A stretch of DNA of 63,424 nucleotides, filler included, from Klebsormidium nitens (GCA_000708835.1; 5 parts of 5 records of this genome joined end to end with filler, not necessarily neighbours in it), one strand, 5' to 3'. Shown: positions 1-63,424, counted from the first letter of the whole stretch. The notes: generated by a model not told the origin, from the letters alone. Numbers and translations: made by a program.

Positions 1-42
1 GAAGTAGACAGGCAGCGTGTAACCCTGTCCAACCGTCACAAC

Positions 43-3000
43 ATGGAAAACTGGTTGCAATCAGAGCATGAGTGCCGAATGGCAAGAGGCAAGCGCCGCA
101 GGTCGGTGAAAGCTGCAGCAATGGAAGCAAAAGCGAAGGAAGCTGCCAAGAGAAAGCGGCAACCGCGAGTGGATGAGTATGTTGCAGCTAAGAAGGCAAG
201 GAGACAGAGCCAGGAGTTGGCAAAAAGAGCTGCCCACCTTCGTCGTGAAAAGCAGAAGAAGATGTTCCGCAGCTTTCCGCATGAGGAGGATCATATTCAT
301 GCAGCCACTGCTGACAATTACAAAGCTGGCCGACGAGCATACCAGGTATGTAACTTCTGAACTGCTGCATTGTGGCAAGTTAGTCGTATGCTCTGCTCTT
401 CTTCCTTCTTTAAGTTGGAGCCCATTGACCTGTCTGTGCATTTGCTGTGTTTGTATAGTAAAAGCAGTCACTCAATGCGAGGCCATGAAAAGCAGTCACT
501 CATTACTAGCTGTTGTTCTCCTGAGACGATCGGTGCTTTGGATCCCAGGGATGAAAAAGTGGTGCTTGAAAGGCAATACGTGCAGTACTGTCCACACTCT
601 CTCGAGATTCATATTAGGGGGTTTATTATTAACTAACACACCCTTCTTGCTTTCCAGAGGTTCTTTCAGCAGCGGGACGGCGTCAGGTATGCTGACATCA
701 CCGCCGAAGGAGTGCGCACCTTTTTCAAGGAAACACCGTGCAACGTGAGGACACGATCTAGTTCGAATACAGCCCACAAGTATGCACTCAAAGCTGACTC
801 TAGCCTGGCAGTATCAGTTTGTTTCAAATACTGGTTCGCAGCCCAGGTCATGCCTGGTAGTCACGCTGGGCACATCTTGCTTTTACATTATTGCTTGTTG
901 CGTCCAGGTCCTGCTTTGCAAAGATGCTGCCCATGTTCTGGCATGCTCACTTTCATTCTTAGAAAGGCTTTGCAAACACACTCGACTGTAATCCTTTTAT
1001 GCAGAAACCACCGACGCTTGACAAGTACGCCCGGGGATTGCAGTGGACCCTTCACCACCTCTGGTTGTGTGGGGGCAAGCAAGGTCCTAAGCCTAACTCG
1101 CGGGCATTTCCGGAGGTCAAAGAGAAATTGAAGACTGAAAAGAAAGACACTGCGAGGAGACGAGAGGAGTAAGGCCTTGGCTTTTTGCATGATCAACTAG
1201 TAGGATTCTAATCCATGTGTTCTGAATACGAAAAGACACTGGTACAAGTTTTTGGGACGAGTTCCTTGGCAGCAGAATCTTCCTGGCCTCTGCCCTTTCC
1301 TTGTAGATGCCTCGAGTTTGCTCCATTGCTTCTTTTGCAAACCTTGCAGTACGTCAGGATGCGAGCGTGACAGCAACAACAAGCTTGGTGCAAGTGCTTG
1401 AAACTCTCTGTACCCAAATCTGTTGTCTGCTTGTCCATGTAGCATTCGCTAGATTAGTCGTTGTCATAAGTTATGCTTGAACTTATTGAACTGTTCCCGA
1501 TGACAATGTTCTGTTTCTGCAGGGAGCAGGTAGACAAGCATGACGAGTTGACGGACCAGCTTTCCCCGGAGGAGTGGGAGCAATTTCAAAGGCTCCAGCT
1601 TGAGTATGCGTCGCTGTCAAAGGAAGAGTTGCGGGGCACAGGGACCACCCCTGTTGGGTTCCTTCAAGCATGGTAAGTTGTGAGAATGTGAAGAAGAGTT
1701 GTGTTTGATGCTTATGGTACGCCAATACCTTAGAAAGGTAAAGATCAGCCAGAATAGATTGCTCAGACCTTCTCATTGCTTATGCTTAATGCCTGCTTTG
1801 AATGCTCAGACTTCTCGTTGAGGGTCGCATCAGATATAATGCGCAAGGTTGCTAGCTCGTCCGCAACCAGGCCACCTTCTTCAGAGCTGTTGAAGTCCTA
1901 ATTGTCGGCTGCGTCCAAATGCGGGGCGGATAACCTGCACCTCTACAACATGATGCTGCGGAGCAAGACAACACGAGTGACGCAGTGGTCAGACCAGGCG
2001 TCCCGCATCGAGCCAATGGTTGGGCCGTCGACGGGCTACACTCACGACCTGATCAGCGACAACGCCAAGCACAATGACGTAAGTCACCCGAACTTGCTAT
2101 TTCTGAAGAGCAAGTTGTAATCGCTTCGCAAATCATGCATATGCTGCAGGTTCGACACCTTAAGGAAAGAACGTGAAATACGTTGTCGTAAACTTCAGTT
2201 CACTCTCGTGTTGCCGTCCAGAGTATGTGAAGAGGCGTCACATCGCTGTTGTTTGTGAAGTTTGCCAATGAACGATTATGCTTTCTTCTCTTCCAGAACG
2301 GACGAATCGAGGTGCACTCTACGTTGAGGCACCGGAGTCCCCTGTTCGACCCTCGCTTTGCACGTCTCTGCCACCTTTTCTACTTGTGGGAGCGGACAAG
2401 AAAGAAGCAACTCAAGGTCGGGGACAAAAGCTGGTAAGTCCATTCTAAAAGATTTTACAGTCCGCATCGAATGGGGTTCAAGCTTTTGTTGAGTTCTGCT
2501 CAGCCAGATTGCGGGGAAATTTGAGAACCCGAAGTTGTGGAGAGTCTCCGAGCAGCTGGTCGGGGTGATGCCCCGGGCTGTAGTAACTATCGACACAATC
2601 GACTTGGAGTATCGATATTACCTGAGACCAGTTCTGATGGTCGGGGCCCTGTCTCAAGTGCCTTTGAACTTGTTGTAGTGACGTTTTCTGGTGTGCCATG
2701 CATTTCGTTGTGATCTGAAGAGTTGCCAAGTGGTCGGAACATTCCCCCGAGCTGGTTCCGTAGCTGCCCTAATGCTTTTTGCCAGGCACAGTCAGCTCGG
2801 TCAGGCCGGACCAGATTCTACATCAAGATAAGCAGTAATCATCATATCCTAGAACTTTTAGAGCTTGTTTTGACATTCCGTTTGTAGGCAAAGGGAGGTC
2901 GTCTCGCCAGGAGCGAAGGGCCCCACCAAGGGACGGTGCGCTGCTACACAAGCGCGATACATACGCGTCCTTCAGAAGAAGTTGAGCATTCGTTCGAGGA

Positions 3001-5945
3001 AGGTGACACACTTCGGGCGGAAGCAAGGGATCAAGTGGCTCGTGAAGTCCGGGTGAGTCTTCTACTTCAAGACTTTCAGTAGGGTTATCTGCTCTTGACC
3101 AACCTTTAACCATCTCCTAACCCTTTCGGAGCATGGATTGCCTATGCTTTCATGCTTCTAAGTATTTGCGCGTCTTGGACGTGTTTCCTTCAAAAGCAGG
3201 TTCTGATTGGTAATTGGGCAGTCTTACTTGATTGCTGTTGCGAATAGGTGGTCCTGAGACTGCTTGGAGGAGTCTGGTCAGGGGATTCCTATCTTCCTGG
3301 TTGTAACGCCGTTACTAAAACCGGAAATCTGCATTGGCACAGGATTCCGCTGGTCGACGTACCGAAGGCGGCCAAGTTTGCGCAACATGTGCTCAACAAG
3401 CACTTCAACATGTCGTACGCGGACGACACCCCGCTGAGCGTGCAACTGGCCATGGCAGGCTTTCCGGAGGAACTTTCGGGCGGGGAACTTCCTCGACGGG
3501 TATCGGATCCCGCGGTGAGCGTTTTAATGCCTCCTTTGCAAAGGCCAATGCAGAGTAGGAGTATGCTCTTATGCTTCCTGTCTTGCCAAGTTCCTTGCTG
3601 TTTAAAACGTACTTTCTGTTTGAACATTGTATCGTAAGTCATTCGACGTGTCGTTGCTGAAAATTGATTGCCGTTCCGCCACGGAGGGCTGTTGAGCGTC
3701 TTGGTTCGTGAATTTCTTTCGCATGAACTTCCTCCGAAATGAGGATAGCCTTGCGAGCCCGACCTTGTTGCCTTTGCTCGAAACGAATAATGGCAATTGA
3801 AAGTGTATTCTGATTGGAACTGTATGCTGAATCTGCTATTCGTTCTTGCAGAGAGCATGCGGAAGTGGACAAGGAGGGGGTCAAGGAACTTCTGGACGAC
3901 ATGCTGCCCTGGATTGATAAACAGTACGAGAAAGCCAAGAAGGTAGGCCCCGCATCGTGCACCTGTTCTTATCGCTAGAGGTGCGGAGATACTGAAGTGC
4001 AGCTTGACGTAAAGATTCTTGTTCAGAACACGCTCACTTGATCGGAGCCAGAGTTGTGTTCAATCGTTTACTGATTTTTGTGCGAAACTGAACTGACTGG
4101 TTCCGAGTTCTAATTTCTGTACCCGAGTCACATGCACGCCGCCTGCCTTGAGGAACCGTTTAAGATGACTTGCTTCTGATGGAGTGTCGGACGTCCAATT
4201 GTGCAGCGCAATGAAACCGCCCGGTACAAGGCCGACCGTGACGTCACGGAGGAAGGAGTCTTGCACTACCTCCACGTGGGCAAGTTGCTCTTCCTGCAAG
4301 ACGCCGCCTGCATCCAAGACCAGTTTATCGACCTGCCCATCTTTCAAATGAAGGTGTTCTCGTCTCCGCATTGGGACCCGTACAAGAAGGCCATCCTCGC
4401 GGCGGAAGCGGAGCCGGACAGCGTTCTTCCGCCACGGAAGGATGTGCCGGTAAGCACTGATCACATGCAAATTCGTCAGATCTGATTGCTTCTACGCTCT
4501 CCGATCGGTCCGCGCCCCAATGCAAACTGTTGGCGTCATCAGTGTGCGCGATCTTGCCTGGACGTGAATTTGCTGACGTCATCCGCTACCTTATTCAATT
4601 GTCGAGTCTTCTCAAGCGCTCCATATGGCCGGGATCCTGACAATCCTGACAATTTCCGTACTGTGACCGCTGGCAACAAGTCCGATCGCAACCGAACTTA
4701 ATGAGACTCTGTTTTGTTCGTTCGTGCAGTCCCGCATTTTAGAGGTGGTTGGGCGCTTGAGCGCTGAGACTGCATCGATGAAAGAGGCGATGCACGGCGT
4801 TCAAAGTGACATGGCTCTTCTTCGACGGGGAACAGGAGAGGTCGGTCTCCAAGTTGTGGGCCTCCGTCACCTGGTGGAACAATCTGTGTTGGGCGGGCGA
4901 ACTGCAACAGCTGGTACGGACGGCGTCCCGGCGGGAGCTGGAGGCGGTCCGGCGGAAGCAGGGTCCGCAGGCGAAGCGGAAGCAGGAGCAGCGGCGGCAC
5001 CGGGGTGTACAACCGAGCGGGAACACAGGCTCGAACAGGAGGGTTGGGAGCTCCGTGCGCAGTTGGCTTTCTACCAGGCCTACTATGCCCCCGGATCGGG
5101 TGGGGCTGCGGAGCCCGGGGAGGGTGCGGAGGCCGGTGGTCCTGCCGTTGGAGGCCAGCGCGCACGTGATGGCGCCCCGGCGGATTCAGGGATCGCACAG
5201 CGACTCGCTGACGAGCTGCGTGCACGCGCAAGAGTTCGGCAAGCGGCAGACGCGGTAAGGTCGGAGGTTCAGGGGGGCAGATATTGGCACCGACCGGGGC
5301 ACCCCTCGGGAGCTCCGGAGCGAGGAGCACCGGAGAGCTTTCCCCAGGGAAGAACACAAGGCGGGCAGGCTGGCCGGGAGGCTGTGAGCGAGGGTCAACC
5401 GGGGGCTGCGCGAGGCGGTCAAGAGATTGGAAGGGGGCAGCCGGGGGTGGTCGCCGGGGCTGGTCCGCACGACGGCACGGCTGCTTGGGGAGTCCAACCG
5501 GGGGGCACTCGGCCGAGCACCTGCCGTGGCGAGGCTTCTGCCGACCGGCCTAGCACCTCCGGGAGGGGTTCCGGGTCTCACGGGGCTCGGTCGGGGGACA
5601 GTGCGCCGGGAAACAGGTCACATGCCAATGTCGGACGGGGCGGTGCCACTGATCCAGATGACGAGGAAAATGAAGAGGACCCGGGAAAGTTCTATCGAGA
5701 AGGGGGCTACCCGTGGCCACAGGTTGTTACCGTGGGGGATGCTTGGAAGGATCGAGTGGAGTTTTGGACTAGAGAATCATCCGTCTATCATGCAACTAGA
5801 GGAGGAGAGGAAGTTGTTTCCCGGCAGCAATTGGCGAAACGGAAAGGCTCATAGCAAAAGGTTTTTTGAGAAGAAAGAGCTTGCCGAGTATATATTGAAT
5901 TTTCAAAAGGAGAAGGGGTTGAGGTCCGCAGATGCCGCAGTCTGA
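43..5945 (+). mobile_element. CryptonF-type tyrosine recombinase transposase gene (YR/NDC10 domain II + C-terminal GCR1_C-like domain), 11 exons, apparently disrupted
   Basis: GT-AG exons 43-345, 658-744, 1005-1168, 1523-1672, ~1856-2078, 2297-2433, 2888-3052, 3343-3514, ~3856-3942, 4207-4449, 4730-5945. Junctions are phase-compatible; the 1856 and 3856 acceptors are the least certain. Spliced motifs: DNLHLYNMMLRSKTTR (first catalytic R), DNAKHND/NGRIEVHSTLRHRS (K), RKVTHFGRKQG (HxxR), NMSYADDTPLSVQLAMAGF (Y), LPWID, LFLQDAA..LPIFQMKVF, and C-terminal EWSFGLENHPSIMQLE..WRNGKAHSKRFFEKK. In-frame TAA at 1899-1901 and a frameshift near 5750. Confidence 0.85.
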
Positions 5946-7750
5946 GTTGATAGAAAAGCGGTACTCGAGTGCTCGAAAACTAGTGACAGAAATTGCAAAG
6001 CTAAAAAGGATTGAAAAAGCTGCAGCAACTGCAAATGGGCTATAGATAGCGGGTATTTATTTGACAATGTTGCATCGACTAATTGTTTGTTAAGCTGCTC
6101 TAGATTATATATGATTTTGAAGCCCGGACGTTCTTCATGATGGATCTTGCAAAAAACCTGCCATTGACGTCATATGAGATACCAAATTATAGTCTTGACT
6201 CTTTACCCTTGGCTCTCAGTCTCCGATCAAATTCTAGCGATACATAATACATTAAACCACTTGATGCATGTACATTTTATGTCGTGCAATATATGTACAG
6301 GCTGAGTCGCGTCGGGCCTGAATCTAGACCGCAAGTGAAACGAGAGAAAAATTACATTCACCTCACTCGGAAAGCATGCATGAAATACATGCTCAATTTG
6401 TAAGTTTGGTGTAGCTATAGTACTAAAATTGGCATGCCAGAATGAACCCGCGGGCTCAAGTACAATCATTCTGTACTTAGTTCAATGGTGTCGTCGATCA
6501 TCATGTATGAACGACAAGGGCGAATTGTTCCGGCAAGGCTGAAAGCAGTAAAAGGCAGGCTGGAGCCTGGAAGCTGGGAGCCTGCAAGACTGCTAGTCTC
6601 CGAGTCTATATAAGTCTAGCTATTGTCACTGAGTTGCACGATTTGCTGCCACCAGACTGCCGTCGATGACTCACAAAGCTTGCATCTGACGGTGCAAGTG
6701 TTGTCCATTTATCTCGCCGATCCCGATCGGCACGCGTACCGGGACGTGTTCCATCTGAAGTATGAGTATGAAGGAAGACATTTTGCCTCGTGCGAGTGCT
6801 CGGAGCTAAATTCCGCATTTCTAGGCAGCCAGCTCATGCGGCGGCCGGCCTGCCACGTACTGTGCTGAGCTGTCATTAAACTTATAAGCGGCTGCAGTGT
6901 CGATAAGCGACGAGGCCAGACCAAGTGATTGCATAGGGTATTTGCTAAAGCTGGTACTACGTTGCCTTACATGCCGAACCTATGTATCCGGTACATACCC
7001 GGTGGGTATGGGGATAGTGCCGCAACAGGGGGTCCACAGGTCAGAAGCGAGGATCGGAAATGGAGGACCGGTACCCTGTCCGCAGAGCGGTCCCCAAGTG
7101 GGGAAGGACTATGTCCTCACGCGGCGGGCCGTGTTGCGATCTAGCTATGAGATCACTTTCCGTTTCCGTTTCAATCAATTTCCGTTTCCGAAAAAGCAGA
7201 TTCCGAATGCTTCTTTGGAGTTTCCAACTTTCCGAATGCAAATAATTATTTATTTACGGAATCATTGCTCATGGACCTATTTGCGGTCTACATCCCTACC
7301 AAAAGTCGACGCCCGCTAGTTAGACATATCCTAGTTAGAAAAAATCCTATGGATACACCCTTCGGGCTGTAAAATCTGAGGTTAATAGTTGTTTTTGGAT
7401 GTGGGCCGTTGGATGGTGCGGATGTCAGCAAACTCAAATTGCGGACCATCGATTCGTCTGTTCTTGACGATTTTCTTGATTCTTTTAGTAATTGAGCCTG
7501 GGTACATAGATCTCAAATGGATTTGTGGGTGTACACGAAGAAGTTCAGACCGGAAGTCTTGAATTTGGGCACGTGAATTTGAGCGGAAATTTTATAATAC
7601 CCACAATCTCGGCAGATTAGACACCGGGCCTCTGGCGCAAGGTAGCCCATCGACCGGGACAAAACATGGATTGGAAACTCACCGACTTTGCGGTGCCAAT
7701 GATTGGCACAGCTTGTACTCCCACTACGTGTAACAGACTGTACCTTGTAC

Positions 7751-8507
7751 ATGTTCTCTTTTCAAACGCCGTAGCCACATGGGCCATAGGCTTCCATGGC
7801 ATACATGGGAATTGTTTGGGTCTTGAACGTCCAGCTACCTAACCAAATCAAAGTGCGTACACTGAATTAGTCACCGAACCTAGTCTAACAACAGCTTACC
7901 GGATTACAACTGAACTTGCCAGTGGCGTGCTAGTCAAAGCAACCGTGATTCCGCTAGCTACTTGTCGCCTACATCCCTGAGTGAAATTGAGGTTGTTGAT
8001 GGGACCTTACCGGAATTCTCGCACGCGCAACGCATGACCCAGGTTTCACATTTTTTCACGTTCCCTAGTTCCAATAATCTGCTAGCCAATATGGTAGCCC
8101 GACAGTGTAGCAATCTCGCTAGCGCAGGTTTCTCATGAGACCACGGAAAAGCTGCTGCTAGGAGCTAGGTTTGGACTAACGTAGCCCCTTTGAGATTGGT
8201 AGGGTAGTTAGGCGTTCGAACCTCAAACATCAAGTCCCATGTATGCCATGGAAGCCTATGGCCCATGTGGCTAGGCATCGTGTCAAAACATTTCTGCAGT
8301 CGCGTCCGGAACTCCGAAAATAAAACCGGCCACCAGCCCCCCCTCCTCCTCAGAATGCCCAGATTTAACTAGGGGTAAATGTTGCCCCTAGATGTTGCCC
8401 CCACCGGCCTCCAGCCCCCCCCCCACGAGGGCCAATTTCCGGAGTTCCGGACGCCCTTGCACATGTGTTCTGACACGATGCCCTATGGCGTTTTGAAAAG
8501 AGAACAT
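7751..8507. mobile_element. Non-autonomous inverted-repeat element (MITE-like)
   Basis: Perfect 39-bp inverted repeat at 7772-7810 and 8235-8273. Imperfect complementarity extends inward to ~7890/8160 and outward to 7751/8507. The right arm is split by the 8274-8482 insertion. Confidence 0.7.
8274..8482. mobile_element. 209-bp MITE nested in the right arm of the outer element, 3-bp TSD CTA
   Basis: TIRs GGCATCGTGTCA.../...TGACACGATGCC (~43 bp, imperfect). CTA is duplicated at 8271-8273 and 8483-8485. Removing the insert restores the complement of the outer left arm. Confidence 0.75.
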
Positions 8508-9459
8508 CATACCTTGGTAGTACGGTACATTCGAAGTTGTTCAAATCTATAACAAAATTCAAAATGTGAAGGACTCTTGTCCATCTTCAATCCATCATCC
8601 AATCATTGGCCATAGCCCAATATAACTTGAAAGCGAGACGTGCAAAGCATCAGAGCTTTCACGCAGTGTGCCATTGGATTAATCTTGGTGCATGGCGGCG
8701 CATCAAAACGCAGAGCCCCCGCTCATGCGCCACCGCGCGCATCACTACATACGCTCTTTCCCCGCGAGAAATCCTTAGGAATCAAGCCATGAGTTCATAA
8801 GTCGCGGCTTAAGTTGTACGTACACTGCATGAGCTACAATGGATGCCAGAAAGTGCATGTTGTGTTAGTAGCTTACTAACACGCATGCATGTGAGGGATG
8901 CACGTGACGGCGTTTCCAAGCAGACAGGTATGGTACTGAGAGGTAGCCCTACTCATTAATCGGATAATCATGCGAGCGCTTTTAAACGGGGTGTTCATGA
9001 CGTCGAAAGAGCATTCTCAGCCGCAATGTCAATCAGCTCATATATATTGATTAATCGCGATAAACATATAAGTGAGCCAATTCATTTGACAGAATCTGAT
9101 GCACACACTTGCTTCGAGCACGACTGCAGGAGCTTGTAAATCCGGCCTGAACAATCATTAACAAAAGCGAGCAACTTGTGCATTTTAATGAGTTGTCGTG
9201 GCTCTCCTATGCAAAATACCCTTGTCCGCGATTAAGGCAAAACCTTCGTGACAGCACGATCTCCTCAGGAGTACTTCACAAACAAATAGAAAACTCCTGC
9301 CGACCGTCCAATCCTAATTCTTGAAGACCAGAGGACGTAAATTACAAAGAATTGAACACCATCAAAATTTACAACATCTAGGAACTGAAATCTTAAAGCA
9401 GGCCCGCTGGCTAAATTCGTGATCTCATCTCTAAAGTGACTCTGTCCGCTGTAGAACAG

Positions 9460-12400
9460 TCAATTGCTACCCTTTCCTTTCTGGTATACACCCCAGATGT
9501 TCGTAGCTACCCCTAGGATTGACACCGTCGCCCCAACGGCAAGCAGCGACCAGGCCGACCTGTTGTGCGACACCCTCGTGACGGCCCCATCCGTTCTCAA
9601 AGCAACTAGACCGGGCAGAATAAACCCTATGATAACGGCCGCGGTGGACCCCGTGAATTGGAAGGCGACCCAAATGTTGGGCACCATTATCGACCCAAAC
9701 ACAGCAAAAGCCAATATGCCACACGTAAGAACGATAAACCGGACATGCTCGAAGCGGTTCGTTTCGCCGAAAATGACCGCGTCAAGGATATTACGCACCG
9801 CGAACACAATGAGCGGGAAGGTCAGCACGAGCGTGACCACGTAACCCAGCCTAACCGCGCTGGTTAGGATAACCACGTGGTGGATGATCTTCGAGATGTC
9901 GCGGTCGAAGTTTTGGAGGATGTCGGTAGACGTCGCATCGCCGAACAGCGTGTACGCAGCGCAGGAAAAGAGGACGTAGGAGAAGCCAACGACGTAGACG
10001 GAGTTGGTCACGACGACGCGCATCTTCTCCTTGGACGGCGACCGCAGCTCGCGGTAGATGGGAAAGACTGCGGGAGGATAGGGCAAAGGTCAAAACAAGA
10101 AACGGAAGAACAATGCCGGACCACGGAGTCTGGAAGCTCGATGCGCTCGTTTTCCTGGACGTCTGAAGTAGCCAGCATAAAGAAGACGTGAGTAGAGAGC
10201 GAGGTAAACGACAAGACTTGCGGTTGACTCTGCGACAGTCAAAAGGCGGACTCAAAAGCGAGAGGAAGAAGATGATGGGTCCACTTTTCCTAACGACGTT
10301 TTTCAAAATGTAATGATTGGCAGGTTGGAAGAGATCCGCCGGCTCAAGAGCAGAACGAGAGAATTCACTATTGGCCTCGCTGATTGCTGCATCGAGTTTC
10401 TCAATTCAGGCGTTGGCAGAGCTTCTCGGCAACACGGAGGCAGCGATATACGAGAAACGGGGCCCGAATGACGGCTTGTTGGCTAAGCGAAGTAACTCGA
10501 GAGTATCAGGCGGCAGCACAACAAAGGTTGAAAACCGCAATACTATGCCACGATGAACCCTTCTCCGTGGGGGTCTTAGATGGGTGAAAATGCGAACTGC
10601 CTGCGGCAACTACGAAGCGGGAGAGCAACCAGGAAAAGCAAAAGCTTGGGAGTACGAGTGAAGCAAAATCGGCTAGAGTCACAACCGCTTCTGACGCATT
10701 GTGACACTGAGAACGGCGCCGTTTCTCACCATTGTAGTGGCAGATAAACGCGTTAGCCACAACGGGAAGGATGGAGAAGAATGTGAATAGACCCGTCCCC
10801 TCGGGCAGCCAGCGGGGCATCGTGGCTTGGCCCTGGTAAACTCTGACCCCTGCCAGGTAGACGGTCGTGCACACCGCCAGGAGCGCGAGTGTGACCGAGA
10901 GAGCGCTCGTAAAGCTGAGCGCATCTGCGAGAAGGTAGAAAATAGCGGATCGGACGGTCGGAATAGTTCGAAGAAAAAGGAGGCCACTTCCCACTTAATT
11001 CTGACCCCTGCCACGTAGAGGGTCGTACATACCGTCAGGAGCGCAAGTGTGACCGACAGCGCGCTCGTAAAGCTAAGCGCATCTGCGGCAAGATAGAAGG
11101 ACAGGATCAGACAAAAGAGATAATCTGGACGGTAAAATATCTTGGCAAGGAGGAAGGAGATTTTCGGATACTTGAGGTAAACGGTCGTGCAAACCGTTGG
11201 GAGTGTAAGTGTTACTGAGAGAGCGCTTGTAAAGCAGAGTGCATCTTCGAAGAAGATTGAAAAAGCATTTCAGACGATCGGAGGTTTTCTAAAATAAGAA
11301 AGGTAGACTTTTGAACCTTCAGATGGACGGTTGTGTACACGGCCAGGAGCGCGAGCGTGACCGACAGCGCGCTCGCAAACTTAAGCGCATCTGGCGCAGG
11401 ATAGAAGGACAGGATCGGACAGAAAGAGACTTTTGGGCGGTCAGAAAAAGTGGAGATGAGGAAGGCAGCAATTCAAAAATGGAAATAGACGGTCGTGCAC
11501 ACGGCCAGGAGCACGAACGTGGTCGAGAGAGCGCTCGTGAAGCTAAGCGCATCTGCGGGAAGGTAGGAAGAACGAATCAGAGGGTTGGAAAACCTTTAGC
11601 TATGAGAACGTCAGGGTTCTCATGAATCCAGGTCGTCCAGGAGCGCCAGCGGGACGGTGGAAGCACAGGATTGGACGGCCGGAAAAGCATTTGAGAGAAG
11701 GAAGGTAGACTCCCAACTCCACGGGTAGACACTCGTGCAGACAGCTGGGAGTGCGAATGTCACCAGAGGGCGCTCGTGAAGCTCAGCGCATCCGCGGGTG
11801 GTGAGAGAAAGGATGGAAGGGTCAGAAAACTTCAAAAAAAAAAACGGGAGGGGGGTTTCGATTGATCCAGGTAGACGGTCGTACATACTGCCCTAAATTA
11901 CGTCTTGTAGGATGGATATGTAAGGCTTGAGGTCCTTAAAGAAATGCGGGGATGACTTTAAATCTCTGCAATGTAGACGGTGTTACAAAATGCTAAACCG
12001 CAAGAAGGACCCGACAGGGCGCTTCGCGATGGGCAGTGGAAAGTGTAGAAAAAGTTTGGGAGGAAGCCGAAGGGTAGGCTTTGGCACCCGACAGGCAGAC
12101 CGTCGAGGACAATGCTAAAAGTGCGAGCGTGGCCAAACAGAGCAACCTCGCCGTTTCCTATCACCCTCAAAACCCTTTACTAATTAATAGCTGAATGGCA
12201 AATTGCGACCGTCTTGAGCCTTCGAGGGACATTAGTGCTGGATCCAGTATGGCAGAAGCAGCTTCTGTGGTATCAAAACAAGCCGCAAGGTCAAAGGAAC
12301 CGAGTCTTCGTCAAGAAGAAAGAATCAACCAAGCTCCGGGAAGATAGGGTAAAGAGAAGCCCAAGCACCTCGCAGGCTCGCTCAATACAAGCGGTCCTTC

Positions 12401-14480
12401 ATCAGGAGGACAGGTTTGAACGGTCAATCTATTCAAGTCCGATCAGACGGTTACCACCGTGCTACCCCGTTTGAAGCGGGAAAAAGACACCTTTTTAGAA
12501 GCTCGAAAGCAGGTCCATAAAAGAGATAACACTGAGCGCCCATATGTTTCCACTCACCCATACGACGGAAGGACGAGAGCGGCAGGAGCAGCCCCACAAC
12601 GATCACGCTGACCACGAACTTGCGCGACGTGTACCAGACGTGCCGGTCCCCAAACCACTCGTCGATCAGTCCGGTGTGCAGCCCATCGTGCGACCCGCAT
12701 AACACGTCCCCTGCAAAGCCATTGAATGGTTCTCTAAGTATTCCGTTCTTCATTGAGCAGCCTCGTTGGTTGCGTACCAGGTTAAGCACTCGTCGGAGGT
12801 GAGGTGGCCAGAGACGAAACGGCAAATTTTGAGAATCATCTGATCAGTAACATATGAGGGGTGAATCAATGGGTTTGAAAGGACTTTCAAGAGACAGTCT
12901 GAAAGGTCCAATGATTAAGGGAAGTGGGCAGCACCGAGCTCGAGATGAATTCGTTTCTTAGCAGTTGAGTTACAAGATAAGCTTGGCCTTTGTGAAAGAC
13001 CTGGGACGACGATGCGCCATCTATGGAGCAACTCGACCATTCAACGGCAAAGAACGGATGTCCAAGATTCGTTATCATTCACACAATCCAGGGTCTCTGA
13101 AACTTTCTGCATCTCTTTAGAAGACAAGGCCAACGAGCTGGTGGCTCCTACCTGTGATAATAAGGTACGCAATGAGGAGCCCAAAATTGTTGATGACTAT
13201 CGCAAAGCGGAGTAGGTTTCTGCCCCCGTTTCCGAGCGCGCTGTAGACGAGGTTCGAGTAGGTGTACTGCCGGCTGACTTCCATGCACCGGAGCATGCCC
13301 CGTAGACTTGACCGCGTCAGGATGGTGATTCCGAAAAGGGCAAGTGTCCCCATCAGAATGCCCTGCAGATTAAAAAAGAATCAAGTCATACCTTCTTAAG
13401 TCACACCTTTTAGGTCAAGAGTTCTGTCCTAGTTAAGGGTCTGGTCATAAAGTTCGGCATACAGTCACAAAAGTTCCTGACTGAGACCAGTAAACAAGTA
13501 GAGAATTTGTGCATACTTGTCAAAATGTGTGACACGCCCTGCAAAGAAGGAAGGGCGCTCAGAAGATATACAACCTGGCGCGGATTGCTGGGCACAGAAA
13601 GTCCTCAGCTTGACGATTGTGATGAGATCGGGGGGGTGGAGATACTTGACTTGCACGACACAGTGTAGAATATTTCTAAAGAGTGCTCGCAGTGTGCTTT
13701 GATGAAAGTCTTCCTTATTATGGCCGACAAAAGGTTATCCACCTGTTAACAGGAAAGTGCACGTACTAGAAAACGAGCCCCACAGACAAAGCTCAGGTAT
13801 GGTCCATCTGAAGACTCCGGAACATGGCCCAAAAAGGACCTTGCTCAATTACATGAGGCGCTCTGCATCTATCCTTCATGCTAATGTGGATTGGGGGTGA
13901 ACCTCCAACAAAAGGGTGAAGTTTTGTGAAAGCAATATCTAGAAGCCCTTGAGCTTTTACACCCCACACATTTGACCTTGTCGGAGTGGTACAGGTTGTA
14001 GCATATTTAAGGGCTCTTAATAAGGAGCCCGCTGTGATTGCTCTTCAGGAACTGCTGCAACGAGATTTTATTCTCCAAGCCTCCTAGCACTCAACATTCA
14101 ACAGGGCACACAACCACTGGGCCGACCTCGCTCAGCAGCATCGCTCTCGCACAGAAAGTCAGATCATGCGAAACTTCTGAACACAGAAGTGGAATCGAAG
14201 CCTCCACCTCGCAGCCCCAGCACAGTTGCTACCACCACAAAATGCAAAGCGCACTGACCATGGTCTTCATAGCGTAGGGCAGCGCCATTATACCGGCGCC
14301 GAGCATCGTGTTCGTCATGTTGAATGAGGCGCTCTTGATGGATGCAGTGCCCCCCCATGACTCGTTTGCCGGCCGTGTTTCAGACGCTGCGTCTTCACTT
14401 TCTGGCTCTCTGACTACGATTGTGGTCGCCTCCGCATTCTGGGGGAGGAGCGGCGCACGAGCGTCAGAAGTGGTCGCCAT
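9460..14480 (-). CDS. Amino acid transporter, AAAP/Aa_trans family (AVT6 / SLC38-like), 462 aa, 5 exons
   Basis: Exons 14480-14259, 13362-13152, 12710-12558, 10924-10730, 10067-9460 total 1389 nt with all phases compatible. Motifs SASFNMTNTMLGAGIMALPYAMK, NNFGLLIAYLII, LLLPLS, AFICHYNVFPIY, FGDATSTDILQNF, LTFPLI, FTGSTAAVIIGFILPG. Confidence 0.93.
11001..12160 (-). repeat. Intronic tandem array of ~9 degenerate copies of the intron-3 acceptor plus the first ~75 nt of exon 4 (period ~145-165 bp)
   Basis: Copies of AG|ATGCGCTxAGCTTTACGAGCGC... have acceptors at 11083-4, 11245-6, 11391-2, 11553-4 and 11792-3 (mutated to GG). Further remnants lie near 11630, 11870, 11970 and 12100. The functional acceptor is at 10925-6. 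Confidence 0.9.
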
Positions 14481-15783
14481 ATTGTTGGAAGTGGGTCTAC
14501 GGCTGCGACCAGCAATCTCCCACGAATGTGATGAGGGCGACTTCAATGTTCAAGTTCAAGGAACGCAATGCCATGAGCCAGTGATCTTGAAATGGATTGC
14601 CTTGCGTTGCCCTTTGAAGCTAGGTTTTATCAAATATTCACAATATATATCTTGCTCTAATGTAGACATATTCCAGAGCAACTACGGGAGCCGTAGGGTA
14701 ATACGCGGGCATGATTGACGCCCGTATCTGGTGGTAACGGTAAGAACGGTAAGTCTTATATGGTCTTACCTTTCCTTTAATATCCGCAAAAACTAACGCT
14801 AAGAAGGTTAAAGACCGGCAGGAAGCGATTGGGAAGCGTCTGAAAACAGTGTTGTAAGGGCTCGTATTGGCTGTCAGTCGGAGTATACGAGGACGTGCGA
14901 CTGGTGGTGTGACTGGACGAGTTCGCCACCCTGTCAGTCACCTGACTTCCAGCATTGGCAGAAACTGAGAAGGCCATGTTCGAGGCATCAAGGAATCAGG
15001 ATGGCATTCCATGGAAAAGGCAAACTTTAAGAATCTCTTTTAGGTAGCGGTCGAGGGTTTCAAAGGACGCCTATCTGATAGGTTTGGCATCCGTGGCGCC
15101 TGCTCTTGCTGTTGTCAGGCGGGGCTCTTTGACAGACAGTGGCGGGCTTGCGAAAGGCGCATCAAATTCAAACCAGCGGTCTCATGCCCTGAGATTCCTT
15201 TAAAAATCTTCTGAGTATTCACCGAGGTAGCCATTGGGGTTCAAAGAAGAAGTGTTCATTCATATTCTGACATTGTTCAGGTAAGGGTCTAACTTTCTGC
15301 TTCAATCAGGGCCGCGCCATTGCGTTTTTGTTCAGTAGATTTTTTTCGAAAAGAAGGCAGGAGTTTTAATCGTCGCTGAGCATTAGTAACCATTGGTGAG
15401 GAGTTAGCAGATTAGGGATTCTTCCAAAGATCTAGCAAAGCGGGAGTGCTAAGCACCCTGGAGCCCTAGAACCAGTTCAGTAAGCAAAGGTCTTGTCTTT
15501 GCTTTGTTCAATTTCAGGATGATTGGCGCCCTGCCATCATGTTCGATGCACTGATTGCACTTTTTCGCCCGGACTTTGTTGCAGCAGTCTTATTATTGGT
15601 GATCTCCGTGGTTATATTTGGAGAAGCGTCCTGACTCACTTCCCTCCTCCCGTCAGTGTTGTGCGTCTTCTCTACAGGATTGCTCCAATGAACCTGTTAA
15701 AAAAGGGCTGAGTTTTCTGTTGATTTCTATGCTGGTTTGCTAAAGGGGCCTCTTTTGCTTGCATCACTTATTGCTGGTTTCGC

Positions 15784-15825
15784 CCTCTGTATCACTTGTC
15801 TAGGCCTCTGTATCACTTGTCTAGG
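15784..15825. repeat. 21-bp perfect tandem duplication
   Basis: CCTCTGTATCACTTGTCTAGG x2. Confidence 0.9.
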
Positions 15826-16319
15826 AAAGGCACTCCGCAGGCCAATGACCACACTTTTAGAACAGAGCGCACGTCCAGGTCAGAAAGTGTAGAGAACTCT
15901 TTCAATTCAGTCTCATTTGATACATGAAGTGACTGCTGGCTGATCTATGTCCCCCTCTTCTTCCCCCAGGACAGTTAAAGCAACGGCAAGGCTAGGGCTT
16001 AGCGGAGGGGTCTGGCTCGCGGTGCAAAGCACGTCAGAACCTCTTCCCTTCTTAAGCAGTCCCCAAACGAGGTGCAAACGTGTTTCTTCGAACCTAGCTT
16101 TAAGTTGCTCTTGGCTAGGCTGGGGTGACGACCAGTCAACATCGAAGGGTGATTTCAGGGGATTGGAAGGTGGCGCCTGGATTTAACCCCAGGTTAGCCG
16201 GCTCCGCCACGCCCAAGCCTTGCTGATTGACTGGCAACTCGACCTTTCAATTCAACAAGGTGACAACCGCCTTGCAAGAGTTGCGATTGAAATCGGAGCA
16301 ACTTTCGGATCGCGCCGGG

Positions 16320-18605
16320 ATGCCGACCCCGGCGATCGATTTCGATGAGGCGCGGAAGCGGGAACGGCGGAGGAGCCCCCCCTGGGTGAAAGCGGCCTCG
16401 GGGTCCCTAGGGGGGGTAGTCGAGGCCGCTTGCTTACAACCGATTGACGTCATCAAGACCCGGTTGCAGCTCGATCGGGCAGGCAAATACACGGGGATCT
16501 GGCAGTGCGGGTCGACGATAGTCAAGGAGGAGGGGGCCAGGGCGCTCTGGAAGGGGCTAACCCCGTTTGCGACGCACTTAACCCTGAAATATGCGCTCAG
16601 AATGGGGACGAATGCGGTGTTTTCGGCGGCGTTGCGGGACGTGGAAACGGGGGAGTTGTCGAGCGCGCGGCGGATGGCGGCGGGGTTCGGGGCGGGGGTC
16701 ACGGAGGCGTTGGTTATCGTGACCCCGTTCGAGGTGGTTAAGATCCGGTTACAGCAGCAGCAGGGGTTAACGAAGGAGTTATTGCGGTATAAGGGGCCGG
16801 TGCACGGCGCGGTGACGATCGTGAAAGAGGAGGGCCTGCGGGGGCTTTGGAGCGGGGCTACGCCGACTGTCATGCGCAACGGAACGAACCAGGCGGTTAT
16901 GTTTGCAGCTAAGGCCGCCATTGATAAAGTGAGTCCTGGCCCCCTTAAGTAAACCTGCGGCTGGGTTGTTCATAGATGTAAAACCGGCCATCGGGGGTGA
17001 CGCTCTGGATTACGGCCGTTTCGTAGCCCTTCAAACAAATTTGCGGCTTCTTCCGTTAGTTTTGGAGCTAGGCATGGCCGTTGGTGTTATCTTAGCCGTT
17101 GCTCAATTGATTTGCGGCTGATGTCGGACTTGAATTGATGTGTAACACGGATTAAAAGGCGCAATTCTGTGTTGCGAGAAGGAAGCACTGCCTGGAGCTT
17201 TATAAATTCCTCCAATTTCCTTCCCTCAACGTCTTCTTTTCCCCCCATTCCTTCCCTCAACTTTCCTTTTCCCAGTTCTCGGAATGGGGTCTTTCCTGTT
17301 CTGTGACGAACTGCGGATGTTTGTTTTTCGTCAGATTCGGCTTGCCTTTGCTGCAAGGCTCGGTTGAGACGAAGCAGCAGCTCTTTCAGCTGTTGAAAGA
17401 GCAGTGGAAATACTTTCCGCTCCTTTCCGATTATTTTTGGATACATTCAGGAGCTTGTGTGTTGTGTCAACCATTCGACTTGACCTGACTCTCCTGAAGA
17501 AGACCCATTTGTCTGACATTCTCTCGGTGTTTCCTCATAGACCCTTCGTAGAAACGTTCTTCGTTCACCCTTGGCTTCGAAAGCTTCTTGCTCAAAGTGT
17601 GACCGATCTGAGTCTCTATCGGTTTCGCTCCTGAAAATATTGCCTGGTGATCTTTGTTTTGTGTGCTCTGTCTTCATTGGCAGATTCCGCGCCGATCCGG
17701 CCTTTGTCCTAAGGAATCCGTTTCTGTTCATCTAACTTCGCTCCTCACCCTTGTTATCATTTGCCGTCGACCCAGGTCCTCTCTTATCTCATTCATCCCA
17801 ACAGCCGCTTTTCTAGATTGCCTGACGTATCGAAGTCCTCTAATCCACCTGATGTATCGAAGTCCACAACTCTGCCAGCTTTTCCTGTCTTGACTTTGCG
17901 CTTCCCAACACCTAGTGAAGTCCCTCACTTTCTGGTCTGTTTTTCCCAACTCGTCTGAGCCAGGTGATTATCCTTCTTTTCTCATCCCCCGCCCCACTTT
18001 CCCATGCTTTATGCATTCTTCAAATGTGAGGGCAACGGCCAAATACCCAACGTTCATACCGTCCCAGCTCTCACTTCCTTTCTCCCACTCTAGACCACCT
18101 AATCTACTCTGCCTAATCCTTCCACCCTGCTATATGCATAAACGGGAGGGCGACGATGCAAGATAATTCCGTAGTTCGCACCCTTTCTCCTGACCTTTCT
18201 TTGACCTTTTCTTTCTTCTCTTGACATAAACTTGAACCTTAAGCCTTTCCGTTTCCTGTCGCCGTGCAGTACGCATTCGATAAAAGGGAGGGCGACGGAC
18301 AGATCCTTGCCCCCTGGCAGTCCATGACTGCCGGCTTTCTCGCCGGGGTGGCCGGTCCTATTGCAACCGGGCCCTTCGACGTGGTGAAAACGCGGCTAAT
18401 GGCACAGGAACACGTGCCCGGGGTAGAGCCCCGGTACCGGGGCCTCTTCCACGCGATCGGAAAGATCGCGAGCGAGGAGGGCGTGTTGGCGCTCTGGCGG
18501 GGGCTGCTCCCCCGGTTGATGAGAATACCCCCCGGGCAGGCGATCATGTGGGCGGTCGCCGATCAGCTGACGGGGATGTACGAGAAGCGGCACATCGAGG
18601 ACTGA
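16320..18605 (+). CDS. SFC1: Mitochondrial carrier, succinate/fumarate transporter (SLC25 family), 2 exons
   Basis: Exons 16320-16928 and 18270-18605, phase 0. Three PxDxxKxR signature motifs (QPIDVIKTRLQ, TPFEVVKIRLQ, GPFDVVKTRLM). ALWKGLTPFATHLTLKYALRMG and REGDGQILAPWQSMTAGFLAG match plant SFC1 as recalled. The ATG choice is inferred. Confidence 0.9.
18010..18155 (+). repeat. Two decayed intronic copies of the start of SFC1 exon 2
   Basis: 18010-18048 reads YAFFKCEGNGQIP versus the functional YAFDKREGDGQIL at 18270. 18133-18155 TATGCAT-----AAACGGGAGGGCGACG is a copy with a 5-nt deletion. Confidence 0.75.
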
Positions 18606-19807
18606 GTTTGTGTGTGCACGCCTGTCGTAGCTTGCGTTTGTCGGAAGTGCCTGTTGATTAGTCCGATTTTATTTTGGCGGTTGATAAATGGTGTACCGAG
18701 TACTGACTCTGGACCCTCGTTCTGGAGGGAAAAGCTGGTTGACATAACATTTGCTTCTGAGCAGGTTGGGCTGGTTAGTTGTAAAGCAGCGGTTGTGTAG
18801 ACTAACAGTTTGGGATGGCTCTGAAGGTCCATCCAGTCCCAAGATGACGTGTCGAATTCAAATACTACCTGTCTAGTCATCTGGAAGTCATGCCGTTTTT
18901 CCGGTGGCCGGATCAGAACCGTCGCTGATGTGACCACATGTCGCGAGCCTACATGTTGGTAGGCGTGAGTCATTGACGCGGTCGCACCTGCTCAACCCTC
19001 AGGATTTTGCAACCGTCTGTTTGGCAGGTCCATACATGTGACGTACGAAAATGATATAGGACCAAACAAACCAAAAAATAATATCATTGCAAAGTCGTCC
19101 GGATATCAGCTTTGAGGTTTTAGATTACTCTTTAGGTAAATCATTGCGGATGCACGACGGTCGGCCGCGGAATCTCCGAGTCAAGTTCCACATGACCGTC
19201 GGCTAACCGTCGCCAGTTTTCAAGGCAGATTCGGTATATATATTTGCTGATCCAAGTCAGCCTTTGATCTAGCTTGAAGGTCGTTCAATCATATTGCCCA
19301 AGAAGCTGAAATTACAGTCATTGTCGGAAGCGTTTCGTTGGCATGGAGGCCTAATTCTAATCATGTTAAGCTATAGACTGCAGAGCTTAGTAGACTGATC
19401 GAGACGTTGGGATTGCGGCTGTCTGATCACGACGAAATATATGGTTAAATCCGTAATTTTGCAAATCATATCGTTTTAATGCTAGCGCTGTCCTCATATA
19501 CTAACTTTGAAAAGGCAAAAATACATGCGGCATGAATGATCGACTGAGTGAGGACTTCATCATTATACGAAAATTGGCGGTAACACAGTATCGAGGTAAC
19601 ACTTATCCTTATCTTATTCAATTATGATCATACTTATCTTTACCCCCAAAAAGCCTCATGATAAGACTGAGGAAACCAATGTCAATCTGTTCCGTGTTCA
19701 GAATCCTATCTTTCAATACTCGGCTATCTCGGCTATCTACATAAATCGACCTACAATTATGTACATCTACATCTACATAATACAACTGGGTCGACATGCG
19801 CGTTTCC

Positions 19808-20659
19808 TTACAAATAGTACGGTCTCCCATGGGGGTCCAAACCGAACTCCCACCCTAGGGAGTCCCGATAGTATGCTCTCCCCTGGCTGTCCAAATAGCA
19901 TGGTCTCCCTTGGGTTTCGAAAAAGTGCACTCTTTCTTCGGGGTCCACATAATATACTCTTCCTTGGCGGTCCATATAGAAATCATAGGTTCTAAACCCT
20001 TGGGGGTCCAGATAGTACGGTCTCCCTTGGTGGTCTAAAAAGTACTCTCTCCCCTGCGGGGTCAAATAGCACCTTCTCCCCTGATAATCCAAGAAGTACC
20101 TTCTCCCTTGGGAGTCAAAATAGTACCTTCTCCCTTGGGGGTCGAAATGAGGGGTCGCGGGGGTCGCACGAGGGGGGCGCAGAACATGGCCCAAAGTGTC
20201 CGCCACCTGCCCCCAGGGGATGTCGCCTAGCGCGGGCCCGAGCTGGGTCTCCGGGGGGAAAGAGTCCTGCGGGGCGAGATACTGGTTGCCCCCCTGGTCC
20301 GAATAGTCAGGACAGTACACTGTCGCCGGCGGAGGCGGGCAGTACCCTGTGCTAAGGGGTTCAGGACAGTACTGTGCCCCTTGGGGAACAGAACAGCTGT
20401 ACGCTGTGTCTTGAGGGACAATGACCGTCGCTCCACCGTACCCCGGACTGTTTGCTCCAGGACAAAAGCTGGCATCCGCAGTGTCTGCCCCGACTCCAAC
20501 AACGTCCGCCGCAGCGACAACAATGTCTGCCCCGTCTATAGCCAAGCTTGCGACATCAAGAGTCGCGATAGAGACGCACACTCCTGCTGCCCGAGCTAAA
20601 GGTGCTGGAACGCCACAGGCTGTGAGGAAAATGCGGGTCACGCAGCCGGCCATCTTCAC
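19808..20659 (-). CDS. Hypothetical protein (probably a terminal exon) with a hydrophobic Ala/Val-rich segment, Pro/Tyr/Cys linker and ~11 x 10-aa DxQGRxYY repeats
   Basis: 283-codon open frame that stays in frame through a 30-bp repeat array. A plausible acceptor (CCAG|) precedes 20660. Upstream exons are unresolved; a candidate with a GTGAG donor lies at ~21600-21860. Confidence 0.65.
   Translation of the reverse strand: MKMAGCVTRIFLTACGVPAPLARAAGVCVSIATLDVASLAIDGADIVVAAADVVGVGADTADASFCPGANSPGYGGATVIVPQDTAYSCSVPQGAQYCPEPLSTGYCPPPPATVYCPDYSDQGGNQYLAPQDSFPPETQLGPALGDIPWGQVADTLGHVLRPPRATPATPHFDPQGRRYYFDSQGRRYFLDYQGRRCYLTPQGREYFLDHQGRPYYLDPQGFRTYDFYMDRQGRVYYVDPEERVHFFETQGRPCYLDSQGRAYYRDSLGWEFGLDPHGRPYYL
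19815..20150 (-). repeat. Coding minisatellite, ~30-bp unit
   Basis: Plus-strand units resemble AAATAGTACxxTCTCCCTTGGGGGTC and encode DPQGRRYYF-like repeats on the minus strand. Confidence 0.85.
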
Positions 20660-22942
20660 ACTGGGTACTAAGCAGTACTAGATAGCTCGTTGGACTCTTT
20701 GCCGAATCTGCAGGATTGAAGGGGAGAACAAGTTTGAGAAAAGCCCTGACTGAAACCCGTCAACAGAAAACGTTTTTGTTGTTCAGCCTGTTCACCGGAG
20801 ATTTACAAGCCTTGTTTTCTGGACAATCATGAGGACCTGGTTGTTGCTTGACTCAGAAACCTGCATCTCAAATCCTGCATGCAATAGTTGAACCCTGTTT
20901 TCGAATCCCCTCTCACTATCATCCTTGAATTCAATGCACCATCGTGTAGACTTCTAGGTCCAGACGCGCTGGCACTGAAGAGGTAGCTTGACCATCAGAG
21001 CTTTTCACTGAGCACAAAGAAGCTGGAGAACCAGCCAGCACTGTAGGGCCATATTACGTGGAAGATAGACTTTCCTATGCTTTACTTCCTCTCCCCAGAA
21101 AAGGACACCAGGCACCCATTTACAGCGTCAATAGCTGATAGGTGCATGAATTGGGCTAGGCTCACTTCCCGCTCACTTACTAAGCCTGGCTGAGCTAAGA
21201 CTGGCGTAAAGACCATTCGATACTTTATTTTTTTGAACAAACGCACCACAAATTGTGCCAAAACTAATCCACGATCTTTCTTTGCAGGGTAAATGGAGGA
21301 GTTTTTGTTCAATAAGTGGATGCGCCCATATGTCTTTTCGACACCAATCATCAGCAGGGCCTATGTCAAGAATGCATGGCCAGCCCTTCAGAACGCATCA
21401 ATCCAGCCCCAGTTTACAGCAAGCCTCTGTGCCAAGGTGAGACAAGAGTAGCAGCAGCTTAGGAACAGCTGCCAGTCTAGTGAGCTTGGCCAGTCACGAC
21501 GGGCTCAGCTGCAACCGAGATGCTCTCGGAGATCTGACAGTACAACCCAGACAGACCCTGGTGATTCTTTCTATGCTGAGCTCAATGAGCACTCTCACCT
21601 CTCAGTAGGCGACGCACAGGTCTGCCATGCCGCTTGACAACGTCCCCAATTGCCGAGTCCGCCTCTTGGTAGCTGCCTGTTTCCGCGCTCTCGTTTCTCC
21701 GTGTGCTGCGGGCCTTGTGACTGGAGCGCGTCAAATGCTCGTTGGCTCCTGGCGCCAGTGTTAGGTACGGTTGCAGATGTTGAAATGTCGCTAGCTTTTG
21801 TTTCTCAGCTGATCCATGCCGCCTTCGCAGAACTTGCGGGGGGATCACACAAATTTGTGGCAAACCGGGTGTTAGCCTTAGGCTATTAGGGCCAGGTATA
21901 ATAAGCTAACCACCCGGGAACGGGTGGGGTTAGTTTGGGGGTTTAGGTGGGTACGGGTGCGGAGCAGGTGGTTTTAGGGTTACGTTTTCAGTGTTGGGCC
22001 TCGACTGTCGACATCCTGCGGGGGATCCCGCACAACCTAGCTGCTGCATTTGTGCGCGAGCAGACATGTGCATTACGCCCGGGCACCGAGGACAGTATCG
22101 GAGATCTCTAAGCCCGGTCGCTAAAAGAGTGATTGTTACCGGTTTAGGGAGGAGGAGGTAGGAGCGGGGCTCCCAGCAGCCGGGCGGAAAATGAGCCCCT
22201 AATACGGCCGGGGATCCGGCTCGGTGCTTTTGTGCGCGCAGCAGCCTGCCCTTCCTTGCCGCCAAAATGTTGATTGGACGGTTGAAGGAAGATTCTTGCG
22301 CATGCCAGCCTGGCATGCGCCTGGCTGAGCTCCCGCATCAGATGCGGTAGATGCGTAGACTACCGTAGTAGGTAATCCCTTGACCGCGACGGCTCAGCTT
22401 TTCGATACGATGCACATTGCAGTCGTTGCGTTCTCGAGGGGCGGGTTTTAGAAGCGTCGTACGTCGAACGGAGTGCCCGTATTCTCATGCCGATTATATC
22501 CGGTCCCACATCTTGCACTGCCACGTGATCATCGAGCAGTCGCAACCACACGTTGTGGGGTTTGGCGTTTGGCAATGACAGCGTCGCCCTAGCGTCGTCA
22601 ATTCTCCACACGTTTTCAACATTGAAAAGCAGTAAGGCGAAAAATGGCTTCCTTTGAAAGCCTTTTGCTAGATTATGAGCAAAGAAAGCGCTTGGTCAAG
22701 TTTCGGGGTTATTATGCAAGAAGTCGGACCGGTTATAAATGGCATGACATTGTGGAAGCTGTGATCGCGAGAAGCCTATGGCCACTTTGGCTACGGCGAG
22801 TACGAAAAGAGACCATCGCGGTTCGCGTACGCGTGAAGTGGAATACTGACATCCTCGAGGTTCGAGAGCTCTAGGAGCTAGTAGCTGTGCCGTCGGATAA
22901 AACTTGACGCCAACGCCGCAGCTTGCATGCAAGCATCCAAGC

Positions 22943-22969
22943 AGTACCGGTAGTACCGGTAGTACCGGT
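22943..22969. repeat. 9-bp tandem repeat x3
   Basis: AGTACCGGT x3. Confidence 0.85.
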
Positions 22970-24525
22970 GCCAGTGCTCATTCGTTTTGCGCCATCGTAC
23001 TTTCTGATACCCCGGGACAATGTTTTTGATGTTCACATGGGCCTAGCTGTCCACAGTCACAAGCCCGGTGATCGGGTAACGTATAGGTGTTAAAGTCTAC
23101 TAGGGATAGCCCGTAGGCTGTAGCCTTTCCGTAGCCTTAGGGGATTAGGGTCCGGCAACTCACGACGTTTCAGACGTTGTTATATATACATGAAATTTGA
23201 CTCGCTAGCATTGCATGCTCCGCTTTATCCTGTGTTCTCTTTCTCGAACACATTGGGCTTCTTCTTTAAGATCTGCTACTCGGATACCAACTCAGATTTA
23301 CAAAGAACGACTTGTATGATGGTATGATGTAATCAGAAGGCTTTACGCGATATACAAACAAATGTTGTGCTCCATTGGTAGCAAAGTGGAGCCGAAATCG
23401 ATGGAGCTAGAGACAAACGGCTCAGAAATCCATGCTAAACTCGATTGAAGTCAACTGCAATCCGAGTCAACTAAAGGCTGCAAGAAATAAGATTTTTTCT
23501 CCATGTCACAGTGTACGTGACAAGTTTCCTTGTTGTCAGGCTAAAGATTGAAAGATTCATGTACACATTGCACAACAGTAGGACTCCTTATGTATCTGCG
23601 CAAAAAAATTCCCCTTTTAATTTCCACCCCCCTTCCTTCTCATGACCGCATATTATCCCTCTCTCGAAGGCCTCCTCCTGTTCTTCGAGTCCCCCTCTCG
23701 ATCTATGTTCGTGACCATCTGCCCATTCACTCTTGATCCTTGCCTCTCCGTTTGCAGGCATTTGTTTTAATTCACTGAAACTCAGGTTTTGGATGCGAGC
23801 GTCAGAGACGTACCAGTCTCAACAGTGCAGAATGAAGACTCGGCGCGGATTGAGAATATAGACGTTGATCGTACCATCCGAGCATATGCACAGAGCCGCG
23901 GTCCGCGACATTTAGGTTGCTAGGTTGTCGGCTAGCTCAACGCGCTTGCCACAACTAGGATTGCATACCTATCATGGCCAATAAGATTGCAATGTAGGGC
24001 CAAGCGTCTTCGCCCTGATGCAGAAACGCCTCCGAAGTGCTTAAGCCTAACAGCATCCTGGAATTCTGACTGGTGTCACTGCTGCCGGGACAGACGTTGA
24101 CCGAATCAACATGCAAGAAACACGCAAGATTACTTTCGAAGAAAAAGGATAAAAAGCTCGTCTACGAAGAACTAAAATATCGAGAGCTCGTTCAAACGTG
24201 CATCGCTGTTCTAACCGCGGACGCCAGATACGCCGTGCCTCAAGCTAGCAAAAAATGCCAGAGTACAAGTCCTGTGTCAATTCTAATGTTCATTCTTGGC
24301 ACGCTGGCCGGGCGAGCACTCCAAAGCAGTACGTTAAAATTCCCATCATGCAACCAAGCAAACATCGACCTGATCCAGGCGATGGCATACGTGTATCAAC
24401 TCATCCTATCTGCCTTTCGTGCTGTTCGCAATGCAGATTTGTCCGACAAGGTTTCGGTCTTCTTCCGCGGCGTACTACAGCAAGGGAGGAGACGTTCAAA
24501 CTTCCAAGGCGTTGCCGAAGTGACG

Positions 24526-27500
24526 TCAGCTTTTTGCCCAGGGAATGGGGTCCAGCGGCTCCGGGAGTGCCCGGTGGTCGTTCCGGTCGGTTAGCAATAT
24601 CCCGGCCCACCCGTTAGGGGCCCTCTGCCGGACCACCAGCTTGGCCAGCTGCTTCCCGGCTGCCTTCCAATCCAGAGTTGGCCGCTCGACCGACCCGGTT
24701 AAGGGGAACTGGAGGTTGTAACCGGAGGCAACGGAGGGCACGCGCAACGCAACCTGAAGGGTTGAAAGACGACTTTCTGGTGTTTACAGCCGCTGATCTG
24801 ATCAACGAAAGAAGGATTGTAGGCGACAATATATTCCGGACCGGTGCCGCAAAGCCCGGGGGTAAAACAACGAGATTATAAAGGTCACTTGGCAGCTGCA
24901 ACTTGCGAGGGGGAAAGGTTTGCAATTTAACCGCTTCCTGAGGGGTCTGCGAGTTTTGACTGGCTGACTTAAAGGAGGCTCATGCATGAGATTCGGTACC
25001 CTCACGTTCTGTCAAAAATGGTCAAACGTGTTTAAAAGGCGTACTGGATTCCCATCGATCTTTTTCAACAGTCTGTTCGACGCACAGAATTCGGCGACTT
25101 CCTTCCTCTTCCGGGAATTTTAATCCTTCTATTGTCTGACACGAATCTCGCACTCTGTTATTCGTTTCTCAAGACAGGCACTGGTCAATAGCTCGAAACA
25201 CCAAGAAGACAGATTCGGTTGCCAACTTTGGACATGGACTACAAGGTGCGGACAACGATTGATCACTTCGGCACCGTTCAACAGGTCCAAAGTCAAAACA
25301 TTCGCAACAGGCACGCAAATGGCAGTTCTGCGTTGACCCTTGTTGATCATGTTAGTCAGGATATCCGTGGGAAACACTGGTTGACAAGTTCGCGGATTGA
25401 GTGAAGCTTTCGGACGCACCTTGAGCGTGTCCGCAGGAATCGCAAGAACCATGTCGACGTTGCCCTGCGCCCAGTCCATCGTGCCCCACGTGATCAGATG
25501 CACCTTGTCTGCAACGACGAGACGGAAGTAGAGTTGGAAGACGGCGACGGGGTTAAGATCAACCGAAAAGATCGTTACCAGAGCGACTTTAGAAGCTCGG
25601 GCTCAGCATGATTTGGGCCAGAAGCATGGTGGAGTGAAAATTTCGCGGTTTCTGATGCTTGACGGCTCGAAATCCAGGCAGGTTTTAAATATGGATGCTG
25701 CGCCTTTTGAGGTTTGGTTCGACGTCAGGCTTTTTTGTCACGTCGGTAAAACGCGGAGTAAGATGCGGGAAAGGCTGTTGCGAAGTCCGAGCTGGATAAT
25801 ACTGACATGAGAGACGGTTGAAGACTGATAGAGCATGACCCCACATTTGCGATGGCCCTCAGAGAGTGCGAACAGCTGAAGTCCTGAAGACCTCCAAAAA
25901 AGCTCGGAAGGACACCTCAGACAAAGTATTTACGAAAGAGCTCAGAATTAAGGGCTCGAGAGTCGAAGATGCGTACTCTTCAACTTGCAAAGGGCAAATT
26001 GGAACCTTCTGTTCTTGAACTTGAGCTTCGAAGATCAAGAAGCCGCTCGCTTCCTGTGGGCTGTTATCATCAGGCACACCCGATCAGGGCCAACAACTGA
26101 ACGATCCGGATCCTGACTTCTAGCCAGTCAAGACTCGACACGTGTCGGGCCACGAGCGCGATCCAGCTCCCCACGTGGCAAGCTTGCATCAAAAAATCTT
26201 AAAAATAGAGAGCTCGCTTCAAAAATTCGATCGTTTACGAGTCGCCCGGTGGGATGCCTTACCGCCGATCTGGACGTCCGTCCGGGCGGCCTCGACCCGT
26301 CCGGCGGCGTTCCACGTGGCGCGGATCGCGGACGTCCGCATGGTCAGCGTTTTCCCGGGGCCCTTCTGGCCCAGGAACTCGAGCGCGTTGCTCACCAGGT
26401 CGCCCCGCCCGAGAACCAACGTCATCGGATCGACTTTCAAGCTGCGGAGAAAAAGAAAAGGTCGTAGATTTCGGAGGAGCACCGTGTCCCGCAAGGAGTC
26501 CCTTTAACCACGGGCAGGCAGGACTCGGGCTCTTATTTGGCAAGGGACTAGTGCGCCCGATTGCGGATGCTTACGCTGAAGGACAATTAGAAAAGTTGAT
26601 CGGGTTTCAGATTTGTAAGACCGCGGCTGCACAAAGACAGCAACTCTTGACGTCAAATTGTCGAGGACCGTCACGGACGAGCTGTGCACAACACATGTTA
26701 CACACGCGATTTTGCGGCTGAGGCCTGGACTAGATAGTCCACCGCTGAGGCCTGGACTAGATAGTCCACCGCTGATTTTCGGGTGTGCATAACCATCCGT
26801 GAGTTGGACTCGCACCGGTCTAAAGGGCTTAGTCATACTTTCGAGCCGGGTGCACCGACTATTTTAATTGGAGGGCGGAGGAACATACCGAGTTAGTCAT
26901 GGTCAATTGACTAACTCGGTATGTTCCTCCGCCCTCCAACCAAAACAGTCTCACAGCTGCCAACCCGATATCTGCTGGCAGAGATAGGCCGCTCTTTTCT
27001 TGGATACGAAACCCGAAGGCCAAGGAAGTAAATGCAGGTGAGGGCTGACCTGTACTGGTCACTAGGGAACACCATGTCCTGTGGGCTCGCAAACACCCGG
27101 ACCTGTCCGCTGTTTTGAGTGCCCACCACCCCGGCCAGGAGCGGGTTAAGGCGCGCCAGGAACAGCTGCCCGGTGGCCCGGTTGATCTGCAAAACCGTGC
27201 GTTAGTGGGGTGTTTAGAGCCGGGTCAGAGTAGAATCTTGTTAGGACTTGGATTCTTTGGACCAGATCTCGGAAGTGCTTTCACAAAGAGCTTTCGCGAA
27301 GGATGCGACATGTATTGGGCGACGATCTCTGGCATTGGGCTTGTGAACGTTTGACAGGGGAATGGAGCCGTGCAAAATCTCGTGTAAACAGCTGGGATAG
27401 ACTCGATACAGGCAATCTAGAGCGGCGTCTTCAGTATTAAGCTCTCCCACATGCAGCGCGTAAGTATATTCTATCAGCAATCGATCTGCGAATGATGACA

Positions 27501-29325
27501 AAGAGGCTCTCCGCCAATAACCGATAGCGAAGTTTTCGAAGCACGACGTGACGTGCTTCGCACCGCATCCCCGTTCAAACCCACCGTTCTAGTCGAGCAC
27601 ATTACCTTTTCCCCAACAAAATTCTCGATTTTCGCATGCAGAACCAAGAAGTATCAAAAGGTTCTGGTCACTCACTTCAATATCTGCCTCTAATGGCCTC
27701 GCCAGATGCACCTTCCCCGCCCGCACGTCCACCGCCCCCGCCACCGCCCCCCTAAACTTTTCCGACCTTGCTGCCGCCACAATCGGCACACCCCCCCCGT
27801 TTTTGGGCCTGGCCCCACCCCCCCGGAAGCAATCGCCGCAGCCTCCGGGTCTCTCCTGGCTGCAAAATCACCGGCCGCGATATCTATCTGCACCGAGTCG
27901 CCAGTAAGGGCGGCCGTGTCCCAAGGGACGGTGAATATTGAGTGGGGAAAATTGAGGGATCCCCCTGGCATCTCGATGTTGATTTCCACTTCGACGGGCA
28001 CCTTGTCCGCGGATTTGGGGAGGGGGGTCTCGGTGGGCGTTCTCAGGGGGGACCTGCAGCGGAGAACCATGGGAGGGTTGTAAATTACCAATCACTTTCG
28101 AAAAGAGGTTTCGAAGAGCATAAGAGCAGCGGCAAATCAACAACTGAAGCAAAACGGGAAAACGGAAGGGCGTGAATCTCAATTCAAAAATGCCCTCCAA
28201 AATGTGTACAATGCAAGATGTGGTAAAACCCCGACTGCGGGCATATCTTGGCAAGGGGTTCGGATAAATTCAGGCCGAGGAAACAGTAAGTGAACCCAAG
28301 TGCCTGTACTTATTCTTGAAGTGAGCGTGGAAAATTATATTTGACTACAATAGCCACAGACTCTAACATTCTTTGATGCCATGTACGTCAGAAGTGGTGG
28401 GACGAGAAAGCAAAATCAGTCAAGGGGCTCAAACTGGTCCTTCTTTACGACTTCGATCAACGACCACACCTTTGAGTGCGTTCAAGGTCACGAAACAAAA
28501 GAAAGAAGAGGATCGACTGCACCTCCGATTATTCTGTGGCTTTGTCAGTGCGGCCAGCGCCCGGGGCTCCCCCCCGGTCTCTTCCCGACCAAAATCCACC
28601 CTGAAGCCCTGCACGGTAGTATTCCCCAGGCCGTGCTTCCCTCTCACAATCCCCCACAGACTCGCCTCGCTTTCAATCTGCTTCACAGTCAGCACCTCAG
28701 CTCCCTGTTCGTCGCTCACTTTGACACCGCTGATTTGTATGGGCTGCTTCCATTCTAGTTTTGCAGTCTCCACAGAAACGGTGCCAGGGATGGTGGCGCT
28801 GTAAATAGCGGTCGCGGTTTTGAGGCCCGCCGGAGTGGAAAGTACCCACGGAAGGGAGAAGAGCGAAGCGCTCGCGATCGCGGCGGCGACGACCAGAGCC
28901 ACGCCTAGTTTTTTTGCGACGTTTTGCGCCAGCTGCAAGTATTGCGGCGAAGGGGAGTATTGGGCCGCAGCTCCTGAGCTCTGCCCGGCCCTTATGGGCG
29001 ACTTCGCCGAGCGCTTATGACCAACATTCGAGTTGCTGCTAGAATAAGCTCTTCTCTGGAAAATGGATTGCGCGAATGGAGGCTTCTTCTGCACGCAATG
29101 CGGGCCAGCACCCAACAAACTATTATGTTTTAACGCATAGAAGTGGCTGACAACAGAATGCTGGGCGCGTCGATGAATGCTGTCCAAGAGGGGAGCACTG
29201 CTGAACGCCGCACGAAGCGGCTGACCGACTGGGGCCCCGGCAGTTACTGGCAGCCTGTTCTGAGCTCTCAGGGCTCCTAACCCGTGTGCAAGGCTGCGGC
29301 CGCTCGCCGCAGCCGTCCGACTCAT
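24526..29325 (-). CDS. Organelle-targeted AsmA-like (repeating beta-groove) putative lipid-transfer protein, ~604 aa, 6 exons
   Basis: Exons 29325-28523, 28053-27676, 27186-27050, 26441-26263, 25508-25420, 24753-24526. All phases fit if one base is added to the C8 run at 27791-27798. Features: Arg/Ser/Ala-rich presequence with RRAYS, a TM anchor (LGVALVVAAAIASASLFSLPWVLST), an AsmA-N-like beta region, and C-terminal motifs LARLNPLLAG, RTDVQIGDKVHLITWGTMD, YNLQFPLTGSVERPTLDWKAA, PEPLDPIPW. Confidence 0.75.
26717..26775. repeat. 27-bp tandem repeat x2 with an internal mini-palindrome
   Basis: GCTGAGGCCTGGACTAGATAGTCCACC x2. Each unit contains GGACTA-GA-TAGTCC. Confidence 0.9.
26868..26939. repeat. 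Perfect 32-bp-stem hairpin with an 8-nt loop, in intron 3 of the AsmA-like gene
   Basis: TTGGAGGGCGGAGGAACATACCGAGTTAGTCA at 26868-26899 and its exact reverse complement at 26908-26939. Confidence 0.95.
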
Positions 29326-30997
29326 GGTGGCCTCTTCTTGTGAATATAACGTATGTGTACACCCGGGCAGACTTTGAAAGATAAAATCACATCAACACAA
29401 TCCCGTTCCTCTGAGGATCATGCCAACGTGGTGAAGCGCCCAGCTGAGCAAAGTGTTTTGAGGTTTGATGGCAGATATGGACCTGTGTTTCAGGAGCTGC
29501 CATGTTTTGCTGGGCACTGCATTGCTGCTTCGAGCCCCATTTTGGCATTAGCACTGCAATTTAGCATCCCATACCTAGATCTCACTGCTTGGTAATGGTT
29601 GCCAGAAGCCGGTTAACGGTTCTAGCTGAATCTTCGCCAGAATCTTTTACGCATGCAACCGTCGATGTCTGTTTCAGAACTGCCACGTGATAAGGAGCCG
29701 ACGGTCTGGAAAGCTTGTCGCTCGCGAGCGAGGACCGCAAGTCATAGCGGCTATGATAGCCAGTTTGGACCAAGCTGAAAAGCGGCTCTAAACTCTCCCT
29801 AACTTATCTCACTAAATTCTTAGGTGGGAGATAGGTCTAACACGTCCCTTCATGATGAAGAAAGTGCTCTCGAAATGTCAACAAATGTACTGTGTCGTGA
29901 TCTAAAGAAGACTACCGTACTTTGCTCTGGCAGGAGCTGACAGCGTACCGCGAGCCAATCATTTTACCTACAGTCGCATTAACACGTCAAATGACATTTA
30001 TATGATTTATCTAATAGACGGCAACCAAATAAGGCTCGACATGTGTACAACAAACGGACCACAAACAGACACTGGTCAAAGGCTTTTCCTTTGCATTCTG
30101 CACATCATTTCAGGCAACGTCCTCGAGGACCGGTAAAATTTTGAGTAGGTATTCTTCGGCAGACGTTTTCATCAGCTCCTCCAAATAACAGGAATATTAG
30201 TATACAGCCGGCCTAAGTCCTGCTCTACTGCGCTGCAGAGGTCGCAGGTCGAAGTCACGTCGAAGTCTGACGTGATCGACTTTACAGGAGAAATGCGAAG
30301 TCCGTATACTCTGTCCAAGTTGCAATCGTCGATGTTGTCAATGTTGACGAAGTCAACAGCTGCATTTCCGCAAGTGCTTGGCTGCTGCAAAACGTCGATA
30401 GTGGCCTTTTCAAGCACGGCGGAAGGCACGGCCTTGCCAGCCCGACCTTCCAAAAAGTGCACAAATTTGACAAATAATAGCCAGCTGTATAGCTGTATGT
30501 AACCTACAGTGCATTAAAGTTTGTCCTCGTCTTGTCCTCGTCATCCTGACACATGATACAAAGATACAATAGGTATTGTCCAGCCATCCTAAACATGATT
30601 TTGTGCCTGTCGACTTGTGGACTTGCAGCTAATGCAAGCGGGCTATAGCATAATAGCAATCGCCAGCTCACACTCTTCCACCTCGAGTCTCGACATCAGA
30701 TCTTCGAACTTGACGCAACACCCCGGATTCTGTCCTGTCCCTCTCTCCTTCACGTTGTCTGTGCATATTTTGCGTTTCGAGTACTATTCAATTCGGCCCT
30801 CAACCTAGTCGCTACTTTCTGCAAGCTGCTGGTCAGAAGTCACTCCGAGCGCCCACTACTGCATTCCAGGTCTTCCTCCAGGAGCTGAGCAGCAAACTGT
30901 ACGTCCTGTACATGTGGTGATTCGCTCCATGTGGTGCGCTTCTGAAAGTCAACTGTCTCAGAAAGGCTAGTTTGCCACTGACGAAACGCCAGCTAAC

Positions 30998-31191
30998 ATG
31001 GCCCCCCTCCAAGCAATGCGCGTCCGAGTTATTGGTTTGCCGCTCTGTTTGTCTCTGACCTTCTGCCTGGTTCTTTTAGCCCAGGCGCAAGCGGAGCTCT
31101 CATTGGCAGGCCAGTCTCAGCTGGGCGCCCTCCTAAGGACACGTGTCAGCTCTGGAGGTGCCACGTCAGCACCCGCGCGAAAGCTGCTTGC
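30998..31191 (+). CDS. 5-prime fragment of a probable secreted protein, truncated by the gap
   Basis: ATG at 30998, hydrophobic signal peptide (LCLSLTFCLVLLAQAQA), and an RKLL motif common in green-plant secreted proteins. The frame runs into Ns. Confidence 0.5.
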
Positions 31192-31291
31192 NNNNNNNNN
31201 NNNNNNNNNNNNNNNNNNNNNNNNNNNNNNNNNNNTTAATTAATTAANNNNNNNNNNNNNNNNNNNNNNNNNNNNNNNNNNNNNNNNNNNN
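31192..31291. other. Assembly gap with artificial TTAATTAATTAA linker
   Basis: 100-nt N block with a central linker, identical in all four gaps. Confidence 0.97.
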
Positions 31292-31292
31292 C

Positions 31293-34200
31293 GAGCAGGC
31301 CGCCAGAACGTATGACTACGTGGTAGCTGCGCTCGTGACGGACGGCGCCCATCCGAGGCCGCTGAATTTCCCTCAAGGAGGCACGCTGGAGGCATCGGAG
31401 CAGGCGTATGCGGATGAATGCTTGTCTTCTATTCGAGGTAAGATTTCACGACGTGAGTCTACAACTAGTCGAGAACCTGAGAATCTGGTACCGTCCATTA
31501 ATGTGCCCACATCTTCGTACGGTCTGCCTTTGGGCGTACGAAAAAGCTCTGGTCAAGAACCCTGCAAGTATCGCGCTCGTGTAACAGTCAATGGCCGTCG
31601 TGTCGGATTAGGCGAATATTCGACACGTGCAGAAGCTGCTGCAGCACACGATTTCGTGGCACGTGCAGCTTCAAAACGTTCTAAGTTGAATTATCCTATA
31701 TCTACGACCCTCGAATTGAATGCTGAAGACAGGCAACGTTTAGAGCATATCGTTGCACAACTGATGCCGGCAGCTGAGCAGCCGACAGATGATGACGTCT
31801 CCCAGCTTTCCGACGAACTTGTGCGTGACTTTCGCTTAGCGAGTAACGAAGGCCCTATGTATGTCTGTACAAGTTCATGTCGGCGCACTTGGTTTTCGCA
31901 TTCAGTACGGGGAGTTACCGAAGCTTTGAGAGATCGACTTTCTGTGAGCGAAGCAAACTCGTGGCTGACTGGACGTCTTTCTGTTGGCGGGACTGAATGG
32001 GTATGTTCCACTTGTTACAAGTATTTGGCGAAACGAAGGTGCCCTCCGGGAGCGCCGCCTCGCCAGCCGGACTTTACAAAATTGGATCCGGCGTTGCAAG
32101 GATTGACAAGTATGGAGAATGACTTGATTGCTTTGCGTCTGGCATTTATGAAGATGCGTGGTTTGCCGCCTTCTGTGGCGGGTGGTCCAAGAAAACTGGG
32201 GCAGCTGTCGTTAAAAGGCATGGTTGTGAACGTACCTGCTGATTTAAGCAGAATACAAGTCGCGCTTCCTAGATTTATTGATTCGGAGGGCACTATTCCT
32301 GTTGCTATCAAGTACAAACTTCGAAATAAGGCTTGTTACCGGGCAGCAGAAAACGTGCGTCCGTCCAAATTGCGCGACGCGATAGCTTCTTTGACTATGC
32401 GCCAAACTCTGTGGAGTGAGGCGCATGTGACAGTGCGAGCTGATTGGCTTGCTTCTGCTGGTTCCTCTGATGATTCGAGTCTCCGATGTTCTTCGTTCGA
32501 TAATAATATGCTTGGATTAGAGGGCGGTCTGTTGCCCGACGGATTCGATGCTGCGACTTCATCGTCTGAATCTGATTCTGAATCTGACGATGACAATCAA
32601 TTACCTCCTGAAGAAACTATGTTGCTGGACGTGCCACCGTTTGTGGCTTCGCATGCTTACGGTGTTAGTGTGGCGCCCAGCGAAGGGCAAACTCCGATCG
32701 GAATGCTACAAGATCCGTTTGCGGAAGAGAAAGCCTTCCCGTGTTTATTCAATGGAAATATCAGACCCAGAAGCGAGCAGAGTTATAATAAGGTGTGCAA
32801 ATTTGAATTGACAAACGAAGATCGACGTTTTGCACGCTATCCGAGCAATATTTTCTTTAAACTTCGCAAATTACAAGCTGCAGCTGTGGCCAGTGAATCT
32901 TGGGTACGGTTACGGAAAAAGAAGCTGCCAAATCAAACGTTTCCTACTGCGGGAGAACTTCGAAATCCTAATACGAAGTCTTCTCTACTATCTCAAAATG
33001 TAGGATACCGTGACTTCAAAACTTTACGTGGAAGTCCGGAATACAATCGGCAAGGTAAAAAAGAAGCATTCGCTATGATCCGACAGCTAGGGCCTTTCCA
33101 GATATTCGCAACCTTTACTATGGCAGAGACGCATTGGGGTGCTCTGCTCCGTACCCTATATCAACTAGCAACCGGAGAACTTATATCTGAAGCTACTGCT
33201 GTTAATTTGCCTTGGATCGACAAAGTACGTTTAATAAGAGATGATCCGGTTACAGTTGCTCGTTGCTACTATAACCGCAGGGATCATTTGATCCGGGTAT
33301 TGCTGAAGTATTCATCTCTTATCGGACATATTACGGATTTCTTCTGGCGCGACGAATTTCAACAACGAGGTACGCCTCACACACATGCAGCCTTTTATCT
33401 AGCAGATGCACCGAAATTTGGTATCGACGACGATGACGCGGTTGTAAATTTCATCGACGAGCTTGTCACGTGCTCGTCTACAGCTGTTTCGTCGACTTTG
33501 TTGGCTGGTCAATATCATCATCACAGTCGGGGCTATTGTTTGAAGCGGCGTTCTCTCGACAACAAACGCGTGTGCCGATTTGACTTTCCTCGACCCCCCT
33601 TACATGAAACAATGATTCTGCATCCTCTGCCTGAAAGTCTGTCAGAATCTAGGAAACAAGAATGCGCAAGATATTCGCGACAGATTACGGAAGGCTTAAA
33701 ACATCTAGACTCTGGCAATTCTGATGCCGAACACTGGTCTTGTTCCGACTTCTATTCAAATCTGAGTCTGACACCAGTGGAATATGTACTTGGCTTGCGG
33801 TTCAAACTTGTGAAGCCAACCATCTTTCTTAAGCGACGACCGTGTGAAGTGTACATCAACAATTACAATCCGAAACTTCTAAGACTGCTGGAAGGAACCA
33901 ACATGGATATTCAGTTTGTTTTGGAAGCGTACGCCGCAGCAAATTATATTAGCTCATACATGATGAAGACGGACTACAGATTAAGCAAACTTTTAGACCA
34001 GGCGTACGCTGATGCTCGGCGGGGTAATATGGAATTGCGCCGAAGTATCAGACAGGTTGGCATGACACTATTAAAGGGGCAAGAGATCTCAGCGCAAGAA
34101 GCTGTGTACGGGTGTCTCGGATTGCCTTACAGACATAGTTCCCGGCAGCATGTTTTCATTCCAACAAGTCCACCTGAAAACCGGACGTTGTTGGTGAAAA

Positions 34201-37200
34201 CTGACACTGCGTTGTCTCTTCTTCCGGAAGACTCAACGGAGTGCGTTTATTCGAATATTATTGACAAATACGCGATGCGTTTACAAAATGAAAGCATGCA
34301 AGGGACGGAAAATCTGACGCTAGCGGATTTCGCTGCATGGTATGACCATGGAACGACTGCTGCAAGCGCCCAGGAGAACATAAACGAGGATAGTGTGGAG
34401 TCTGTTACAACCGCGGATCAGACCGTGGCTGTTGAATCCGCTGATACAAGCGATGTCCGTAGCTCTGTCAAGTATCACAGACGTGAAAAAGCGAAAATTA
34501 TACGGTACGTTGGGTTCAGGAAATCAGAAGATCCCGAATTATACTTTCGAGAACGTATTCTGCTATTTCTGCCATGGGTATTCGAAGGTCAGAGTCATCT
34601 CAGCTTAAGCGAAGTAGAAGATCAGATTTTGCTATCGCACTTCGATACTTTTGAAGCTCGATATATGGCTGAAGAAGAAGCAATAATTGCTGCTTCTGCG
34701 CCATACGATTTTCATTCAGATATAGTTTGGAAAGATGTTGAGAAATATGCAGAAACTCGGGCAAGCGAAGATGCAGAATTACTTGATGAACTTTCAGACG
34801 AACGATGCAGCCGCGAACTGAATCCTGAAGTCTCTAATTTAGCGGCGGAAGCTGCTGTCCCCGCAGAATTCACAGTGCCACCAGATTCTGCGTTCGCTGC
34901 AGCGTCGTCGAGCGAAGAGAAGTTGCCGCACTCTCAAATTCTATTAAGCGACGAAGAATTCTATCAGCAGATGCGAATGCTTACGTGTTCGCAACGTGCA
35001 TACGTCGACCACGTGATCCATTGCCTCAAATTTCCAGGTGATCGAAAACTTATCGAATTCCTTACGGGAGGCGCTGGCACAGGCAAAAGCCTGGTCATTC
35101 GCTGCATTACACAATTTATCATACGAACATTTAGCGGTGCCGTAGGCTTACAGCCAACGTCTTTGAAAGTGCTGTTAACTGCTTTCACCGGAAGCGCTGG
35201 CTTTAATATAGATGGAGTTACTATACATTCTGCTTTTCGAATTCCGCTGTATGCAAAGTTGGAGTCGTACATACCTGTGATGGGTGAGAAGCGAGCGGCC
35301 CTTAGAGACGTATACGCTGATTTGAAGGCTTGCGTAGTGGACGAAATTTCTATGACGGGTGCTAAACTTCTTCAAATCATTAACTACCGGTTACAAGAGA
35401 TCTTTGAGTCCGTCGAACCATTCGGCGGACTCCCAATGATTTTCGGTGGCGATTTGTTTCAGCTTAAGCCGTTATGGGACGGCTATGTTTTCGAAGGTAT
35501 ACGAAAAAATGGTGTGATAGTAAGCAACTTATGGGAAGAAAATGTTCGCATGTTTGAACTTACCCAGATTATGCGTCAGAAAGACTGTTTGGAGTTCGCT
35601 CAAGCATTAAACAGATTGCGTACGGGCAGCCATACCGGACAAGACTTGGACCTTTTCCGTACGAGAGTCGTGGATCCCCTCGACTTGCCAACAGACTATT
35701 CGGCTTTTGATAAACACATTTTTGCAACACGGAAGAAACGAGATGCGCATAATAGTTTAGTTCTTCGCTTGACCGGGGGACCTGAATGCACTGTCCGTGC
35801 TAGAGATGAAGCGCTATCATATGGCGTTTCCGCTAGAGATCGAACGCACTTTTTAGTGAAAGCTGAAAGCATGCACGATACTGAAACGGCCACTTTATTC
35901 ACAATCCTACAACTTAAAGTGGGTCTTTTAGTTGAAATAACCTGTAATGTAAACATCCCGGACGGCTTGTACAATGGAGCAATGGGATATGTAAGGCGCT
36001 TCCACGACTTGGGAGGGTCTGAGCCTCATATTATTTGGGTGGAATTCACGGAGCAGCGTATTGGTAGTCGGACTCGTGAAGATTCAGCTAACTTGTACCG
36101 TTTGTGCTCGTCTGTTGATCCCACATGGACGCCAGTATTTCGAATTTCTCGTACGTTTCAGGCCACGCAACGAATTGAAAGCACTATATTGAGAACACAG
36201 TTTCCCTTACGTCCAGCAACAGCCGGAACTTTCTACCACACACAGGGAATGACACTTCAGAAAGGTTCTCTTGATTTCAGAGGTGCTTCGAAGCACCACG
36301 TTGACGCCGGTCGGCATTATGTCGGCCTTAGTCGCTTTCCAAATCTAAACCAATTGTTCATTTTGGATCCCGCATTTGATGAGATAACGGTGAGTACGAA
36401 AGTGATAGCGGAAATGGCACGTTTACGTCAACAAGCTTCTGTTATTCCTTGTATCCCGCAGGTACCTATCAGCCCTGGAGTCGACAGAGAATTACATTTG
36501 ATTCTACATAACGTGCGTTCACTGCGGCTTCACAAATCTGACGTTTTCGCGGATAACAACTTCCACCGTAGCCATGTGCTTGTCTGTACAGAATCTCGGG
36601 CAGCACCATCTTGGCCATTATCGTCTCTCGAACAATCAGACTTTGACGTGTTTCGCGCTGAAAGGGATCCGTCTGCAAGAGACGGATTCGACAACGTTAT
36701 CGTATACGTCTCAAAATCCGGCCATACACTAAGCGCTACTCTTCATTCTGCTGTCAACGATTGTCGTTCGCAGGTGCTCTGCCTTCACATTCGCGGCCGC
36801 CCTTCGCCAGATTTTTACCTAATAAATGTATACAGATCGCCATCCGATTTTTTGGTTCATCGATTTTTAGAATCACTGCAGAAACTCATCGCACAAATCT
36901 TCGAAAGGACGCCACAAGCATCGCCATCTTTCCTTTGTGTAGGAGATTTTAACATAGACCTCTTAAAACCTTCCAGCGAAGCTAACAAACTCACTGATAT
37001 AATGCGTTCTTTCAATGCTCAGCTACTGAACTCCTTGCCAACCACCAACCAGGGCGCTTTGCTCGATCACGTTTGGGCGTCGTCTTCTTTAGCGAATGCA
37101 GGGACCGCAAGAAATTTGGAAGCATATTGGAGCGACCATAGCCCGGTGCATCTCGCATTCCACTGGAGAGCCGACGGAACCTGTGGTTCGCCAAGTTTCA

Positions 37201-37208
37201 AGGTATGA
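31293..37208 (+). CDS. Helentron/Helitron2-type transposase: AP2(partial)-AP2-Zn finger-HUH Rep-Pif1 helicase-APE/EEP endonuclease; 5-prime end lies in the gap
   Basis: Uninterrupted frame of >1960 codons. Rep motifs QIFATFTMAETHW, EFQQRGTPHTH (~33354-33386) and AANYISSYMMK (~33945). Pif1 motifs GGAGTGKS (~35067), VVDEISM, GGDLFQLKP, LTQIMRQKD. EEP motifs LHNVRSL, INVYRSPS, VGDFNID, LLDHVW, SDHSPV. AP2 at ~31524-31697, plus EQAARTYD..PLNFP at 31293-31370. Confidence 0.93.
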   Translation, partial: EQAARTYDYVVAALVTDGAHPRPLNFPQGGTLEASEQAYADECLSSIRGKISRRESTTSREPENLVPSINVPTSSYGLPLGVRKSSGQEPCKYRARVTVNGRRVGLGEYSTRAEAAAAHDFVARAASKRSKLNYPISTTLELNAEDRQRLEHIVAQLMPAAEQPTDDDVSQLSDELVRDFRLASNEGPMYVCTSSCRRTWFSHSVRGVTEALRDRLSVSEANSWLTGRLSVGGTEWVCSTCYKYLAKRRCPPGAPPRQPDFTKLDPALQGLTSMENDLIALRLAFMKMRGLPPSVAGGPRKLGQLSLKGMVVNVPADLSRIQVALPRFIDSEGTIPVAIKYKLRNKACYRAAENVRPSKLRDAIASLTMRQTLWSEAHVTVRADWLASAGSSDDSSLRCSSFDNNMLGLEGGLLPDGFDAATSSSESDSESDDDNQLPPEETMLLDVPPFVASHAYGVSVAPSEGQTPIGMLQDPFAEEKAFPCLFNGNIRPRSEQSYNKVCKFELTNEDRRFARYPSNIFFKLRKLQAAAVASESWVRLRKKKLPNQTFPTAGELRNPNTKSSLLSQNVGYRDFKTLRGSPEYNRQGKKEAFAMIRQLGPFQIFATFTMAETHWGALLRTLYQLATGELISEATAVNLPWIDKVRLIRDDPVTVARCYYNRRDHLIRVLLKYSSLIGHITDFFWRDEFQQRGTPHTHAAFYLADAPKFGIDDDDAVVNFIDELVTCSSTAVSSTLLAGQYHHHSRGYCLKRRSLDNKRVCRFDFPRPPLHETMILHPLPESLSESRKQECARYSRQITEGLKHLDSGNSDAEHWSCSDFYSNLSLTPVEYVLGLRFKLVKPTIFLKRRPCEVYINNYNPKLLRLLEGTNMDIQFVLEAYAAANYISSYMMKTDYRLSKLLDQAYADARRGNMELRRSIRQVGMTLLKGQEISAQEAVYGCLGLPYRHSSRQHVFIPTSPPENRTLLVKTDTALSLLPEDSTECVYSNIIDKYAMRLQNESMQGTENLTLADFAAWYDHGTTAASAQENINEDSVESVTTADQTVAVESADTSDVRSSVKYHRREKAKIIRYVGFRKSEDPELYFRERILLFLPWVFEGQSHLSLSEVEDQILLSHFDTFEARYMAEEEAIIAASAPYDFHSDIVWKDVEKYAETRASEDAELLDELSDERCSRELNPEVSNLAAEAAVPAEFTVPPDSAFAAASSSEEKLPHSQILLSDEEFYQQMRMLTCSQRAYVDHVIHCLKFPGDRKLIEFLTGGAGTGKSLVIRCITQFIIRTFSGAVGLQPTSLKVLLTAFTGSAGFNIDGVTIHSAFRIPLYAKLESYIPVMGEKRAALRDVYADLKACVVDEISMTGAKLLQIINYRLQEIFESVEPFGGLPMIFGGDLFQLKPLWDGYVFEGIRKNGVIVSNLWEENVRMFELTQIMRQKDCLEFAQALNRLRTGSHTGQDLDLFRTRVVDPLDLPTDYSAFDKHIFATRKKRDAHNSLVLRLTGGPECTVRARDEALSYGVSARDRTHFLVKAESMHDTETATLFTILQLKVGLLVEITCNVNIPDGLYNGAMGYVRRFHDLGGSEPHIIWVEFTEQRIGSRTREDSANLYRLCSSVDPTWTPVFRISRTFQATQRIESTILRTQFPLRPATAGTFYHTQGMTLQKGSLDFRGASKHHVDAGRHYVGLSRFPNLNQLFILDPAFDEITVSTKVIAEMARLRQQASVIPCIPQVPISPGVDRELHLILHNVRSLRLHKSDVFADNNFHRSHVLVCTESRAAPSWPLSSLEQSDFDVFRAERDPSARDGFDNVIVYVSKSGHTLSATLHSAVNDCRSQVLCLHIRGRPSPDFYLINVYRSPSDFLVHRFLESLQKLIAQIFERTPQASPSFLCVGDFNIDLLKPSSEANKLTDIMRSFNAQLLNSLPTTNQGALLDHVWASSSLANAGTARNLEAYWSDHSPVHLAFHWRADGTCGSPSFKV

Positions 37209-37748
37209 AACATATCTGAAGCACACCCTGTTGACGTAATAAAAGACGAGCTACACAACTAAGTAGAACCGTCAGACCCCCCGGGCGCCGACCGGGAGGG
37301 GGATCCCCCAATACAAATTCCACGGGAGGGGGATCCCCGGAGCGCGAGTCTGTCTCCCGAGAGCTCAACGTTGCCGTTCGGATTCAGTGTTCCACAGACA
37401 TAGTCTAGTTCACAGCTGATTACTTTCGAATCGAACTAACGACGAAGCCTTTGTGCTATTCTGCCGCTGTGACTGCCGCTTGAGAAGCAGATAATCTTCG
37501 TCGAACAACTTTATCAACTGGTAATGCTTCAGTCACCCTTCCTTTGTTTCTTTGAGGCTTCATGCACGTACGCGCGCTTCTGGCTAGGACACGTGACGCG
37601 TGACTCAGCGACAGTTGTCCCATGCAACCAACGCAAGTGTAGCGAAGACTTCTCTGTCGTTACCAGGCCTCCGCTGATTCTGCATGCATATTCTTCTTCC
37701 TAGCACGTTACGAAGACTTCGAAGATTTCTCAAACATGCACGAAAGCA

Positions 37749-38100
37749 TCAACGTGCGTCAGCTTCAATTTCTCGCACAATCAAGATTCCAAGGAATTCC
37801 CACACACTAACTGAACTATCAACGTGCGCCGACTTCAACTTCTCGCGCCGACTTTTCAGACTTCGCTTGACTCTCGCACAAACTCTTGACAGCTCAGCGT
37901 ACGCGACTTCGGATAAAGTTTTGTTCGACATGCACTTTCTATCCACTATTCCTTCTGGTTCGACTTCAGACATGCTTTCAATCTGTTTCAGTTTACTCGG
38001 ATTGACTTCTACGAAATCGCCCGTAAACATCTCCTTCAGTCGAAATCTAGCAGCTTCTGTTTGATGTTCTCCTTCCTCGAATTCCCATAGAACTACCACG
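37749..38100 (-). CDS. Possible small ORF or exon between RepHel and the RPA-like gene, function unknown
   Basis: Open frame with a protein-like charged composition (EFEEGEHQTEAARFRLKEMFTGDFVEVNPSKLKQIE...). No recognisable motif. Confidence 0.3.
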
Positions 38101-38155
38101 AGAAAGAAACACGAAAGCAAAGAATTCGAAGGGGCGCCAGTTGCAACCAGCAGCA

Positions 38156-41094
38156 ATGGCGCCCAAGGCCTTCGAAATACCGACCGTTACGATCAAGCAG
38201 ATAGAAGACTTCCCCGTAGATACAAGCCTGTTCCAAGTGCACGGCAAAGTAGTCGAACTAGACAGTCCTACTGACAACAACAAGCCTAACGTCCGCGATC
38301 TTCCATTTGGCCACATGTGCGCAATGCAAGTCGTCCTGCAAGATAAGGAAGGGGCTAGAATCACGGTGGAAGCCACAAGCAAGAACAAGCAGTTCGTGCA
38401 ATCCGTGAGCGACAGGTGCTGCAAGGACAACACGATCCTTCTTCATCGACCAGTGGTGACGTCATGCAGGTAAATTCTGGATGTACTGAAACATTGGAAG
38501 CCTTTGGTGTTACATTCTATAGGCTTGTTACAACTAAGACTACTGTTCACGAATATTCTCTTTCTATGTATTTTGACGTTGTGTGCCAGGCTGGTTGCGG
38601 TCAATACTTCTGTCACTGAGAGTCCCACTTGCACATACTGCAAGCTTCTCGGTAGTTCTCGTACAAGAAGGCGCTCTCCGAGTTTTTGTCTGAGCAAAGA
38701 ACGCTGCATGCTGTATGGCTTGCAAGTCTAGGAACCGCATGCACGACTGTAACACATCCAGCTAATAGTGTGGTTTACGAACGGTGCTTCTCGTGATCCA
38801 GGTATTCTCTTACGGACAAGCCAACCTCCCTGAAAGTGCAAGAAGGTCGAACTCTCATCCAGGACTCCGAGGAACACATCGATCAAATCCAAGAACCAGC
38901 CGTCGGTTTCGATGCTTTACAGCCAGGCGGGGTAAGTTGATCGCTGTATGAAATTTCAATTTGTCAGATACAATCAGACTACACTCTGAAGAGCATATGC
39001 ATGTTCTGATGTATATTCAGTTTGTTATTGCAGAGCTTGGCTGCTTCGATGCAGATACCTTAAAGCAAGAAAGCACATCTGACTGCCCATGTCTGTCATG
39101 CAACCAAGCGTACTTTGACTTTTACAAAGTGCAAGCTGATGAGCGTGTCTTCGCGACGAGCTGCTGCCGTTTCCGATGATTGCTGTACTACGTACAGGTA
39201 CGGACTATGTAAACGTCAGCATAAATTTGTGATATCTCATTTCCATCGGTCAATTTACAGGTACATAAGATCGAGGGCCTGCTTATCTACAAAAGCCGTG
39301 TGTCAACGCCAGCTACAGCAAGGGGCGATCGCGATGTCCGTAAAATCATCATCAAAGACAGGCAGGGCATCATGGGCAGCATCGCCATCTGGGGCAGCAT
39401 GGCGCACATCCCGGAGATAAAGGACCTGAAGGTTCGTGATGACGTCATCGTCGTCGGTGGCGTCCAGTACGACATGGACCAGGGCTGCAGCAGCACAACT
39501 TGGAAGTAAGTTGTGCATGCATTCAGGACACAGATTTTCGTCAACTTTTCATGATATCAATAAGCGACGTTGACTAAACATGTGACAAGAGGATTCCCGC
39601 TGCTTTTCGTATTGCCGTTTGAAAGATCTTTCATTTGTGAAGGAAAAACAACCAATGTTGCATCAAGAAATTGCATCGCTATCTCTGAAAGTAGGTTCGC
39701 GGCTTTTCAACGCTACTGTTTGCAATTTCGACTGCTCGCTTTATGTTTCAAAATCTCAAATAAACGTTGCAGCACTGCACGCGCATGCACGCGCGATCTT
39801 AAGGCCTTCGAACGCGCGCGCGCGCTCGCCAGAATTTGAGAAAAATAGGCGCGCGCACAGTGCGTTCTGAATTGCGTAAACACGTTTTTACAGGAACGAC
39901 TCAAAAGTCATTTGCACGCACCAGTTGTTTAACTGTTTGTTCATCCTCTGGTGTTACGGACTTCTTAGTCATGAGTATTCCATCCGTTAAACTAATACCG
40001 AATTTCCTGACTAACCCAAGACGTATTCTGATCATTCCTGTCACAGCAGAAAGTTGTAAAACTTGATTTCGTTTGTCTGCAGCACTACTATCACAGTGAC
40101 CGGCCAGGCGGCAGCTGCAATAGCTGGAATCGGGCTCACCTACCGAGTGTCGACCGTCGACAAAATCGTACCCTGGCCTCGAGTCGTACAATCGCTGGCA
40201 GGCAACAAGTGGACAACAACGACAGTGCTCGGAAGCTTCATCCAGTTCACCAAGATCGACGCCATCGGATACGGCTGCAACGACTGCAGCAGCACAGCCA
40301 GCCGTAACCCGGTGACAAAGGAGCTCTTCTGCGACCAAGGCTGCAAGCCGGGGCCGCTTCGGGACGCCTGCGTGGAAGTGACGGTCACAGCGGACATCCG
40401 CATAGACGGCGGACGTGAGTATTTTAACTCTCATTTTCGCAATTGCAGACGAATAAGGCCGACACTATTGCGCTGAACGCATCGCTCTATTTAGCTTCAT
40501 AGTCCTCTGCCTTGTTCTGATCCGTTCAATTTCGTCTGCGCTAATTCTATTCCGTTACATGCGATTCGTTCCGTTCTATGCATTCCGTTCATTCCATTCC
40601 GTTATTTACCTTCGAGCGTCGTAATCGAATAGGATGCGCTGACTTTATCTGGACTTGCTCTACGCATACCAACTCTACGCCTCTTAACGAAACATCGACT
40701 TCTTCTTGCCGAGACAATTTCTAAGCCTGCTCCGGATCTTCAGTTTCCACGACGCTGATTCTACGTAACGCATCTTATACGATCTCATTCTGTCTGCGAT
40801 ATCCGCGCAGTGATATACACTACGACTTCTTTTGCAGCGGACTCGATTTCCGTAAAGATCTGGCCTAATGAGTTCCCTGTCGTCACCGGTACGCACCTGG
40901 AGAGTTTCTGCACCAAGCCGCCCAACGAGCAACTGGACAACCTCAACATCCGGCTCAAGAATCGGAATTTCGCCATGCATATGCGGATTCGTGAGAATCC
41001 TAACACGCAGTTCAGCCAGTACCAGGCAAATCTCGTCGGTCTAGATCTCCCACCAAATTTCGGGTTCTTCAACAAAAAATATAAGGCGGAGTAA
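38156..41094 (+). CDS. RPA70-like multi-OB-fold ssDNA-binding protein with a C4 zinc finger, 434 aa, 5 exons
   Basis: Exons 38156-38469, 38802-38931, 39261-39505, 40083-40414, 40811-41094 total 1305 nt with compatible phases. OB-like segments VHGKVVEL..VVLQDKEGARITV and VRKIIIKDRQGIMGSIAIWG. Zinc finger GYGCNDC..LFCDQGC. Confidence 0.72.
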
Positions 41095-41704
41095 AACGGG
41101 ACTGACTATCCTAGAAACGTGCGAGTGACTAGCAGAAATAAACGTGGTCGCTTGAAGGAACAACGACATTCCGTATGGTCGAGAAACTTAGAGTACGCTT
41201 TCAGTCAACAAGGACGTGGAACGGATAGTCCTAGTCTGAAGTCGCGGGAATTGTAAAAAGTAGAAACGACTATAGAGCAAAAACACTTCGTTCCAGAATC
41301 TCGTACCTGTAAGATCTGCGATGTACATTCTCAAATCCGCTGCGGCGACTGTAAATTGATGTACTTGCCACAACCAGAAACATGACATTTCCATTCGCAT
41401 GCTATCAGTCGGCAGTATGCGCGTTCAACGTGACCGTCGAAGCAGACTCTCAAGACACACATGAGTGACAAAATAAGCGATTTCATCTTGACAATGACAA
41501 CAGTAGATGTACAGTGACTTCTGCATACATGAGAAAGCGAGCCAAACTTATAACCATGTCAAGTCTGACAATGTAAGTTGTGTGAGCTGTTGCAAGCAAC
41601 GCGCATACGGCATCGACCATGGCGTTCTACGCGCGCTGCGCGCGCAATTCAGTACATCTCACATTAATTCCCTGACAGAGGCAAGCCAGTACCGTCGCGC
41701 AGAC

Positions 41705-41804
41705 NNNNNNNNNNNNNNNNNNNNNNNNNNNNNNNNNNNNNNNNNNNNTTAATTAATTAANNNNNNNNNNNNNNNNNNNNNNNNNNNNNNNNNNNNNNNN
41801 NNNN
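41705..41804. other. Assembly gap with linker
   Basis: 100-nt N block. Confidence 0.97.
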
Positions 41805-44800
41805 CTGGCACGGCGGACCGGCCGCGCGCACGGTTCGGCAGTTGCCAGCCGCGCGCGTTTGGAGACTACTGCTCAATCGGTGCGCGCGCGCTAATCGTTC
41901 TGATGCTATCTTGACCACGAAATAGCGACCACGCGGCTAGGCCCTTAGCCGGGCTGGCGGCCGCGCAGCGAGGAGCGTCTGCGCGGCTTCGCGGCTGCGC
42001 GGCCCGCCGGCCGTGGACCGCCCTAACGTCCCAATTTTAAAATCTTGACTCGCATTGTGCGGAGCGGCGGCCGCAACTGGTGCTTTGTGCGAACGTGTTT
42101 ATGGGGACAGCTGCGCGGCCTTGCCGGAGAATTGACCGACGTAAGGGCGAAACCGCGTGGCGAACCGTTTCTACAGTGCGGCCTCGGACCGCTAGATGCC
42201 GCTTCGGTGGAGAGCGCCCGGCCGGCTTTGCATTGAAGATGTGCGCGTGGGCACCCGCGCGCGCCGAGCGCGCCCATGGTTGAGTGACGTCTGGCTGACA
42301 GTAGCATGGCCGCTAGTGGAGCGTTTGCGAGGCCGGCCGAGATGCACAAGACTAGAGTGTTGTGAGCGATTTTTCTATCTGTCGGCTTTCCATGATCACG
42401 ACCCTTTAACTATTCGACAGTGTGATCTTCGCAGACTTGATCTCAAAAAAGGCTAATGGCTTTTTTACATCGACTTTTAGTTGAGAGGGATGAGATTGTC
42501 TTTGGCGCACAATCGCACCGCCGCGCCGCGGCTGACGTTCGACAACGTAGAAAATTGCCTCCGTACTAATTCTTCTCTTTCCACTGCTCGAACATGTATT
42601 TAGGGGATTGCCTCGATTGCCGCAAGGTCTTCCAGCTTTAAAGAGCCTCCCTTCCGTTGCCTTTCCCTATCCATGGTTTCATTTCGCCTTGAAGACAGGT
42701 CATGAAATGGAAGCCACATCGGCCAGGCCTTCCGTTCCTCTCAACCTCGCAGTTCGATAAGTGATACACTTCTCATTAGTGGGCGGTCTTGGAACGCTTT
42801 TGCTCATTCCGCAAAATGCGACCTCTTTCCATCTTCATCCATAAGAAGTCTCCTCGCATGGCAAGGACGAGGCTTTCTAAGCTGGCTGATAGCTAGACGC
42901 CATATCGCCATTGGTCCGACTCCGATGCCACCATCCAGATTGGAGAAATACACTCCGCACCCAAAAGCTCTTCATGAGCGCACGGTATCGAATATTGCCG
43001 GTCCACCTCCGTCATATATGCCCAAACGTGTTAAGCTGCGGTTGGTAAGACTTCATAGGCATCCCATTGCGGTACAGATGCCCTTACATCTCTGCTGCCA
43101 AATGTTTCCACTGTCGCGCACTCCAGGCGGTGCGCAAAGAGTTTGCTCGCCGTTTTGATGGCATAGATTGTACCAGAAAGTTTGCGCCGGGTTAGCGCGA
43201 CGTACTCCCTGCTGAGTTGGGCCTCGCGCACTACGACCGTGCGTTATCGCATGAGATAGCACGCGGAGGTGACGCGCGATCCGCTTATGCGCGCGTGCGA
43301 AGCACAGCCGTCGGTAAGCGCAAACGGGCGTGCTCGCTTTCCGCTGGCCTACCAATCAGTTAGGTACCCAAAACACTCTGTCAAATTTGGGTCAGAAGGA
43401 GACCCTGGGCTTAAGGTCCATTACCTGGGCTTTCTGCGACTGGTAGCCAGTATCCGGACAAAATAAAGCACGACGTAAAAGCGCCCCGTGATATTTCCAG
43501 GTTGCTGGAGCAAACAAAAATCTTCGATGTACAACTCTCGTTACCTCAAATTCCCGACGGTTTTTGAGTTGTGAGGACGAGTCTTGACAAGGTTTTAAGG
43601 GGAAGGCGTCTCTGGTTGAAAAGCCCAGATGCCTTCGCCAGATTGCGAAAGAGAATTGGTTTCAGCAGCTTTGCAGAATCAACGCCAAGAGGATCCTAAA
43701 GTTGGCTGGTCAGGCCTGCTAAGGTCGCCCCAGATCTTCGTAGAATCAGTACGTGTCGCAATGTATAAGGAGAACGGCGTTTCTAAGCCACTCTTAGGAA
43801 AGACCTTGACCTATCCAGCTTGACGGGTTTTGCGAGTATGATCCACGTTTTTCCTCTTCCGTCAACGTGGAAACAAATCCGTTCAACGTTACTGAATGAC
43901 GTTGTCTTACCAACCTCTAATGTGACATCCACGGCAGTGACGAGATATACAGTGGGCTCGAGAAACGCAACACCTCCCAGATATTGCAAAGCGGCAGCAT
44001 GTCGCTAATGTATGAAAGTCGATCGGTATGCACCATTTTCAGGGGGGTTCCTATTTGCGGCCCCTTTCTGGGGAGGCGGCGACCTCGCCAACCGATCATC
44101 AAGCAGAAGAGTTGCCGCAAGCGCCGCTTATATCATGACTGAGGCGGCCACTCCTGAAGTGCTGAGCATTGCCAGTTTCGCATAGTAAAAGGCCTGCGCA
44201 TGAGCGGCTGCGGGCGTTTAGCGCGGGCCCGAAAGCGGGCTTCGCTTATACGGTCGTAAGGCTTCGTTGAGTCCACTTGTGAGAGAATCTTCAGAAGAGG
44301 CGCAAGTTCTCCGAGGTATGATAGCTTGAAAGCGTTCCGCTCTTGCTCACATGTCCTCGAATGCTCTCTCAATGATAGAACTTTGATGGCTTATGACGAG
44401 CGCTTGCGATCCTGGGCTGCGAGAGACCAATGCGCGGCTACTCTTGCTAAAACCCGCGGGGAAAAAGACGGCGCGCAGCGCGGCTAAGCGGCCACTTGCA
44501 GATGGTCAAGTTTTGTTACTAGCGGGCTATGAATCAATCAAACGTGGGTCTTTCACAGGGGCTCAGTATCCATTGAACGCTTCCATCTAAGCCTGCTCCG
44601 TCTGGATCACATGATCTAGGATGGCCTGGCAAGATATTCTCGGAACTAGAACCTCAAGATGGCTTAGCGATCAGTTTCAAGTACCTCCAGGTAAGTAAGT
44701 TGTCCGGGATGTAACTAACTTTCCGCCATTGGGCAAGCGCCCTCTTTCTGCCAGTGTCAATACCTCTGGCTGAAGAGGGAAGGCCACTGTTGGCGAAGGC

Positions 44801-47800
44801 TACGAGATGTGGTCAAAACTCGCATGGAAGTGTTGTTCCAGCAGCGTCTCGATAACCGTGACGTCTCCTTAACTGCAGGGCGTACTTGCATGAGCAACCA
44901 TCAAAAGACTGCGCTGACAGAGACGAATCGCGGGCTTCGGCCCACGAACGGATTGTCCTGACGCCCACAAATCAACAGTGGACCAACGTTGTCGATATCT
45001 ATGTACAGGAATGCTGTACAAGCGTACAGCACAGCTCAGTTCTGCAAATTAAAGCACGACCTTCGTTCGTGGTTGCGGTTTCGAGAATCCGCACGCTTCT
45101 CTGCGAACAAAATCTTCCCGAGTTATGGCAGTATTCTGATGAAAACTGACATTAACCTCAGTGCGTTATTTAACGAACGCTGTCCGATTAAACCCTTGGA
45201 TAAATGCAACCTCCCTTGAGCCCGGCAATGATCGGTTGGCACTTTGTCGGCCCGGCCTGCCCGATCTCTTGAGGGGCAGGCTGGCTTGCGTACCTGAAGC
45301 TAGAACTAAACTTTTGATAGCATCGAGTAGCTCTCAGTATCATCGACAAGGGGCTGGCCTATCTTTCCATCCTGCTGACCATCTGCCAAGACCTGGAGCT
45401 TGTCACAACCAAAAAACTATTGCGCTTGACATGCTTGAGTCACAAGCTCAAGTTCTACTTTTGTCGTCGCAAAATTTTGTCCATATGCGGTTTTCTGATC
45501 TTCTAAGAGGATGTGATCTATCATCTTCCGAAGTGGTGTGCGTGAGACCCCGGCAGACTCCAAATGTCATGGAGACTGCTGAGATGATTCCGACGCTGCT
45601 TCTTTCAACTGTTCAGATAGATCTTTTAGACTTCTCTCTCTTCTTACCATGTCAGTGCACGTTTGGTAAGGCTGGTCTCGCCAATTATTTTGCAGACCCT
45701 CTGTAGAATGGTTCCTTCTTTGATCGTATGTCTCTTGTTTTCGAAGACGACTTTGCAGGCAGGTGCAGTCTGCAGTGCCGTCAAGTGAAGCTTTTAGTGT
45801 TCCGATGCACCGATGCCATGATGATTAGTTCTGTGGGTTTTGTCCCAACTACATTTCTGGGGTATGATCCGATATCGGCCTGGTTCCAAAGATATTCAGA
45901 GACTTCACGCGCGTGAAAAAGCGGCAATGACGATATCAGAGTAAGGTCCTTGGGTTTCTGCCCATAATCGACGAGGTTCCGACAGCCGATGCCCAGAAGA
46001 AGATTTCGTTATCACAATCTGCTGTCAACGTGCCGATGCAATGATAATTGGTCTCGTGGGCTTCAACTTTAGACCGCCCACTGGCTTTCTGGAGTACGTA
46101 GTTCTGATGCTGTTGGGCCGGCCTGCTTCTGCAGATCATGCTGGACTGTGCAAACGTGGCGGCCGTGAGAAAGTGCCAGTGGATTTCCGCCCGCATCTTG
46201 ATCGATCGCTAACTGCTATCTGATTCCTGCAGACAGTCGAGAGTTTGAATGAAGTTGGGGCAGGTCGTTGAGACGTTGTCCACTGAAAATAACCCTTGAG
46301 GTCAAGTAAACGTATTGACTCGATCCAATTATACTTTCGTGCACGTCCTAGGCTAGCATTTGAAGCCCGGCCGTTCTCGTAATGACCGGTCGATGAAGTT
46401 GTCAAAAGTATTATTCGACCTCCCCTGTTCTACTAGTGATTGTTTACGGACTGTCCTTCTTGGAAACCGTTCGTTGTAGTAAGTCCATATTAATAAATAA
46501 CCTTTCCATGCGAAAACAGCTTACTTGAACAGAGGGCCGGGAGGGTTTGCGAAAGAAATTCCCGGAGAAGTCAATGGTAAGTAGCGAATCTCAGGCCGGC
46601 GTTACAACCCTTCTTCATCAATGAAACTTCGTATAGATCAATCGCCAGTGCTCTTGAAAAGACCGATGAGCCGCTCGATTGAGGAAAGCCTAGAGAATGC
46701 GACACTCAATCTAGCTAATTGCAACCACTGATCAAAGCTTTGTAAAGAGCAGCGGTGATGAGACGATCACTGTTGAGCACTTCTCCACATGCATTACTGT
46801 CATCCAGCATGAAGCTGCTCGTTTTTAAGTAACGGCCAAGCCTTCTGGCTAGTGAATATTTTCGAAGGTAGCGCAACTCACAGACATCAGTAAGCTTGCC
46901 CGCGGACGTACGATACGGCGCGGCCGCGGCTGCAGCTTCGGCCCCGCGCTGTAAGTTGGTGCCGCCGCGCGCGCGCGCTGGGGCGGCGCGGTAGACCGGC
47001 CGCGCGGACGCTTCAGCAGATTCTCCGCCGCGCGCGGTTTGGAAGCATAACGGTCGCCGCGCGCTAATGGCTTCGGTGGCAGCCGCTGACTCACAGAAAG
47101 AGCGGCCGCGTCACGGGCGCTTCAAGATCAAGCTGCCGCGGCGGGCTAGGAGCGTCCGGCCGCCTGGCTGCGCTGCCGCGCGTCGCGGAACCCCGAGATC
47201 CACTTTGCAAACTCGCGGGCGTTGACCAGTAATTCTGCGCCGTGAGTGGTGCTAGTATATGCAAAGCGGGTGGTACGATTGCGCGGCTGCGGGCTAGCAC
47301 CATCGAAGTGCTGTACAATATAACGTTTGCGCGACCTTGCTTTACGTAAAGCCGGGGCGTGGGAAACGGTATTTGTTGTGCTACTTCGGGGAGGGACAGG
47401 GTACTGAGTTAATGGAGTGCGCTTTGCATCGATTTGTAGCGCGTCTGCGCGAGCGCGCGTGCTGGGGCGCCAGGGCAAAATGTTTGGCCGTTCGAGATGC
47501 ATAAGATCAGATCACAAGGGTTTCCTCCAACAATTGCTGTCTAACGACCCGTGCTGTTTGAGATTCTGATTTTGAAAGCTTCTGTCAAGAGAAGCTAAGT
47601 CGCCGGTGACTACCCGCACTAAAAGAGCTCTTCCAGATGAAGCTTGGATGTTTTGAAAGGTCTATCAGGCTCTATCAAAACTTGAGGATGTTTGGATCAG
47701 CAAAATCTATAAGTAAGGGCCATATTGCGTGATGAGTACTTCGAGAAGGGTACACGCAGCTTTCAGAGATGGTTACCTACCGTTTTTTCCGCCATTTTGG

Positions 47801-50800
47801 TCCTTCCAACATTTAAACGAAGTCGTATAAATCTGTCACGGGCCTTGCTTTTGTCTTACCCTCTTCTCGCAGTGTGCAACAATGGTGTAATTCTTATATA
47901 CTGAATGGTGGTCGATGGGGTCTCATTAACTTTTTCGATCGCGCACAATTTACGCCACCTCTTGCATCTTCATCCCTCAAACCATTTCTGAGGTGGCAAG
48001 GACGAAGCTTCATTCGTTGGCTGGTAGAAGCCATTTAGCCATTTGCTTGCGCCTCCGATCCCATCGTTCGAATCCGTCGCTTTGAAATTCGATCCGCACA
48101 GACAAGATCGTCATGAGCGCGCTTGTTTCTTGCTTCGTTGGTCGAATTCCGTCACATATGCGCGCACAATTTTGTAAAATTAGATGAGGTTGGCAGTGAC
48201 GTCAGCGACTCTTCGAGCTAACGCTCGAAGCAGTCGGAATCTCCGGATGCCCTTACATCCTGGCCACCAAACTCCTCGACGTTTGCGCGCTTTAGGCTGT
48301 GCGCAATGAAGCTGCTCTCCGGTCCCACAACGGACGTTATACCAGAATAGCTTTGTTCAACCTGCGGTGTATTAGGGGGACGTAGCCCCACCTCGAACGG
48401 ATTCATCGGGGCGCTCTGACACTGCGCGGTACGTATTGCACGAGGGGCGCGCGAAGCTGCCGCACACGCGCGCGCGCGCGCCAAGCGCAGCTGACGGTCA
48501 GCGCAATTGGGCGATCGTTGTTGTCTGGCTCTTGACTGCTTTTGAACTTGTTTTGCATTGGGTGACGCATACGTTCTCGTGCGACGCGGCGCCTGTTCTT
48601 CGTCTCGCAAAGGTCCCTTGAGTACGCGTGCTGTCTTTCCAGTGTCTGGGACCAATTACACTGATGCTCTTTAGACTTCTTCTGAGAACGGGCCTCGCGG
48701 AGTCTCAATCCGGTGCGATCGAAGGTAGATTTCAGGTCGTTTGGCGACTGGTTTGACGGAAGGTAATACAATAGAGTGAGACTTCAAAAGCTCTCCGGGA
48801 ATTTCCACGTTGCTTGAGTTTGCTAAGAGTTCTGTGGGAATTATTCTCGTCACCTAGGATTCCTGACGAATTTTATTTTGTGAGACGAGTCTTGACAAGG
48901 TATCAAGGTCAAGGCTTCTTTGATTGCAAGACCCAAATGCCTTCGACCCTGAAGAAATGAAAGAGGTCAAAGCGACGTCAGAAGAGTCGAAGCGGATTCG
49001 TTTTCGTAAACTACTCTTGGCTGGTCAGTTTTGCTGATTCCAGCAATGCCCTGGTTTTAAGTTCTTAGGATTAGTACGTGCCCTGATCAATACAGAGGCG
49101 AGCGTTTCCAGCCACTCTGAAAACACGCTGACCTCTGACTGATGGGATTTTCAGGTACTTGCACATATTTTCTCATCAACGTGGTGAAAAGTCCGCTCGA
49201 ATTCACCAACCACACTTTGAGTACCTCAGTATAAGCTTTGTAACATCCGCGGGCTGTGACGAGACATGCAGTGGGCTCCTTCACCACACGAAATTGCGAT
49301 GTCGCTAATGCTAAGTGAAACGTTATGCACCATTTTCAAGGGGGCCCCTGTCTGCGGCCCCTCGTATTCGCAGAAACGGCGACCGCGCAACGCAGTATCA
49401 AGCATTTACTGAAGTCGCTGCGAGCGCCACTTTAATCATTAGTGCGGCGGCCAAGCGTAAATTGCTGAGCATTTCTACTTTCTCGTATTAAAAAGTTTTG
49501 CGCATGAGCGGCCGCGCGTGCGCAGCCTGGCCGCGGATGCGAGGATTGCCATCGGCCGCAAGGCTTCGTGTTGGGAAGAAGCGCGCGCGCGCGCACGCAC
49601 GCGAAGCTCACTCAGAGCCGACCATTTCGTCCGTTGCCTCGCTCCATGTGGATTGCCTCGTTCAAAAGTTAGGTGTACGGTCGTCGAACTTGGTTGAAGA
49701 ACTGAGCGTGACTCGGCAACCTGGCCACTCTATTGCATAAGTAGCGCCATGCTATTACCGCTAGTCATCCTCGAAATCCGCTTTGCCTTCCTATATTTTA
49801 CAGTTTTCAGTGGCTCTTTTCCAGGCCACTGAGCGGATTTTCCTGGGACGAAATGGAAGGCTCCGTTAGTATAATGACGTATCCTTGAATGGATGGCAGA
49901 CTTTCGGGTTCGTTCACGTCCTTTTGAGAATGAGTCATCTCGTGTCGTTCCCCTTGATTTGCGTTCCTTTGAAGGTGTGAATCTGCCTGAAGCTCTTTAC
50001 AGTACCTCGAGCTCGGAGCATTACGACTGTTTCCCTCTTGCTCACCTGTCCTCAAATGCGTGTCTGACGATCGAACTTTCGCTGTTGATGCCCAGGAAAC
50101 ACACGATCCTGGGCTGATGAGAGACCAAGCGCAGCTACTCTTGCAGAAAACCAGAAGAAAGAGACGGAGGCGCGGCTGAGTGGCAACTTGCATCTGGTCA
50201 AGTTCCTTTAAGAGCGGGCCATGAGGAGAACGTCAGAACGTGGGTCTTTTTCGTTGGCTCACATATTCTTTGACCGCTTCCATCTAAGCCTGCAGGGGCC
50301 GGACGAGATCTAGAATGGCCTGGCGAGATATTCTCGGAACTAGACCTCGAGATGGCTTGGAGTTCGATCAGTTTCAACTACTTCCAAGCAAGTGAAACTT
50401 TCCGGTTGTAACTAAAATTCCTTCACCGGGCTAGTTTGACACTAGCTCGTCCTGCGAGCTAGTGTCAAAACCTCTAGCTGGCTGAAGAGGAAAGGCCACT
50501 GTCTGCGAAGGCTACAATGTTTAGTCAAAACTCGTATGGGAGTGTTTCAGCAGCGTCTCGTTAAACCTGTGACGTCTCCTTACTTTAGGGTGTACTTGAA
50601 TGAGCAACCTCAAATAGACGGCTTTGATAGAATCGCATCTCGGACTTCTGCCCACGCAACGGATTTTCCTGACGCCCACAGTGTTAAAAGTGGACCAAAA
50701 TTGTCGATATTGACGTACAGGAATAGTTTGAAAGCGTTAAGGATTGTCTGCTGGCCGAATCAGCACAACCTAGCTAGGTGGTTGAAGTTTAGCAAAGACG

Positions 50801-52100
50801 CACGCTTCTTTGCGATCAGAAACTCCCCTGCGTCATGGCAGTGAGTGATGAAAGATACAGAAACCTCGGTTGCGCCAGCCTGAGGTTACGAGTGCTTCCC
50901 CATCAAAACCCCTGCATGGATAAAGCTCGAAGCAACCTTATCTGAAGCCCGGCGATGATCGGTTGGCACTTTGTGGCCCAGCTTGCTCGATCGTTTGAGG
51001 GGCAAGCTGTCTTGCGTTCCAGAAGCTAGTTCAAGGTTCTTCTTGATAGCATCGAGTACATCTCAGTATCATCATTGGGCTGGCCTATCTTTCAGGCCTG
51101 CTGAACGTCTGCCCGGGCCTGGAGCATTTCAGATTCAAATTAGCTTGCGCATGATGGACGAAAGTCATCAAGATCGTTCGCCTTTTCGTCTCAAAACATT
51201 ACCACTCATTTTCCATTCTTGCGAGTGTCCAGTTGGTTCTTGCTTGGAGCAATTGCACCAGTCCCTTGAAGATTTGAAGGGTCATGGGGACTGCTGATAC
51301 GAATCTGGCGCAGCTTCCTTCATCTCGTCAGACGATTCTCACCATGTGGATCACATCGCGGTACCGATTCTAGCCAGATTCTGGCCAGGTTCATTTCCTT
51401 ACCATTTTTTGCCAGTTCTTTACCTGAGATTTCTGAAATGGTTCCGTTCTTGACCGTCACTACATAGCGTACGTCTCGTTTATGTCGGTGCAGTTTGCCA
51501 TGGTCTGCAGTGTGCCGTTGAACAGATTATAAGTCCTGTGGGCAGGTTAAAAATTGGCCCATATGGATTCTAATCAGGCACGATTCGATGCCGGCCGCGT
51601 GGTTCTGGTTAATTTCGAATAACCTGCGTGACTTTTGCGGCAGTGGGAATCTCTCAACAATCACCTTTGGATTTCAGCCCACAAGGAGTCCGAGTCGTTG
51701 TGTAGCCGATGCCAAGAAAAGGTTCCCGGTATTCCAGTTGGCTGCAAAATTGAAGCATCTTTTAAGAGGCAATGACGGTTCGTCCCTTGAGCTCTGACCC
51801 AGATGACTTCAGCATGGAGTAACCTGATGCTGCCGGCCGAGCTATAAGTTCGTGGATGATTTCGCATAAACACCGTGACCTTGGCGGCAGAGAGAATTTA
51901 CCAGTGGGTCTCCGCCCACTTTAGGAATATTGGTAGCTACAGGAGCCGAATCTCGTAGGAGAATCGTGAGGAACTTATGTTCGAAAGGAGAAAGTGAGCC
52001 TCTCAAGCTGGTATGTTGTCGTATCAGAAGCACTTACCCTTAGCGCTAAGCGAATATACGGATTCGCGCCGATCATGCACGACTAGGCCGGTAGTTCTTG
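41805..52100 (+). repeat. Two diverged direct tandem copies of a ~5.2-5.7 kb unit (copy 1 ~41805-46900, copy 2 ~46950-52100), probably a decayed element or pseudogene
   Basis: Collinear matches: GACGAGTCTTGACAAGG at ~43577/48885, GGCAAGGACGA at ~42859/47996, GATCCTGGGCTG at ~44406/50106, GATATTCTCGGAACTAGA at ~44633/50325, ATGATCGGTTGGCACTTTGT at ~45228/50955, and GC-rich heads at ~41815/46990. No long ORF survives. Confidence 0.8.
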
Positions 52101-55100
52101 ATGAAAACGGGTAGCTTGTCTAAGGACATTCTACAAGGAAAGTCTACTGTAAGCAGTAAGTGAGGCCCTCAGTCTTGCTGCAGCGACCACATGCAATGCC
52201 TCCAATTGTATCTAGATCTAACCATGCTTTAGTAAGGGTGACTGTTCTGCTCTTCCTTTCACAACTAGATCCATCCCTTGTACGTACTAGGCGCTGCCAG
52301 TGGTGTCAGATTGATCGAAAGCTGAACAGCGTGCTGAAACTATTTTGACACCTTTGAAGCGCATGCAGCTCAGTGTCTATCCGTCGCGTACGTAACCAAT
52401 CAATTTCTCCATCAGAAATGGGAGCCGATGATCCTTCGCGTCAATTTAAATATATTCAACGCTAGGAGGGATAGTACTTGTGGCATACCTGCTTGTACAC
52501 AACTGGCACGTACATTTCCATACGGGTGGCAGGGACGACATAAACTTGGGACGAAAAGTACTCAAATATCCTTCTCCAGGTCTGATGTCAACGTATTTCC
52601 AACGCTTCTAGAGGACCCTCGCCCAACGAGTTCATAGATTCCAAAGATGTGCGGGAGCCTCGGTCAAGCCTTGGACTCAACCGGTTAACTTGGCATTGAC
52701 CTGGATCCCAATGATCTGCACGTACAAGCCACTGGCAGACCCCTTCCGCCTCAAGCCCAATATCAAGAACGCCTGTAAGCCATTCCTTGTTTGCCATACT
52801 CGGGTTGAGCTCTCGACGTACGCGTGTCGCCGGGGCGCCCATGCCTTGAAATTCTCGCCTGGGGTTCATGCTGTAGTTCGTCGTTTTGAAACGACTTTCC
52901 AGCGCCAATTCATAGTGGGTCTTGCATCGGGGCTTTGTTCATCGATCTGCCCTGTCCAAGTTGCCCTGATTATGGTTGCCGTCCCCAGCTTGAAGCGCAG
53001 AAGCCATGCCAGGAGCCAAGTTGAATACGGGGACTGCCTCTAACTAGAGGTTTAAAGATGTCGCGTCCTGCTTCCTTTCAGTTTCACATATGTCTTTTGC
53101 TTGGCCTCGATCGTACGTGCCTTGCAGATTGTCTTATACCGCCAAGAATCTGCTTAAGAACAGCCAGCGGAACTTGCCTAGGAGTATCACGGACAAGTTT
53201 CCGCAGAGTCTTCACTTCCTGGTTTTTGGAATTAATCTGAAACTCCTCTGTTGACCTCACCGAATCATACAAAGAGCACTTCTACCCAAAACGAATCGTG
53301 GTCACCCAGAGTGCAAATGGCAATGAAGACATGATCCTTGGGCCGCCGGGCCCAGAAGGGGTTCGTTAGTATGTGCAGCCTGATGCCAATAATCATTCGG
53401 AAAAGGAGCATACGTGTTCGAAGGCCGTGTCAGGTTAGTTTCCACACCTTTGGAAAAAGCCGGCTTACCTTGATTTTTTGATTTATTCTGCAACACTCCA
53501 CCCGTCCCCAGGCAGTCCGCTATCTCAACCTGGCTGTACCGTAACCCGAGATTGTAACCACTTCTTGTTTGATGGAGGCCGTGAGGACGAGGTAGCTGGG
53601 CGCGCGCGCGCTCTCCGCGGAGGCTGCCCAAAGTGGCAACAGCGCTCCCCCTGATGCCAGCATTCAGACGGTTCGATTCCTACGTCCAACATTTGGCCTT
53701 CCTCATGCCTTGTCATTCAGTTAGAAATTATCAGCTCTCCTGAGAGCTTTCTAAGACCTGTTTTAATCGGCGTGTTACACAGATCCTCGCGAGCGGGCAC
53801 CATCTAGAGTCTGGGATGCGTCTTCGATATCGGGACAAATAGGCCAGGGGTCGTTTCAAGGCGGGGCTAATCACACAATCCAAAATTTTAAGCTTCGAAA
53901 CGAAAGAATTGATAGCGCGCCAAAGCTACCACGTCCTTGGAATATTTCCCTGTATCGATCGAGCAAAGTGCCACGTGGCTGAAGTACCTAGATTGATCGG
54001 TTTCACCTTAATCAGCTTCTTTGCACCGTGCAAAGCAAATGTCTGGCCCAAATAACGGATTACGATCGGGTTCATGAGGGCTGGGATGAAAAACTGTGTG
54101 GCATCCAAGCTCAGCCCAACGAAGTATAGATACCTCCAGAGCCCTCAGATGTGCCTCATGAATTTTTTCTGCACAGGCTTCCTCGTGTTCTTCCCAGACT
54201 TTTTGGCAGTTCGGTTAATCTGTCCTTGATGTGACTATAGTAAAAACAAATGGATAAACAGTTTGTAAATTTTGGGACGAGGCAGGCTAACTTGCAGCTC
54301 GATCAACGAGAAGGCGTCCCTCAACTTGCCGCTTCAGCATAACAGACAATTGCACAGGTCGTAGTCCAGCGTCCAGACTCCAGCGCGCCTTCAAGTTGGC
54401 CGCGGCTGGACTCCGGGAGAGTAAGTTTTGATTCTACTTCCAACTGTAACGTCAGAACAGACCCAATTTCAAGCTTCCAAGTGACGGTTGAAGGATTCTG
54501 TCGGAATTTGTGTTACTAAACGGTTCTCGGTGGCTAGGGTGTGTTTCTTGCGTTGCTTGAACCAGAAAGTAGCCAGCAATCAAGATGTTTCTGCAACCCG
54601 TGATTTGCTGTTCGTTTCCATCTTCTATAGCAAAAGGCTTATTTATCTCAACCTTCCTCTTTGCTTGCTAGCTGACGCTCACTCTAAACCGAATCGAAGC
54701 CCACGTAGCCGCATGCAGACCACTGTTTCGTCACCTTAAAACCTGTCCCGTATGTACACTAACGGCGGCGGCTCTTCTATGTCATTCGCTCGAGAAGACT
54801 CGCAAGGAAGAAGGTGACCTTACTCAAATTTCCAATAAGTCAGCTCTTCTTTGACGCTTGAATCAGCTTAGATGGAGAAAGGTGTTCCAGTCAGTCGCAA
54901 TCCTTACTCCGTTTGCATAATTGAGGGACAAGTTCCAGGAACGTTCTATCGCACGGCACGGGCAATGAAAACAAAGTTGTTGTTTGGGCTGCAGCCCAAA
55001 ACCGCTTTGACCATACTTGACGCCTGTTCAACGGTGGCAACTTGAAATTACCGGCTTGGCGTGAATCTGAACCTCCGAGCACACTCGCTAGAAATGAAGG

Positions 55101-55413
55101 CCGGGAAATCAGTGTACTCGACACCGAGAATCTTACCTAGGCGGTCCGATCGATATCTTTTTGCTGTGGCAAGGAAGCCAAAGCTTGGGTCTCGCTACTG
55201 GCACTGCCCAAATTCGTAACCAGGACGAAGGTCCTCATGATGCAGCCTTTTAACCATCTCGTTTAGGTTACTGTTAGAAGTCGTTGACTCATAATGAGTC
55301 AGCCGACAGCTTATCGACGGCCCAGATACGTAGGCTCTAAAGTTAGTTAGATCGGACGGTAAAGAAGAGCCTAGAGCCCAAAGGTGTTGAACTTGGAATA
55401 GACCCAGTAACGA

Positions 55414-55513
55414 NNNNNNNNNNNNNNNNNNNNNNNNNNNNNNNNNNNNNNNNNNNNTTAATTAATTAANNNNNNNNNNNNNNNNNNNNNNNNNNNNNNN
55501 NNNNNNNNNNNNN
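55414..55513. other. Assembly gap with linker
   Basis: 100-nt N block. Confidence 0.97.
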
Positions 55514-55829
55514 AGGAAGAAAACAACAACTCAGGCTCAGAATAAGGGCAACTTGGAACAAGATGCGACTGCCTACAGACTCTTGTGCTCTAGCTGGCTC
55601 GATGGTGGCTGGTATTCAGAGGTGTGTCGATTCTCGTTCGTCACAACCAAGCTACCCAAGTATCAAAAAGCGGTCACGATGGCGCAAAGTCAACAAGTAC
55701 GAAGATCAGAAAACAGCAAATGCGTGGATCGAGAAGAGAAAGTTCCGCCGCTCCCAAACAATAGGAGATCCTTGAGCTTCCCCAGAAATGTGAAAACAAT
55801 GACTGGCTCTCTTGAAGAACGAGGCTGAC

Positions 55830-58484
55830 CTTTCTCAGCCTCGAGCGGCGGACCTTCCTCCACCTCAAGCTTCGTATTGGTGAAGTCAATGCCGAAGAAG
55901 GTGCAAATCTCCTCGAGGAGCCGGCAGTCCGCCCGTGCCAGAGCCCCCTCCACAATCCGCAGCTGGTCCCCTGACGCCCGCCACTCGGCAGGGGTGTAGC
56001 GGTTGTGGACGTGCTTCGACAGCTGCTGGTACACTTGGGTCAGCCGTCTCGCCACGTCCGCTGAGCGCTTGCTGCCTTCGATGTGCTGCGAAAGCGCCGT
56101 CAGGAGCGGGGCGTACGCCGCGTCGTTGAGGACTGACTCGAACTTGCGCGTCCGAGTGACGCGCGCAGTGGACGGGTTGGTGGCGGGCGGCAGCGTCTCG
56201 TAGAGGTCATCACCAACGTACTCTGCAAAAGCGAAATCAAGCTACAGTGATACTCAATCAACAGCAAAAAGACTTCGTAGGCAGATCCCGCAGCCCGTAC
56301 TGTCACCATGAAAGTCAGAGCGCATCCGCGAGCTTGAGTAGCGACTGGCTTGGTCTTTGAACCACGGCCCTTCTCTTCAATGCAAGCATTGGGACACCAT
56401 TCAGCCCTGACATCCACACGTTTCCCCAAATCTGTAGCTCAGGGACTACGTATTTGTTCTGCATTGGTTGCAGAGCACAAGCTTTCTGATCAGGCAGATA
56501 TTCAGGGGTTTATTTTCACGGAGGTTCCAGTCTCTCCACAGTCTAAGTTCGAGAACAGCTAGAGGCGTCCGCCATCTTGCTGAGGCATCATACCCATGGT
56601 AAGCGTTCACAGGAGGTGCGGAACGAAGACCCCTTCTACTCTGCTTCAGAGAGGCATTTCCAATCTAACCTATCCTCGACCAGATACCAAGCACAGGAAC
56701 TCCAACTCCAACTCACCCAGCAATCCGCGCATGTCGAAAAGGCCCTGCTTCTGCAAGTAGAGTGTGGTCTGCAGCCCGAGGCGCCTGGACATCCTCTCCA
56801 CCTCCACTCGACCATCCGCAATGACCTTCTCGCGCGCCACCAGCTCCTTCTGCGTCTTGATCACGTCTTCCTTGGTGTCTGCAATCTCCTTGCGGAGATC
56901 CGCCTTGGCGTCTGCCCACTCCCGCAGCTTGTTGTTGTACCACGCGGCCACCGAGATGACGATGGCAGGGGCGCACTCTTCCAGGGTACGCACCAACCAG
57001 GCCGGCAGGTTCTGGAAGACGCACACGGTTTGAGCAAGCTGCCACGAATGTTCACTCCAGCAATGCAAAGTAAGCATGCATCAAGCCATTGAAAGATTGC
57101 CTAGAAGCCAATGGGTCCTGGCTCCATCTCAACTGACGAGATGACGACGATGGGCTTGAAAGATACCTAACTTGTGAAAATTGACAAGATCATATCCGAG
57201 CAGTGTGGATTGCTTATCAAGCTTGCAAGGACATCGCCCACAGACAAGCCAAGGGGAGGGACAGCTACTCAACCGGCGCCATTTAACGGTCTGCAACGTG
57301 CTCAGCAAGGTGACTTGTCATTGCAAGACAGATCGCAATTGTCAACCTCAAGCTAATGAATTACCTGAAGCAGCTCCGGCTCGTGCAGGGTGGTGGTCCC
57401 CATACCCCTGTTGTCCCTCATGTTGTGCAGGCTCCGAATCCCTTCCCCTGTGCGCTGAGCATGAAAAAGGTCCGAGTCAGATGACATCAAAGTAGACAGC
57501 CTGAGCAGCACTTGATGAGTCAAGAATGGTCATGTATATGCAAAGCGTGCGCTCAAGGATGAAGGCTGCGACCTTAGCTTTCGCAATCTTATGAAACCTG
57601 ACCGCAAGCAGCCGGGTACACGGTGCGAAACCACCTGAAAGGAGTACAGAAGTTTCTCTATTCAGCGAGCCTGCCCAGGCACCTGCCTTCGCTGACAGGC
57701 AGAACTCAATTTGAGGAGTCTCATTCCTAACAGGTGTAAGAGCCTGTACACTGATGACCCCCACACTCAACCTTCCTGAGGGAGACACCCACAATCCTGA
57801 CGCTCTCAACCCTGGAGCTGTGGATTACGAACCAAGGGCCTGAAAGATATCTGCCGCTGAAGTCAGAGAAACGAACCCTACAAACCTTGTGTTGCTTGAT
57901 GGGCTTGCAAGGAGGGGAGGCTCGCACAAGCTAAGAAGAGGGGGACTGGTCAAGAAGCGTCACGACGAATTGTGGCAACGAGCTTCTGGGGAGGTCTCAA
58001 GAGAGAAGATACGAGTCTCTAGCAGATGGATTGCCTCATCATCGATGGGTTGGGCGCCAGTAACCACGGTCCGAGAGGTCTGAGTATAGAAACATTCCAG
58101 GTCAGTGACATCAAACTTATACAATCTAGGCAACAGTGAAGTGCACAGGGTGAAAATACTTCCCAAATGTAAACAAGGGTAAGGAGCCACAAGCTGTGGT
58201 CTGAAAACCTTTGCAGAAAGCGGTTCTATGGAACCAAAAAGCTCTTTTAATGCATTCTTATGAGAGTAAGGCAAAGCAAGAATCAACGATGCAGCCTGTT
58301 CAACAAGGGGTACACAATGGGCATCCACTTGTCCAGACGCCTACCCGACTGGAGTCAATCCCCCCTCTGCTGTAGTTGGTGGTCGTGAGCTGGTGCAGGG
58401 CCTGCGGGAGCTGCGCCTTGCCCGTCTCTCCCAGGGCAGTGGCGAGGGCCGCGGGCTTGTGGAGCTCAGCGGTTGCAGGGACGT
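55830..58484 (-). CDS. Hypothetical protein, internal exons: hydrophobic segment + coiled coil + helical domain (FDMRGLLE...VYQQLSKHVH)
   Basis: High-GC3 exons 58484-58345, 57011-56717 and 56222-55830 with canonical, phase-compatible junctions. Start and end exons are unresolved. Confidence 0.65.
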
Positions 58485-58972
58485 CTGCAGAATCATGGGG
58501 ACAGCACTATGGATCTACGAGAAGATTTGAAGGTTTTGGAAGTGATTCACGGAAGTGGTATTCAAACGGTGAAATGAACTTACAAAAGAACAGCTGAGGT
58601 TGGGAAGACAAGGAAGCCAGAGCAAAGACATCAGCGCAAAAGGGCAAAATGCAACTGCTGGCAGGGATCTGCACATTCTACTGGAAGGAAGCCGCCTCAA
58701 TCTTAAGGGCATGCAACTCTGGGTAATAACTGGCAGCTGAGCAGCTGGCAGCTCTGCAATCGCACGCTGTCTGCAAAAAACCTGCTTTCTGATCAGGGCC
58801 AGAGCTCGTTTTCTCTCTTTCTTTTGCTTTTCCTGCCAGAAACCCCCCCTCCAGCACAAGCTGCTCATCAGGCAGAGCTCACAAACTAGCATACGCCCGC
58901 TTCGTAAAGAGGTGGGAAACAGAAGCTAGCAACTTTCAGCAGCTATGCGATCAGAAGCATTTGGGGTCTGAC

Positions 58973-60258
58973 CAGGGGCGTCTCCCGAAAGTGCCGCGAG
59001 GCTGCCAGAAGCGCGTCTTCTCCAGCTGCTCTACGCAGCTTGGACGCTGCCACAATCTTTATGGCCTTGGTGATCTTCTGAAAGTTCACTTCATGCTCAC
59101 CTAGATCGCATCCACTCTTGACTTTTTTTGTGCAGATTAACAGCAATTCTGGCATCTTCGTGAGAGAATCCCTCCAAAGACTGGCTTCGCCTTCAACAGC
59201 CTTCAGAGAGCCCCAAACACTGCAATTCAGGTTCCCTGTAGGCCAGTAAACTTACCAGCAGGTTGTGACGCACTTCTGGAAGTAGTGGTGTGAAGATCAC
59301 TGCACATAACCAAGCGGATGCTAAGCGCATGCATGAGGCTGGCAACCAGGAATAAATCTAAGTGAATATCCCCGGCCTAACCATTCCGAAGGCTCTTGAT
59401 TCAGCAAAACGATTGGGAGGGAAGCCAATCGCAGAGCGTGGTTGCAACTAAACTGTCCACAAAAGGCGCGACTTTTTGGAGCTCTTTACAACAAACGAAG
59501 CCTGAGCATACCACAGCCTGCACAGCGAATTCTGGGATCGAGAATTTAGTAACGTTGAAAGGGCATCGCAGGCCTCCATTTGCAGACGACATGGACTGTT
59601 GCCAGCTTCACTGCAAGGGGGGCCCTGACCCATTTTACAAGTCCTCTCTAACAATTTGAAGTCAGTCAGCAGGGTTATCACCAGAAAGATCCTCGTAACC
59701 CTCCAACCGATTTGCCCCTGAAAATACTCGATGTTGCAATTTCAGAGACAAGACTTTTGTCAAGAAGCCCTTTGATCGGAGTAGAGGAAACCCTATTTCC
59801 ACTTCCCTTGCATATCAATCAGGTTGCCTCTTACATTCAGACATACTTGCTGACATTCTGATAATCTTAGCAGGCAGTCATCAACCTCCTCTTCAGCTGC
59901 GAGAGCCTCGTGCGCTTGACTGAACCCAGGATCAGCTGGACAGAATGCTGCACGCCGGAAGATTCCTACACGCCGGACAATCGTACACCGAGCAAACCCT
60001 TGCAAATCCAAACGACTTAGTAATACTTCCCTAGTTAACCTCATCCTTCAAGATCCTGCATTTGTACATCATATTTCACTGCTGTTCACCTGTTCTCCGT
60101 TTTCTCAGCAGAGAAAGTTGATACAAAAAAGAAGGGAAGAAAGCTCGCCTGTTCATGAGGTTCTGCACCGCAAGGGCTCCCCCGAGCTTCTGTTCCAGAG
60201 CCGGCGCCAATCCCTGAACGAGCCCAAGCACCCGCCGAGCTGCTCCCTGCATAGCCAT
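58973..60258 (-). pseudogene. Decayed 5-prime exons of mitochondrial ATP synthase F1 gamma subunit
   Basis: ~59148-58973 encodes ICTKKVKS..NFQKITKAIKIVAASKLR, resembling ISTQVVRNRMKSVKNIQKITKAMKMVAASKLR, followed by a frameshifted WQP...G.TP. 60258 starts a presequence-like MAMQGAARRVLGL. No intact downstream gamma exons were found. Confidence 0.65.
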
Positions 60259-61760
60259 GCTGGCGGCCCCGCACGTCAGGCGTCCTCCTGAGAGTCAGAG
60301 TGACTGGTACTTGACGCAACTGAAACCCTGCCCCACGCAGCTCCCTGACTCCTGACAGTGAGTCGGGACACCTCCAATCAAGTGGGTGGGAACGGTCTGC
60401 CACAGCGCGGTAATGGTGAGTGCTGGGCCCTCAGAGCAGTACACTGTACCGGGCCCTTATGGCGGATAGCTTATACGACGGGCGGTTCTCCCCGAGCAAG
60501 GTCACGGGTTGCGCCGGGCCCCGCACCCCGCCTCTAAAACCTCGAAACCCCGCCCGGGCCACAATGTCACGCGCCGTGCGCACCCCGCCGGGGCGGCGCG
60601 ACCTTGCAATCTAACCAAACTTCAGCGGACGAACGGGGCCGCAAGTTGAAACCCTCGATCATCTCCGCGCCGTCGATGACCAAACAGTAATTTAACGAGC
60701 AGTCATCGACGGTTCGCAAAATTCGAGGCAGTCCCCGACCAGGTCGGCACCGTCGATGACTTTTCCGTACGGTGACTCAAGAAAATCGACCTTTCCTGAC
60801 AGGAGCGGGGGGCTGTCGAGGGGGGGTCGAGGACTTTGCATCTGTAAGTACTTACGGGTTTGGTGCACCCGTCAAAAAGGACAAGTTACGGTACAGTACG
60901 TCGGTCGGGATACTTACGGCCTGGAGGTGCCGTGAAATAGCAAGTACTGCGACCGGGACTCCGGGATCGATCACTCGGAATTCGAAACTGCCCCCTTTAG
61001 CGTCGGGATCGGACCACCGGGCGCGAAAACGCCTCGTTTTCAGGCAGCAGGTTGCCCGGAGCTTACACTCGGGCTGGTACTCGGACCGCCGGGACCTGCA
61101 AGGGCCTGCACTTGGTACTTCAGTGACACAGAAGGCAAATCGGGGCCAGAGACGGGTTACTAGTATGTCCGACCTGAGTGCCGAGTTGGCTTCAGACTCG
61201 GCATTTTTTCTCAGGTCCACAGCACCCGCCCAGAACGCAGCGCTTCACACAACTCTCCCAGTCGGGTCTGCAGTCCGAGCTTGTGCAGCTGTGACTATCG
61301 ATGGAAATGCGGGGGCCCATCCCGAGCACTGCTGTCAAATTCTCAGACGTTGGAAGCGTTCCAGCAGCAGTTCCACCGCCTCCGTCCGAGGGGTTGGGAG
61401 GCGGACGCACTTCCTACATCAGAAAGCAGGGCACATGCGACGGGGACTTTGCTTTCGACTACGGGTACGCTTTTGCACTGCACAGAGCGGAGGCATTCGC
61501 CAGGGATGGCTTTGGTACTGCTTGCTCTGGTCTCAAGTGCAAGTCGAGTGCACCGGTGTACTCCCGCAAGAACCCACCCTTCCACTAGGAGCGGACTTGG
61601 AACAGGGGCGGTGCAGTGATTTGCCCAGTTGAAAGGGGGGTCATCTCATCTGCCTTCGCTGCGTCGACGCTCAGTACGCGGGTGGAGCACCCTTCATCTC
61701 AGTGTGCACCGGGAAGCCAATTCACCGAGCGGACCTGTTTGCAAAGCACGAGGCATTTCT

Positions 61761-61860
61761 NNNNNNNNNNNNNNNNNNNNNNNNNNNNNNNNNNNNNNNN
61801 NNNNTTAATTAATTAANNNNNNNNNNNNNNNNNNNNNNNNNNNNNNNNNNNNNNNNNNNN
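61761..61860. other. Assembly gap with linker
   Basis: 100-nt N block. Confidence 0.97.
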
Positions 61861-62833
61861 GTGCAGAATAGTGGGCGGCTCGCAGTCTTCGTAAACTGTC
61901 TCAGTGTCGCAGTCGGTGTAGCCATAGTCGACTTCTTCTCCGTTAGCCCAGCGGGCCGTGTTCTTCTGTGGCTCGGGGCAGTTCATCTGCACGTGCCCCG
62001 TCTTGCCGCAGTTAAAGCAGGCTCGGGGCTTGGTCGGGGGGAAGTTAGTCCGACCCTGCTGCGGAGGGCGCTCATTCCTTGCGCCATTATTTCGATCGGG
62101 GTAGCGACCGGCGGGTGGTGGGGATCCTATTGAGTCAACCGGGCGGTGTCGAAGTCTTCGTCCGGTGGGCGCTCTGAATCAGCTTCAGAGTATCTGTCGG
62201 CCTCGGTCAGTCGAACTTGGTTCGTAGCGCGCGCGGTGACCCGCAGCGGCGCTGTTGGCTTAGCCGTCGGAGCCTTCTCCATAGCCCAAAGGCCCCGGTC
62301 GAGTTCCTCCGCGATATCCACCGCGTCGTCAAAAGTCGAAGCTCCCCGAGTGTGAAGTTGCTCGCGCAGAGGACTGCGGAGCGACATCTTAAAATGATGT
62401 ATCTTGACCTGTTCGTGATTGATGTCGGCCTGCACGAACAAGTCACGGAGTCTCTGGGCGAGGGTCCCCACTGCTTCGTCTTTGCCCTGCTGTACTTGTC
62501 CAATTTCGACAGTGCTCTCTGCGGGGTCAGACTTTCCAAACGCGCTAAGAACTTTTCCTTCAGCGTGTCCCTGTGGTTGAGCAGGGAGTCGCCATTCTTG
62601 CTTTTGTAAGCGTAGTTGGCGGATTGAATCCAATCCTGAGCCACTTCTCCCAGATTGTGGAAAAGAGTGAGGCCCATTTGTCCCTGCGTAAGACCGGGGG
62701 TATTTTCAAGATAAATTTCCATTCGCTCGATGAACTTATGAGCGCTGAAACGAGTGTTTCCCGTAATTATTTTGATTGCTGGCCGCCGGGCCGGCCGGGG
62801 CCTGAGACCGTTGGGCCGGGCCGAGGTCGCCAT
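61861..62833 (-). mobile_element. Ty3/gypsy-like LTR retrotransposon gag remnant
   Basis: ATG at 62833. Capsid-like FIERMEIYL..NLGEVAQDW..LKEKFL and QQGKDEAVGTLAQRLRDL..HHFKMSLRSPLREQL..TFDDAVDIAEELD are split by a frameshift near 62495. A CCHC knuckle CFNCGKTGHVQMNC at 62019-61978 lies in a further shifted frame. Confidence 0.85.
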
Positions 62834-63424
62834 TGCCGGCCCAAGTCCCACCGAAATATATGGACTGTTTTGCGCGCGCACCTCATATATTGAAGTTTTT
62901 ACAATATTTTCTCCGGTTTTGTAGACTTTTATAAGCCTCCAGCTTTTCAGCGTGTGAAATATCGACCAACTTCCAACCTGACCTACCGAGGGGCTAGTAT
63001 GGGCTAGTTCTGGACAGAAGTACACGGGGGAGGATTTTTTTGGGGACCAAAACCTTGGATTGTCATCAAATCCCGACCGTTCTACCCACTAAATACGATG
63101 GTGACAGGGCCAGCTAAGAACTTTCATTGCCGGCCCAAGAGGACGGCCCGTGCCCCGCAATGCCGGCCGGATGGGCCGGAGGCCGGCCCCCATTGCCGGC
63201 CCGGTTTGACCATTGCCGGCCATTTTACCAGAGAGTGGGCCGGCAGGGGAAACACTTGCTGAAACCTTCCTCCTTCTTTGTCCCTTTGTAGGTGATGATT
63301 TTGAGCGGTTGGAAGAGTCGGGGAGTCCGTCTACTTCCTTCCGGATCTTCCGTAAAACTGCTGTCCCTCCGCCGCTCGTCCGGACGAGGGGTATTGGGTG
63401 CAAACCCATCCGAGCCCCCGGGGG

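Follow-up and report, generated by a model that had tools for sequence, protein, structure and literature searches.

Results

The window, by which we mean the whole stretch of DNA analyzed (63,424 nucleotides of the Klebsormidium nitens assembly GCA_000708835.1, filler included), contains one long, intronless open reading frame (ORF) at 31293–37208; this and the mapped parts of the element described below lie on the plus strand. The ORF comprises 1971 codons plus a stop and is open on its 5′ side at the edge of an assembly gap, and the runner-up ORF in the same piece (31292–41704) is 177 aa long. A Rep (HUH) nuclease domain (32799–33968) is recognized by Pfam, with Helitron_like_N at aa 503–698 of the window ORF (E = 2e-19), and by its catalytic motifs: the HUH motif HTHAA is intact (33378–33392, aa 696–700), and the two-Tyr motif YISSYMMK (33945–33968; YISSY at aa 885–889) keeps both catalytic tyrosines. 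A PIF1-like helicase core follows at 34980–35627 (aa 1230–1445; Pfam PIF1, E = 4e-27) with intact Walker A (GGAGTGKS, 35067–35090) and Walker B (VVDEISM, 35334–35354) motifs. The C-terminal portion is an AP-type (EEP) endonuclease (36615–37148), identified by Pfam as Exo_endo_phos_2 (aa 1842–1952, E = 1.5e-10, in frame in the window) and by intact GDFN (36942–36953) and SDH (37131–37139) motifs. Upstream of Rep lie DUF6570 (PF20209; 32070–32405, aa 260–371), scored by Pfam at 24.4 bits versus a cutoff of 24.3, and a Cys4 zinc-finger-like motif (CTSSC ... CSTC, 31866–32015) whose cysteines are invariant in relatives. DUF6570 is the region that usually precedes Rep in Helitron-like proteins, and it was found in nearly all Rep relatives.

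The protein therefore combines the features that define a Helentron, namely an HUH Rep with two tyrosines, a PIF1 helicase fused to Rep, and an endonuclease at the C-terminus of the same polypeptide. A word-based search with the Rep region retrieved 671 relatives; among the best 120 of these, all but the three nearest are Helentron proteins at 37–43% identity, and every organism named among them is a cnidarian, echinoderm, mollusc, or hemichordate. Many of the relatives listed carry OTU, PF04843, or EEP domains. Because the Pfam domains, the intact catalytic motifs, and the 671 Rep relatives (many with an endonuclease or OTU domain) all agree, we conclude from sequence that the product of 31293–37208 is the Rep-Hel-EN protein of a Helentron, a rolling-circle DNA transposon. 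This is the assignment that had been proposed in a first-pass annotation of the locus, and DUF6570, Helitron_like_N, PIF1, and Exo_endo_phos_2 indeed fall in one frame. Pfam detected no HNH domain in the 1971-aa protein, which sets it apart from the HNH-AP2 homing endonucleases, and the presence of AP2 domains in one ORF with Rep, helicase, and endonuclease sets it apart from cellular AP2/ERF factors, in which AP2 occurs without transposase functions.

The AP2 region occupies the extreme N-terminus of the readable protein. At the gap edge (31293–31373, aa 1–27) is the C-terminal half of a first domain, AP2a, consisting of the helix and the LNFP end. In an alignment, every column of this half-domain matches the corresponding part of the complete AP2a domains of three relatives (P0121, P0123, and P0125), as the first-pass annotation had supposed, and the missing N-terminal half of AP2a lies in the assembly gap. 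A linker (31374–31523, aa 28–77) with a conserved E..A..CL core follows, in which residues E36, A40, C43, and L44 are invariant in six sequences. The complete second domain, AP2b (31524–31697, aa 78–135), is delineated by sequence, profile, and predicted fold; it is in frame with Rep-Hel-EN, and the peptides originally quoted for it and for the AP2a half are both encoded where they were said to be. Alignments of homologous domains place all the AP2 signature columns (GV, aromatic-x-A-x-I/V, LG-x-F/Y, AA-x-A-Y/H-D, and LNF/YP), and AP2b has the conserved residues G81, V82, Y93, A95, L106, G107, A115, A116, D120, N133, and P135. Its three strands carry the basic residues R83, K84, K92, R94, R96, R102, and R103.

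We asked whether the domain is truly AP2, and on this point Pfam by itself gave a negative answer. The AP2 family (PF00847) scored 12.5 bits (E = 0.19) against the window ORF, short of the gathering threshold of 33.3 bits, and the AP2 stretch scanned alone returned no AP2 match in Pfam, only a sub-threshold dsrm. The AP2 domain of the relative P0003 scored higher (20.4 bits, E = 6.5e-4), and when 45 aligned homologous domains were compared with Pfam AP2, 30 reached E≤0.01. Homology was established by other routes. A phmmer search with aa 1–140 against 1.84 billion representative proteins gave 238 matches at E≤1e-3, 19 of them at E≤1e-10, with a best E of ∼1e-21 and values down to 4e-19 for proteins with two to nine Pfam AP2 domains. 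Of the ten best matches, seven are multi-AP2 proteins of this kind (61–250 bits) and three are Helentron N-termini. When aa 1–136 were compared by phmmer with all PDB sequences, the four matches were all AP2/ERF proteins (best AtERF1, E = 0.037). A profile built exclusively from 12 Helentron-borne AP2 domains, among them the AP2a copies of relatives, was then run against the PDB and matched WRI1 (6e-12), ERF096, ERF1, and TEM1 (2e-6), and nothing else. In language-model feature space, the neighbors of aa 1–140 are likewise AP2 clusters, in which diatoms are the most frequently recorded taxon.

The predicted structure points the same way. The AlphaFold2 model, computed from the 45-sequence alignment, has a mean pLDDT of 80 and contains strands at E11–13, E22–28, and E31–38 followed by a helix at H41–55, i.e., the three-stranded sheet and C-terminal helix that characterize the AP2 fold. 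In a Foldseek search with this model, the best nine PDB matches were all AP2/ERF structures (TM 0.6–0.79, probability 0.98–1.0), including 1gcc (TM 0.74/0.79, rmsd 2.1), after which there was a sharp drop to matches with probability <0.2. The AP2 call is far beyond chance, although Pfam alone does not make it: the proposed Pfam test fell below threshold, while phmmer, the Helentron-only profile, and the fold all supported homology. Based on sequence and the predicted model, we conclude that the window domains are genuinely homologous to AP2 and have its fold.

The same fusion occurs in other Helentrons. The relatives come from Logan SRR23617307 and SRR23617210, ENA ERZ26273096, and JGI 3300060285, including at least three other samples. 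P0001, encoded on contig L001 and 54% identical in Rep, is a single 1271-aa ORF in which an N-terminal barrel, AP2a, AP2b, the Cys4 motif, DUF6570, and Rep follow in that order. This order recurs within one ORF in P0123 (827 aa), which reaches Rep, and in P0125 (488 aa), which extends up to the start of DUF6570. P0003, 41% identical in Rep, has one N-terminal AP2 domain and then the Cys4 motif, DUF6570, Rep, and PIF1, which is the combination of AP2, Helitron_like_N, and PIF1 that the first-pass annotation had suggested seeking in algal genomes. Thus, AP2, zinc motif, and DUF6570 are joined in one ORF in P0001, P0003, P0123, and P0125, the first three of which extend into Rep. On contig L003, two AP2 domains lie in an upstream ORF, followed by a frame break and then Rep-Hel-EN; the L003 product, P0002, starts downstream of this AP2 region. 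AP2a is complete in the relatives, and in most of them it is preceded by a Tudor-like barrel. We conclude from these sequences that the AP2-Rep fusion is real and recurs among a few of the closest Helentron relatives.

The group appears narrow. A seed HMM of the Helentron AP2 domain, run on the best 120 of the 671 Rep relatives, matched only the window, P0001, and P0003, and none of the 117 more distant relatives listed has an AP2 domain. A word-based protein search with aa 1–260 gave no matches, the same kind of search with aa 60–420 of P0123 returned only P0123 and P0125, and a metagenome scan with the AP2a-linker-AP2b alignment yielded two short loci. The Rep tree unites the window with P0001 and P0002 at 100% support; the four rows with AP2 all fall to one side of a branch whose support is only 50%. 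The tree of AP2 domains (68 domains, 61 columns) fits either direction of transfer and more than one number of acquisitions, and in it the AP2 domain of P0003 sits apart. Given the 50% branch support and the separate position of the P0003 domain in a poorly resolved tree, two acquisitions are possible. Between L001 and L003, dN/dS is ∼0.34 for AP2a, ∼0.30 for AP2b, and 0.58 for the spacer; dS is saturated (∼1.5), so these values are rough, and to that approximation they indicate that the AP2 architecture has been kept under purifying selection. A host-like protein, P0194, has a Pfam Tudor domain followed by AP2 repeats. A comparison of this Tudor domain with the Helentron Tudor-like barrel yielded no link between the two (hhalign probability 0.6%).

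We compared the locus with sequencing reads from one sample, its probable source. DNA contigs derived from the reads of three runs are colinear with the window across 31293–37208 without a break, and one of them (run X1) continues 1412 nt upstream of 31293, so the missing half of AP2a is present in the reads. At 36375–36377, the TTT of the window is TT in the read-derived contigs of all three runs, which terminates the protein after aa 1697 and leaves the endonuclease in another frame. The frame of the window across 36375 is the one conserved in P0002. Either the loss of the T is a recent inactivating change, as it looks to be, or assembly and reads disagree here; given the frameshift ahead of the endonuclease in the reads, the copy is possibly inactive. 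The comparison also showed a 3-nt length variant at 31871, within the first Cys pair, two of the three runs being without the 3 nt; the pair reads CTSSC in the window versus C-x-x-C in P0123 and P0125. Read depth is ∼40–55 in every bin, which is single-copy-like, although this is a weak measure. An exact look-up of the window ORF in a contig collection gave no match, and one 263-nt contig of depth 2 was found in a run that is only guessed to be RNA. The same genome contains a second, diverged Helentron family, represented by a 3409-nt contig, and diverged and broken paralogues occur in single samples, L001, L003, and L008 coming from one run.

The assembly gap hides the 5′ end of the element, and the search for a 3′ end, with one readable copy and with relatives whose flanking DNA is unlike that of the window, found none. 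Two exact copies of the 16-nt CGGGAGGGGGATCCCC lie 30 nt apart at 37293–37338 (starts 37293 and 37323), 85–130 nt past the stop codon, and each contains the palindrome GGGGATCCCC. Two matches arose in 0 of 100 shuffles, and the repeat is absent from the relatives; it is the one striking candidate for a cis element here, and it is only suggestive of the termini that characterize Helentrons, which have short asymmetric terminal inverted repeats and 3′ palindromes and go with insertion between T residues. No sequence is conserved in both end regions, and no AP2-type motif recurs near the ORF ends across relatives. The 5′ and 3′ non-coding regions of the relatives and the window have no more 11-mers in common than chance predicts, apart from one 87-nt block that occurs in just L001 and L003.

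Farther downstream, an ORF at 38141–38473 occupies the same position as one in the relative L001 (49% identity, E = 2e-18). Searched as a single ORF, it has no Pfam or PDB sequence match; its nearest language-model clusters are OB_Ssb-like, POT1, and RPA (score 0.92). From these comparisons it is likely an accessory gene for an OB-fold (RPA/Ssb-like) single-stranded DNA-binding protein, or the first exon of such a gene. Another ORF, at 40063–40476, resembles an RPA70 zinc ribbon by eye, a likeness that Pfam and PDB sequence searches did not support.

Discussion

The element has most of its parts in common with the Helentrons (HLE2) of marine invertebrates, fish, and oomycetes: the zinc-finger-like motif, DUF6570, the HUH Rep with two tyrosines, PIF1, the C-terminal AP endonuclease, and, likely, a downstream RPA-like accessory gene. 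The cnidarian, echinoderm, and mollusc Helentron proteins to which its Rep is 37–43% identical carry OTU (PF02338), PF04843, or Ulp1-type protease domains and no AP2, whereas the clade of the window has two N-terminal AP2 domains and, in the relatives, a Tudor-like barrel. With Helraiser and canonical Helitrons it has in common a nucleic-acid-binding region ahead of Rep, and the Cys4 motif is kept; the difference is an added and unrelated double-stranded DNA-binding module, AP2 in two copies, further upstream. The proposed role of this zinc-finger-like N-terminal region is to aid recognition of the transposon DNA. The multi-AP2 nuclear proteins of diatom-like algae and alveolates (ApiAP2-type) and the plant AP2/ERF factors have the domain family and fold in common with the window protein but lack a transposase. 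By eye, AP2b appears to lack some of the residues with which ERF1 contacts DNA, having, for example, Gly at the second Trp position when compared with AtERF1.

We found no report of AP2 in a Helitron or Helentron transposase in the literature searched, which covered subscription papers and Repbase thinly, so that a prior description is possible. The recurrent extra domains of Helitron-like elements named in a 2024 survey are RPA, OTU, and EN, and AP2 goes unmentioned in a 2021 study of how Helitron variants evolved. The initial view, that AP2 is no standard part of Helitrons, fits this literature, as it does the distant relatives listed. In two other settings, the HNH homing endonucleases and the lambda-type integrases, a mobile element's enzyme for cutting or joining DNA bears an AP2-fold domain. 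There the catalytic partner is an HNH nuclease or a tyrosine recombinase, whereas here it is an HUH rolling-circle nuclease with a helicase and an AP endonuclease, the element is a eukaryotic DNA transposon, and AP2 is in tandem. In HNH-AP2 homing endonucleases and lambda integrase, the AP2-fold domain positions the catalytic domain on specific DNA (Magnani 2004, Wessler 2005, Balaji 2005).

On balance, we favor the interpretation that the locus is an autonomous Helentron whose transposase has gained an N-terminal tandem AP2/ERF-type DNA-binding module that tethers the transposase to chosen DNA. Within the protein, the module precedes the ancestral zinc-finger-like motif and DUF6570. AP2 domains contact double-stranded DNA with their sheet, and the basic three-stranded sheets of AP2a and AP2b may together bind a specific, probably bipartite, double-stranded motif; it is through such binding that the transposase would be held on the DNA of choice. 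The likeliest target would be subterminal DNA of the element itself, which would bring Rep to the correct ends for nicking, an arrangement modeled by analogy on the arm-binding domain of lambda integrase and on the HNH-AP2 homing endonucleases. Alternatively, the pair could steer integration to particular genomic sites. The first-pass annotation had raised, as possible roles, recognition of the element ends, targeting of GC-box promoters, and a rolling-circle route by which AP2 might spread. The Tudor/PWWP-like barrel, whose counterpart in the window is probably hidden in the gap, may contribute to the recognition of chromatin or nucleic acids. As to origin, the module most likely arose by one acquisition from, or exchange with, the multi-AP2 transcription factors abundant in the host lineage.

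The alternative target leads to the most serious competitor of this proposal, in which the AP2 module picks target sites (promoter-like or repeat motifs) and the ends are recognized by the zinc-finger-like motif together with Rep. The Cys4 motif and DUF6570, common to all relatives, are retained, so end recognition may not need AP2; the barrel that precedes AP2 in the relatives is of a type typical of chromatin readers, as would suit targeting, and a conserved AP2-type motif near the ORF ends was not found across them. With one readable copy that is without termini, however, the present data fit end recognition equally well, and we regard target-site selection as a real though distinctly less probable account. 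It is improbable, by contrast, that the AP2 region is a passenger, a captured fragment of a host gene translated in frame by accident and with no role in transposition. Helitron-like elements do recurrently carry host-derived sequences, the host lineage is rich in multi-AP2 proteins resembling the query, and host-like proteins with Tudor and AP2, such as P0194, exist. Nevertheless, the position, order, and linker motif of the module are constant across families whose Rep domains are only 41–55% identical, AP2 is always N-terminal and in frame with Rep (P0001, P0003, and P0123 included), and the dN/dS of ∼0.3, rough as it is, does not suit a passenger.

Other readings concern the nature of the locus itself. 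In one, the ORF is a domesticated host gene, an AP2 factor with a co-opted Rep-helicase that is no longer mobile; in its favor, the piece shows a single copy, and the read depth, a weak measure, looks single-copy. We nonetheless judge domestication very unlikely: the catalytic motifs of Rep, helicase, and endonuclease are all retained, an RPA-like accessory ORF lies downstream as in mobile Helitron-like elements, and the read-derived version is frameshifted; furthermore, broken and diverged paralogues occur in single samples (the three from one run noted above), and the same genome holds the second diverged family. That the AP2-Rep junction is an assembly artefact joining a host AP2 gene to a Helentron might be suspected because the piece adjoins an assembly gap. 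Independent read-derived contigs cross the whole ORF unbroken, one with the upstream extension, and four contigs from other samples contain the same one-ORF fusion, so that this explanation is effectively refuted and its probability negligible.

Little is understood of the way in which Helitron-like transposases locate their ends and targets, and experimental work on Helentrons is scarce; a pair of well-understood and easily assayed double-stranded DNA-binding domains on such a transposase offers a direct experimental handle. For annotation, the Pfam threshold overlooks the Helentron AP2 copies, and ORFs of this kind could pass for host AP2 factors. A bolder scenario, which we put forward as a long shot, is that AP2-bearing Helentrons have served, or still serve, to carry AP2 domains from one eukaryotic lineage to another, and that their domestication seeded families of multi-AP2 factors in hosts, with the Tudor-like barrel and tandem AP2 providing chromatin-guided, sequence-specific integration; if true, this would be a way of targeting that is not known from Helitron-like elements. 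With the element described here, the short list of AP2-carrying mobile elements (HNH homing endonucleases and integrases) gains a eukaryotic DNA transposon, an addition relevant to the long-standing idea that mobile DNA was the source of AP2 transcription factors or the means of their spread.

A Predicted Barrel at the N-Terminus of Helentron Relatives

Relatives of the window's Helentron share a conserved N-terminal module of about 60 residues (L001:178–400, L006:726–940 and L007:500–730, and also in L008), which has no Pfam match. In a comparison of the N-termini encoded by the related loci L001 and L003, the module is the best-conserved part, with 80% amino acid identity. An AlphaFold model of this region has a pLDDT of about 90 across residues 1–70, and a Foldseek search with the model returned Tudor, PWWP, and Agenet matches (probability near 1.0, E around 1e-2, TM on the target as high as 0.7). 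The predicted fold places the module among the “Royal family” barrels (Tudor/PWWP/Agenet). In the window, its counterpart would fall in the assembly gap upstream of position 31293.

The host-like protein P0194 (1,828 residues), which carries a Pfam Tudor domain at residues 700–744 followed directly by five AP2 domains, matches the Helentron N-terminus in domain order (Tudor, then AP2). Sequence comparison detected no link between the P0194 Tudor domain and the Helentron barrel.

Read-Derived Variants of the Window Copy

For the probable source sample, contigs assembled from three runs differ from the window at positions 36375–36377, where they read TT instead of TTT. The TT version introduces a stop after residue 1697 and splits the endonuclease off from Rep-Hel. 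A 3-nt length variant at position 31871, present in the contig of one run and absent from those of two, falls in the zinc-finger-like motif, within its first Cys pair; this pair reads CTSSC in the window, while P0123 and P0125, which are nearer relatives, have C-x-x-C.

Non-Coding Sequences Flanking the Transposase

Immediately 3′ of the stop codon, the window holds two exact copies of CGGGAGGGGGATCCCC (37293–37308 and 37323–37338), spaced 30 nt apart and each containing a 10-nt palindrome. Two matches occurred in 0 of 100 shuffles, and the related loci lack the repeats. On the 5′ side, L001 and L003 share an 87-nt GC-rich non-coding block (L001:1–88 and L003:183–269), located about 90–180 nt upstream of the start codon, that retains 87% identity despite the saturated synonymous divergence of the coding regions of both families. 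The block is a candidate 5′ sequence acting in cis, and neither the remaining loci nor the window piece was found to contain it.

A Probable Accessory Gene Downstream

About 930 nt past the transposase stop, on the + strand, lies an ORF at 38141–38473 whose counterpart occupies an equal relative position in L001 (7590–7790; 49% identity, E 2e-18). Searches of Pfam and PDB sequences returned no match for this ORF, and its language-model features fall nearest to clusters of OB-fold Ssb-like, POT1, and RPA proteins. It is probably an RPA-like accessory gene, as is common in Helitron-like elements, and the element therefore probably reaches past 38.5 kb. Further along the + strand, the ORF at 40063–40476 contains the pattern C-x2-C ... 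C-x3-C; its resemblance by eye to an RPA70 zinc ribbon was unsupported by Pfam and PDB sequence searches.

A Hint of Transcription and Signs of a Second Family

A 263-nt contig of depth 2, from a run guessed to be RNA, covers window positions 32207–32468 (part of the DUF6570 region) with two mismatches, a faint and unconfirmed hint that the ORF is transcribed. Another read-derived contig, of 3,409 nt and lower depth (about 17), matches the window only at 33897–33926 and 36216–36240. Both matching regions are short conserved motifs, with 2,310 other letters between them. Such a pattern indicates that the same genome carries a diverged second Helentron family.
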